Positions 1 to 30,170 of a DNA stretch of 30,170 nt are shown in pieces. This stretch comes from a virus. Its lineage: Duplodnaviria; Caudoviricetes. The position numbers were made by a program, and so were the translations under genes. The notes under the pieces are model-generated. The model was not told where the DNA came from, did no database searches, and saw only the letters and a list, made by a program, of their open reading frames with translations. The DNA lies in the IMG/VR virus record IMGVR_UViG_3300037751_000524, positions 1 to 30,170 of that record. One strand, given 5' to 3'. Each line of letters starts with the position of its first letter. Within the stretch, counting starts at the first letter, position 1.

Positions 1-1
1 G

Positions 2-142
2 TCCGGCGACTACATCGAGACCGTGGAGGGGAACACCAACGGCAGGGGAGACCGGGACAGCGAATCCGGCGACGGCGTCTGGCGCAAACGGCGGCACCAT
101 TCGCTGGTCAAATGCTACCTGCGGATGGTCGCCCTTGGCTGA
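2..142 (+). CDS. Endolysin C-terminus, CHAP-type peptidoglycan hydrolase (5'-partial)
   Basis: Manual translation SGDYIETVEGNTNGRGDRDSESGDGVWRKRR...; TVEGNT resembles the C-terminal CHAP motif; directly upstream of a holin-like gene. Confidence 0.7.
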   Translation, partial: SGDYIETVEGNTNGRGDRDSESGDGVWRKRRHHSLVKCYLRMVALG

Positions 143-256
143 CGGCAAGTGCGCCAACAGCCGCAACACGGCCGGCACCTGCCCCGCCGCCGGCAAGGGG
201 GCGTTGATCTGCAAAGGCACCGACTGCCCGGGCTGGGTGAAGAAGGGAGGACGCAA

Positions 257-475
257 ATGAACTGGGGAAATGTTGGCACCAACTTTCTAGCCATTCTGGT
301 CTACGCGCAGACGGTCTACCCCGGCCTCAGCGGCGAGACCCTGCTCGCCGCCCTGACCGACGGCACCTGGCTGCCCAAGGCCATCAACCTGGCGCTGATG
401 TATTTTCTGTTTCTGGCCCGCCGGCAGCCGCCCGCGCACATCGACGTCACCCCGCCGCAGGAGTTGCCGCAATGA
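257..475 (+). CDS. Putative holin (small protein, two hydrophobic segments)
   Basis: RBS GGGAGG before ATG 257; hydrophobic stretches FLAILVYA and AINLALMYFLFLA; next to endolysin. Confidence 0.5.
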   Translation: MNWGNVGTNFLAILVYAQTVYPGLSGETLLAALTDGTWLPKAINLALMYFLFLARRQPPAHIDVTPPQELPQ

Positions 476-879
476 CCATTTGCTACCGTGACGGCTACAA
501 ATACCAGCTCGCCGCCGAATACCGGGTGCAGACGACGCTGCGGCCGCCCTGGGTGGTCAAGAGCGACTTCCTGCTGCTCAAGCCCGACGGCCTGCTGGTG
601 ATCCGCAAGGGCTACGCCTGGGACGGGCCGAGCGGTCCGACCATCGACACCCGCTCCTCCATGCGCGGCTCGCTGGTGCACGACGCCCTCTACCAGATGA
701 TTCGCGAGGGGCTGCTGCCGGCCACCGCCCGGCTGCGGGCGGACGAGGAACTGCGCCGGCTCTGCATCGAGGACGGCATGTGGAAGTGGCGGGCGGCCCT
801 CTGGTTCCGGGCCGTGAGCAAGGCCGCCGCCGGTGCCGCCGATCCCGCCCACGACCGGGTGGTCTACGCCGCCCCGTAA
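472..879 (+). CDS. DUF1353-like phage protein
   Basis: Motifs GYAWDGPSGP, SLVHDALY, ADEELRRLC typical of DUF1353; ATGA overlap with previous gene. Confidence 0.75.
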   Translation: MTICYRDGYKYQLAAEYRVQTTLRPPWVVKSDFLLLKPDGLLVIRKGYAWDGPSGPTIDTRSSMRGSLVHDALYQMIREGLLPATARLRADEELRRLCIEDGMWKWRAALWFRAVSKAAAGAADPAHDRVVYAAP

Positions 880-894
880 ACAAGGAGACCCCCC

Positions 895-1281
895 ATGAAA
901 AAGCTGTCCGCCCTGCTCGTCGTTTTCGCCTTCGCTCTCGGTGCATGCTCCACGCTGGTCGCCCTCGCCGAGCCGCCCACCGGGGTGATGACCGCCGAGG
1001 CGGTCCACCAGGTGCTCCGGAACAAGCCCGAATGGGTCAAGCCCGCCCAGGACATCGCCGCCGCGGTCATGGCGCAGGCCGGCCCCGCCCCGACGCTGGA
1101 CGAGCTGGAGAGCCTGGCCCGGGCCGAGATCGATCAGCGCTACGCCTCGCCCGAGATCCGCCGCGAGGGCTACGCGTACGTCGCCAAGGTCCGGCGGGGG
1201 CTGGAGACTGACCTCGCCGCCAACGGCGCCTTGAACCTGCTCGAAATCGTCGCCTGGCTGGCGACCATCACCGGGGCCTAG
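895..1281 (+). CDS. Lipoprotein, possible spanin
   Basis: MKKLSALLVVFAFALGAC lipobox, RBS AAGGAG, hydrophobic C-terminus, lysis-cassette position. Confidence 0.6.
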   Translation: MKKLSALLVVFAFALGACSTLVALAEPPTGVMTAEAVHQVLRNKPEWVKPAQDIAAAVMAQAGPAPTLDELESLARAEIDQRYASPEIRREGYAYVAKVRRGLETDLAANGALNLLEIVAWLATITGA

Positions 1282-1286
1282 CGCCG

Positions 1287-1754
1287 ATGAAACGCCAGCA
1301 GATCATCGAAGCCCTCGCCGCCCGGCTCAAGTCCATCCGCATCGGCGACCAGGTGACCATCGACGGGCAGGCCTACACCTACCAGTCGGACATCGGCCGC
1401 AAGGTTTTCGAGTGGCGAACCACCGACCTGACGCCGGGCGAGGGGGAGATGCTCTGCTTCTGGGACCCGATCCTCGACCCCGACGAAGAGAGCGCCAGCA
1501 TCGGCCACCTCAACCACGCCCTGCAGGTTTTTATCGAGTACGTGGCCGAGAAGCAGCGCCCGGAGATGGCCCGCAAGGTCATGGCCGACGTCCGCGCCGC
1601 GGTGGGCACAGACGGCACCTTCGGGGGCCTGGCCGACGGGACCAGCATCGTCCGGGTCGGCAACGACCTCAAGGCGGTGCTCGCCGACCGCAGCCTGGCC
1701 GGCATGCTCTGCGTGCTGGAAATCCGCTATTCAACGCCCCGCTGGGAAATGTAA
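1287..1754 (+). CDS. Tail terminator/completion protein
   Basis: 155 aa, MKRQQIIEALAARL start and DGTFGGLA motif; immediately upstream of the tail tube gene. Confidence 0.65.
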   Translation: MKRQQIIEALAARLKSIRIGDQVTIDGQAYTYQSDIGRKVFEWRTTDLTPGEGEMLCFWDPILDPDEESASIGHLNHALQVFIEYVAEKQRPEMARKVMADVRAAVGTDGTFGGLADGTSIVRVGNDLKAVLADRSLAGMLCVLEIRYSTPRWEM

Positions 1755-1777
1755 CGACACCATAAAGGAGAGCCGCC

Positions 1778-2746
1778 ATGGCACAGGCACAGGGAAGCAG
1801 CAGCCAGATCGTCATCCAGGAAGAGACCACGTTCAAGACCGACCCAGTCACGCCCAACGTCTACCGCATCCATTTCATCTCCGAGTCGCTGCGCTACAGC
1901 CGCGGGCTGGAGACCTCCGAGACCATCCAGGCAAACCGCAACCCGGGAGCGCCGGCCCGCCTCGACTCCGACGTCGCCGGCGACATCACGGTGGAGCTGC
2001 AGGCCTACATCGGTCTTTTGCTCAAGGGGCTTTTCGGCTCGGTAACGACCAGCGGCGCCAGCTCCCCCTACACGCACACGTTCAAGATCGGCAGCTCACT
2101 GCCCTCCTTCGTGGTGGAGAAGGGCTTCACCGACCTCGGCCACTATTTCAAGTACAACGGCGTCAAAGTCAACCGCTGCTCCTTCGATATCACCCGGGCC
2201 GGCTTCCAGCGCATGGCCTTCGGCCTGCTCGGGGCCAAGGAAACCGTCGGCACCGACCCCTTCGACGCCACACCGACCGACCTCGGGAAGAAGAGCTTCG
2301 ACGGTTTCGCCATCGCCACGCTCGAAGAGGGCGGCAGCGCCATCGCCAACGTCACCGCGATCACCGGGCTGACCATCGAGAACGACCTCGACCCCGACTC
2401 CTACGTCCTCGGCGGGTTGGGCGAGCGCGTCTCGCTGCCGGCCGGCCGGGTCAAAGTGACGGGGACCATCACCGCCCTCTTCGAAAACCTCACCCTCTAC
2501 AACAAGGCGAAGAACAACACCGAAAGCAGCCTCAAGGTCGTCTTCAATCTCGGTACCGGGGCCGGCACCGCCGGCAACGAGTCGCTTGAGTTCAAGATCT
2601 CCGAGCTGATCTACAGCCCGAACGCCCCGGTCATCTCCGGGCCCCGCGGCGTGCTGGTCGAGCAGCCCTTCGAGGCCTACTACGACGACGGCGCCGAGGC
2701 GACCAGCATCCAGTGCATCCTGAAAAGCAGCCAGGCCGCCATCTGA
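1778..2746 (+). CDS. Major tail tube protein
   Basis: 322 aa, strong RBS; YTHTFKIGSSLPSFVVEKGF, LTIENDL and VTGTITALFEN resemble siphophage tail tube proteins. Confidence 0.85.
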   Translation: MAQAQGSSSQIVIQEETTFKTDPVTPNVYRIHFISESLRYSRGLETSETIQANRNPGAPARLDSDVAGDITVELQAYIGLLLKGLFGSVTTSGASSPYTHTFKIGSSLPSFVVEKGFTDLGHYFKYNGVKVNRCSFDITRAGFQRMAFGLLGAKETVGTDPFDATPTDLGKKSFDGFAIATLEEGGSAIANVTAITGLTIENDLDPDSYVLGGLGERVSLPAGRVKVTGTITALFENLTLYNKAKNNTESSLKVVFNLGTGAGTAGNESLEFKISELIYSPNAPVISGPRGVLVEQPFEAYYDDGAEATSIQCILKSSQAAI

Positions 2747-3249
2747 TGAACGACCTGGTGAAACACTACCGCATCGGCGGGCGCGCCTACGAGCAGCGCC
2801 CGCTGGTGCTGGCCGAATTCGGCCGGCTGGCCGGCGTGCTGCGGGGTCTCACCCTGCCGGCCTCGCCCGCCGAGGTCGATATCCTGCTCGCCTTGGGCGA
2901 CCACCTCACCCTCGCCCTGGCGATCGTGCTGCGCCGTCGCCGGATCTGGCCGCTTTCCCTGCTCGAAACCCCGCAGAGAAAGAGCCTCGGACGGCTCGCC
3001 CGGCACCTGGCGCTGCACGCCGATGCGGCCACCGTGCGGGAGGTGGTCCACGATTTTTTTACCTGCAACCCGGTTGCCTCGATCTCGGCAGAGATGAAAG
3101 AAGCGATGGCGGCCGGGGGGATCACGACGGAATCGAGGACCTCCTCGTCCTGCTCTGCGGCGGCGACCCCGGGAAAAGAGACGCCGTCCTCTGGAACTTC
3201 GAGGTGCGCCACCTCAAGCGATGGGTCAAGCATCGCGCCCGCGAGCTGA
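2746..3249 (+). CDS. Tail assembly chaperone (gpG-like)
   Basis: Between tube and tape measure genes; TGATG coupling; DFF motif followed by Ser-rich tail. Confidence 0.7.
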   Translation: MNDLVKHYRIGGRAYEQRPLVLAEFGRLAGVLRGLTLPASPAEVDILLALGDHLTLALAIVLRRRRIWPLSLLETPQRKSLGRLARHLALHADAATVREVVHDFFTCNPVASISAEMKEAMAAGGITTESRTSSSCSAAATPGKETPSSGTSRCATSSDGSSIAPAS

Positions 3250-3395
3250 CCTTTCGCGAGGCGGTGCTCGCCTTCCTCGGCGTCAAACCCGACGGCGAAC
3301 CCGTCACGGCGCAAGAGAAATACTGCCGGGCCTGCCGCGAGTCGGGCCTTGACGACTGTGCCAGTTGCAGCAAACAGATCGGAGCGCTGAACTGA
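3054..3395 (+). CDS. -1 frameshift extension of tail chaperone (gpT-like)
   Basis: -1 frame is open from T TTT TTT (3054-3060) to TGA 3395, which overlaps the tape measure ATG; second slippery heptamer G GGA AAA at 3171-3177. Confidence 0.65.
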   Translation, partial: FFYLQPGCLDLGRDERSDGGRGDHDGIEDLLVLLCGGDPGKRDAVLWNFEVRHLKRWVKHRARELTFREAVLAFLGVKPDGEPVTAQEKYCRACRESGLDDCASCSKQIGALN

Positions 3396-5656
3396 TGGGC
3401 GATAAACAGGTCAAGCTGATCATCACCGCTTTTGCCAACCAGGCCGAGGCCGAACTCAAGCGATTCGGCGGCGTGGCGACCAAGCTCGGCGGCGTGCTGG
3501 CTGCCGCTTTTTCGGTCCAGGCGATCACCAGTTTTGCCAAGGCCAGCATCGACGCCGCCGACCAGATGTCCAAGATGTCGCAGAGCGCCGGCGTCTCGGT
3601 CGAGCAGCTCTCCTCCCTGGGGCACGCCGCCAATCTCGCCGACGTTCCCCTGGAGAGCTTGGGCAAGTCGCTCGGTAGGTTAGCCGTCGGGATGGCCGAC
3701 ACGCTCAAGGGTACCGGCGAAGCCAAGGACGCCTTCCAGGCGCTCGGCATTTCGGTCACCACCGCAGACGGCAACCTTCGCAGCTCCGACGACGTTCTCA
3801 AGGACATCGCCGAGAGATTCGCCGGGATGGAGGATGGCGCCGGCAAGACCGCCCTCGCCATCAAGATTTTCGGCCGGTCCGGCGCCGCTCTGATTCCCCT
3901 GCTGAATGCCGGGGCGGCGGGCCTGGCCGACATGCAGGCGGAAGCCGCCGCCATGGGTCTGACCCTCAGCACGGAGACGGCACAGGCAGCCGAGCAGTTC
4001 AACGACAATCTGACCCGGATGAAAGGCTCGCTGCAGGGGGTTGCCAATCAGATACTGGCGGAAACCCTGCCGACATTGAACAAGCTCTCCGACTCGATGG
4101 TTGAGAACGCGAAAAGCACTAACGACATCGTACCGGCCGCCGAGGCCGCTAACACGGCGCTGAAAGTGCTGCTCTCGGTCGGCCTGCTGATGAAGACCAC
4201 GTATGACGCCGCCGCCGGCTCGCTCAACACCTTTGCCGTTGCGCTGCTGTCCTTGGTCAAGCTGGACTTGAGCGGGGCGTGGTCCCGCTGGCAGGGCGGC
4301 TGGGAAGGCGTCTTTGACAACGCGAAAGAGAACGTCGAGCGCATCACCGGTCTGTGGGAGAAGGTCAACCAGTCCGGCCAACGCTTCCCTGTGCCGCCGC
4401 CGCCCAAGACCCCGGCCCCGAACCTGCCCAAAGAGGGCAAGGGCGGCAAGGACAAGGCCGCCGAAGCCGCCAAGCGCCTCGCCGAAGAATGGCAGAAAAC
4501 CCGCGCCTCGCTCACCCTCGATACCGCCAAGCTGGGGATGGATGAATTCGAGCAGAAGGTGGTCGACCTCGCCGTCAAGGTACAGGAGCTGCGCGAGAAG
4601 TTCGGTCCTTCCGAAGTTATCGACAACTGGTTCGCCGCCCAACTCAAACAGATCGATGTCGAGCGCATCAAGCAGGCGACCGAAGAGACGAAGAAACTCG
4701 CCGAAGCCCAGCGCGCCGCCCGCGAGGACGCGATCAAGAGCCAGCTCGCCGCGGTCGACCTCGCCGAGCGCGAGCGCAGCATCACCCGCGAGGACGCCGG
4801 GCAGAAGCGCATCGCCCTGCAGCGCGAACTGCTGGAGCTACAGCAGCGCTACCAGAACCAGATCGACAAGCTCAAAGACCCCGCCGGCTGGTACGCCCAG
4901 CAGGACGCCATCAACGGCACCCGCGCCGCCCTGGTCGACCTGAACGACGAGATGCAGCGGCTCACCGGCAGCGAGACCGAAGGCATGGCGCGCGGTTTTG
5001 CCAACTACACCGAGACCGCCCGAACCGAGTTCGAAAACGGCGTGAAGCTCGCCGAAGATACCGCGAGCGCCATGGAGGGGACCTTCGAGACGGTTTTCTT
5101 CGACGGCATGCGCGGCCAGTTTGAAAGCCTCGGCGACTACGTCGACGCCTTTTTGCGCTCGATGCAGCAGTCGGTGGCGCAGGTGCTGGCGCAGATGGCG
5201 ACGAACCAACTGATCAACTTCGGCATTGGCGCCCTGGGCGGGGCCATGGGTGGCGGGGTCGGCGGAGCGACGGCGGGCAGCTCGGTTTACGCGGCCGGCA
5301 CGGCACCGACGGCGGGCAGTGCCTTCCTGGTCAACGCCAAAGGCAACGCCTTTGACCGCGGGCGGGTCACACCCTTTGCCCGCGGCGGCGTCGTGGTCAA
5401 GCCGACCATCTTCCCCATGGCGAACGGCGCGGGGCTGATGGGTGAGGCTGGACCCGAGGGCATCCTGCCGCTGCAGCGCGTTGGGGGAAAACTCGGCGTC
5501 ACCGCCGCCGGCCTGGGCAGCAAGCAGACGGTGATCAACAGCCGGCCGACCTACAACATCGTCACCAACAACCCGAGCGACGTGCGCCGCGCCATCGGCC
5601 AGGAGACGGCCCGGCAGGCGCGGATGCTGAAAGCCGCCGACCGGAGGAACAACTGA
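3395..5656 (+). CDS. Tape measure protein
   Basis: About 750 aa, Ala-rich and helical; IFGRSGAALIPLLN and C-terminal FARGGVV...GLMGEAGPEGILPL motifs. Confidence 0.92.
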   Translation: MGDKQVKLIITAFANQAEAELKRFGGVATKLGGVLAAAFSVQAITSFAKASIDAADQMSKMSQSAGVSVEQLSSLGHAANLADVPLESLGKSLGRLAVGMADTLKGTGEAKDAFQALGISVTTADGNLRSSDDVLKDIAERFAGMEDGAGKTALAIKIFGRSGAALIPLLNAGAAGLADMQAEAAAMGLTLSTETAQAAEQFNDNLTRMKGSLQGVANQILAETLPTLNKLSDSMVENAKSTNDIVPAAEAANTALKVLLSVGLLMKTTYDAAAGSLNTFAVALLSLVKLDLSGAWSRWQGGWEGVFDNAKENVERITGLWEKVNQSGQRFPVPPPPKTPAPNLPKEGKGGKDKAAEAAKRLAEEWQKTRASLTLDTAKLGMDEFEQKVVDLAVKVQELREKFGPSEVIDNWFAAQLKQIDVERIKQATEETKKLAEAQRAAREDAIKSQLAAVDLAERERSITREDAGQKRIALQRELLELQQRYQNQIDKLKDPAGWYAQQDAINGTRAALVDLNDEMQRLTGSETEGMARGFANYTETARTEFENGVKLAEDTASAMEGTFETVFFDGMRGQFESLGDYVDAFLRSMQQSVAQVLAQMATNQLINFGIGALGGAMGGGVGGATAGSSVYAAGTAPTAGSAFLVNAKGNAFDRGRVTPFARGGVVVKPTIFPMANGAGLMGEAGPEGILPLQRVGGKLGVTAAGLGSKQTVINSRPTYNIVTNNPSDVRRAIGQETARQARMLKAADRRNN

Positions 5657-6300
5657 TGGCCTTTCTCGATGTCCGCTTCCCCGTCGATATCAGTTACGGC
5701 AGCGCCGGCGGCCCCGGCTACCAGACGACCGTGGTCACTACGCAGGGCGGCCGCGAGTACCGCAACTCCCAGCGCTCGATGCCCCTTTATGAGTACAACG
5801 CCGCCTGCGGAGTGAAAAGCCGGGCACAGATGGCCGCCCTGTCCAATTTTTTCAACGCCGTCGGCGGCCGGGCGCATTCCTTCCGCTGGAAAGACCACCT
5901 CGATTTCAAGAGCTGCCTGCTGGCCGCCACCCCGGCGGCGCTAGATCAGGCGATCGGCACCGGCGACGGCACCACCGCCGCCTTCCAGCTTAAAAAAACC
6001 TACACCGAAGGGGCGCTCTCCCGCGTGCGGACGATCCTCAAACCGGTCTCCGGCACGGTGCTGGTCGCCGTGGCCGGCGTCGTCAAGACGGTCACCACCC
6101 ACTACACCGTCGACCACGCGACCGGCCTCGTGACGTTTACCGCCGGCAACATCCCGACCGCAGGGCAATCCGTGACGGCGGGGTACGAATTCGACGTGCC
6201 GGCCCGCTTCGATATCGATTCCCTGCGCGACCTCACCTGGGATTCCTACGACATCCTTTCGGCACAGATCCCCGTCCTCGAGGTGCGCGATGCCGCGTAA
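5656..6300 (+). CDS. Distal tail protein, DUF2460 (GTA g12-like)
   Basis: RFPVDISYGSAGGPGYQT, FRWKDHLD, GTGDGTTAAFQLKKTY, AGYEFDVPARFD. Confidence 0.9.
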   Translation: MAFLDVRFPVDISYGSAGGPGYQTTVVTTQGGREYRNSQRSMPLYEYNAACGVKSRAQMAALSNFFNAVGGRAHSFRWKDHLDFKSCLLAATPAALDQAIGTGDGTTAAFQLKKTYTEGALSRVRTILKPVSGTVLVAVAGVVKTVTTHYTVDHATGLVTFTAGNIPTAGQSVTAGYEFDVPARFDIDSLRDLTWDSYDILSAQIPVLEVRDAA

Positions 6301-7771
6301 TTTCAGCGCCGCCCTCAAAGCCCACCTGGCGCAGCCCTCGACCACGCTGACCACCTGCTGGCAGATCACCCGCCGCGACGGCACGGTGCACCGCTACACC
6401 GCCCTGGATGCCGACCTCACCATCGGCGCCGACGTTTTCAGCAGCATCGGCGCCCCCTACTCGGCGACCAGCTACAGCGGCAACACCGATCTTTCGGTCG
6501 ACAACCTGGATATCGACTGGCTCTTCGGCGACATCTCCCGGCAGGACATCCTGGCGGGGCTGCTCGACGACGCCGAGGTGCGCTTCTGGCTGGTCAACTG
6601 GCAGGACCCCGACGCCTCGGGAAAGATGCTGCGCGGCTGGACCGGCGAGCTCACCGTCACCGACGACGGCATCAAGGGGGAGCTTCGGGGGATGCTTCAA
6701 CGGCTCCAGCAGCGCACGGGATTGATCGTCTCGCCCGGCTGCCGCTACGATCTCGGAGATGCGCGCTGCGGCATCGATCTCGAAGCGCTGGCCGTGGAAA
6801 GCACGACCACGGAGGTGGGATTTACCACCGACTTTGCCGACGACTCCCTGGGGACGCCGCCGGTGGGATGGACACAGCGGTACAGCACGGTCAACGCGAC
6901 TTTTGAGGTAGCCGCCGATGCGACGGCCCCCAGCGGCAAGACCGTCAATATCAATACACCTTCCGGGGCCTCGTCGACGCCGCACATCCTGACGCTCGAC
7001 GGGTTTTCCGCCGCCGATTGCGAGGTTTTGGCGCTGGTCCGCCCGCATGTGAGGTATTACGACCCCATCCACATTATCGTGCGCGGCAGCGGGGAGACGG
7101 GGAGCGAGACGTACTACTGCGCCGCCCTCTACTATACGAACATGATTCGCATCGGCCGGCTGAACGCCGGGGTTTCCAACACCATCGCCAGTGCGTCCTT
7201 CAATTACAGCGAAAACACCCGCTACTGGATACGTTTTCGGGCGGTCGGCACCAGCCTCAAATTCAAAATGTGGCTTTATGGGGCGGCGGAGCCCGGTGCG
7301 TGGAATGTGGAGACGACCAACAGCAGCATCACCGCCGCCGGGTGGACGGGGTTCGGCAACAAGAATACGCTCAGCCGGGACGGCGACGTGGCCTGGTTCG
7401 GGGTTTCGACCAACGGCGAGACGGTTCCGGTGCCGGGGACGGAGTCCAACTACTCGGATCGTTTTTATGATACCGCCCGCACGGAGGCAACGGGCTATTT
7501 CAACGGCGGGCTGGTGACGTTTCTGGACGGGGACAATGCCGGGCTGGGGATGGAGGTCAAGGACTACAACCAATCATCCAATCTCATCACCCTGTACGAG
7601 CCGCTTTTCTACGCCATCGCACCGGGGGCGGCCTACCGCATCACGCCGGGGTGCGACAAGGTGTTTGCCACCTGCCGCGATACTTACGACAACGCCCTCG
7701 TCTTTGGCGGCGAGCCGCACCTGCCGGGGTACGATGTGGTCCTCCAGCGCAAGCAGGGGGGCGTCGTATGA
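6290..7771 (+). CDS. Baseplate hub, DUF2163/BR0599 family (GTA g13-like), with about 200 aa insertion
   Basis: CWQITRRDG, CRYDLGDARCGIDL and C-terminal GCDKVFATCRDTYDNALVFGGEPHLPG. Confidence 0.85.
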   Translation: MPRNFSAALKAHLAQPSTTLTTCWQITRRDGTVHRYTALDADLTIGADVFSSIGAPYSATSYSGNTDLSVDNLDIDWLFGDISRQDILAGLLDDAEVRFWLVNWQDPDASGKMLRGWTGELTVTDDGIKGELRGMLQRLQQRTGLIVSPGCRYDLGDARCGIDLEALAVESTTTEVGFTTDFADDSLGTPPVGWTQRYSTVNATFEVAADATAPSGKTVNINTPSGASSTPHILTLDGFSAADCEVLALVRPHVRYYDPIHIIVRGSGETGSETYYCAALYYTNMIRIGRLNAGVSNTIASASFNYSENTRYWIRFRAVGTSLKFKMWLYGAAEPGAWNVETTNSSITAAGWTGFGNKNTLSRDGDVAWFGVSTNGETVPVPGTESNYSDRFYDTARTEATGYFNGGLVTFLDGDNAGLGMEVKDYNQSSNLITLYEPLFYAIAPGAAYRITPGCDKVFATCRDTYDNALVFGGEPHLPGYDVVLQRKQGGVV

Positions 7772-10700
7772 GTTCCAATTCGTGGGGCCCGCTCGCCCTC
7801 GGCATCATCGTCGGGCTGCTGACCTGGTGGACGGGCTACGGCTTCGCCATCGGCTTCGCCATCGGCTCGATGGCCGGCTCCCTGATTTTTGCGCCGAGCA
7901 CCCCGACCATCGACGGGCCGAGCCTGCAAGACCGCCGGGTGCAAAAATCCGAGTACGGGGCACACCTGCCGGTCATCTGGGGCTGGATGCGGACGACGGG
8001 AAACGTCGAATGGGTCAAGGGCAACCAGCTCGACGAGCGCATCCGCAGGATCAAGCAGGGCGGCCAGAAAATCCGCATCCGGGAATATTTCGCCACCTTC
8101 CTGGTCCTGGTGGCCGACTGCACGGACGGGGTGGGCATCGACGGCGTCGCAAAAATCTGGCTCAACCATGAGTTGGTGTACGACTTTTCCGTACAGCCGG
8201 TTTTCGACCCCACCACGGGGACCCTGATCGACAAGCTGGCGGCGGTAAAGATGCCGGGCATCACGTTCCGGATTCTGGACGGGACGCAGAGCGCCGCCGA
8301 CGACCTGATCGTCGCCGACCTCGGCGCCGGCAACGTCCCGGCCTATACCGGGCGGTCGGGGGTGCTGTTTGTCGATTTGCCCCTGGAGAAATACGGCAAC
8401 TCCATCCCCACGGTGGAGATGCTGGTGGTCCGCAAATGCGGCACCGCCTACCCGCCGACGGTGGACCTCGACCCTGGCTCCAGCCTCGATGCGCAGTGGC
8501 ACCGGGGCGACGTGGACCAGGCGACGGGTTATATCTGGTACCTCTCCGACAGTGACTTGCCCGGGGAGGTCACGGTTCTCGACCCGGTGTCCGAGACGGT
8601 GGTGGCGACCATCGGTCTGGGTCTGATCCGGCAACCTTCGTCATCGCAAGACGAGGAGGCGCTCGGCATCGGCATCGACTACATCGAACGGACCGCCGTG
8701 GTGAGCTGCTACCCCGGCTGGGGGGCGGGGCTCGGTGAGCCGCCCATCGTGGGGACCCACCGCATTGACATCGATATGGACACCTATCAAGTTGTCGGCC
8801 GACAGACGGTGGAAATCGGCTATCTCAATTCCATCATCTACAAAACGGGCGGGTTTTTCGCGCAGAGCAAACAGAAATCATACGTCTTCGGGGGGCACAC
8901 GGCCCTTGGTTTCGTCAAGGACGGACCATTGGATGTGGTCACCGGCCCGGCCGGATATCACGCCGCGCAGGAGCTGGCCCGGTGGCAAGACATGTCGGGG
9001 AAAATCTACACCCGCCCGGTCTGGCTGGGACCGGCTGAAGACGGCGAGGTCCCGCCGACGATGGATGAGGGCGATTACTGGTACGTGGTTGGCATGATCA
9101 ACTATCTCCGGGTGTATTCATCGGGTTGGATTCTGGTGGCCCATTTTCGCGCGGTCGAGTGGGTAGATCAAGGGGCCCCGAGGTGGTGCTGGGACTACAA
9201 CCGGAATTATCTCTACACATGGGACCCGTCCAACGTGGGGAGTTTCGTTTACCGGCTCGACCTCAGCGAGGACTTGCCGGGTGCGGTAAAAATCGACCTG
9301 CCCCACGACTGTGGCGGCCTCGGCTATGACGGGGAGTCCGATACGCTCTTTATCGGCAGCTCGAGCGGGCTTTATGTCTACCGGGCTTCCGATTTTACGC
9401 TCATCGAATCCCGCACGGGAATCAACGCGACCGGCGAGCTTTACGCCCCGTCGACGGCGGCCGGGTGGGTGGTTCGAAACTCGGACCTGAACAAGGTTTA
9501 TTATCACCAGCAGTTCGATACCGAGGGGCCGCCGCTCTCCACCGTCGTCGCGGACGTGCTCTCGACCGTCTCCGAGTTCGAGTTGGCCGACTTCGACGTG
9601 ACGGCTCTGACGCAGAGGGTCGGCGGCTACGCCTCCGGTCAGTCGCCCAGGGGCACGATCGACCCGCTGCGGCAGCTCTACCGTTTCGATTTGGTCGAGG
9701 TGGATCATCAGCTCAAGGCGGTCAACCGCGGCGGCGCTCCCGTGGCGATCATCGACTGGGACGACCTCGGCGCCTATGCCGACGGCAAGCCGGCCCCGGC
9801 GGTCACCATCACCCGCCGGCAGGAGGTCGAGCTGGCAAAATCCATGACGCTGACCTACATGGACCCGGCGATGGATTACCAGGACAGCACCCAGCGGGCC
9901 ACGAAGATCCAAACGCAGAGCGACCATCACATCGATGCCAAGCTGCCGGTCGTCCTGTCCGCCGACGAAGCGGCGCGGACGGTCGAAATCCTGCTGCACC
10001 AGGACTGGCTGGCGCGGACGGGCTATGCGATCAGTCTGCCGCCCAAATACGCGGACCTCTCGCCCGGCGATGTCATCAGCATCCCGCAGGACGAAACGGA
10101 GTCGAATTTTTATACCGCGCTCGCCTCGGAGATGACCCTGGCCCCGGACTGGATGGTGTCGCTCAAGGGCGTGCGGGACCAGCCGGACATCTACACCTCG
10201 GCCGCCACCGGCGCGGCGGGCAGCTACACGCCGCCCACGGTGATCATCCCCTATCCCTCGCGGTTGGAGCTGCTGGATATCAACCCATGGACGCCCGTCA
10301 CCGGGTATTTCGTCGCCGTCTCCCCGACGCGTTACCCCTGGCCGGGGGCGGACGTGCTGGAGTCGGCGGCGCTGGCCGGTCCCTACGATGCGATAGCGAC
10401 GACGACCGATGCTGCCGTGATGGGCTCTGCGGTCACGGCCCTCGCGTCGGCGTCCCCCTGGCGGACGGATTACGACAACAGCGTGACGGTCAGGCTGGCC
10501 GATCCGGCGGCGGTGCTCACGTCGGGTCTGGCCCTGATCGGGGACGAGATCATCCATTTTTCAAGCGCCGAGCAAAACGGGCAGGAGTGGACACTCTCCA
10601 CCCTGTTGCGGGGCCGCAAGGGGACCGACACCGGCATGACGCACGCCGCCGGGGAGCGCTTTGTCTTGCTGGATGACAACGTGTTCGCCATCTCACAGCC

Positions 10701-11118
10701 GGTCTCCGAGCTGGACGTTGCCCACTACTTCCGCGCGGTCACCAGGGGCCAGCGGGAGGAGACGGTCTCGCCCATCACCTTTACCAACGGTTTCAACTGC
10801 CTCAAGCCCTGGAGCCCGAAACAGGCCGTTGCCACCATCGGCTCGGATACAGTCCTGGACTGGGAGCGCAGCGACCGGCTGACGACCAACTGGCACCTGG
10901 CCGTTGACCTGCCGCTATCGGAAGCCTCGGAGGCCTACGAGGTGGACATCCTCGATACGGACGGCGAGGTGATCCGCACGGCCACCGGCATCACCGCCAG
11001 CACCTGGACCTATACGAGCGCCATGAAAACGACGGACAGCGATGCCGGGGAGACGGCGAAAATTTACCAGATTTCAGCGACAGTGGGCCGGGGCTACCCG
11101 GCCACCGTCGCCATTTAG
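7768..11118 (+). CDS. Large tail tip/host-specificity protein (GTA g15-like, Phage-tail_3 region)
   Basis: SEYGAHLPVIWG, VPAYTG, LPLEKYGNSIP, YMDPAMDYQ, LLRGRKGT, HAAGERFVLLD, PLSEASEAYEVDI, YQISATVGRG. Confidence 0.88.
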   Translation: MSSNSWGPLALGIIVGLLTWWTGYGFAIGFAIGSMAGSLIFAPSTPTIDGPSLQDRRVQKSEYGAHLPVIWGWMRTTGNVEWVKGNQLDERIRRIKQGGQKIRIREYFATFLVLVADCTDGVGIDGVAKIWLNHELVYDFSVQPVFDPTTGTLIDKLAAVKMPGITFRILDGTQSAADDLIVADLGAGNVPAYTGRSGVLFVDLPLEKYGNSIPTVEMLVVRKCGTAYPPTVDLDPGSSLDAQWHRGDVDQATGYIWYLSDSDLPGEVTVLDPVSETVVATIGLGLIRQPSSSQDEEALGIGIDYIERTAVVSCYPGWGAGLGEPPIVGTHRIDIDMDTYQVVGRQTVEIGYLNSIIYKTGGFFAQSKQKSYVFGGHTALGFVKDGPLDVVTGPAGYHAAQELARWQDMSGKIYTRPVWLGPAEDGEVPPTMDEGDYWYVVGMINYLRVYSSGWILVAHFRAVEWVDQGAPRWCWDYNRNYLYTWDPSNVGSFVYRLDLSEDLPGAVKIDLPHDCGGLGYDGESDTLFIGSSSGLYVYRASDFTLIESRTGINATGELYAPSTAAGWVVRNSDLNKVYYHQQFDTEGPPLSTVVADVLSTVSEFELADFDVTALTQRVGGYASGQSPRGTIDPLRQLYRFDLVEVDHQLKAVNRGGAPVAIIDWDDLGAYADGKPAPAVTITRRQEVELAKSMTLTYMDPAMDYQDSTQRATKIQTQSDHHIDAKLPVVLSADEAARTVEILLHQDWLARTGYAISLPPKYADLSPGDVISIPQDETESNFYTALASEMTLAPDWMVSLKGVRDQPDIYTSAATGAAGSYTPPTVIIPYPSRLELLDINPWTPVTGYFVAVSPTRYPWPGADVLESAALAGPYDAIATTTDAAVMGSAVTALASASPWRTDYDNSVTVRLADPAAVLTSGLALIGDEIIHFSSAEQNGQEWTLSTLLRGRKGTDTGMTHAAGERFVLLDDNVFAISQPVSELDVAHYFRAVTRGQREETVSPITFTNGFNCLKPWSPKQAVATIGSDTVLDWERSDRLTTNWHLAVDLPLSEASEAYEVDILDTDGEVIRTATGITASTWTYTSAMKTTDSDAGETAKIYQISATVGRGYPATVAI

Positions 11119-11126
11119 GAGGCACC

Positions 11127-11537
11127 ATGCCCTTGCCCGATCTCGGCACCACGCACAGCCTGAAAGAATTGCAGCACCCGCAGGACAACCCCGATGTCAC
11201 GGTCAACGACATGCGCGACCAGCTCGGGGCGATGGCCGGTGCTGCCCGGCTGGCGAAGAACCTCACCGCCGATGCCGACTACACCCTCGACACCGCCGCC
11301 GGCAGCCGCGAGGACCTCTACGGGCTGGTGAAAATCACCGACACCGGGGCGGTGCTGACCACGGGGCGAAACGTCATCGTGCCGACGCGGGTGCAGGTGC
11401 GTTTTGTCGAGAACGCCACGGCGCAGACACTGACGGTCAAAACGGCTGCCGGCACCGGCGAGGCGCTGACCGCCGGGCAAAAGGGCTGGTTGCTGTGCGA
11501 CGGGACCAACGTCGTCAAACTCGTTTCGGACTGGTAA
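11127..11537 (+). CDS. Tail-associated protein
   Basis: RBS AGGAGG; beta-rich sequence ending CDGTNVV; follows the tip gene. Confidence 0.6.
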   Translation: MPLPDLGTTHSLKELQHPQDNPDVTVNDMRDQLGAMAGAARLAKNLTADADYTLDTAAGSREDLYGLVKITDTGAVLTTGRNVIVPTRVQVRFVENATAQTLTVKTAAGTGEALTAGQKGWLLCDGTNVVKLVSDW

Positions 11538-11546
11538 GGAGACCCC

Positions 11547-11894
11547 ATGTCGGAAGGCACACACAAAAACCTCGTCGCCCCCGCCGGGCTCTACGTCCCC
11601 CTGGCCCTCTCGACCCCGCAGGACTTCAGCGCCTGGCCGTTCAAGAGCTGGGTCTTCGACCCGGCCGCCCCCGCCGTCGCCCTCGACGAGATCACCGTCA
11701 CCGTCGACTACACCAACCGCCAGATCATCCCCAGCCTGCCCGAGGCCGACGCGCAGGCGCTGATCCCCGCAGGGGCGACGGAGGTTGATCTCGCCTACAT
11801 CGTCTACGCCAAGCCGGCCGGCGCCGTGGTGGTGCGCGCCTTCTACGGCAGCCTCAAGATCCTGCTCGCCGGGCCGCCGTCGGGGATCGCATGA
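11547..11894 (+). CDS. Hypothetical virion-associated protein
   Basis: RBS AAGGAG, high-GC codon usage, operon position. Confidence 0.55.
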   Translation: MSEGTHKNLVAPAGLYVPLALSTPQDFSAWPFKSWVFDPAAPAVALDEITVTVDYTNRQIIPSLPEADAQALIPAGATEVDLAYIVYAKPAGAVVVRAFYGSLKILLAGPPSGIA

Positions 11895-11980
11895 TCTGGC
11901 CGCCCGCCCCCGTAGGCCGCCTGATCTGGCCGCCCGCGCCCGCCGCCGTGTGGGTCTGGCCGCCCGCGCCCGCCGCCACC
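11891..11980 (+). repeat. Three imperfect 30-bp tandem repeats
   Basis: Core TCTGGCCGCCCGC(C/G)CCCG recurs in units starting 11891, 11921 and 11951. Confidence 0.85.
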
Positions 11981-12088
11981 CTGCACCTGCCGAATTTTCC
12001 GGACGGACCGCCCGGCGATCCGGTCACCCTGACCCTGGCCGACGGCACGCCCCTGACGCTTTCCGACGGCACACCCCTGACGATATGA
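11891..12088 (+). CDS. Small Pro-rich repeat protein
   Basis: ATGA overlap; (I/V)WPPAP x3 and LTLxDGTP x2. Confidence 0.45.
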   Translation: MIWPPAPVGRLIWPPAPAAVWVWPPAPAATLHLPNFPDGPPGDPVTLTLADGTPLTLSDGTPLTI

Positions 12089-12096
12089 GGCGCCCC

Positions 12097-13836
12097 ATGA
12101 GACATCTGCTGATACTTGCGCTGCTGGCCGCCACCGCCCTGCCGGCGCGCGCCGATTGGGTGAGCGACATCCTGAGCCGCGGCGGCACCGCCGCCACCGT
12201 CGGCGACACCAACCGGGTCATGATCGACCAGGCCGGCACCACCCGGCTGATGCCGCGCAGCCTGCTGCTGCAGGGCTATTTGACGCAGACGGCGGGGGAT
12301 GCCCGCTACAGCCTGCTGACGCACGGCCACGCCGGCACCTACGAGCTGCTGCTGGCCTGTTCGGAGGGACAGATCAAAAAATGGTCTGCCGGCGCGTGGA
12401 TATGCGCGGCAGACGCGGGCGGCGACGACCTCGGCAGCGCCACGGCTGGCGATGTTTCTGCTCTGTTCAGCGGAACCGGGGACTACCTGCGCAGCGACGG
12501 GACCAAGGGAACGCCCTCGGGAACCGGCGCGGTCGATAGTGTTTTCACCCGCACCGGGGCAGTTACGGCCACCACGGGCGACTACACCGCCGACCAGATC
12601 ACGCAGACGGCAACCCGCGAGTTTGTCACCCCGGCACAGAAAACGAAATTGGACGGCATCGCTGCGGGCGCTGAGGTCAACGTCAACCCCGACTGGGCAG
12701 CGGTCAGCGGTGATGCACAAATACTCAATAAGCCGACTCTAGGGACGGCCGCCGACAACGCGGAAGGGGATTTCGCCACCGAGGCTCAAGGATCTCTGGC
12801 CGACACCGCCCTGCAACCGGCCGGCGACGGCTCGGGGCTTACGGGCATTACGGCGGGGCAGGTAGGGGCGTTGCCGGATACCACCACCACCGTTGCGGCC
12901 TTACTGCAATATGGGTACACGTTTTCATTCCGCGCTGATTCCCCGGCCTGTGACAGCGGTCATGTTGACTATGCCACCGTCAACGCTTGGTTGGCCGCTC
13001 GGGACATCAACGACACCAACATCTCCTGTGACAGCGGCTTTGCTGCCACAAATACTGTAGTCATCACTGGCATCAGCGGGACGGGCTCCGTTGCAACGAT
13101 CAGCATGACCGGCCAGCGCAATGTGACTGCAGGACTGAGCGGCATATTTGGCACAGGGGCATTGGCATCCATCGGGGTATCTACGGGAGGGAGCGCAACA
13201 GCAGGGTTGAGCGGAGTATCTGGTACGGGGGTAGTTGCCTCACTTAGCATCACCGGTCAGCGAAGCGACACAGCCGGGATATTGGGTGTATCCGGTACGG
13301 GCGCAGTTGCTTCCATCGGTGTGACGATTGCTGCCGACGGCACGGTGGCGCTTAGCGGCGTGAGCGGGACGGGGGCACTCGGGACGGTTGCTGCAACTTC
13401 CGGCGGGGCACCACCAGATCATACCACTACTTGGGAAACGGGCAATGATGGTTGGACTCTTGTTCCGGGACCAGATACCCCGGCAATACCGTGGGGGCGC
13501 ATTACAGGGCAGCAGTATGCTGGGTCTTACTCCCTTGCCTTGTCCGGTACGGACGATGGCGCAGAGGGGTATACGAGCGGCTACATCGAGCAGACCTTTG
13601 CTAATGTCACAACCGGGAACATTACCCTATACGCCAAGGCCTTTGCCGGGTTCACTGACTTGCACATATATCGCAACGGAGTATCCATAGGAACACTTAC
13701 CTCGATTGGTACCACCTACACGCAAAAGACCATCGCCATTACAGGTGGCACCAGCATCACCATCAGAATAGAGTCTAATTTCGCTGAAGCGGATGGAACT
13801 CATATCGATGAAATTGTGATTCCGGGTGGTGGTTAA
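12097..13836 (+). CDS. Tail fibre-like protein with N-terminal signal peptide
   Basis: MRHLLILALLAATALPARA|D; fibre-type motifs VDSVFTRTGAV, KLDGIAAGAEVNV, ILNKPTLGTAA; five GxSGTGxxAS repeats; C-terminal beta-rich domain. Confidence 0.7.
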   Translation: MRHLLILALLAATALPARADWVSDILSRGGTAATVGDTNRVMIDQAGTTRLMPRSLLLQGYLTQTAGDARYSLLTHGHAGTYELLLACSEGQIKKWSAGAWICAADAGGDDLGSATAGDVSALFSGTGDYLRSDGTKGTPSGTGAVDSVFTRTGAVTATTGDYTADQITQTATREFVTPAQKTKLDGIAAGAEVNVNPDWAAVSGDAQILNKPTLGTAADNAEGDFATEAQGSLADTALQPAGDGSGLTGITAGQVGALPDTTTTVAALLQYGYTFSFRADSPACDSGHVDYATVNAWLAARDINDTNISCDSGFAATNTVVITGISGTGSVATISMTGQRNVTAGLSGIFGTGALASIGVSTGGSATAGLSGVSGTGVVASLSITGQRSDTAGILGVSGTGAVASIGVTIAADGTVALSGVSGTGALGTVAATSGGAPPDHTTTWETGNDGWTLVPGPDTPAIPWGRITGQQYAGSYSLALSGTDDGAEGYTSGYIEQTFANVTTGNITLYAKAFAGFTDLHIYRNGVSIGTLTSIGTTYTQKTIAITGGTSITIRIESNFAEADGTHIDEIVIPGGG

Positions 13837-13837
13837 C

Positions 13838-15280
13838 ATGAGATACTTAACCGGACTACTTCTGTTGCTGACTTTTGCCGTAACAGCGTCAGCTACCGAA
13901 CTTTTACAGCACGCAGGCTCGCCGCTAGCGACCCTCGGGGTTCAGTCCAGCACCGCGCAGCTACAGGCTAATCACCCATCAGTTATCGACTTTCTAACGG
14001 AATACGGAATTGCCGAATGGCCTGTTGGACACGCTGACGCTCACCGTTTTTGGGCAGTCTACACGTCAGACGAGGATTGTGTCACGGGGGCTTTGCCGGA
14101 AAATATCTACATTCAGGTCAGTGATGACGGTGTCACTTGGGATGAGTCGCCAGCGGGACTTGCCTTGAATGGCAGCGAGACACAAAAGCGGCTAACCAGT
14201 TTTGGCGTTTGCAATCCCGCATACCTTGGGGAAAAGCAGCGAAACGTTGCAGACCCAGCCATCATCTACGACCAGTGGGACGATCAGCTAATTGTGTTCG
14301 GTATCTCCGAAGAATGGACCAGCCCAGCAAGCAGCGATTTTCAGGCATACATCACACGGCAGACAATATCAAACCAGCTTGTTGTCGGAACATTGGCGCA
14401 TCTGGCGAGCACGGGACCCACATGGAACTATGATAATCCTTGGCTTTCTCCGGGGGTAGTTTACGAGAGCCAGAACCACCTGCACATGTGGACAGTGGCC
14501 TATGGATTACACGAAATTTACCACCTGGAGTCTACAAACAACGGCTTAACCTGGGGTGCTGCGTCACTGTGCGGACCCAATACTAATGCTTTTTGGACGA
14601 ACCACTATCCCTTTCATCTTGAGGCTAAAACCAGACCCGAAGGTGGCGGTATAGTCGATTTGCTAATTATGAGCGAACCTGCAAACGGGGATTATGGTGA
14701 TTTTGCTTCGTTACTCCCTATGCAAACAACGCTTACCGCGCCGACCACTCTATCGGCTCCGCTTGCAATTGACACTATACTTGACAAACCGGCTGGAACA
14801 ACCGCCCCACAATGGGATAAGGGGCTATATCGCTCAGCCTTCGTGCCGCGCTGGGAAAACCACGAATTGCATTTCGATGTTTGGTATGACGGCGTTGTCC
14901 AGTTTTACATCTATGACCGTGTAGGCTTCACTTCTGGGGGATTGGGTATTTTCAACGGACCATCTGTCTATAATAATCGTTCTGCAGGAGCTTATTCACT
15001 AGGGACTACAATAGCCCTTTCTATTCCTGTGGGTAGCACAGCAGACATTATTGAGTACGGGTGGGGGTCAACGGAACCAGCAACGCCAGACACCTACTCA
15101 AGCCCCGTTACATTACAAGAAGCCATGTTCTGGTGGCGTGGGGTTGATGGGGTAACGCCGGGAGATTGGCAATCGGCAGCATACACATTTCTCCCTCCAA
15201 GGTTAGATCGTCTCGGCAACCCACTCACTCGCACCGACAGAAACGGCAACCCCATTACCAGCGCCCCACGGGGCCAATAA
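13838..15280 (+). CDS. Asp-box (BNR) beta-propeller, sialidase/glycoside hydrolase-like, with signal peptide
   Basis: MRYLTGLLLLLTFAVTASA; Asp-boxes VSDDGVTW and STNNGLTW; visibly lower GC. Confidence 0.65.
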   Translation: MRYLTGLLLLLTFAVTASATELLQHAGSPLATLGVQSSTAQLQANHPSVIDFLTEYGIAEWPVGHADAHRFWAVYTSDEDCVTGALPENIYIQVSDDGVTWDESPAGLALNGSETQKRLTSFGVCNPAYLGEKQRNVADPAIIYDQWDDQLIVFGISEEWTSPASSDFQAYITRQTISNQLVVGTLAHLASTGPTWNYDNPWLSPGVVYESQNHLHMWTVAYGLHEIYHLESTNNGLTWGAASLCGPNTNAFWTNHYPFHLEAKTRPEGGGIVDLLIMSEPANGDYGDFASLLPMQTTLTAPTTLSAPLAIDTILDKPAGTTAPQWDKGLYRSAFVPRWENHELHFDVWYDGVVQFYIYDRVGFTSGGLGIFNGPSVYNNRSAGAYSLGTTIALSIPVGSTADIIEYGWGSTEPATPDTYSSPVTLQEAMFWWRGVDGVTPGDWQSAAYTFLPPRLDRLGNPLTRTDRNGNPITSAPRGQ

Positions 15281-15291
15281 GGAGACTCACC

Positions 15292-15879
15292 ATGAACAGA
15301 ATCCTCAGTATCACCCTCGCCCTGCTGCTGATTGCCGGCAGCGCCTTCGCAGCCTGTACGCAGGCATTCCCGACTTCTGCCAAGCAGGAGTTTCTGACCG
15401 GCACTCACGACAGCGCCGACATCTACAAAATTGCGTTCTTCACCGACACGGCAACATGGGGAGCGGCAACCACGGCTTACGCTGCCACCAATGAAGTCAC
15501 CGGCACCGGCTACACTGCTGGCGGCTTTGCGGTTGTTCCGACTGCTGGCGCAGCCACCACTACGGGCATCATCGATTTTGCCGATATCGCCCCGACGACG
15601 GTAACGTTTGCCGCCGCTTCGACTTGCGCCATGATCTACAACACCAGCAAGACCAACAAAATCTTGGGCGTCTTTACCTTCACCAGCGTTCAACCTTCGG
15701 CGGGGACTCTGACCGTGGATTTCCCGGCTTCCGGTGCTTCGACCTCGACGATCCGTATTGCCGATATTTGGAATTGGCTGCTGCCTTCGGCGTATGCTGA
15801 TGAGTACGTGACCCGAAGAGATGCGCAGGTGGAGATCATCGGCGTCTCGGCCCTTGCTGAGGCAGCAGGGTTCAGGTAG
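15292..15879 (+). CDS. Phage structural-type protein with signal peptide
   Basis: RBS AAGGAG; MNRILSITLALLLIAGSAFA; core TSAKQEFLTGTHD...YKIAFFT...TTAYAATNEVTGTGYTAGG resembles a widespread phage virion protein. Confidence 0.65.
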   Translation: MNRILSITLALLLIAGSAFAACTQAFPTSAKQEFLTGTHDSADIYKIAFFTDTATWGAATTAYAATNEVTGTGYTAGGFAVVPTAGAATTTGIIDFADIAPTTVTFAAASTCAMIYNTSKTNKILGVFTFTSVQPSAGTLTVDFPASGASTSTIRIADIWNWLLPSAYADEYVTRRDAQVEIIGVSALAEAAGFR

Positions 15880-15918
15880 CAGACCCGGCCCCTCTCCGGA
15901 GGGGCAAAAGGAGGCACA

Positions 15919-16110
15919 ATGACCTGTGGCAGAGTCCGACCAGACGGCACATGTTTCCTGACCCTGAAAAAGTCGGAATGCCCCTGTTACCGACGCAACC
16001 CTGACAGCGTGTACGCGCCGCGGGCGGATGCGTTCGATGGGTCCTGTAAAGCCCGAGAGCAAGTAGCCAAGCGCCCCCTCTTGCAGGGGGGCATGTCTGA
16101 AATTGTCTGA
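15919..16110 (+). CDS. Small Cys-rich hypothetical protein
   Basis: RBS AGGAGG, 63 aa, five Cys. Confidence 0.45.
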   Translation: MTCGRVRPDGTCFLTLKKSECPCYRRNPDSVYAPRADAFDGSCKAREQVAKRPLLQGGMSEIV

Positions 16111-16113
16111 AAT
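16094..16113. repeat. Tandem 10-bp repeat, putative integrase arm-type sites
   Basis: TGTCTGAAAT x2 beside the att core; related TGTCAGACAT at 16261-16270 on the other side. Confidence 0.55.
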
Positions 16114-16125
16114 TCCGCAACAGAA

Positions 16126-16154
16126 AAGGGGTTGGCCGTAACGGCTAACCCCTT
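16126..16154. terminator. Hairpin, probably a bidirectional terminator downstream of the tRNA fragment
   Basis: AAGGGGTTGGCCGT-A-ACGGCTAACCCCTT with A-run upstream and T-run downstream. Confidence 0.65.
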
Positions 16155-16160
16155 GATTTT

Positions 16161-16210
16161 TGGTCGGGACGGCAGGATTCGAACCTGCGACCCCCTGCTC
16201 CCGAAGCAGG
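16161..16210 (-). other. attP: attP core: 3' part of tRNA-Pro(CGG)
   Basis: Minus strand CCTGC-TTCGGGA-GCAGG GGGTC GCAGG-TTCGAAT-CCTGC CGTCCCG ACCA = anticodon arm, T arm and CCA; no 5' half; 9 bp from the integrase stop. Confidence 0.9.
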
Positions 16211-16219
16211 AATTTGATA

Positions 16220-17281
16220 CTATTTCTTTTTTGTTTTCGCGGCTTTGGCTGCCGGTTTGCTGTCAGACATTGCAGACAGGGTTTTTCGTTTGCGCAGTTT
16301 GGCGGCTTCGAGCTGCAGCACCTGGTCGCTCATGTGGGTGTAGATCTCGGTGGTGCGGATGTCCGAGTGGCCGAGCATGGTCTGCAGGCTGCGCAGGTTC
16401 ACCCCGCTGCTGACGGCGGCTGTGCCGAACGAGTGTCTTAATAGATGATTTCCCACCTGTTTGTCAAGCCCGGCCTTGCGTCCGGCGCGGGCGATCTCGC
16501 GCTTGATGTTGAGGTAGGGCTTTTCGGTCTGCGGGTTGATGAAGAGATAGTCAGCCGGGGCCTTGCCTTTGCAGGCTTCTTTCAGGGCGGCTTCCAGTTC
16601 GGCGCCGATGATCGGCATCTGCCTGATTTTGTGCATCTTGCCGGTGATGATCAGGGAGCGTCCGGCCAGATCGACCTGCTCGCGGGTAAGCTGCAGGGCT
16701 TCGTTGCGTCTCAGGCCGCACCAGGCCATGAGCTGGCCGATGGTGCGCTTGTCGCCCTGGAGCTGGCCGAGGAGGGCGTCGGCTTCGGGCGCGGTGAGCA
16801 CGGGCAGGCGCTTGGGCTGGCAGTATTTTTTTTCGAAGAGCTGAGGATCGGCGCCGGGCTGGTGGCCGTTGTCCCGGGCCCACGCCAGATAGGCGCGAAA
16901 GTAGGTCAACTCGATGTTGATGGTGCGCCGGCTGACGTTCTGCGCCAGGCGGTGGGCCTTGAACCGCTCGTAGTCGATCTGCCGCAGCAGGGTGAGGTGT
17001 TTGTCCCCCAGGTGGGGCAGCAGGCGTTTGAAGGCGCGGTCGCACTCCTCGACGGTCTTGGCCGCCCGGTGGATGGTGTACCAGTCGAGAAAGCGGCCGA
17101 GCAGGTCGACGACGCGGCAGTCGGTGCGCTCGGCGGGGATGCCGCGGACCTCGGCCTCGAAGGCCTTGGCCTCGGCTTCGGTCCCCTGGTAGGGGATGAC
17201 CCGCTGCGGGGCGCTGCGCCCCCGGCTGATGACGATCTGCCACCAGTCGGGGCCTTTGGTCGGGTGTTTGCGGATGGCCAT
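16220..17281 (-). CDS. int: Phage tyrosine integrase
   Basis: Catalytic motifs GLRRNEA, HLLRHSF, LGHSDIRTTEIYTH; adjacent to tRNA-derived att. Confidence 0.95.
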   Translation of the reverse strand: MAIRKHPTKGPDWWQIVISRGRSAPQRVIPYQGTEAEAKAFEAEVRGIPAERTDCRVVDLLGRFLDWYTIHRAAKTVEECDRAFKRLLPHLGDKHLTLLRQIDYERFKAHRLAQNVSRRTINIELTYFRAYLAWARDNGHQPGADPQLFEKKYCQPKRLPVLTAPEADALLGQLQGDKRTIGQLMAWCGLRRNEALQLTREQVDLAGRSLIITGKMHKIRQMPIIGAELEAALKEACKGKAPADYLFINPQTEKPYLNIKREIARAGRKAGLDKQVGNHLLRHSFGTAAVSSGVNLRSLQTMLGHSDIRTTEIYTHMSDQVLQLEAAKLRKRKTLSAMSDSKPAAKAAKTKKK

Positions 17282-17282
17282 G
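17218..17282. repeat. 65-bp direct repeat, copy 1 (integrase 5' end)
   Basis: 63/65 identical to 18112-18176. Confidence 0.95.
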
Positions 17283-17323
17283 AATTTATTTTTGCCTCAA
17301 TGCGTTTTTTTTACATTTCCCTG

Positions 17324-17351
17324 TTGACACCGGTTCTAGTAGTGGTACTAT
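17324..17351 (+). promoter_or_regulatory. Sigma70-type promoter of the moron
   Basis: TTGACA-16 nt-TACTAT with TGn extension; enclosed by inverted repeat TCCCTGTTG/CAACAGGGA. Confidence 0.75.
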
Positions 17352-17390
17352 ATACACAACAGGGAGCAACAAACAAAACAGGAGGACAAA

Positions 17391-17657
17391 ATGGCACTCA
17401 GCGGACTCGAAATCGCACGGATGGCAGCAGAATTCAAAAACAGCCCGGCCCCCGCTAAGCCCGCCGCTGCTAAACCCGCGGGCCGCGTGAAAGTCGTCGC
17501 CGGCACCAAAAAAATTGGTGACACGATCAACGGCCACACGATAACCGGTTTTGGCAAAACATGGAGCCAGTTCATCGCCGACCATGAAACCTCGGCATGG
17601 GGCCTCGCCCCAGGCAAAAACTACCGCCTCGATGTTCAGTACGCCTATTTCAACTAA
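17391..17657 (+). CDS. Hypothetical protein (moron gene 1)
   Basis: RBS AGGAGG, 88 aa. Confidence 0.75.
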   Translation: MALSGLEIARMAAEFKNSPAPAKPAAAKPAGRVKVVAGTKKIGDTINGHTITGFGKTWSQFIADHETSAWGLAPGKNYRLDVQYAYFN

Positions 17658-17670
17658 CCAGGAGGAACAC

Positions 17671-17847
17671 ATGACAAAAGGAATCTACAAGCTGACCGAC
17701 GATTTCCAGGTTGTCCAGTACTCTGGGGAGTACGTCAGAGACATCAATTTTACCCCCGATGACAGGCGGTTCCCAGATGTCGCAATCTGCCGGGTGTTTT
17801 CAAGCCGCGAGGATGCAAAAAAGATACTCTCCGCGCTGCAGGCCTAA
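17671..17847 (+). CDS. Hypothetical protein (moron gene 2)
   Basis: RBS AGGAGG before ATG 17671, 58 aa. Confidence 0.7.
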   Translation: MTKGIYKLTDDFQVVQYSGEYVRDINFTPDDRRFPDVAICRVFSSREDAKKILSALQA

Positions 17848-17894
17848 ATCACAAAGCGCCAAGCCCCCGGCCTTGTAGGGGGCAAGGAGAACAC

Positions 17895-18047
17895 ATGGCC
17901 CGCAGCTCTCACCGCAAGCAAATCAACATCACCGCCCCGTCTCTGACCCACCAGCAGTTGCGGGAGTTGGCCGACAAGCTCGGATTGTCAATGGCGGGGG
18001 TGATCGCCCTGGCTCTTGACCGCCTGCACCAAGCGACATTCCGCTAA
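17895..18047 (+). CDS. Ribbon-helix-helix (CopG/Arc-like) protein
   Basis: Manual translation MARSSHRKQINITAPSLTHQQLRELADKLGLSMAGVIALALDRLHQATFR; RBS AAGGAG. Confidence 0.75.
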   Translation: MARSSHRKQINITAPSLTHQQLRELADKLGLSMAGVIALALDRLHQATFR

Positions 18048-18052
18048 ATCCT

Positions 18053-18077
18053 AGCCCCGTTCACGCGGGGCTTTTTT
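18053..18077 (+). terminator. Rho-independent terminator
   Basis: AGCCCCGT-TCAC-GCGGGGCT followed by T-run. Confidence 0.85.
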
Positions 18078-18079
18078 GT

Positions 18080-18175
18080 TTATTTTTTGAAGATTTTAGC
18101 CATTGATTTATGCCCCCGGCTGATGACGATCTGCCACCAGCCGGGGCCTTTGGTCGGGTGTTTGCGGATGGACAT
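18080..18175 (-). pseudogene. Truncated duplicate of integrase N-terminus (31 aa); contains repeat copy 2 (18112-18176)
   Basis: MSIRKHPTKGPGWWQIVISRGHKSMAKIFKK* versus Int MAIRKHPTKGPDWWQIVISRG. Confidence 0.8.
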
Positions 18176-18177
18176 GG

Positions 18178-18609
18178 TTATAGAAACGTCAAGTCAATCA
18201 GTTGCCACCTGTCGCCCCCGGTGTGCTTCAACTTGCATTTGAAGTGGCTCCTTATCTGGGCGCCAAAGCCGTTCTGTGCGTCGACGTAGCCGGACACTTC
18301 CCATCCGTCGACCATGTCGTAGGCCTGGAACTGGCCTGACGAGGGAAATTTGGCCGTGGAGGGGGCCTTGAGGTTTTGTTTTACAAATACCTGCGACATT
18401 AAAATGGCGTCAAGTCGGCTTGGCTCTTTGGGTGCCGGGGGATCGTCGCTGAAAATACCAACGAGAAGGGCGAGAATAAACATCACCAGAAGGAACCCTC
18501 CGCACCCAAGTTTCTGGTGAAGGAGCGGGAGTTTTGCCCCGCAATGGGGGCAGGCCTTCGCATCCGTGCTGAATTCTTTCTGGCAGTCCTTGCATTTTAT
18601 CAAAGCCAT
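18178..18609 (-). CDS. Zinc-ribbon, single-TM membrane protein in the repressor operon
   Basis: CKDC...CPHCG, TM FLLVMFILALLVGIF, periplasmic-type domain LKAPSTAKF...VDAQNGFGA. Confidence 0.8.
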   Translation of the reverse strand: MALIKCKDCQKEFSTDAKACPHCGAKLPLLHQKLGCGGFLLVMFILALLVGIFSDDPPAPKEPSRLDAILMSQVFVKQNLKAPSTAKFPSSGQFQAYDMVDGWEVSGYVDAQNGFGAQIRSHFKCKLKHTGGDRWQLIDLTFL

Positions 18610-18656
18610 TTTTCACCCTCCCTCAATAATTACCCTCCACCCCAGCCGCCTCATCT

Positions 18657-19064
18657 CTATGCGGAGTTCTGCGCCTGTGAGATTTCCCCCTCGCCTCCGC
18701 CTGCCTGATATTCTTTCGCGCTGTTCTCCAGCATGGTCAGGGCCGCCCGCCTGATCTCTTCGCTGGCGTGGTGCCAGGCGTCGAGCAGACGCTGTTCTTC
18801 GCCGCTGATCCGGCTGCCCGTGTATCCCTCAAGCGCTTCGCGGCCCTCTTCCCCTCGCGCGTCAACGTGGCCAGTTAAAAGCCATCCGACATTTACACCC
18901 AACGCAGTGGCAAGTTTCGAAATCGTATCCGCTCGAGGGTTCGGCGTCTCTCCATTAATAATTAAAGAGATCCTTCCCTGGCCAACGCCCGATTTCCGCG
19001 CAAGGTCGGCAGGTTTTAGGCCTGCGGAATTTAAAGCTTTTTGTACCCTCTCACCAATGGTCAC
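18657..19064 (-). CDS. CI-like XRE helix-turn-helix repressor
   Basis: LKPADLARKSGVGQGRISLIINGETPNPRADTISKLATALGVNVGWLLTG; divergent from early genes; no S24 peptidase domain. Confidence 0.88.
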   Translation of the reverse strand: MTIGERVQKALNSAGLKPADLARKSGVGQGRISLIINGETPNPRADTISKLATALGVNVGWLLTGHVDARGEEGREALEGYTGSRISGEEQRLLDAWHHASEEIRRAALTMLENSAKEYQAGGGEGEISQAQNSA

Positions 19065-19095
19065 TAAAAAACTTTCGAAAAAGTAAATTTTAAGG

Positions 19096-19124
19096 TTGAC
19101 AGTCTTACGAATTCGAATTATAAG
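19096..19124 (+). promoter_or_regulatory. Rightward early promoter with TTCGAA-centred palindromes (possible operators)
   Basis: TTGACA-17 nt-TATAAG; ATTCGAAT in the spacer, TTTCGAAA at 19073. Confidence 0.6.
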
Positions 19125-19172
19125 TTAACCATAGTTCAAACACACCGAGCAAGAAACCCGAAGGAGGTCCAG

Positions 19173-19298
19173 ATGGCAGCATGGCGGCAGTTCATCAGCG
19201 AAGTCTGCGACAGCCCCGAGACCGAACGATTCGTGCAGTCACTTGCCGGTTTCGCTTTTGGCGAACAGGCCGGTGACGATGGACGAAAGGACGGCTGA
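19173..19298 (+). CDS. Small hypothetical protein (41 aa)
   Basis: Strong RBS AAGGAGGT downstream of the promoter; overlaps a minus-strand ORF. Confidence 0.35.
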   Translation: MAAWRQFISEVCDSPETERFVQSLAGFAFGEQAGDDGRKDG

Positions 19299-19472
19299 GG
19301 GGTCGGCAGCAATCTCGGCCAGCAGTTTCTCGGCCTGTTCGGCGGGGACCTGCTGGCCGAGGCTGGCGGCCACGTTCGGACTCATGTTTTCCAGTGCCCA
19401 GTTGAGGATGTCTTTTTCTGATCGGGGTGAAAACGAGGCGAATGCTTTGGCCATGATTTCGAGACGGGTCAT
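19239..19472 (-). CDS. Hypothetical protein
   Basis: RBS GGAGGA on minus strand, plausible helical 77 aa. Confidence 0.5.
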   Translation of the reverse strand: MTRLEIMAKAFASFSPRSEKDILNWALENMSPNVAASLGQQVPAEQAEKLLAEIAADPSAVLSSIVTGLFAKSETGK

Positions 19473-19536
19473 GGGGGTTCCTCCGGTTTCTTATTTTTAA
19501 CCATAGTGACATTAGCAAAAACGAAAGGATAAGCAA

Positions 19537-19800
19537 ATGAAAATCAACTCTCCGGCCAGTCGGCAGAAAATCCGCGAGCGCTACGGCAGTGTGCGGGAGT
19601 TCGCGCGGCAGTGCCAGGAGCCGTTCGGCATGACCGAACTGGATGTCTCTTACAACATGATCGGCAAGGTGTTGACCGGCGCGTTGGGCGGACAGGAGCG
19701 CCGGGCGTCGATCCCCCGGGCAATCCGACTGCGCCTGGAGCGCGAGGGCCTGCTGGTCTTCGAGCCGGACGGCGAGACCGACGCGGCGGCGAACGGGTAA
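19537..19800 (+). CDS. Cro/Ner-like DNA-binding protein
   Basis: KIRERYGSVREFARQ...SYNMIGKVLTG HTH-like; divergent from repressor. Confidence 0.6.
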   Translation: MKINSPASRQKIRERYGSVREFARQCQEPFGMTELDVSYNMIGKVLTGALGGQERRASIPRAIRLRLEREGLLVFEPDGETDAAANG

Positions 19801-19841
19801 GTGCATTCTAACAGTCCTGCGGAAAAGTCAAGGAGCCACCC

Positions 19842-19973
19842 ATGCGCCTCACCACTATCCTCTTTATGCTGATCGTTCTGGCCACTGCCGGCTTTGTCGG
19901 TGTGACCTGCTTCACGGCGGTCTCGGCGTGCAGCGAGCGGTTGACCTGTGCGCTTCAGGTTGTGGAGGGCTGA
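19842..19973 (+). CDS. Small hydrophobic peptide
   Basis: RBS AAGGAG; MRLTTILFMLIVLATAGFVGVTCF. Confidence 0.45.
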   Translation: MRLTTILFMLIVLATAGFVGVTCFTAVSACSERLTCALQVVEG

Positions 19974-19976
19974 GCG

Positions 19977-20261
19977 ATGGGAGCGAAAACGGAGTCAAAG
20001 GTGGCTGAGCGGTTTGAGGAGTGTCTCCGCGAGACAATCGCCCAGGCGGAGCAAACCGCCACCCTGTACCGGGCCACAGCCGGGATCCCCATCCAGGGGA
20101 TGATGGATCAGTTGCTCGGCATCCAGCGCGCCATGTACGCGCTCGTCCCTTATAACTCGCCCTCGTGGCCTGCCGTGGAGGCGCTGCACGACCGCTACTG
20201 GCAGCAGGCCTGTGAAACACGGGATCGGCTTCTGCGGGCTCTGCGCGAGGAGGGGGCGTGA
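19977..20261 (+). CDS. Hypothetical early protein
   Basis: Tight operon packing, RBS GGAGGG. Confidence 0.6.
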   Translation: MGAKTESKVAERFEECLRETIAQAEQTATLYRATAGIPIQGMMDQLLGIQRAMYALVPYNSPSWPAVEALHDRYWQQACETRDRLLRALREEGA

Positions 20262-20455
20262 TCCTCTCCCCCGCCGACATCCACGCCATCGCCGCCGAGG
20301 TGGTCCGGCTGCTCAACGGCCAGACGACCCGTCGCGAGCGGGCGGACGAGGGAGCGGCCCCGCTGCCGGGCAGTTTTCGGGACCGCTGCCGGGACGCCCT
20401 GGAGCGGGAGACCGCCAACGCGGCAAAGACGCGCCGCCGCAAGGGGCTGCGATGA
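20258..20455 (+). CDS. Hypothetical early protein
   Basis: GTGA overlap; ADIHAIAAEVVRLL. Confidence 0.55.
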   Translation: MILSPADIHAIAAEVVRLLNGQTTRRERADEGAAPLPGSFRDRCRDALERETANAAKTRRRKGLR

Positions 20456-20559
20456 TCGGGATACTGTGCATGGTTGGGCTGCTGGCGCTGGTCTGGATCG
20501 GGCTGTTGTGCTGGGATTTCCGGCGCTTAAAGTCGGGTAGAGACGGCGGGCATTTTTAA
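20452..20559 (+). CDS. Small TM peptide
   Basis: ATGA overlap; MIGILCMVGLLALVWIGLLCW. Confidence 0.4.
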   Translation: MIGILCMVGLLALVWIGLLCWDFRRLKSGRDGGHF

Positions 20560-20641
20560 AAAAGGGGATGGGCCGCCCCTGGGCACACCCCGGCCATGTT
20601 AATGCGTTTACCATGTAGTTTTTGATTGTCAAGGAGCGGAT

Positions 20642-20932
20642 ATGCAATTAGCGACGGTGTTAAACCTGATCCGCTGTGAAGCGGAGCGCCAGCAGCAGAT
20701 TGGCAAACACCTGCAATTTACGCAGGTCGACCAGGTGGTGGCCCGGCAGATGATTGAAAACATCGCCGTGCTGTTGAATATGGTCACCACCTGCCCGGTG
20801 GAAGATTTGCAGGTCATGAGCGATTTCGCCACGCGGTGCCAGTCGCACCGCTTCCTGAAAAAGCACTGCGGCGGCTGCGAGGAGTACGATCGAGTCAATC
20901 AATGCCCGGTAGGCAGCGGAGTTCCGCTGTGA
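20642..20932 (+). CDS. Hypothetical Cys-containing protein
   Basis: RBS AAGGAG, 96 aa. Confidence 0.6.
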   Translation: MQLATVLNLIRCEAERQQQIGKHLQFTQVDQVVARQMIENIAVLLNMVTTCPVEDLQVMSDFATRCQSHRFLKKHCGGCEEYDRVNQCPVGSGVPL

Positions 20933-21147
20933 GCCGGGCGTTTCTGTATGTGCGGCTGCGCTACCTGCTGGCGTTGGCGGCGCTCAGCGTCTATCAGTTC
21001 CTGTTTACCCGCTGGGTGCGGCTGTGGCTGTCGTGGCACTACCAGCGGATAGAGGTGGTCGCGTTGGTAGCGGGGGCTTTGTGCCTGTTGGCTTACGTGC
21101 TGGTGATGGGCTGGCTGTGCTTTTCGGTCTGGCCGTACGGGAGGTGA
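20929..21147 (+). CDS. Small two-TM membrane protein
   Basis: GTGA overlap; two hydrophobic segments. Confidence 0.5.
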   Translation: MSRAFLYVRLRYLLALAALSVYQFLFTRWVRLWLSWHYQRIEVVALVAGALCLLAYVLVMGWLCFSVWPYGR

Positions 21148-21150
21148 GCG

Positions 21151-21264
21151 ATGAAGGGTTGGCTGCTGGTGCTGGCGATTGTGCTGCTGTATGGGGTTGT
21201 GGGCGCGCTGGATTGCGCCCAGTTCGACCAGGGCGTGGTTTCTGTGGCGAAGGTGGGCAAATGA
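21151..21264 (+). CDS. Small TM peptide
   Basis: RBS GGAGGT; MKGWLLVLAIVLLYGVVGALD. Confidence 0.5.
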   Translation: MKGWLLVLAIVLLYGVVGALDCAQFDQGVVSVAKVGK

Positions 21265-21413
21265 GCGAGCGCAACCAGGAGAGGCTTTTGACCGACGAGA
21301 CGCCCTGCTTTGGGTGTCCGAACCTGCAGCGGGTGGAGTCGGTAGCGGGGGCGAAGGTGATGGTCCACTGCAGCGGGCAGTGTCCGGAGGTAGCGGCGCA
21401 GGTGTCCGAATGA
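21261..21413 (+). CDS. Small Cys-rich protein
   Basis: ATGA overlap; CFGC...CSGQC. Confidence 0.45.
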   Translation: MSERNQERLLTDETPCFGCPNLQRVESVAGAKVMVHCSGQCPEVAAQVSE

Positions 21414-21637
21414 GCGCGTACGGCTGTCTGATCTGTCCGCCGCTGCGGCGGGAGCTCTGTCTGGTCCCCTGTACGCCGGAGATCGCCGAGGCCCGGGCGA
21501 AGAGACACCAGGAAGTCGAAGAGACGGAGCTGCGCTTCACCCCTCCGGTGAGGCCGGCCAGGGAGTTGAAGCCGTTTTACCGCGACGGGGTGGTGGCTCG
21601 CTCGATCCGACACGAGACGGTCGACAAGTTAAGATAG
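21410..21637 (+). CDS. Hypothetical protein
   Basis: ATGA overlap, 75 aa. Confidence 0.45.
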   Translation: MSAYGCLICPPLRRELCLVPCTPEIAEARAKRHQEVEETELRFTPPVRPARELKPFYRDGVVARSIRHETVDKLR

Positions 21638-21701
21638 TTTCCCTGCCCGGCGCGCGGCTCCTCCTCCTGCCGCGCGCCGGGAATTTTTCACGGGTGATGA
21701 G

Positions 21702-22520
21702 ATGACGGCTGATGCTGCCGAAAAATGGCTGGAAGAGAACGCGATCCGCTGCGAGCGCTTTGAACTGCGCATCTCGCCGCATACCTGCCAGACCTACCAG
21801 CGGGAGTGGCCAATCCGGTGTCAGGGGTGCGCGGTGGCCGGGGTGACCGGACCGCTACCGGTGGCAGAGGCACCGAAAGGCTGGCGGCGCGGCGTCAGGA
21901 TCAAGGCGAAGCACGGGACGAGCCCCTATCCGACGCATTACCAACCAAAGGGAGACGAAGTCGTGGCCAAAATTGCACTGTGCGCCTGCGGGTGTGGCAA
22001 GAAGGGGAAGATTTTGGCGCGCGGGCTGCTGGCGAGCTGCTACGAGAAGGCGCGGAAGGAGGGGAAGCGCGATCAGTTCCCGACCACGATCAAGACGGCC
22101 GGCCATCTTCCTGCCGCCGGGAAAATGGCCGGTGCGGCGCCGTCGGTGGGTGAGATGCTGGCGCCGGAGATGGACCCGGGGCTGAACGATCCGCCGCTGA
22201 TCGAGTCGCCCCGGGCGGCTGAGCACAAGAGACTGCCCGGGGCAGGATATGACGCCTCCGTTTTTGCCCAGGCGCTGGATGCCGTCCTGGGTGACGTCCG
22301 CAAGACCCTGCTGGCCAAGAATGCCGCCTACGGGGACAGCGCGCTGAACCCGGTGCGGATATTCAGCAAGGCCGATCCAGTCGAGCAGCTGCGGGTGCGC
22401 ATTGACGATAAGCTGAGCCGGCTGATACGCGGGCAGGACACGGGTGAGGACACGGAGGGCGACCTTCTGGGTTACCTCATGCTGCTGCGGGTGGCGAATC
22501 GGCGGAGTGGCCATGTCTGA
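21702..22520 (+). CDS. Protein with Cys-rich N-terminus and C-terminal DUF1599/nucleotide-modification-associated-like domain
   Basis: LLAKNAAYGDSALNPVRIFSKAD...RVRIDDKLSRL...DTEGDLLGYLMLL. Confidence 0.65.
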   Translation: MTADAAEKWLEENAIRCERFELRISPHTCQTYQREWPIRCQGCAVAGVTGPLPVAEAPKGWRRGVRIKAKHGTSPYPTHYQPKGDEVVAKIALCACGCGKKGKILARGLLASCYEKARKEGKRDQFPTTIKTAGHLPAAGKMAGAAPSVGEMLAPEMDPGLNDPPLIESPRAAEHKRLPGAGYDASVFAQALDAVLGDVRKTLLAKNAAYGDSALNPVRIFSKADPVEQLRVRIDDKLSRLIRGQDTGEDTEGDLLGYLMLLRVANRRSGHV

Positions 22521-22704
22521 CGTGGTCGACGCGGTAGCGGTGGTGCAGGTGAGGGAGCGCGACGCCCTGGTGATCCAGTACCTAGCGGACTGTGGCGCCT
22601 GCGGGCGGCCGCTGTGGCGTCGGGCGTCGTTTCGGACGGTCCCTGTCGATTATATCGTCTGCGAGAATTGTCGGACGATAAATATGGTGAGGAGGCCGAA
22701 GTGA
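22513..22704 (+). CDS. Zinc-ribbon protein
   Basis: CGACG...CENC. Confidence 0.55.
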   Translation: MSDVVDAVAVVQVRERDALVIQYLADCGACGRPLWRRASFRTVPVDYIVCENCRTINMVRRPK

Positions 22705-22790
22705 TGACCTGCCCCGACTGCGGCTGTGCTTGCCGTCCGCAAGGCCGCTGCTGGTATTGCCCGGCGTGCGGCTGGAGCGTGTGCCAATGA
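22704..22790 (+). CDS. 28-aa zinc-ribbon peptide
   Basis: MTCPDCGCACRPQGRCWYCPACGWSVCQ; coupled at both ends (TGATG, ATGA). Confidence 0.5.
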   Translation: MTCPDCGCACRPQGRCWYCPACGWSVCQ

Positions 22791-22975
22791 TCAGCACCGA
22801 CTGCCCGACCTGTAAGGTCTGCCACCTCTGCCCGCCACGGCAGAAGGCGAAGCATAACCGGGAGGCGGTCGTCGCCTGGGCCAACGATAGAGCTACGCCG
22901 GAGTGCCCGTTTTATGCGGAGCGCACCTACCACGGCATTGATGGGGTGTTCGATTACAGGGAGTGCCGAGTATGA
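22787..22975 (+). CDS. Small Cys-rich protein
   Basis: CPTCKVCHLC; ATGA overlaps at both ends. Confidence 0.5.
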   Translation: MISTDCPTCKVCHLCPPRQKAKHNREAVVAWANDRATPECPFYAERTYHGIDGVFDYRECRV

Positions 22976-23730
22976 TCAGCGGGAAACTGGAAGGGTTCAA
23001 GGAAGCATTGCAGGGTTTGGGCGAACTCCAGAAGAAAATGCCGTCAATCGCCGCGAGGACTTTAACCACACTGGCGTATGACGCGAAGAAGGAAGTTGAG
23101 GGCTGGCTGCCGCGTGTATTAGATCGCCCAACGCCATACACGATGAGAAGCCTGTTTGTTTTCCAGGCGGAGAAGAACGATCTGCGGGCGGCAGTTGCTT
23201 TCAGGAGCGAGTTTGGCAAGATGCCGCGCACGATGATGGACTCTATAGAGGCGTCGCGCTCAATGCGTGTTCAGGTGTTCGGAGGGGCGAGGCGGCACAA
23301 GGCGAGTGAACGGACGCTTCTGTCCAACGGGATCACCACCACGAGCCGGTCCTACCTGGTCCCGGCCAAAGGGGCGCAGCGGGACGCCTACGGCAACGTA
23401 CCCGGCTCCTTTATGAACAAGGTGTTATTCCAGGGAGTGAAGCGTGGCTCAGCGTCTCAGGGTTATCACCGCCCATTGAACAACCGAGGCCAGCACGAAG
23501 CCAAGAGGAAGGGTCAATATTTCGTGATGCGGCGTGATGGAGTAGCTCGCGGCATTTACCAGAACATGGGCAAGAAGGCTCCGCCACTCCCGGTCTTTCT
23601 TTTTGCTGAAAAGGCCCAGTATAAAAAGCGGGTTTCTTTTTATGCCATAGCTCAAGCGGTGATCAACCGAAACTGGCAGAAAAGGTTCAATGAGTCGTAT
23701 GACGTGGTGGCCGCGAAGTATCTACGCTGA
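22972..23730 (+). CDS. Conserved basic phage protein (possibly tail-completion/gpZ-like)
   Basis: AARTLTTLA...LDRPTPYTMRS...DAYGNVP motifs recalled from phage proteins lying just before cos. Confidence 0.6.
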   Translation: MISGKLEGFKEALQGLGELQKKMPSIAARTLTTLAYDAKKEVEGWLPRVLDRPTPYTMRSLFVFQAEKNDLRAAVAFRSEFGKMPRTMMDSIEASRSMRVQVFGGARRHKASERTLLSNGITTTSRSYLVPAKGAQRDAYGNVPGSFMNKVLFQGVKRGSASQGYHRPLNNRGQHEAKRKGQYFVMRRDGVARGIYQNMGKKAPPLPVFLFAEKAQYKKRVSFYAIAQAVINRNWQKRFNESYDVVAAKYLR

Positions 23731-23824
23731 ACTCCCCCGCACCCCCTCTGTTCACGGGTCGGTCAGTAGATGTAGTAGCCATCGCGGCCAGCCGAGGATA
23801 GGGAGTGAAGGCCGCGATGGTCGT

Positions 23825-23868
23825 GGGTCCTTCCACAGCCCCTCATGATACGGGTAGTTCAAACCCCG
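23825..23868 (+). other. Putative lambda-like cos site (cosQ/cosN)
   Basis: GGGTCCTTCC...TACGGGTAGTTCAAACCCCG resembles lambda cosQ GGGTCCT followed by TTACG|GGGCGG; intergenic. Confidence 0.5.
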
Positions 23869-23980
23869 GTTTGTGAGTCCATTTAATTTTTTGCTTTCTG
23901 CTGGAAGAATGGAATATTTCGTTGATTTCCGGCTATTTATGGCCGATTTACCAGAAATGTTATAACGGGCAGAAGGGCAG

Positions 23981-25741
23981 ATGATAGAGGGCCAACCAGA
24001 TAATATCATCCCTTTGCGGCAGCAGGTCGAAGAGCGCATCGCCGCAGAGTCTGCGCAGATCGCCAAGGCTGCGGCAGTAAAGGAAAAACAACCGACGGCG
24101 GGCGGTCCCGACGATCCGCGCTTCGTCCGCCAGTGCCTCGAAGCTAACGAGCGCGGCGACGGCGTCCTCGCTGCCGCGCTCCACCGTGGGAAATTCGTCT
24201 ACGTCAAATCCCGCGACGAAAAATCCAAGGCATGGTTCCGCTTCAACGGCGTCCACTGGGAGGTAGACAAGGCCGACGACCACATGATCATCCCCGAAAC
24301 CGTCGCCCTCGTCTACCAGCGCGAAGCCGACCGGCTCAAGCCCGAGATCGCCGAGGCCCGCGACAAGGCCGAAACCGCCTCCAAGGCCGCCGCCAGGCTG
24401 ACCAAGCAGCTCAAGCAGATGATCAAGGACGATGCGCCCGACGACAGCATCGCCGAGACCGAACGGATGCTGCGCGAAGAGGAATTGACCAGCTCCACCA
24501 CCAGCGCCCTGGTCAAGGCCCTAGTCCGCCTGCAGAAGGACTACGCCGACCGCGTCGACCGCCTGCGCGCCCTGCGCGGGGCCAAGAACTGCCTCGAATT
24601 CTCCCACAAGATCGGCCCCGGCGGCCTCTACATCTACGGCGACGAGGTCGACCAGAAGCCCAACCTGCTGCCCTGCCGCAACTGCGTCATCGACCTGGAG
24701 ACCGGAGAGCCCACAGTCGGCCAACCAGAGGATTTCCTCGTCCGGGCACTGCCCATCAATTACGTCGCAGGCATGGCCCGTCCCGCCTGGGAGAAGTTCA
24801 TCAGCGAGATTCACGAGGACGACGCCGAAAAGGTCGCCCTCATCAAGCGGTGGTGGGGTTACTGCCTCACCGGCCACGTCCGCGAGCAGATGTATATCAT
24901 GTTCACCGGCGACGGTGCCAACGGCAAGGGGACCATGCTGGAGCTCGCCCAGGAGATTTTCGGCGAACTCGCCAAACAGATCATGGCCGAGATGCTCGTC
25001 AAAACCCGCAACGTCCGCTCCTCCACCGGTGCCTCACCCGACATCCTCTCCCTCTACGGCCGGCGCTGGGTATTCGTCGACGAGACCAACGACGGCGACC
25101 GGGTCAACGACGCCGAGATCAAGCGGACCACCGGCGGCAACCGCCGCAGCGGCCGCGGCCTCTTCGACAAGTTCGACACCGATTTCAGGCCCACCCACAA
25201 GCTGAGCATCGTCACCAATCACCCACTCAAGGGGATCGCCGAGACCTACTCCCTCAAGCGACGGCTCATCTACCTGCACTATCCGCTGATCTACGATCCC
25301 GACCCCGAGGCCGCAGCCGAGAACGACCCCGGCAACGCCCACCGCTACCGGCGCATCGACAAGATGCTGGACCAGAAGCTGCGGGATGAATTGGAGGGGA
25401 TACTTGCCTGGATGGTCGAAGGGGCGTTGGAATGGTACCAGACCGGCCTGGCCGTCCCGCAGTGCCTCCTCGATGCCGTCGAACAGGTCAAGGTCAGGGA
25501 GGACACCCTCGGCCAGTTCCTCGCCGCCCGGGCGCGCCTCGGCGAGCACTGCGAAATGCCGGCCAAGGATTTTTTGACCGCATACCAGAAATGGTATGCG
25601 GAGGAAGGCCACTCGGAGAAGTGGAAACCCACCCGCAACGTCACCTACGACAAGCTGCGCGCCAAGGGTATCCGCATCCCCGACAACCGCACCACAGGCG
25701 GCACCACGACCATTTTCGGCCTCGATCTCAACCCCTTCTGA
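23981..25741 (+). CDS. P4/D5-family SF3 helicase (primase C-terminal type)
   Basis: D5_N-like region, Walker A GDGANGKGT, Walker B VFVDET, motif C IVTNH. Confidence 0.9.
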   Translation: MIEGQPDNIIPLRQQVEERIAAESAQIAKAAAVKEKQPTAGGPDDPRFVRQCLEANERGDGVLAAALHRGKFVYVKSRDEKSKAWFRFNGVHWEVDKADDHMIIPETVALVYQREADRLKPEIAEARDKAETASKAAARLTKQLKQMIKDDAPDDSIAETERMLREEELTSSTTSALVKALVRLQKDYADRVDRLRALRGAKNCLEFSHKIGPGGLYIYGDEVDQKPNLLPCRNCVIDLETGEPTVGQPEDFLVRALPINYVAGMARPAWEKFISEIHEDDAEKVALIKRWWGYCLTGHVREQMYIMFTGDGANGKGTMLELAQEIFGELAKQIMAEMLVKTRNVRSSTGASPDILSLYGRRWVFVDETNDGDRVNDAEIKRTTGGNRRSGRGLFDKFDTDFRPTHKLSIVTNHPLKGIAETYSLKRRLIYLHYPLIYDPDPEAAAENDPGNAHRYRRIDKMLDQKLRDELEGILAWMVEGALEWYQTGLAVPQCLLDAVEQVKVREDTLGQFLAARARLGEHCEMPAKDFLTAYQKWYAEEGHSEKWKPTRNVTYDKLRAKGIRIPDNRTTGGTTTIFGLDLNPF

Positions 25742-25792
25742 GGGATGTTTTCCAGGGCCTTTTTCGCTGGCAGATTGATACGGGGGTACGGG

Positions 25793-26090
25793 GTTTTATG
25801 TTTTTATGCTTACCATATGTTTTCAGAAAACGCGAAAACATAGACCTGCTCCAGCGGAATTATTGAGTTTTATGTTTTTATGTTTTTGTTTCACGCGCGC
25901 GCACATGTGAGGCAATGAGAAAAAGGTCCGAACGTGAAAGAAGAATATTTTTTTAAATCCTATAGAGAAAAACACGTTTCAAAAGCATAAAAGCATAAAA
26001 AATAGAGTTAAGTGTTTAAAAACAAAAGGTTTTTTCTTTATGTTTTTGTAATGTTTTCGTTATGTTTTTATGTTTTTGCCGGTTTTGAAA
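25793..26090. repeat. AT-rich putative replication origin with iteron-like repeats
   Basis: Multiple TTTATG(T/C)TT(T) units, tandem on + strand and inverted (AAAAGCATAAAAGCATAAAA at 25981); between helicase and primase. Confidence 0.7.
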
Positions 26091-26116
26091 CCCTCTTTTT
26101 TCTGGATGATTGAATC

Positions 26117-27523
26117 ATGACCACCCTCGAACTCGCAGAATCCCGCGTCCCCATGCGGCGGGTCGGCTCCGAATGGCACGGCCCGTGCCCGGACTGCGGC
26201 GCCGGTAAGAGCGGCGAGCGGCACACCGACCGCTTCAGCGTCAAGGCCGACGGCCGCTTTTTCTGCCGCATCTGCACCCCGGAAGGCGGCGATGCGGTCA
26301 AGTTCTTGCGCAAGTTCGAGGGGAAAAGCTGCCCCGAGGCCCACGAGGCCCTCGGCAAGGCCTGCGACTTCACCGGCTGCCCCGTCCGCGAAAAGTGTCG
26401 CATGGGCGACAAAGCCCCAGGCGTTCCCACGCCTCGCAGCCTCGCCCCGCCCCGGGCCGGCCAGTCGCCCGCCTTCGTCCCGGCCGAGGTCATCCCGCCC
26501 GCCGAGCGCTGGCTGAGAGCGGCCGAGAAGCTCGTCGAGACCGCCCACGCCGCCCTATTGGCCCATCCCGAGCAACTCGCCTATCTCGCCGGACGGGGAC
26601 TGCCGCGCGAAGCCGTCGAAAAGTATCACCTCGGCTGGATATCTGATGATCTGTTCCGCCCCCGCTCCACCTGGGGTTTGTCAGAAGAATTCTGGGACGG
26701 AGGCAAGACTAAGAAACTCAAGATCCACCGCGGCGTCCTCATCCCGACTTTCGTCGACGAGCGGCCGCACCGTCTGCGCGTCCGCCGTCCCAAGGAAGAC
26801 CTTAAGGAAGGCGAGCCCGGCTATATCGAGGTCAAGGGGAGCGGAAACGACCGGGTCATCCTCAACCCGGCCGCCCGCGCCGTCGTCGTCATCGAGAGCG
26901 ACCTCGACGCCCTGCTCATCGACTGGCTCGCCGGGGATATCGTTGGCGCCATGCCCACCGTCAGCGCCTCGGCCAAACCGAAGGAGTCGACCTGGCCAAT
27001 CCTGCAGCAGGCCCTCTGCATCCTCGTCGCCTCCGATTATGAGCCCGTATGGGATGAGGCCAGTCAGCGCTGGACCAACGTCGGCGGATCGGCTGCGCAG
27101 TGGTGGCGGCAGCAATTCTCCCGCGCCAAGCGCTGGCCCGTCCCAGCCGGTAAGGACCCCGGGGAGGCCTACCAGCAGGGCGTCGATATCCGAGCCTGGA
27201 TACTCGCCGGGTTGCCTCCCGTGTTTCACCTCCCGGTGGTGCCGAACGAGCCGAAGCCGGCCACTCCACCGCCGGCCGCCGCCGCGCCGCCTGTGCGCCT
27301 CGCCCCCATTGCCGAGCCGGTGCACGGCGTCAGTGCCGGCGGGCGTCCGTTTATCATCGTCAACACCCGCGGCCAGTTTCGGCAGATGACCGAGCAGCAC
27401 CCCGGCGTCGCCGTGGTCGGCCGCAGCGAGCTGGGGCGCATCGATCCCGAGGCGACCGAGGCGGTGCTGATGGTCAAGGGTATTTTTCCCGGGTGCGAAG
27501 TGCTGCGCACCGACATACTGTAG
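26117..27523 (+). CDS. DNA primase (zinc finger + TOPRIM)
   Basis: EWHGPCPDCG...DRF...FCRIC zinc finger; YLAGRGL; VIESDLDA and KDPGE TOPRIM-like motifs. Confidence 0.85.
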   Translation: MTTLELAESRVPMRRVGSEWHGPCPDCGAGKSGERHTDRFSVKADGRFFCRICTPEGGDAVKFLRKFEGKSCPEAHEALGKACDFTGCPVREKCRMGDKAPGVPTPRSLAPPRAGQSPAFVPAEVIPPAERWLRAAEKLVETAHAALLAHPEQLAYLAGRGLPREAVEKYHLGWISDDLFRPRSTWGLSEEFWDGGKTKKLKIHRGVLIPTFVDERPHRLRVRRPKEDLKEGEPGYIEVKGSGNDRVILNPAARAVVVIESDLDALLIDWLAGDIVGAMPTVSASAKPKESTWPILQQALCILVASDYEPVWDEASQRWTNVGGSAAQWWRQQFSRAKRWPVPAGKDPGEAYQQGVDIRAWILAGLPPVFHLPVVPNEPKPATPPPAAAAPPVRLAPIAEPVHGVSAGGRPFIIVNTRGQFRQMTEQHPGVAVVGRSELGRIDPEATEAVLMVKGIFPGCEVLRTDIL

Positions 27524-27532
27524 GAGTCCCCC

Positions 27533-27754
27533 ATGTCCTGGATGACCATGACCTGCGGTAAATGCCGCCACGAAGCCGACATCGACGAATTTTGTCGCAC
27601 GCCCGTCTCCGGCGAGCTGCCGCCAGGGGTCTACCAGTGCCCCGCCTGCGGCGTTGCCGTGCGCCGGCAGACGGCCGGGCCTGGCACGCGGTATGAGTCG
27701 GGGTTGTACGTGCCCGGGCCGGTGGAGATTGTGGTGGTGAATTCGAGATTTTAG
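27533..27754 (+). CDS. Zinc-ribbon protein
   Basis: CGKC...CPACG; RBS AGGAG. Confidence 0.7.
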   Translation: MSWMTMTCGKCRHEADIDEFCRTPVSGELPPGVYQCPACGVAVRRQTAGPGTRYESGLYVPGPVEIVVVNSRF

Positions 27755-27809
27755 CGACAACGAATCAGCTCAAGGGCGCGAAGCGTCCGCTTGCAGCGCC
27801 TTATTATGG
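27755..27809 (-). repeat. attC: attC-like site 1 (R'' core degenerate, AAT)
   Basis: Minus: CCATAAT AAGGC GCTGCAAGCGGACGC TTC GCGCCCTTGAGC TGATTC GTTGTCG. Confidence 0.7.
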
Positions 27810-27824
27810 CGCGGGAGGTAGAGA

Positions 27825-28127
27825 GTGAGAAAATTTAAAAAGGAAGATAGGTATTTAGTGCTGAAGCGGAAGGATATTGCACACTCCTTGTCGGAGCTTG
27901 AGCAACATCTGCTTATGTGTATTTCCGCAAAAATCCACAAAGATCACCCCCGCCACTGTGTTGTAGTGGAACACGACTGGCCGGAGTATGAGCCAACGTG
28001 GAAGGCCATCGAAAATAGGATGAATGGAAAACCCCCTGAGACCGGCCACCGTGGGAGATCGAATGCTGCCGCAGTTGGAGACTGCGTACCGGACGGGGCA
28101 AATGCCCCCACTGCTGCCATGGAATGA
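27825..28127 (+). CDS. Cassette ORF, phage-type hypothetical protein
   Basis: RBS GGGAGG; RYLVLKRKD...CVVVEHDWPEYEPTWKAIE resembles a common small phage protein. Confidence 0.75.
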   Translation: MRKFKKEDRYLVLKRKDIAHSLSELEQHLLMCISAKIHKDHPRHCVVVEHDWPEYEPTWKAIENRMNGKPPETGHRGRSNAAAVGDCVPDGANAPTAAME

Positions 28128-28135
28128 GTAGCGAT

Positions 28136-28194
28136 GGCGAACGGGCCGCGTTTCAGCGGTGAGCGAAGCGATCCGCTGAAAACAGTGGTTAGCC
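28136..28194 (-). repeat. attC: attC-like site 2 (59 bp)
   Basis: Minus: GGCTAAC CACT GTTTTCAGCGG ATCGCTTCGCTCA CCGCTGAAAC GCGGCCC GTTCGCC. Confidence 0.8.
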
Positions 28195-28211
28195 ATTTTA
28201 CGGAGGTCAAA

Positions 28212-28466
28212 TTGAGCGAAGAACGTAAAAAATACAGGTGTAACAAAGCGGATGAGTGCGGAGTTGCGGACGAATGTTTCCACGGAAAACCGCACGAGCC
28301 TATCCGCTGCGGGAACTGTTCAACGTGGTGCGATCAGTCTATTTTCTGCCAACCGGGGACGGCGTGTCTCGGCAGAAAAGGAAGGCTAAATGAAGAAAAC
28401 GGAAAGATGAATAAGCCTGTCCGCGAGCTGTTGCCGATGAAGTGCGTCGAGATAGTTTGTGGCTAA
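28212..28466 (+). CDS. Cassette ORF, Cys-rich protein
   Basis: RBS GGAGG plus TTG (alternative ATG 28134); stop TAA lies inside GGCTAAC. Confidence 0.6.
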   Translation: MSEERKKYRCNKADECGVADECFHGKPHEPIRCGNCSTWCDQSIFCQPGTACLGRKGRLNEENGKMNKPVRELLPMKCVEIVCG

Positions 28467-28524
28467 CGATTGGAGGTAACGAGCATGAGCGGAGCGAATG
28501 ACTCTGTTGACCGTTTGGTTATCG
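28461..28524 (-). repeat. attC: attC-like site 3
   Basis: Minus: CGATAAC CAAAC GGTCAACAGAGTCAT TCGCTCCGCTC ATGCTCGTTACC TCCAATC GTTAGCC. Confidence 0.8.
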
Positions 28525-28685
28525 AGCAGCAGTGTAGAGCATTGGATTGTGTTGCTGATATGCGAATGGCTGCATCTCGCTATCGACAAATGGGAGTCAA
28601 GGCATTAGCAAGGGAATATGAGACGCAGGCAGCAAAAGCAGAAAAGTGGGTGCTGGTTATGTGCCTATCGCCGGAGGAGCTATGA
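28485..28685 (+). CDS. Cassette ORF, hypothetical protein
   Basis: RBS GGAGGT and ATG lie inside attC 3; ATGA coupling to next ORF. Confidence 0.55.
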   Translation: MSGANDSVDRLVIEQQCRALDCVADMRMAASRYRQMGVKALAREYETQAAKAEKWVLVMCLSPEEL

Positions 28686-28873
28686 AATATAACAGTCTAC
28701 TTTCATGCCTATCTTGTGCAGCAAACAACGGGGAGTGCCAATACAAAGTCGAGGGTCGGCCATACCCAGCGCGGGGACACTACAATATCGCGTGTGGCGG
28801 GTGTTTGTATTACGTTCCGAAATGCGAAATATCTGAGGTAAAAGGAGAACGGTACATTACCAATAGCGCATAA
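28682..28873 (+). CDS. Cassette ORF, Cys-rich protein
   Basis: RBS GGAGGAG; CLSC...C...CGGC; stop inside GCATAAC. Confidence 0.6.
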   Translation: MKYNSLLSCLSCAANNGECQYKVEGRPYPARGHYNIACGGCLYYVPKCEISEVKGERYITNSA

Positions 28874-28952
28874 CGCGCCGATAAGCGGCGGAGCAGGAAG
28901 CCCCGACAGGGGCCGGACGGTGAAACCGTCCGCTTGATTGGGCTGGTTCAAA
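28868..28952 (-). repeat. attC: attC-like site 4 (85 bp)
   Basis: Minus: TTTGAAC CAGCC CAATCAAGCGGACGG ... CCGCCGCTTAT CGGCGC GTTATGC. Confidence 0.85.
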
Positions 28953-28989
28953 AGACTTTGCGCTGCCCCGCAGGGGCATAGGAGGACAG

Positions 28990-29181
28990 ATGGCATGCGA
29001 GGAATGTGAGTGTCTCAAAAAAGAGGCCGACCACGAGAACGCCCGAGCCGTTGAGATGGGCAAACAACTTGAAGAGGTTGCACGGGAAGCAAAAGGGTTG
29101 CGCGAAATGATAAAACGCAAACTCCTATGGACGGATGGGGAGATTGATAGTCTGATTGCCGATTCGCGCAAAGTCTTTTGA
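28990..29181 (+). CDS. Cassette ORF, small coiled-coil protein
   Basis: RBS AGGAGG; stop TGA inside TTTGAAC. Confidence 0.7.
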   Translation: MACEECECLKKEADHENARAVEMGKQLEEVAREAKGLREMIKRKLLWTDGEIDSLIADSRKVF

Positions 29182-29234
29182 ACGACTGAGGTCAGCCGCC
29201 CGTCTTTTGGGTCGGCTGGAGCGATTGGTTCACT
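29177..29234 (-). repeat. attC: attC-like site 5
   Basis: Minus: AGTGAAC CAATC GCTCCAGCCGACCC AAAAGAC GGGCGGCTGACC TCAGTC GTTCAAA. Confidence 0.88.
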
Positions 29235-29272
29235 GGCACCGGACCCCGCTCTTGCCCGCAGCTAAAACCTTG

Positions 29273-29300
29273 TTGACAACATAACTAGTTATGATAATAT
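29273..29300 (+). promoter_or_regulatory. Cassette-internal sigma70 promoter with palindromic operator
   Basis: TTGACA-16 nt-TAATAT with TGn; perfect palindrome CATAACTAGTTATG at 29280-29293. Confidence 0.75.
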
Positions 29301-29323
29301 ATACTCAACAAGGAGGTGAAAAA

Positions 29324-29497
29324 ATGCACGAGCTTTATGTTCGATGGACAGGGCGGTCGGAAATGGTGCCCCACAAATGGTATCGCACGCTGCAAGCGGC
29401 GTGGATGGCCTTCCACCGGATGCGACAGGCCCATGATTACGCAGCCTGTGAGATCCGTGACGAAAAAGGGGAAACCGTGGCGAGGTGGTCGAAATGA
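29324..29497 (+). CDS. Cassette ORF, hypothetical protein (57 aa)
   Basis: RBS AAGGAGGTG downstream of the promoter. Confidence 0.7.
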   Translation: MHELYVRWTGRSEMVPHKWYRTLQAAWMAFHRMRQAHDYAACEIRDEKGETVARWSK

Positions 29498-29649
29498 CTA
29501 AAGATGAGCTTCGCAAACTCATTACTGGTCTGGACGATGACAACCTCCGCACCCTGCGGGCGATCATCAACGGCAAACTCGGAAAGCGGCAGATAACCCC
29601 GGAACAACAAGCCGCCATGCAAGAGGGACACAAAAAGCGGGGACCTTAA
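29494..29649 (+). CDS. Cassette ORF, small helical basic protein (51 aa)
   Basis: Manual translation MTKDELRKLITGLDDDNLRTLRAIINGKLGKRQITPEQQAAMQEGHKKRGP; ATGA overlap. Confidence 0.65.
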   Translation: MTKDELRKLITGLDDDNLRTLRAIINGKLGKRQITPEQQAAMQEGHKKRGP

Positions 29650-29661
29650 GCGGGCGGTGCC

Positions 29662-29719
29662 AGTGAACACGGCGCTGAACCGCCGTCTTTTTGGGCGGCT
29701 TCCAGCGACTTGGTTAAAC
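29662..29719 (-). repeat. attC: attC-like site 6
   Basis: Minus: GTTTAAC CAAGTC GCTGGAAGCCGCCC AAAAAGAC GGCGGTTCAGC GCCGT GTTCACT. Confidence 0.82.
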
Positions 29720-29736
29720 CAGCGAAAGGACCTCAC

Positions 29737-30045
29737 ATGGACAGAGCGGATCAGCGACAATTAACCGAATATTGGCATAAAAACACCCACCACCTGAACG
29801 AGCAAATTGATGATGCGTTCAAACTGGCGCAAGACCAGGCGTATGAACTCGGATTAAAGCGGGGCATGGCAGTTACGGCCCGCGACCTGGAAGCTGCAAC
29901 AATTGAAGTTGGACAACTCAAACAGGGCATGTGGCAAATAAAAGACGCTGAAATTGCTAGATGGAAAGACGCTTACGAAAACATGCGTGATTTTGCCGTA
30001 AAAGGCGGTTTGGATATTACCTGCTACGGGCCAGAGTCGGTTTAA
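29737..30045 (+). CDS. Cassette ORF, hypothetical helical protein
   Basis: RBS AAGGA before ATG 29737; stop inside GTTTAAC. Confidence 0.7.
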   Translation: MDRADQRQLTEYWHKNTHHLNEQIDDAFKLAQDQAYELGLKRGMAVTARDLEAATIEVGQLKQGMWQIKDAEIARWKDAYENMRDFAVKGGLDITCYGPESV

Positions 30046-30099
30046 CGGGGCGGGCTGAGGAGCCCCCGAAGGGGAGTCTCTTCCAGCTGCTGGTTCGGG
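30040..30099 (-). repeat. attC: attC-like site 7
   Basis: Minus: CCCGAAC CAGCA GCTGGAAGAGACTCCCC TTCG GGGGCTCCTCAGC CCGCCCC GTTAAAC. Confidence 0.78.
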
Positions 30100-30170
30100 A
30101 CGCGAAGCGGCCCGGAGCAGCAGCGCTCCTCAGCCCGCCCCGTTCGATCCGCGTAGCGGGTCGAACGACC

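Follow-up and report, generated by a model that had tools for sequence, protein, structure and literature searches.

The window, a 30,170-nt contig of a temperate tailed phage (IMG/VR record IMGVR_UViG_3300037751_000524, positions 1 to 30,170), ends in an array of mobile units, each composed of an attC hairpin and the gene behind it, with the genes on the strand that folds. In the textbook cassette the order is gene then attC, on one strand. We think it probable, at roughly 0.7, that this is an integrase-less phage array of attC-then-gene units, with genes on the folding strand, that is likely reshuffled by a host IntI acting in trans. An earlier note on this DNA had proposed a mirror-image cassette class. 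Its observation is confirmed and its overall interpretation partly supported, the class itself drawing support from the strand call of a covariance model, from junctions at R' cores and from the contrast between viral and bacterial arrays.

Table 1. Features of the window. The strand column lists attC sites by their canonical top strand; their bottom strand, which folds, is +.
Feature	Positions	Strand	Basis and remarks
Tyrosine integrase, prophage-type, not an integron integrase	16220..17281	-	phrog_1
D5-type primase/helicase	23981..25741	+	
AT-rich 19-nt repeats, family D1, 9 copies	25788..26086	.	repeat search
Zinc-finger primase-like gene	26117..27523	+	
Native gene, 73 aa	27533..27754	+	fixed left flank of array
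attC A	27755..27809	-	grammar; model 13.4 bits; R'' core ATT, not GTT
ORF A	27825..28127	+	phrog_7810 family (residues 4-76, E 1e-16); 3' third from another cassette
3' end of cassette X (154-aa gene, phrog_17260)	28048..28142	+	98% match to L339 813-913
attC B	28136..28194	-	grammar; model 24.3 bits minus, 8.6 plus
ORF B, 84 aa, Cys-rich	28212..28466	+	TAA stop in the R' core of site C; 3 relatives at 56-65%
attC C	28461..28524	-	grammar; model 25.9 bits; contains RBS-like stretch and ATG of next gene
ORF C1, 66 aa, start inside hairpin C	28485..28685	+	sequence; no PHROG match
ORF C2, 63 aa	28682..28873	+	TAA stop in the R' core of site D
attC D	28868..28952	-	grammar; model 17.6 bits
ORF D, 63 aa	28990..29181	+	TGA stop in the R' core of site E
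attC E, G16/T23 type	29177..29234	-	grammar; model 42.3 bits, E 5e-9
Replaceable inner cargo of cassette E	29252..29636	+	promoter-like site; ORFs E1 29324-29497, E2 29494-29649
attC F, atypical	29662..29719	-	grammar 11.5; missed by model; terminator-like stem score on +
ORF F, 102 aa	29737..30045	+	TAA stop in the R' core of site G; relative in a viral contig, 68% over 47 aa
attC G	30040..30099	-	grammar; covariance model
ORF-less nested-palindrome unit with attC G	30040..30166	-	ends at next core 30160-30166; array runs off contig

Sites were called on both strands from 27.5 to 30.2 kb with a bottom-strand attC grammar, which returned seven sites on the plus strand and none on the minus (scores 11.5–15.5); at a score of 12, Markov-resampled sequence gives 0.05 sites per 2.67 kb, and six were observed. 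The seven hairpins span 27755–30099, and in all of them the bulges lie on the plus-strand 3' arm, in agreement with the earlier reading of the bulges, which had assigned the attC sites to the minus strand. Using the extrahelical-base positions of attC from Nivina 2016 (PMC5027507), we found G16/T23 at site E, G16/T20/A24 at C, C16/G/T24 at A, A16/T23 at B, C16/T23 at G and G17/T24 at D; site F is the weakest, with C17 and no terminal T. Bulges at 16/17 and 23/24 are therefore present on the 3' arm of the plus strand in six of the seven sites, with G at the first position in three. AAC and GTT cores close the hairpins in six of seven, the exception being site A, and spacer length differs from the usual geometry in five sites.

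A covariance model that we built from 62 bacterial top strands, and which is not that of IntegronFinder, found six of the seven sites, all on the minus strand, at 42.3 to 12.5 bits (three at E<0.001). Its best plus-strand score was 8.6, at site B, and it gave no match to site F at E<=10. Fold energies of the two strands differ by less than 2 kcal/mol and hold no information on polarity, and a search of Rfam over 20000–30170 gave two weak matches and no family at gathering level or with a convincing E-value. The array is thus made of hairpins with attC anatomy whose folding strand is the plus strand. With seven sites in 2.35 kb, it is also a CALIN by definition (at least two same-strand attC sites within 4 kb, no intI nearby).

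All eight plausible ORFs lie on the plus strand, as the earlier note had stated, each with a purine-rich, RBS-like stretch. A canonical cassette would have its gene on the top strand ahead of its attC; here all eight are bottom-strand genes behind a hairpin. The four stop codons previously placed in a core (TAA 28466, TAA 28873, TGA 29181 and TAA 30045) do fall there, within R', such that four of six intervals end with a stop in this core (shuffle P about 2e-6). Minus-strand ORFs of at least 55 aa ending in an R'' core were found in 0/6 cases, and the eight minus-strand ORFs tested, most of which cross a hairpin, had no PHROG or Pfam match. The inventory of the array needed correction at both ends: a seventh, ORF-less unit follows 30045, and the first interval is a chimera in which cassettes A and X are fused at a shared 6-nt stretch (28048–28053), with a break at 28048/28053 in X1, X2, X3 and X4, runs of related DNA. 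ORF C2 has no relative among viral contigs. The ends of the ORF D cassette form an 18-nt perfect inverted repeat (I10); long complementary cassette ends were rejected as a special trait, their median being 9 nt in both the viral and the bacterial sets, and carry no polarity information.

At 42% completeness, the contig breaks off within the array. The array is preceded by replication genes, and because the D1 repeats are located between two of these, they probably mark the replication origin. The contig's own integrase scores 98 bits against TIGR02249 (cut-off 265), and the spacing from its catalytic R to H-x-x-R, read from the alignment, is 88 aa, whereas an IntI has 132 aa. No intI was found on this incomplete contig. 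In the wider sample, IntI scored above cut-off in one of 50 viral records, and of 12 near-complete viral records with an array, 10 had no match to a tyrosine recombinase (PF00589). Because the contig integrase is not an IntI and most near-complete records are without such a match, we infer that the recombinase is a host IntI acting in trans. The same units could instead be moved by host XerC/D or by a phage-encoded enzyme, either an IntI- or Xer-like protein from the 58% of the genome not on the contig or the prophage integrase. Since the contig is only 42% complete, a phage recombinase may sit in the absent part, and the intI of integrons is located at the end that is missing here. We nevertheless consider this explanation unlikely: the contig integrase does not have IntI spacing, the near-complete records argue against it, and the hairpins match a model of bacterial attC sites. 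Furthermore, a phage site of the reversed type works with IntI1, as PH101_attC2, whose annotated neighbour genes are on the bottom strand, is recombined by IntI1 with the bottom strand exceeding the top (Qi et al. 2023, PMC9892861). Both IntI-bearing viral loci that we saw (L058, L049) are canonical.

An attI-like second box was present at 18 of 37 terminal viral cores (null 3.4%) and at 0 of 294 attC sites; a TAG box was present at only two of seven distinct attI sites adjoining an intI. The end of the studied array at which an attI is expected falls beyond the contig. Four close relatives identified by primase among viral contigs have no array in the flanking DNA examined. Among more distant prophage relatives, the primase was matched in 21 of 401 genomes and 0 of 18 stretches had at least two sites downstream; therefore, the wider group does not share the array as a trait. 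An annotated phage collection gave only six short matches to the array, all inside ORF A. The host is merely hinted at by one relative of the integrase, which matches at 54% and bears the name 'uncultured Desulfuromusa'.

The earlier note had also called for a survey of cassette orientation, and we applied one search pattern to 66 viral and 52 bacterial records. The reversed layout is found in most of the phage arrays sampled: reversed, canonical and remaining records stood at 52:5:9 of 66 for viruses versus 3:46:3 of 52 for bacteria (Fisher p 1.6e-20). By cassette, 115 of 160 viral examples were reversed, 19 canonical and 26 unclear, compared with 26, 148 and 28 of 202 bacterial ones. The sites themselves are alike, with G16 in 245/275 viral and 292/314 bacterial sites and a median of 60 nt, and a stop codon lies in a core in 51/115 viral reversed versus 52/148 bacterial canonical cassettes. 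PHROG matches were obtained for 37/147 bottom-strand viral versus 16/150 top-strand bacterial cassette ORFs and for one of the eight in the studied array, so that the phage-like character previously ascribed to the cargo holds only modestly.

These data bear on the possibility that the phage captured part of a bacterial integron whose cassettes are gene-less or self-promoted, the plus-strand ORFs being chance or secondary. Such a piece might account for the ORF-less unit G, for the empty form of cassette E described below, and for the window's five ORFs without detected relatives (only A, B and F have them), and 26 of the 202 bacterial cassettes score as reversed. However, the phage families of ORF A and gene X are mostly found without attC (a site beside the gene or arrayed on its strand in 5/29 and 0/4 loci, respectively), PHROG matches on top-strand viral ORFs number 0/122, and stops in R' are far above chance. 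We therefore regard capture as quite improbable.

The attC-then-gene reading is most directly supported by natural junctions, where related contigs gain or lose cassettes at the same R' cores; each unit is thus a hairpin with the gene behind it. Three of the four joints listed lie at R' cores: 27759–28140 (X1, X2), 27759–28872 (X1, X4) and 28139–30044 (X3). Left joints hold one extra A relative to a clean crossover at AAC, and two have sides of under 30 letters. The unit with ORF B (28140–28466) recurs in X1 at 0 differences, beside other neighbours, as does that with ORF D (28872–29183) in X3. The inner cargo of cassette E is absent in X1, leaving an empty form, and replaced by 628 other letters in X7. 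Unit G is 100% identical over 125 nt in locus L339 and recurs in X1, X2, X6 and X7, with other neighbours, which rules out an assembly artefact. The native 73-aa gene is joined to sites B and D in X1, X2 and X4, and in L339 a copy with 90% identity precedes another attC cassette; there, X is joined to G at the core. Related DNA thus holds units bounded by an AAC crossover in R' on the plus strand, and every cargo-bearing shared piece of an intact cassette shown begins or ends at the left core. Between viral contigs, 120 alignment ends fell 22 times at R', once at R'' and 97 times elsewhere, the pairs not being independent. Matches confined to a hairpin also break on the R'' side, at 28948/9 (X1, X4, X7), 27821/2 (X3, X6) and 29231 (X1); therefore, similar hairpins lead other genes.

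That these are ordinary cassettes with the other strand recombining, the hairpin belonging to the gene ahead, the cut in the right core and only the bulges mirrored, is largely refuted and highly improbable: left-core stops do resemble canonical R'' stops, and hairpin-only matches and one viral pair break at the right core, but cargo-bearing pieces and the 22-to-1 excess of R' ends point to the left core, the terminal hairpin's core finds its partner downstream in 24/44 cases and upstream in 9/48 (judged by eye, mostly cases of a missed hairpin), and C1 starts within the hairpin ahead of it.

The closest known systems are the phage CALINs of Qi et al. 2023 (PMC9892861), which share attC clusters without intI, tailed-phage carriers, small cargo, DNA methyltransferases and IntI1-recombined sites; the text consulted does not state the bottom-strand placement of genes. 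Annotated genes of two of its phages, ctTUS972 (five sites) and PH101 (four sites), are opposite the attC top strand. TJE1 is canonical by the covariance model and is a counter-example, and P12002L gave no site at E<=0.5. Bacterial arrays, sedentary chromosomal and class 1 (Nivina 2016, PMC5027507; Loot 2017, PMC5371416), have the same hairpin anatomy, cut at AAC of R' and complementary ends, whereas here the gene is on the folding strand behind the hairpin with its stop in R' rather than R'', the contig has no intI, no upstream top-strand Pc is needed and the attI-like end is promoter-distal. SALINs formed by attG insertion (Loot et al., bioRxiv 10.1101/2022.09.11.507474) likewise consist of IntI-placed cassettes outside integrons expressed from resident promoters, but their cassettes are canonical, while phage arrays have reversed genes and a terminal core often with an attI-like second box. 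In inverted-integrase ('reverse') integrons (Cury 2016, 10.1101/030866), another orientation anomaly, intI is flipped relative to attC; here it is the cassette genes. Our literature search, in which subscription journals were thinly covered, found no paper stating cassette reversal.

Under the attC-then-gene reading, the genes would be read from the rightward early transcript of the phage. The co-direction with phage genes noted earlier holds here and in the survey, in which 66 of 121 flanks scored were bottom-strand and 14 top-strand; its corollary, reading from phage promoters, needs qualification, as cassette E may be self-promoted by a predicted sigma-70-like promoter (29273–29300, 10/12 matches plus a TG extension). 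Insertion at attC is directional. If an array was founded with its folding strand running the way the phage is transcribed, it would therefore express only reversed cassettes and silence ordinary bacterial ones, and such silencing could allow selection to keep a separate phage pool. Use of the folding strand as lagging-strand template raises excision (Loot 2017, PMC5371416). With an origin at the left, the folding strand would be that template, which may increase excision and speed accessory-gene turnover. The promoter-distal end, off the contig, would be where new units are added, at an attI-like site.

The earlier note had suggested that phages maintain or generate their own cassette pool. 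It is likely that they keep one, reshuffled by a borrowed host enzyme, and they may also generate cassettes. A wider proposal, which we offer tentatively and hold to be rather doubtful, is that many phages run mirror-image integrons that are attI-ended, integrase-free, dependent on host IntI and insulated by polarity, with phage accessory genes packaged into reversed cassettes on the phage side and empty shells (cassette E, unit G) as intermediates. If so, bacterial defence cassettes would be silent in the phage, and phage cassettes silent, or antisense, in a host integron. The origin of cassettes has been described as largely unknown (Loot 2017, PMC5371416). A mirror class with an equally precise stop at the other core would mean that the cassette builder can join a gene either way round, and would therefore constrain models of cassette formation. 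Polarity would also provide a simple marker of phage-pool and bacterial-pool cassettes and of traffic between the pools, and phages would be seen to reshuffle accessory genes of their own with an enzyme that serves adaptation in the host. These genes include DNA methyltransferases, which account for 9 of the 37 viral PHROG matches and may counter restriction.

The cassettes of this window are reversed: their genes lie on the folding (bottom) strand of the attC sites, behind the hairpins. The array is found on G000, a linear viral contig (~42% complete by estimate) of which the window is the entire record. It lies downstream of rightward primase and primase-like genes and continues past the contig end. 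The first strand call was made with a scanner coding the bottom-strand attC grammar of Nivina et al., 2016 (PMC5027507), in the available text of which the recombining bottom strand has R' with AAC at its 5' end, with the extra bases located at positions 16 and 23/24, numbered from R''. All seven attC sites (A–G) were placed on the + strand, six of them with a score of at least 12, against a null of 0.05 sites per region. The second call used a covariance model built from 62 aligned bacterial sites, each oriented by the gene ahead of it; since these training sites were chosen by the same scanner, there is some dependence between the two calls. Searched on both strands with filters off, the model did not recover site F and placed the other six sites on minus, the canonical top strand, and the lone plus-strand score at any site was 8.6 bits, compared with 24.3 bits on minus. 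R'' of site A is atypical and reads ATT, the first bulge is G only in sites C, D and E, and spacers differ from 6/5 in five sites. At 29669–29694, hairpin F in addition scores as an intrinsic terminator on +, directly after the putatively self-promoted E1 and E2.

Features of the contig and of its cassette array
Feature	Position	Strand	Remarks
Tail genes	1-15.9 kb
Prophage-type integrase	16220-17281
Repressor	18657-19064
D5-type primase	23981-25741
AT-rich repeats	25788-26086
Second primase-like gene	26117-27523
attC A	27755-27809	+ (folding)	scanner, covariance model
ORF A	27825-28127	+	RBS-like stretch; phrog_7810
attC B	28136-28194	+ (folding)	scanner, covariance model
ORF B	28212-28466	+	RBS-like stretch; 3 related proteins
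attC C	28461-28524	+ (folding)	scanner, covariance model
ORF C1	28485-28685	+	RBS-like stretch; start within hairpin C
ORF C2	28682-28873	+	RBS-like stretch
attC D	28868-28952	+ (folding)	scanner, covariance model
ORF D	28990-29181	+	RBS-like stretch
attC E	29177-29234	+ (folding)	scanner, covariance model
ORF E1	29324-29497	+	RBS-like stretch
ORF E2	29494-29649	+	RBS-like stretch
attC F	29662-29719	+ (folding)	scanner; missed by covariance model
ORF F	29737-30045	+	RBS-like stretch; relative 68% over 47 aa
attC G	30040-30099	+ (folding)	scanner, covariance model

The earlier note had claimed that the cassette ORFs oppose attC polarity and stop in the R' core, and its observation was correct on both counts. 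All eight ORFs with RBS-like stretches are on the + strand, and a stop codon falls within the next R' core in four of six intervals (P ~2e-6, interiors shuffled), while none of six minus-strand ORFs of at least 55 aa stops in an R'' core. No family match was found for eight minus-strand ORFs, nor relatives for C1, C2, D, E1 and E2. Relatives of ORF A are carried by 29 viral loci; this family is chiefly a free phage gene, located beside or among bottom-strand hairpins in 5/29 loci and stopping in an R'-type core in three (L008, L018, L023). A promoter-like site in cassette E (29273–29300) was the best of 5 detected, with 1.4 expected.

The same orientation predominates in the viral DNA surveyed. 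A single degenerate attC pattern, which favors one attC type and so confines the survey to that type, was applied to 13 of 64 parts of the viral contigs (133 loci) and 2 of 64 parts of the bacterial genomes (148 loci), and polarity was taken as the strand of the best ORF between adjacent same-strand sites. This ORF was on the bottom strand in 115/160 viral but 26/202 bacterial cassettes. By record, reversed, canonical and tied arrays numbered 52:5:9 in viruses (n = 66) and 3:46:3 in bacteria (n = 52; p = 1.6e-20), or 47:7:12 and 3:47:2 from ORF length alone. PHROGs matches (1e-6) were obtained for 37/147 viral bottom-strand ORFs, nine of them DNA methyltransferases, 0/122 viral top-strand ORFs, and 16/150 bacterial top-strand ORFs (a random draw from 179); homology agrees with the ORF-based contrast. 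Stops in R' (51/115 reversed viral cassettes) closely mirror those in R'' of canonical bacterial cassettes (52/148). Of 121 flanks of viral loci, 66 had their long ORFs on the bottom strand and 14 had them on the top strand.

Because complementary cassette ends cannot assign a hairpin to a gene, we examined natural junctions. Parts of the array are present in eight sequencing runs from seven studies; junctions were compared in six of these, and all counts are among the matches listed. Three of the four joints listed are at the R' core: the native gene is joined to site B in runs X1 and X2 (sides of 26 and 70 letters) and to site D in X1 and X4 (20 and 79 letters), and 28139 is joined to site G in X3 (30 letters). 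Among these matches, units 28140–28466 (X1) and 28872–29183 (X3) occur intact with zero differences beside other neighbors, and further zero-difference pieces with new neighbors begin at 28465, 29181 and 30041–30043. A metagenome contig, L339, carries a 90% identical copy of the native gene, followed by a different hairpin (38.8 bits, minus, by the covariance model) and gene X (154 aa), with site G immediately after. The end of gene X corresponds to window 28048–28142. The first interval therefore fuses two cassettes, and this accounts for the absence of a core stop in ORF A. The deletion joint, at a shared 6-nt stretch (28048–28053), joins cassette A to the cassette X end and makes ORF A ~30 codons longer. 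As a contrary sign, hairpin-only matches with 2–4 differences break on the R'' side at sites A, D and E; our reading is that these are probably sister hairpins heading other genes. Between viral loci of different contigs, 120 alignment ends fell 22 at R', 1 at R'' and 97 elsewhere. The natural junctions show the reversed unit at the window locus. Left joints in the runs equal the window plus one extra A, and this boundary (window 27755–27761, L339 339–349, X1, X2 and X4) varies by 1–4 nt immediately ahead of AAC.

The recombinase is probably a host IntI acting in trans, as suggested by the integrase content of these records and by attI-like array ends. At 98 bits, the contig's integrase falls short of the 265 cut-off for IntI, and it is without IntI spacing. 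Among 50 array-bearing viral records, taken from 72 candidates, IntI exceeded the cut-off in one and was a fragment in one more. A phage-encoded enzyme in the missing part of the genome is a possible alternative; of 12 array-bearing records at least 90% complete, 10 were without a tyrosine recombinase match. The two viral loci seen with full intI, L058 and L049, both carry canonical cassettes. In L049, a complete canonical integron (554–2556; intI, attI and a single SMR-type efflux cassette) sits amid tail and lysis genes of a phage-like contig. Terminal viral cores, after the last hairpin, have a TAG 5–8 nt past AAC in 18/37 cases, compared with 288/8504 in the null and 0/294 attC sites. They resemble two sites: the one ahead of intI in L058, and the attI of Shewanella given in the available text of Qi et al., 2023 (PMC9892861). 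The TAG box occurs in only 2/7 distinct attI sites adjoining an intI, and we therefore call these cores no more than attI-like. Such double boxes, with no intI, often end viral arrays (L046, L079, L091, L096, L107, L111, and L008 3551–3900, a short reversed array). For L059 and L215, a viral contig has two facing arrays; its cassettes score canonical, and the sites at the array ends are almost the same as the attI in an integron of Desulfopila.

We propose that polarity is locked in by expression. Insertion direction is set by attC, according to the available text of Nivina et al., 2016 (PMC5027507). Where the folding strand runs along the phage transcript, reversed cassettes would be expressed and canonical ones would be silent; with insertion direction fixed and expression one-sided, either polarity could therefore lock in, which would fit both array kinds seen. 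Excision is higher with the bottom strand as lagging-strand template, as given in the text available of Loot et al., 2017 (PMC5371416), and the putative origin left of the array would make + that template.

The reversed unit adds a new variant to the integron cassettes already known, one that is common in phage DNA; the enzyme and the expression of the cassettes are inferred, as is any making of cassettes by the phage. Our literature search found no paper stating the reversal, and the available texts of 10.1101/2022.02.06.479319, 10.1101/2022.09.11.507474, 10.1101/030866, PMC13323075 and PMC8618304 do not state it. Qi et al., 2023 (PMC9892861), in the text available, report 17 phage CALINs, with IntI1 active on five sites and bottom strands exceeding top strands, and make no mention there of genes opposite attC. 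By the covariance model, their phage ctTUS972 is reversed like the window, whereas their TJE1 is canonical. In PH101, three annotated genes lying between four sites are bottom-strand, although one interval also has a plausible top-strand ORF. Short palindromes that run from core to core, with no hairpin body, occur in TJE1 (L317 306–321) and PH101 (L319 37145–37164).

Cassette E (29235–29668) is a shell with swappable contents: none in X1, 385 nt with a promoter and two ORFs in the window, and a different 628 letters in X7. Such a shell could represent an intermediate in the filling of cassettes, or else a hotspot for separate insertions. The mobile unit at 30040–30166 (L339 901–1029) has no ORF and nested palindromes, including a perfect 20-nt inverted copy of the left arm of hairpin G that would compete with the attC fold; it is unchanged in L339 and four runs.

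Follow-up and report, generated by a model that had tools for sequence, protein, structure and literature searches.

Inverted attC-type hairpins in a phage cassette array, with matching cassette ends that probably act as reusable frames

The window (the whole stretch of DNA analysed, 30,170 nucleotides) derives from a temperate phage of sediment that carries small gene cassettes in a row. Seven attC-type hairpins span positions 27759-30095. All of these are on the minus strand, and every ORF with a ribosome site is on the plus strand. As hairpins and genes lie on opposite strands, the crossover usually falls on the stop codon of the gene. The usual cassette layout, in which gene and attC have the same sense and attC lies downstream, is thus not found in the window, which terminates within the array (contig end at 30170). 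The tyrosine integrase of the phage (16220-17281, minus strand) scores 98.1 bits against the TIGR02249 profile, whose cut-off is 265, and is not an integron integrase. Neither an integron integrase matching this profile nor an attI was found within the 30-kb window, the contig ending inside the array. With seven attC-type sites and no intI in 30 kb, the assembled part is a CALIN. It does not resemble a chromosomal integron with homogeneous attC sites, because the seven sites vary in length (47-77 nt) and sequence, and the context is that of a phage. The 45 window ORFs scanned include no transposase and give no match to an intron or reverse transcriptase. No Rfam match at gathering score was found in the 25700-30170 region, no RNA holder is among the matches listed, and for the ORFs of cassettes 1-5 nothing credible was retrieved from PHROG, Pfam or NCBIfam.

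Sites were identified by R1, an attC-type site model whose training set comprised 54 sites of other loci. R1 detects the seven minus-strand sites with E <=0.008 and otherwise nothing with E <0.1 in the window; as a control, it recovered the published TJE1 array (3/3 sites) in ordinary orientation. AAC/GTT cores, spacers of about 5 nt, paired L boxes and one-arm bulges are recognized in all seven, spacing being 1-2 nt off the textbook value at sites 1, 3, 5 and 6. Stem positions co-vary, as 90% are paired versus 62% after shuffling, in sites that had been selected for pairing. Rearranged relatives were sought in contigs of four runs (X1-X4) from four other studies. The degenerate site 0 (27759-27805, 23.1 bits), in which one core is AAT, marks the far end of the array. 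Joints begin at 27759 in three runs, and at the same position the relative L218 has no array and continues into the terminase. Site 1 (28140-28190) scores 22.2 bits. Site 2 (28465-28520, 16.9 bits) contains GGAGG and the ATG (28485) of the following ORF. Site 3 (28872-28948, 23.5 bits) has a long loop and is 93% identical to positions 115-201 of the viral locus L092, the only contig retrieved in a scan for it; its hairpin is attached to different bodies in other phages. Site 4 (29181-29230) has textbook spacing and two bulged bases, and scores 49.7 bits, with a training set that included a near-identical L092 site. The hairpin of site 5 (29666-29715, 25.2 bits) is found on a different body in the IntI-bearing L123 (48/52 identical). 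Site 6 (30044-30095, 18.1 bits) is followed by a gene-less hairpin (30093-30118), by 20 bp that repeat its own left arm perfectly in reverse (30125-30144), and by a 25-nt gene-less cassette body folding as a single GTT...AAC hairpin (30142-30166). The next site is truncated by the contig end, and X2 and X3 extend into further attC-like sequence. The 30044-30144 region shows 0 differences in contigs of X1 and X2.

Cassette 0 (27761-28141) has unmatched ends and is likely a chimera. Its ORF (27825-28127) matches phrog_7810; loose ends occur at 27822 (X3, X4) and 28048 (X1, X3), and the whole unit is bypassed in contigs of X1 and X2. Cassette 1 (28142-28466, 8 bp end match) recurs in X1 with 0 differences and in X2 with 1, and encodes a Cys-rich product (28212-28466), the crossover falling on its stop codon. 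Cassette 2 (28467-28873) has an end match of 5 bp only and is possibly a chimera. It carries two ORFs (28485-28685 and 28682-28873), both covered by one X3 contig, and shows a loose end at 28654 in X2. Cassette 3 (28874-29182, 18 bp) recurs in X3 with 0 differences, followed by attI-like sequence. Its ORF (28990-29181), for whose product no homologue was found except itself, takes its final residues and stop codon from the right arm. Cassette 4 (29183-29667, 14 bp) carries two ORFs (29324-29497 and 29494-29649), preceded by a promoter-like site revealed by a promoter scan (29273-29300), which includes a 14-nt palindrome (29280-29293); loose ends occur at 29259, 29635 and 29637. Cassette 5 (29668-30045, 8 bp) carries a single ORF encoding a two-domain mosaic (29737-30045). 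All these ORFs are on the plus strand.

A preliminary description had reported inverted repeats at the ends of five cassettes, and these are found as described, perfect over 8, 5, 18, 14 and 8 bp in cassettes 1-5; its list of units was incomplete, since the degenerate site at 27759-27805 and the gene-less units at 30093-30166 had been overlooked. When left and right ends are combined in all 120 permutations, the native combination, in which both ends belong to one cassette, scores best (summed match 53, runner-up 48). The rest of the window contains 1096 background GTT..AAC pairs with a spacing of 150-500 nt, of which one matches over 8 bp and none over 9 bp. The 5 bp of cassette 2 alone are not above chance, as 97 of the 1096 pairs match over at least 5 bp. 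R'' and R' are therefore complementary in cassettes 1, 3, 4 and 5 (8, 18, 14 and 8 bp), weakly so in cassette 2, and not in cassette 0. Cores inside one site do pair less well, over 3-4 bp only at the five sites tabulated, and site 2 is indeed the exception, having the best core pairing (4 bp, 6/8). The general rule that R'' pairs best with the R' of its own cassette holds widely, the hybrid site being outdone in 29 of 31 bacterial and 109 of 130 viral cassettes. The median end match is 9 bp in bacterial integrons and 8 bp in phage arrays. End-matching alone is ordinary integron anatomy, and the stems of 14 and 18 bp fall at the upper end of the ordinary spread. A greater stem length in phages than in bacteria is unsupported (Mann-Whitney p = 0.28; for stems of at least 12 bp, Fisher p = 0.12).

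Judged from sequence comparisons, the matching ends appear to be heritable frames, and not copies of the captured gene. The long stems had been suggested as possible relics of cassette formation; they would bear on formation through inherited ends that are reused, but not as gene-end copies. The frame of cassette 5 includes a left part (29713-29730), which carries the ribosome site, and a right part (30033-30046), which encodes ESV and the stop. A scan with the left end alone retrieved five contigs. The right end is also present in four, whose cargos are mutually unrelated and all terminate in ESV. Of nine database homologues bearing the C-terminal domain of the cassette 5 product, no more than three have this terminus. 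The cargo P0006 combines the N-terminal domain of L137 with the C-terminal domain and ESV of the window. The ends of cassette 4 (29228-29259 and 29635-29668) recur in L092, 23 + 23 nt being identical, where the cargo is a DNA methyltransferase. The L237 cargo is 47% identical to a cargo of L092, and the frames of the two differ. A metagenome scan for the cassette 4 ends gave seven matches, all attributable to chance as judged by context. Four further shared-end pairs (e.g. L069/L135) among 9453 are short and near chance, and hence were not counted as frame reuse.

Shared ends could also belong to a lineage-specific recombination site of extended length that every captured gene acquires anew, for example by capture in the loop of a gene-less hairpin, with no swap of cargo. 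Gene-less GTT...AAC hairpins do exist, at 30142-30166 and in TJE1; the cassette 4 frame folds as an interrupted hairpin when its cargo is omitted; one hairpin meets different bodies exactly at GTT; and Cury et al. 2016 (PMC4889954), where they treat homogeneous attC sites, take them as a sign of cassette creation. Yet the ends of the cassette 5 family are identical over 18 and 13-15 nt, of which 8 nt only pair, and flank hairpins that diverge (29-40 matches of 50-56). Moreover, one of the five contigs joins the left end to a foreign right end, half-and-half mosaic cargos such as P0006 occur, and the scans for cassette 4 and 5 ends revealed neither frame in a gene-less form. Fresh addition is accordingly regarded as unlikely.

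In X1-X4, both ends lie at AAC in 3 of 4 joints, and 10 of the 24 loose ends listed are within 4 nt of AAC, which, as indirect evidence from rearranged relatives, fits an attC crossover on the bottom strand between the A and C of the R' AAC. The predicted unit boundaries coincide with the AA|C breaks of independent contigs, and cassettes 1 and 3 occur, as anticipated, next to different genes. Constant neighbours without boundaries are thus not what is observed, and the evidence supports units that are attC-bounded cassettes, delimited as first proposed. Their mobilization as circles is likely, but no circle joint is listed in the contigs of the four runs, contigs being prone to drop rare forms. 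When circularized in silico, cassettes 3, 4 and 5 fold with paired cores, as integrated sites do not (for cassette 3, -41.5 versus -26.9 kcal/mol). For cassettes 1 and 2 circularization improves the folding energy only slightly, and the core is unpaired in the cassette 2 circle. A single crossover point fails to account for all the data, because three loose ends fall just after GTT (28191, 28949 and 29231), and site 3 and L092 are alike for about 12 nt past AAC. Such data would be expected if the integrase exchanged hairpins and bodies at either site end, on bottom and top strands, the GTT-AAC body being the constant unit; low-rate top-strand recombination is described for some attC sites in Nivina et al. 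2016 (PMC5027507). This is nonetheless very unlikely, since breaks at AAC outnumber those at GTT 10 to 3, whole-cassette joints use AAC, the attI-like junction found beside intI is located at AAC, and changes of cargo within the ends would be left unexplained.

Integron integrases are encoded at related viral loci. An ORF of L092, the locus sharing the cassette 4 ends, passes TIGR02249 (401 vs 265). L092 also has a hairpin-less attI-like junction, and similar junctions, with a recurring motif, precede intI in other viral loci; it is a like sequence that follows cassette 3 in X3. Terminase, portal or phage replication genes are found just downstream in 17 of the 22 viral intI loci examined. Neither an array nor an intI lies ahead of the terminase in L218 and L220, which are close relatives. 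L092 and most viral intI loci have upstream sites on the strand opposite to intI, and hence do not carry an inverted integron-integrase. It is the cargo that is inverted: among 134 candidate cargo ORFs, the 15 with PHROG matches are all on the strand opposite attC. Out of 130 viral cassettes, 24 were assigned the ordinary orientation and 17 gave no clear call; the 31 bacterial cassettes include 26 ordinary, 1 inverted and 4 unclear. L203, a suspected prophage, has cargo in ordinary orientation according to its PHROG-matching ORFs. In cultured phages the hairpins have no match, and the cassette 0 ORF has 6 short matches only. IntI-like proteins are present in 9 cultured-phage records, in one of which, Rctr41k, no attC match was found in 10.6 kb around the gene.

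The array might be a relic, its hairpins serving as expression signals and its units moved when the homologous recombination of the phage acts on hairpins that resemble each other, an integron integrase no longer being involved. The window has no intI, site 0 is degenerate, and a ribosome site and start codon lie inside site 2. This is highly improbable, however: breaks occur at AAC despite the little sequence common to flanking hairpins, phage IntI genes adjoin such arrays and cluster together in a quick tree, and stems co-vary, with the reservation on site selection given above. Chance, assembly artefact or the termini of a small transposable element, suggested by the mere 5-8 bp of 3 of the 5 matches and the strong hairpins at the contig end, are already refuted by the permutation and background tests and by the same sequences, contig-end hairpins included, in independent assemblies; the ORFs scanned include no transposase.

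With its seven minus-strand sites, AA|C boundaries used elsewhere, identical ends around unrelated genes and intI near related arrays, the locus is probably an integron-type phage array with inverted hairpins, likely mobilized as circles by an integron integrase, whose matching ends are inherited frames and whose cargo has likely been swapped. The ends of a cassette would match because they form the outer stem of attC in the circle. The integrase may be phage-borne, and encoded beyond the contig end, or supplied by a co-infecting phage or the host. New cassettes would arise by mosaic recombination of phages, in which the cargo is exchanged wholly or partly and the existing ends stay in place; these ends would provide the newcomer with a ribosome site and often with last codons and stop. 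No cargo-swap intermediate was observed directly. Swaps across different frames would generate chimeras with mismatched ends and reduced mobility, of which cassettes 0 and 2 would be examples, and matched ends would persist. The 14-18 bp stems may be frames extended by template-switch copying when folded, or by selection for folding. Cargo is plausibly transcribed as part of the early operon of the phage, and this would account for the inversion. We advance more tentatively, as a possibility short of an even chance, that phages run integrons of their own, whose integrases form a lineage adapted to phages and whose cassettes, mirror images of the usual ones, are newly made by swaps of genes or half-genes within reusable ends, these providing ribosome site, last codons and outer recombination stem. 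If so, cassettes could originate at the DNA level with no need for a new attC, and bacterial integrons could receive cassettes from phages.

How genes are converted into integron cassettes is a problem of long standing. The group IIC-attC intron proposal (Leon and Roy 2009, in PMC3053210) addresses the same joining of gene and attC, and the pertinent passages of PMC3053210 and PMC8352920 offer only a model, leaving the native mechanism unspecified; the evidence gathered here favours replacement of cargo, at the level of DNA, between existing ends. Named test cases for cassette genesis are now available: an end pair that encloses five cargos with no relation to one another, a cargo family that occurs in two frames, cargos exchanged by halves, and chimeras whose ends do not match. 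The recurrence of end pairs around unrelated genes suggests a testable route to new cassettes. Phage accessory genes are naturally reshuffled with cassette precision across independent samples, and site-specific recombination would accordingly be a source of phage mosaicism.

The units share with integron cassettes, as described in Nivina et al. 2016 (PMC5027507) and Nivina et al. 2020 (PMC7439510), AAC...GTT hairpins with one-arm bulges, the A/C crossover in AAC, complementary ends and, in relatives, an intI divergent from the attC array. They differ because the cargo, made of phage accessory genes, is opposite to attC, the hairpin precedes the gene, the crossover is usually on a stop codon, and expression from the attI-side integron promoter is impossible. 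As in the sedentary chromosomal integrons outlined by Cury et al. 2016 (PMC4889954), a hairpin may be found with varied cargo (sites 3 and 5); here flanking ends can exceed the hairpin in conservation, and include translation signals and terminal codons. In the inverted group of the same work, exemplified by Treponema, intI and cargo are likewise co-directional, but intI is flipped relative to attC; here the cargo is flipped, and intI is divergent and 3' of the genes. Neither the inverted cargo layout nor the reuse of frames was found in a search of the literature. Phage CALINs and integrons have been reported by Qi et al. 2023 (PMC9892861), who found attC clusters in integrase-less phage contigs, as here, DNA methyltransferase cargo, as in the present relatives, and complete integrons of Vibrio-type, class 1 and Shewanella-type. 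Their main text describes no systematic inversion of cargo, phage-clustered IntI, or common ends on different cargo. The TJE1 array is ordinary in orientation, in contrast to that of the window, and features, as the window does, cassette ends that match over 8 bp and a GTT...AAC palindrome devoid of genes.

Seven attC-type hairpins (sites 0-6: 27759-27805, 28140-28190, 28465-28520, 28872-28948, 29181-29230, 29666-29715 and 30044-30095) were identified by a covariance model trained on 54 sites of other loci, one of which, from the intI-bearing viral relative L092, is nearly identical to site 4. All lie on the minus strand with E values of 0.008 or better, and the model found no other match below E 0.1 in the window. 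Bulged bases determine strand choice, and it is the bottom strand that is cleaved, within the AAC of R' (PMC5027507, PMC7439510); here the bulged bases sit on the arm expected of minus-strand attC. As a control, the model was applied to the published TJE1 array, whose three sites it placed on the strand of the genes. Every cargo ORF of the window is encoded by the plus strand, opposite to the sites, and each hairpin thus precedes its gene. The crossover falls on or adjoins a stop codon in cassettes 1, 2, 3 and 5, and the ORF that follows site 2 has its ribosome site and start codon inside that site. Long-loop attC sites in L117 (499-1377), L135 and L136 host a ribosome site and a start codon inside the loop, and their cargo is therefore translated through one site arm.

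The preliminary description had noted that the ends of each cassette are reverse complements, and had inferred that the units were mobilised as circles. The inverted repeats are indeed perfect, measuring 8 bp in cassette 1 (28188/28467), 5 bp in cassette 2 (28518/28874), 18 bp in cassette 3 (28946/29183), 14 bp in cassette 4 (29228/29668) and 8 bp in cassette 5 (29713/30046), and the two cores inside a single site pair weakly, over 3-4 bp only. Joining each left end to its own right end is the best of 120 permutations (summed match 53; next best 48). Among 1096 background GTT..AAC pairs, spaced by 150-500 nt and drawn from the remainder of the window, only one reaches 8 bp; measured against these, the 5 bp match of cassette 2 is no better than chance. 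The 18 bp stem is the longest among all stems compared.

Integrated attC sites are hybrids in which R'' complements the R' of its own cassette. Consistent with this rule, the cassette's own ends outmatch the hybrid site in 109 of 130 viral bodies from 41 loci (median 8 bp, maximum 16) and in 29 of 31 bacterial bodies from 10 loci (median 9), so that end-matching is ordinary integron anatomy. The bodies derive from a model search of all 80 bacterial loci and of the 62 viral loci, among the first 137, that showed signs of sites; sites found by rules were added and duplicates removed. Stems reach 12 bp in 17 viral bodies and one bacterial body, and 14 bp in 5 viral bodies. Viral stems are not significantly longer (p = 0.28; p = 0.12 for 12 bp or more), both sets being diluted by missed sites and the bacterial one being small and non-independent.

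Contigs of four runs from four studies were aligned to positions 27300-30170. Cassettes 1 (28140-28466) and 3 (28872-29183) occur without differences next to different neighbours in these runs. Three of four joints connecting separate window points have AAC at both ends (27759 to 28140, 27759 to 28872, 28139 to 30044). The points at which the match to the window stops number 58; among the 24 listed, 10 are within 4 nt of AAC, 3 just after GTT, 2 in a hairpin and 9 in a body. No circle-closing joint is among the listed joints of the four runs, contigs being prone to lose rare forms. Closing cassettes into circles in silico gave far better folds for cassette 3 (-41.5 vs -26.9 kcal/mol) and cassette 4 (-33.3 vs -15.0 kcal/mol), a modest gain for cassette 5 (-18.0 vs -14.5 kcal/mol) and hardly any for cassettes 1 and 2, the core of cassette 2 being unpaired. 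The repeats noted in the preliminary description are confirmed, and its interpretation finds partial support; the matching of ends is a feature to be expected of integron cassettes.

The same ends are found around unrelated cargo. Cassette 4 (29183-29667) and L092 have 23 nt in common at each end, enclosing a methyltransferase in L092 and a promoter-like site with two small ORFs in the window; the inner borders of these ends are match limits in three runs. L092 had been found with the site 4 pattern, so the comparison with it was not blind, as that for cassette 5 (29668-30045) was. Cassette 5 shares 18 nt on the left and 14 nt on the right with L137, a locus found via an integrase fragment, around unrelated cargo. 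The left end alone, used as query, retrieved five contigs, including that of L137. Four have the same right end and cargos all ending in ESV before the stop, unrelated to the window cargo and to one another in translated comparison; the fifth has a foreign right end. Between the hairpins of these contigs and site 5, only 29-40 of 50-56 positions agree. The cassette 5 cargo is itself mosaic, each half being found with other partners: the database homologue P0006 joins the N-terminal half of L137 to the C-terminal half of the window, and the ESV tail recurs in 3 of 9 database homologues carrying this C-terminal half. The L237 cargo is 47% identical to one of the cargos of L092, which sits there in a different frame (pair of ends). 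Because the same ends enclose unrelated, mosaic cargos, and the viral homologue L030, located beyond any detected site, has a different tail, ends belong to the frame and not to the gene.

The cassette 4 cargo (29273-29649) combines a sigma-70-like promoter of its own, whose boxes flank a 14-nt palindrome, with two small ORFs that overlap, and looks like a self-regulated two-gene module. Cassette 0 (27761-28141), whose ends are unmatched, has breaks at 27822 and 28048. Cassette 2 (28467-28873) has one at 28654 in one run, yet a contig of run X3 spans both its ORFs. The breaks fit with the two cassettes being chimeras. The left end of cassette 0 (27803-27812) complements the right end ahead of site 3 in L092 (118-127) and, if a 1-nt gap is allowed, that of cassette 2 as well, hinting that the two may carry the halves of one frame.

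PHROGs matches, from a database favouring phage genes, were obtained for 15 of 134 candidate ORFs (both strands, 73 viral segments). All 15, among which DNA methyltransferases, PAPS reductases, radical SAM proteins and a Lar-like protein, are opposite to attC. A cruder call on the 130 viral bodies classes 89 as inverted and 24 as ordinary, with 17 unclear; for the bacterial bodies the corresponding figures are 1, 26 and 4. Bacterial arrays in L144, L156, L157, L171 and L178 lie downstream of intI, in its orientation.

The enzyme acting on these cassettes is likely an integron integrase of the L092 kind. L092 has site 3, site 4 and both cassette 4 ends, and after them a hairpin-less junction and an ORF passing the integron integrase model. 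This intI diverges from the attC sites in the manner of ordinary integrons, but the cargo points towards it. In run X3, the sequence at the match limit after cassette 3 resembles the L092 junction in 12 of its first 14 letters. The L092 integrase retrieved 38 viral loci, partial and duplicate ones included. In 22 examined, terminase or portal genes lie just downstream of intI in 11 and a phage replication gene in 6 more; several loci have a recurring motif ahead of intI. A quick tree was built from 27 viral and 71 bacterial proteins, the bacterial set being the best 80 of at least 563 confirmed matches; in it, 22 viral proteins group with 2 from Nitrospirota (support 90; the tool's bar is 95), and the viral label changes 5 times, against 23.9 when shuffled. 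After the array of L137 (about 1600-1750) come an attI-like motif and no more than a C-terminal fragment of intI, as in an integron that may be losing its integrase. The named viral genome Rctr41k has an IntI-like gene (4680-5678), with no attC match in the surrounding 10.6 kb.

The window belongs to a temperate tailed phage, 45 scanned ORFs including tail genes, a tyrosine integrase, a repressor and two primase-type genes. Scoring 98 bits where the cut-off is 265, the tyrosine integrase does not count as an integron integrase. The array, truncated by the contig end, follows the replication genes; in L218 a homologue of the last pre-array gene directly precedes the terminase, without array, and L220 has no array either. 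A 10-nt motif at the far array end (27750-27761), found also in L218 just before the terminase (about 8240-8255), may mark where the array was originally inserted. An AT-rich 19-nt repeat, present in nine copies with an inverted pair between the primase-type genes (25788-26086), is likely the replication origin. If forks proceed rightwards from it, the recombining plus strand of attC would be the lagging-strand template, favouring folding (PMC5371416).

Whole cassettes would be excised and inserted by the integron integrase via a folded single strand, and cargo between existing ends replaced by a second, separate recombination. Matched ends would persist because they alone allow the circular site to fold well, and inversion would allow cargo to be read from the phage early operon. 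The main rival explanation is fresh assembly of each cassette from a shared template or a gene-less hairpin. Gene-less units at 30093-30166 are suggestive of it, and breaks just after GTT may reflect either this route or top-strand recombination. The 14-18 bp stems, which the preliminary description took as possible relics of cassette formation, need copying or selection, since none of 16770 mismatched end pairs reaches 14 bp. Template switching is a known mutational route perfecting imperfect inverted repeats (PMC3820800, PMC8604942). A perfect 20 bp reverse copy of the site 6 left arm (30125-30144), enclosing two small hairpins, resembles the product of such a switch, a step we infer. It is followed by a 25-nt gene-less cassette body, and the whole 30044-30166 stretch is unchanged in other runs.

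Phage CALINs and their recognition by IntI1 have been published (Qi et al. 2023, PMC9892861), in a text that mentions once divergent attC sites, in a Polaribacter phage, and whose supplements list 17 CALINs. Further integron sources were drawn on (PMC8352920, PMC8618304, PMC4889954, PMC8876359, PMC3053210). Neither systematically inverted cargo in phage integrons nor reused cassette ends came to light in that main text or in a search of full-text literature taking in few subscription journals; the supplementary CALINs may include inverted arrays. The value of the matching ends resides in the inverted phage setting, in natural rearrangement at predicted points and in the repeated use of ends, through which the genesis of cassettes can be put to the test. 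In TJE1, a palindrome annotated as terminator before the published CALIN (49197-49217) has the GTT...AAC form of a gene-less body, as 30142-30166 in the window.
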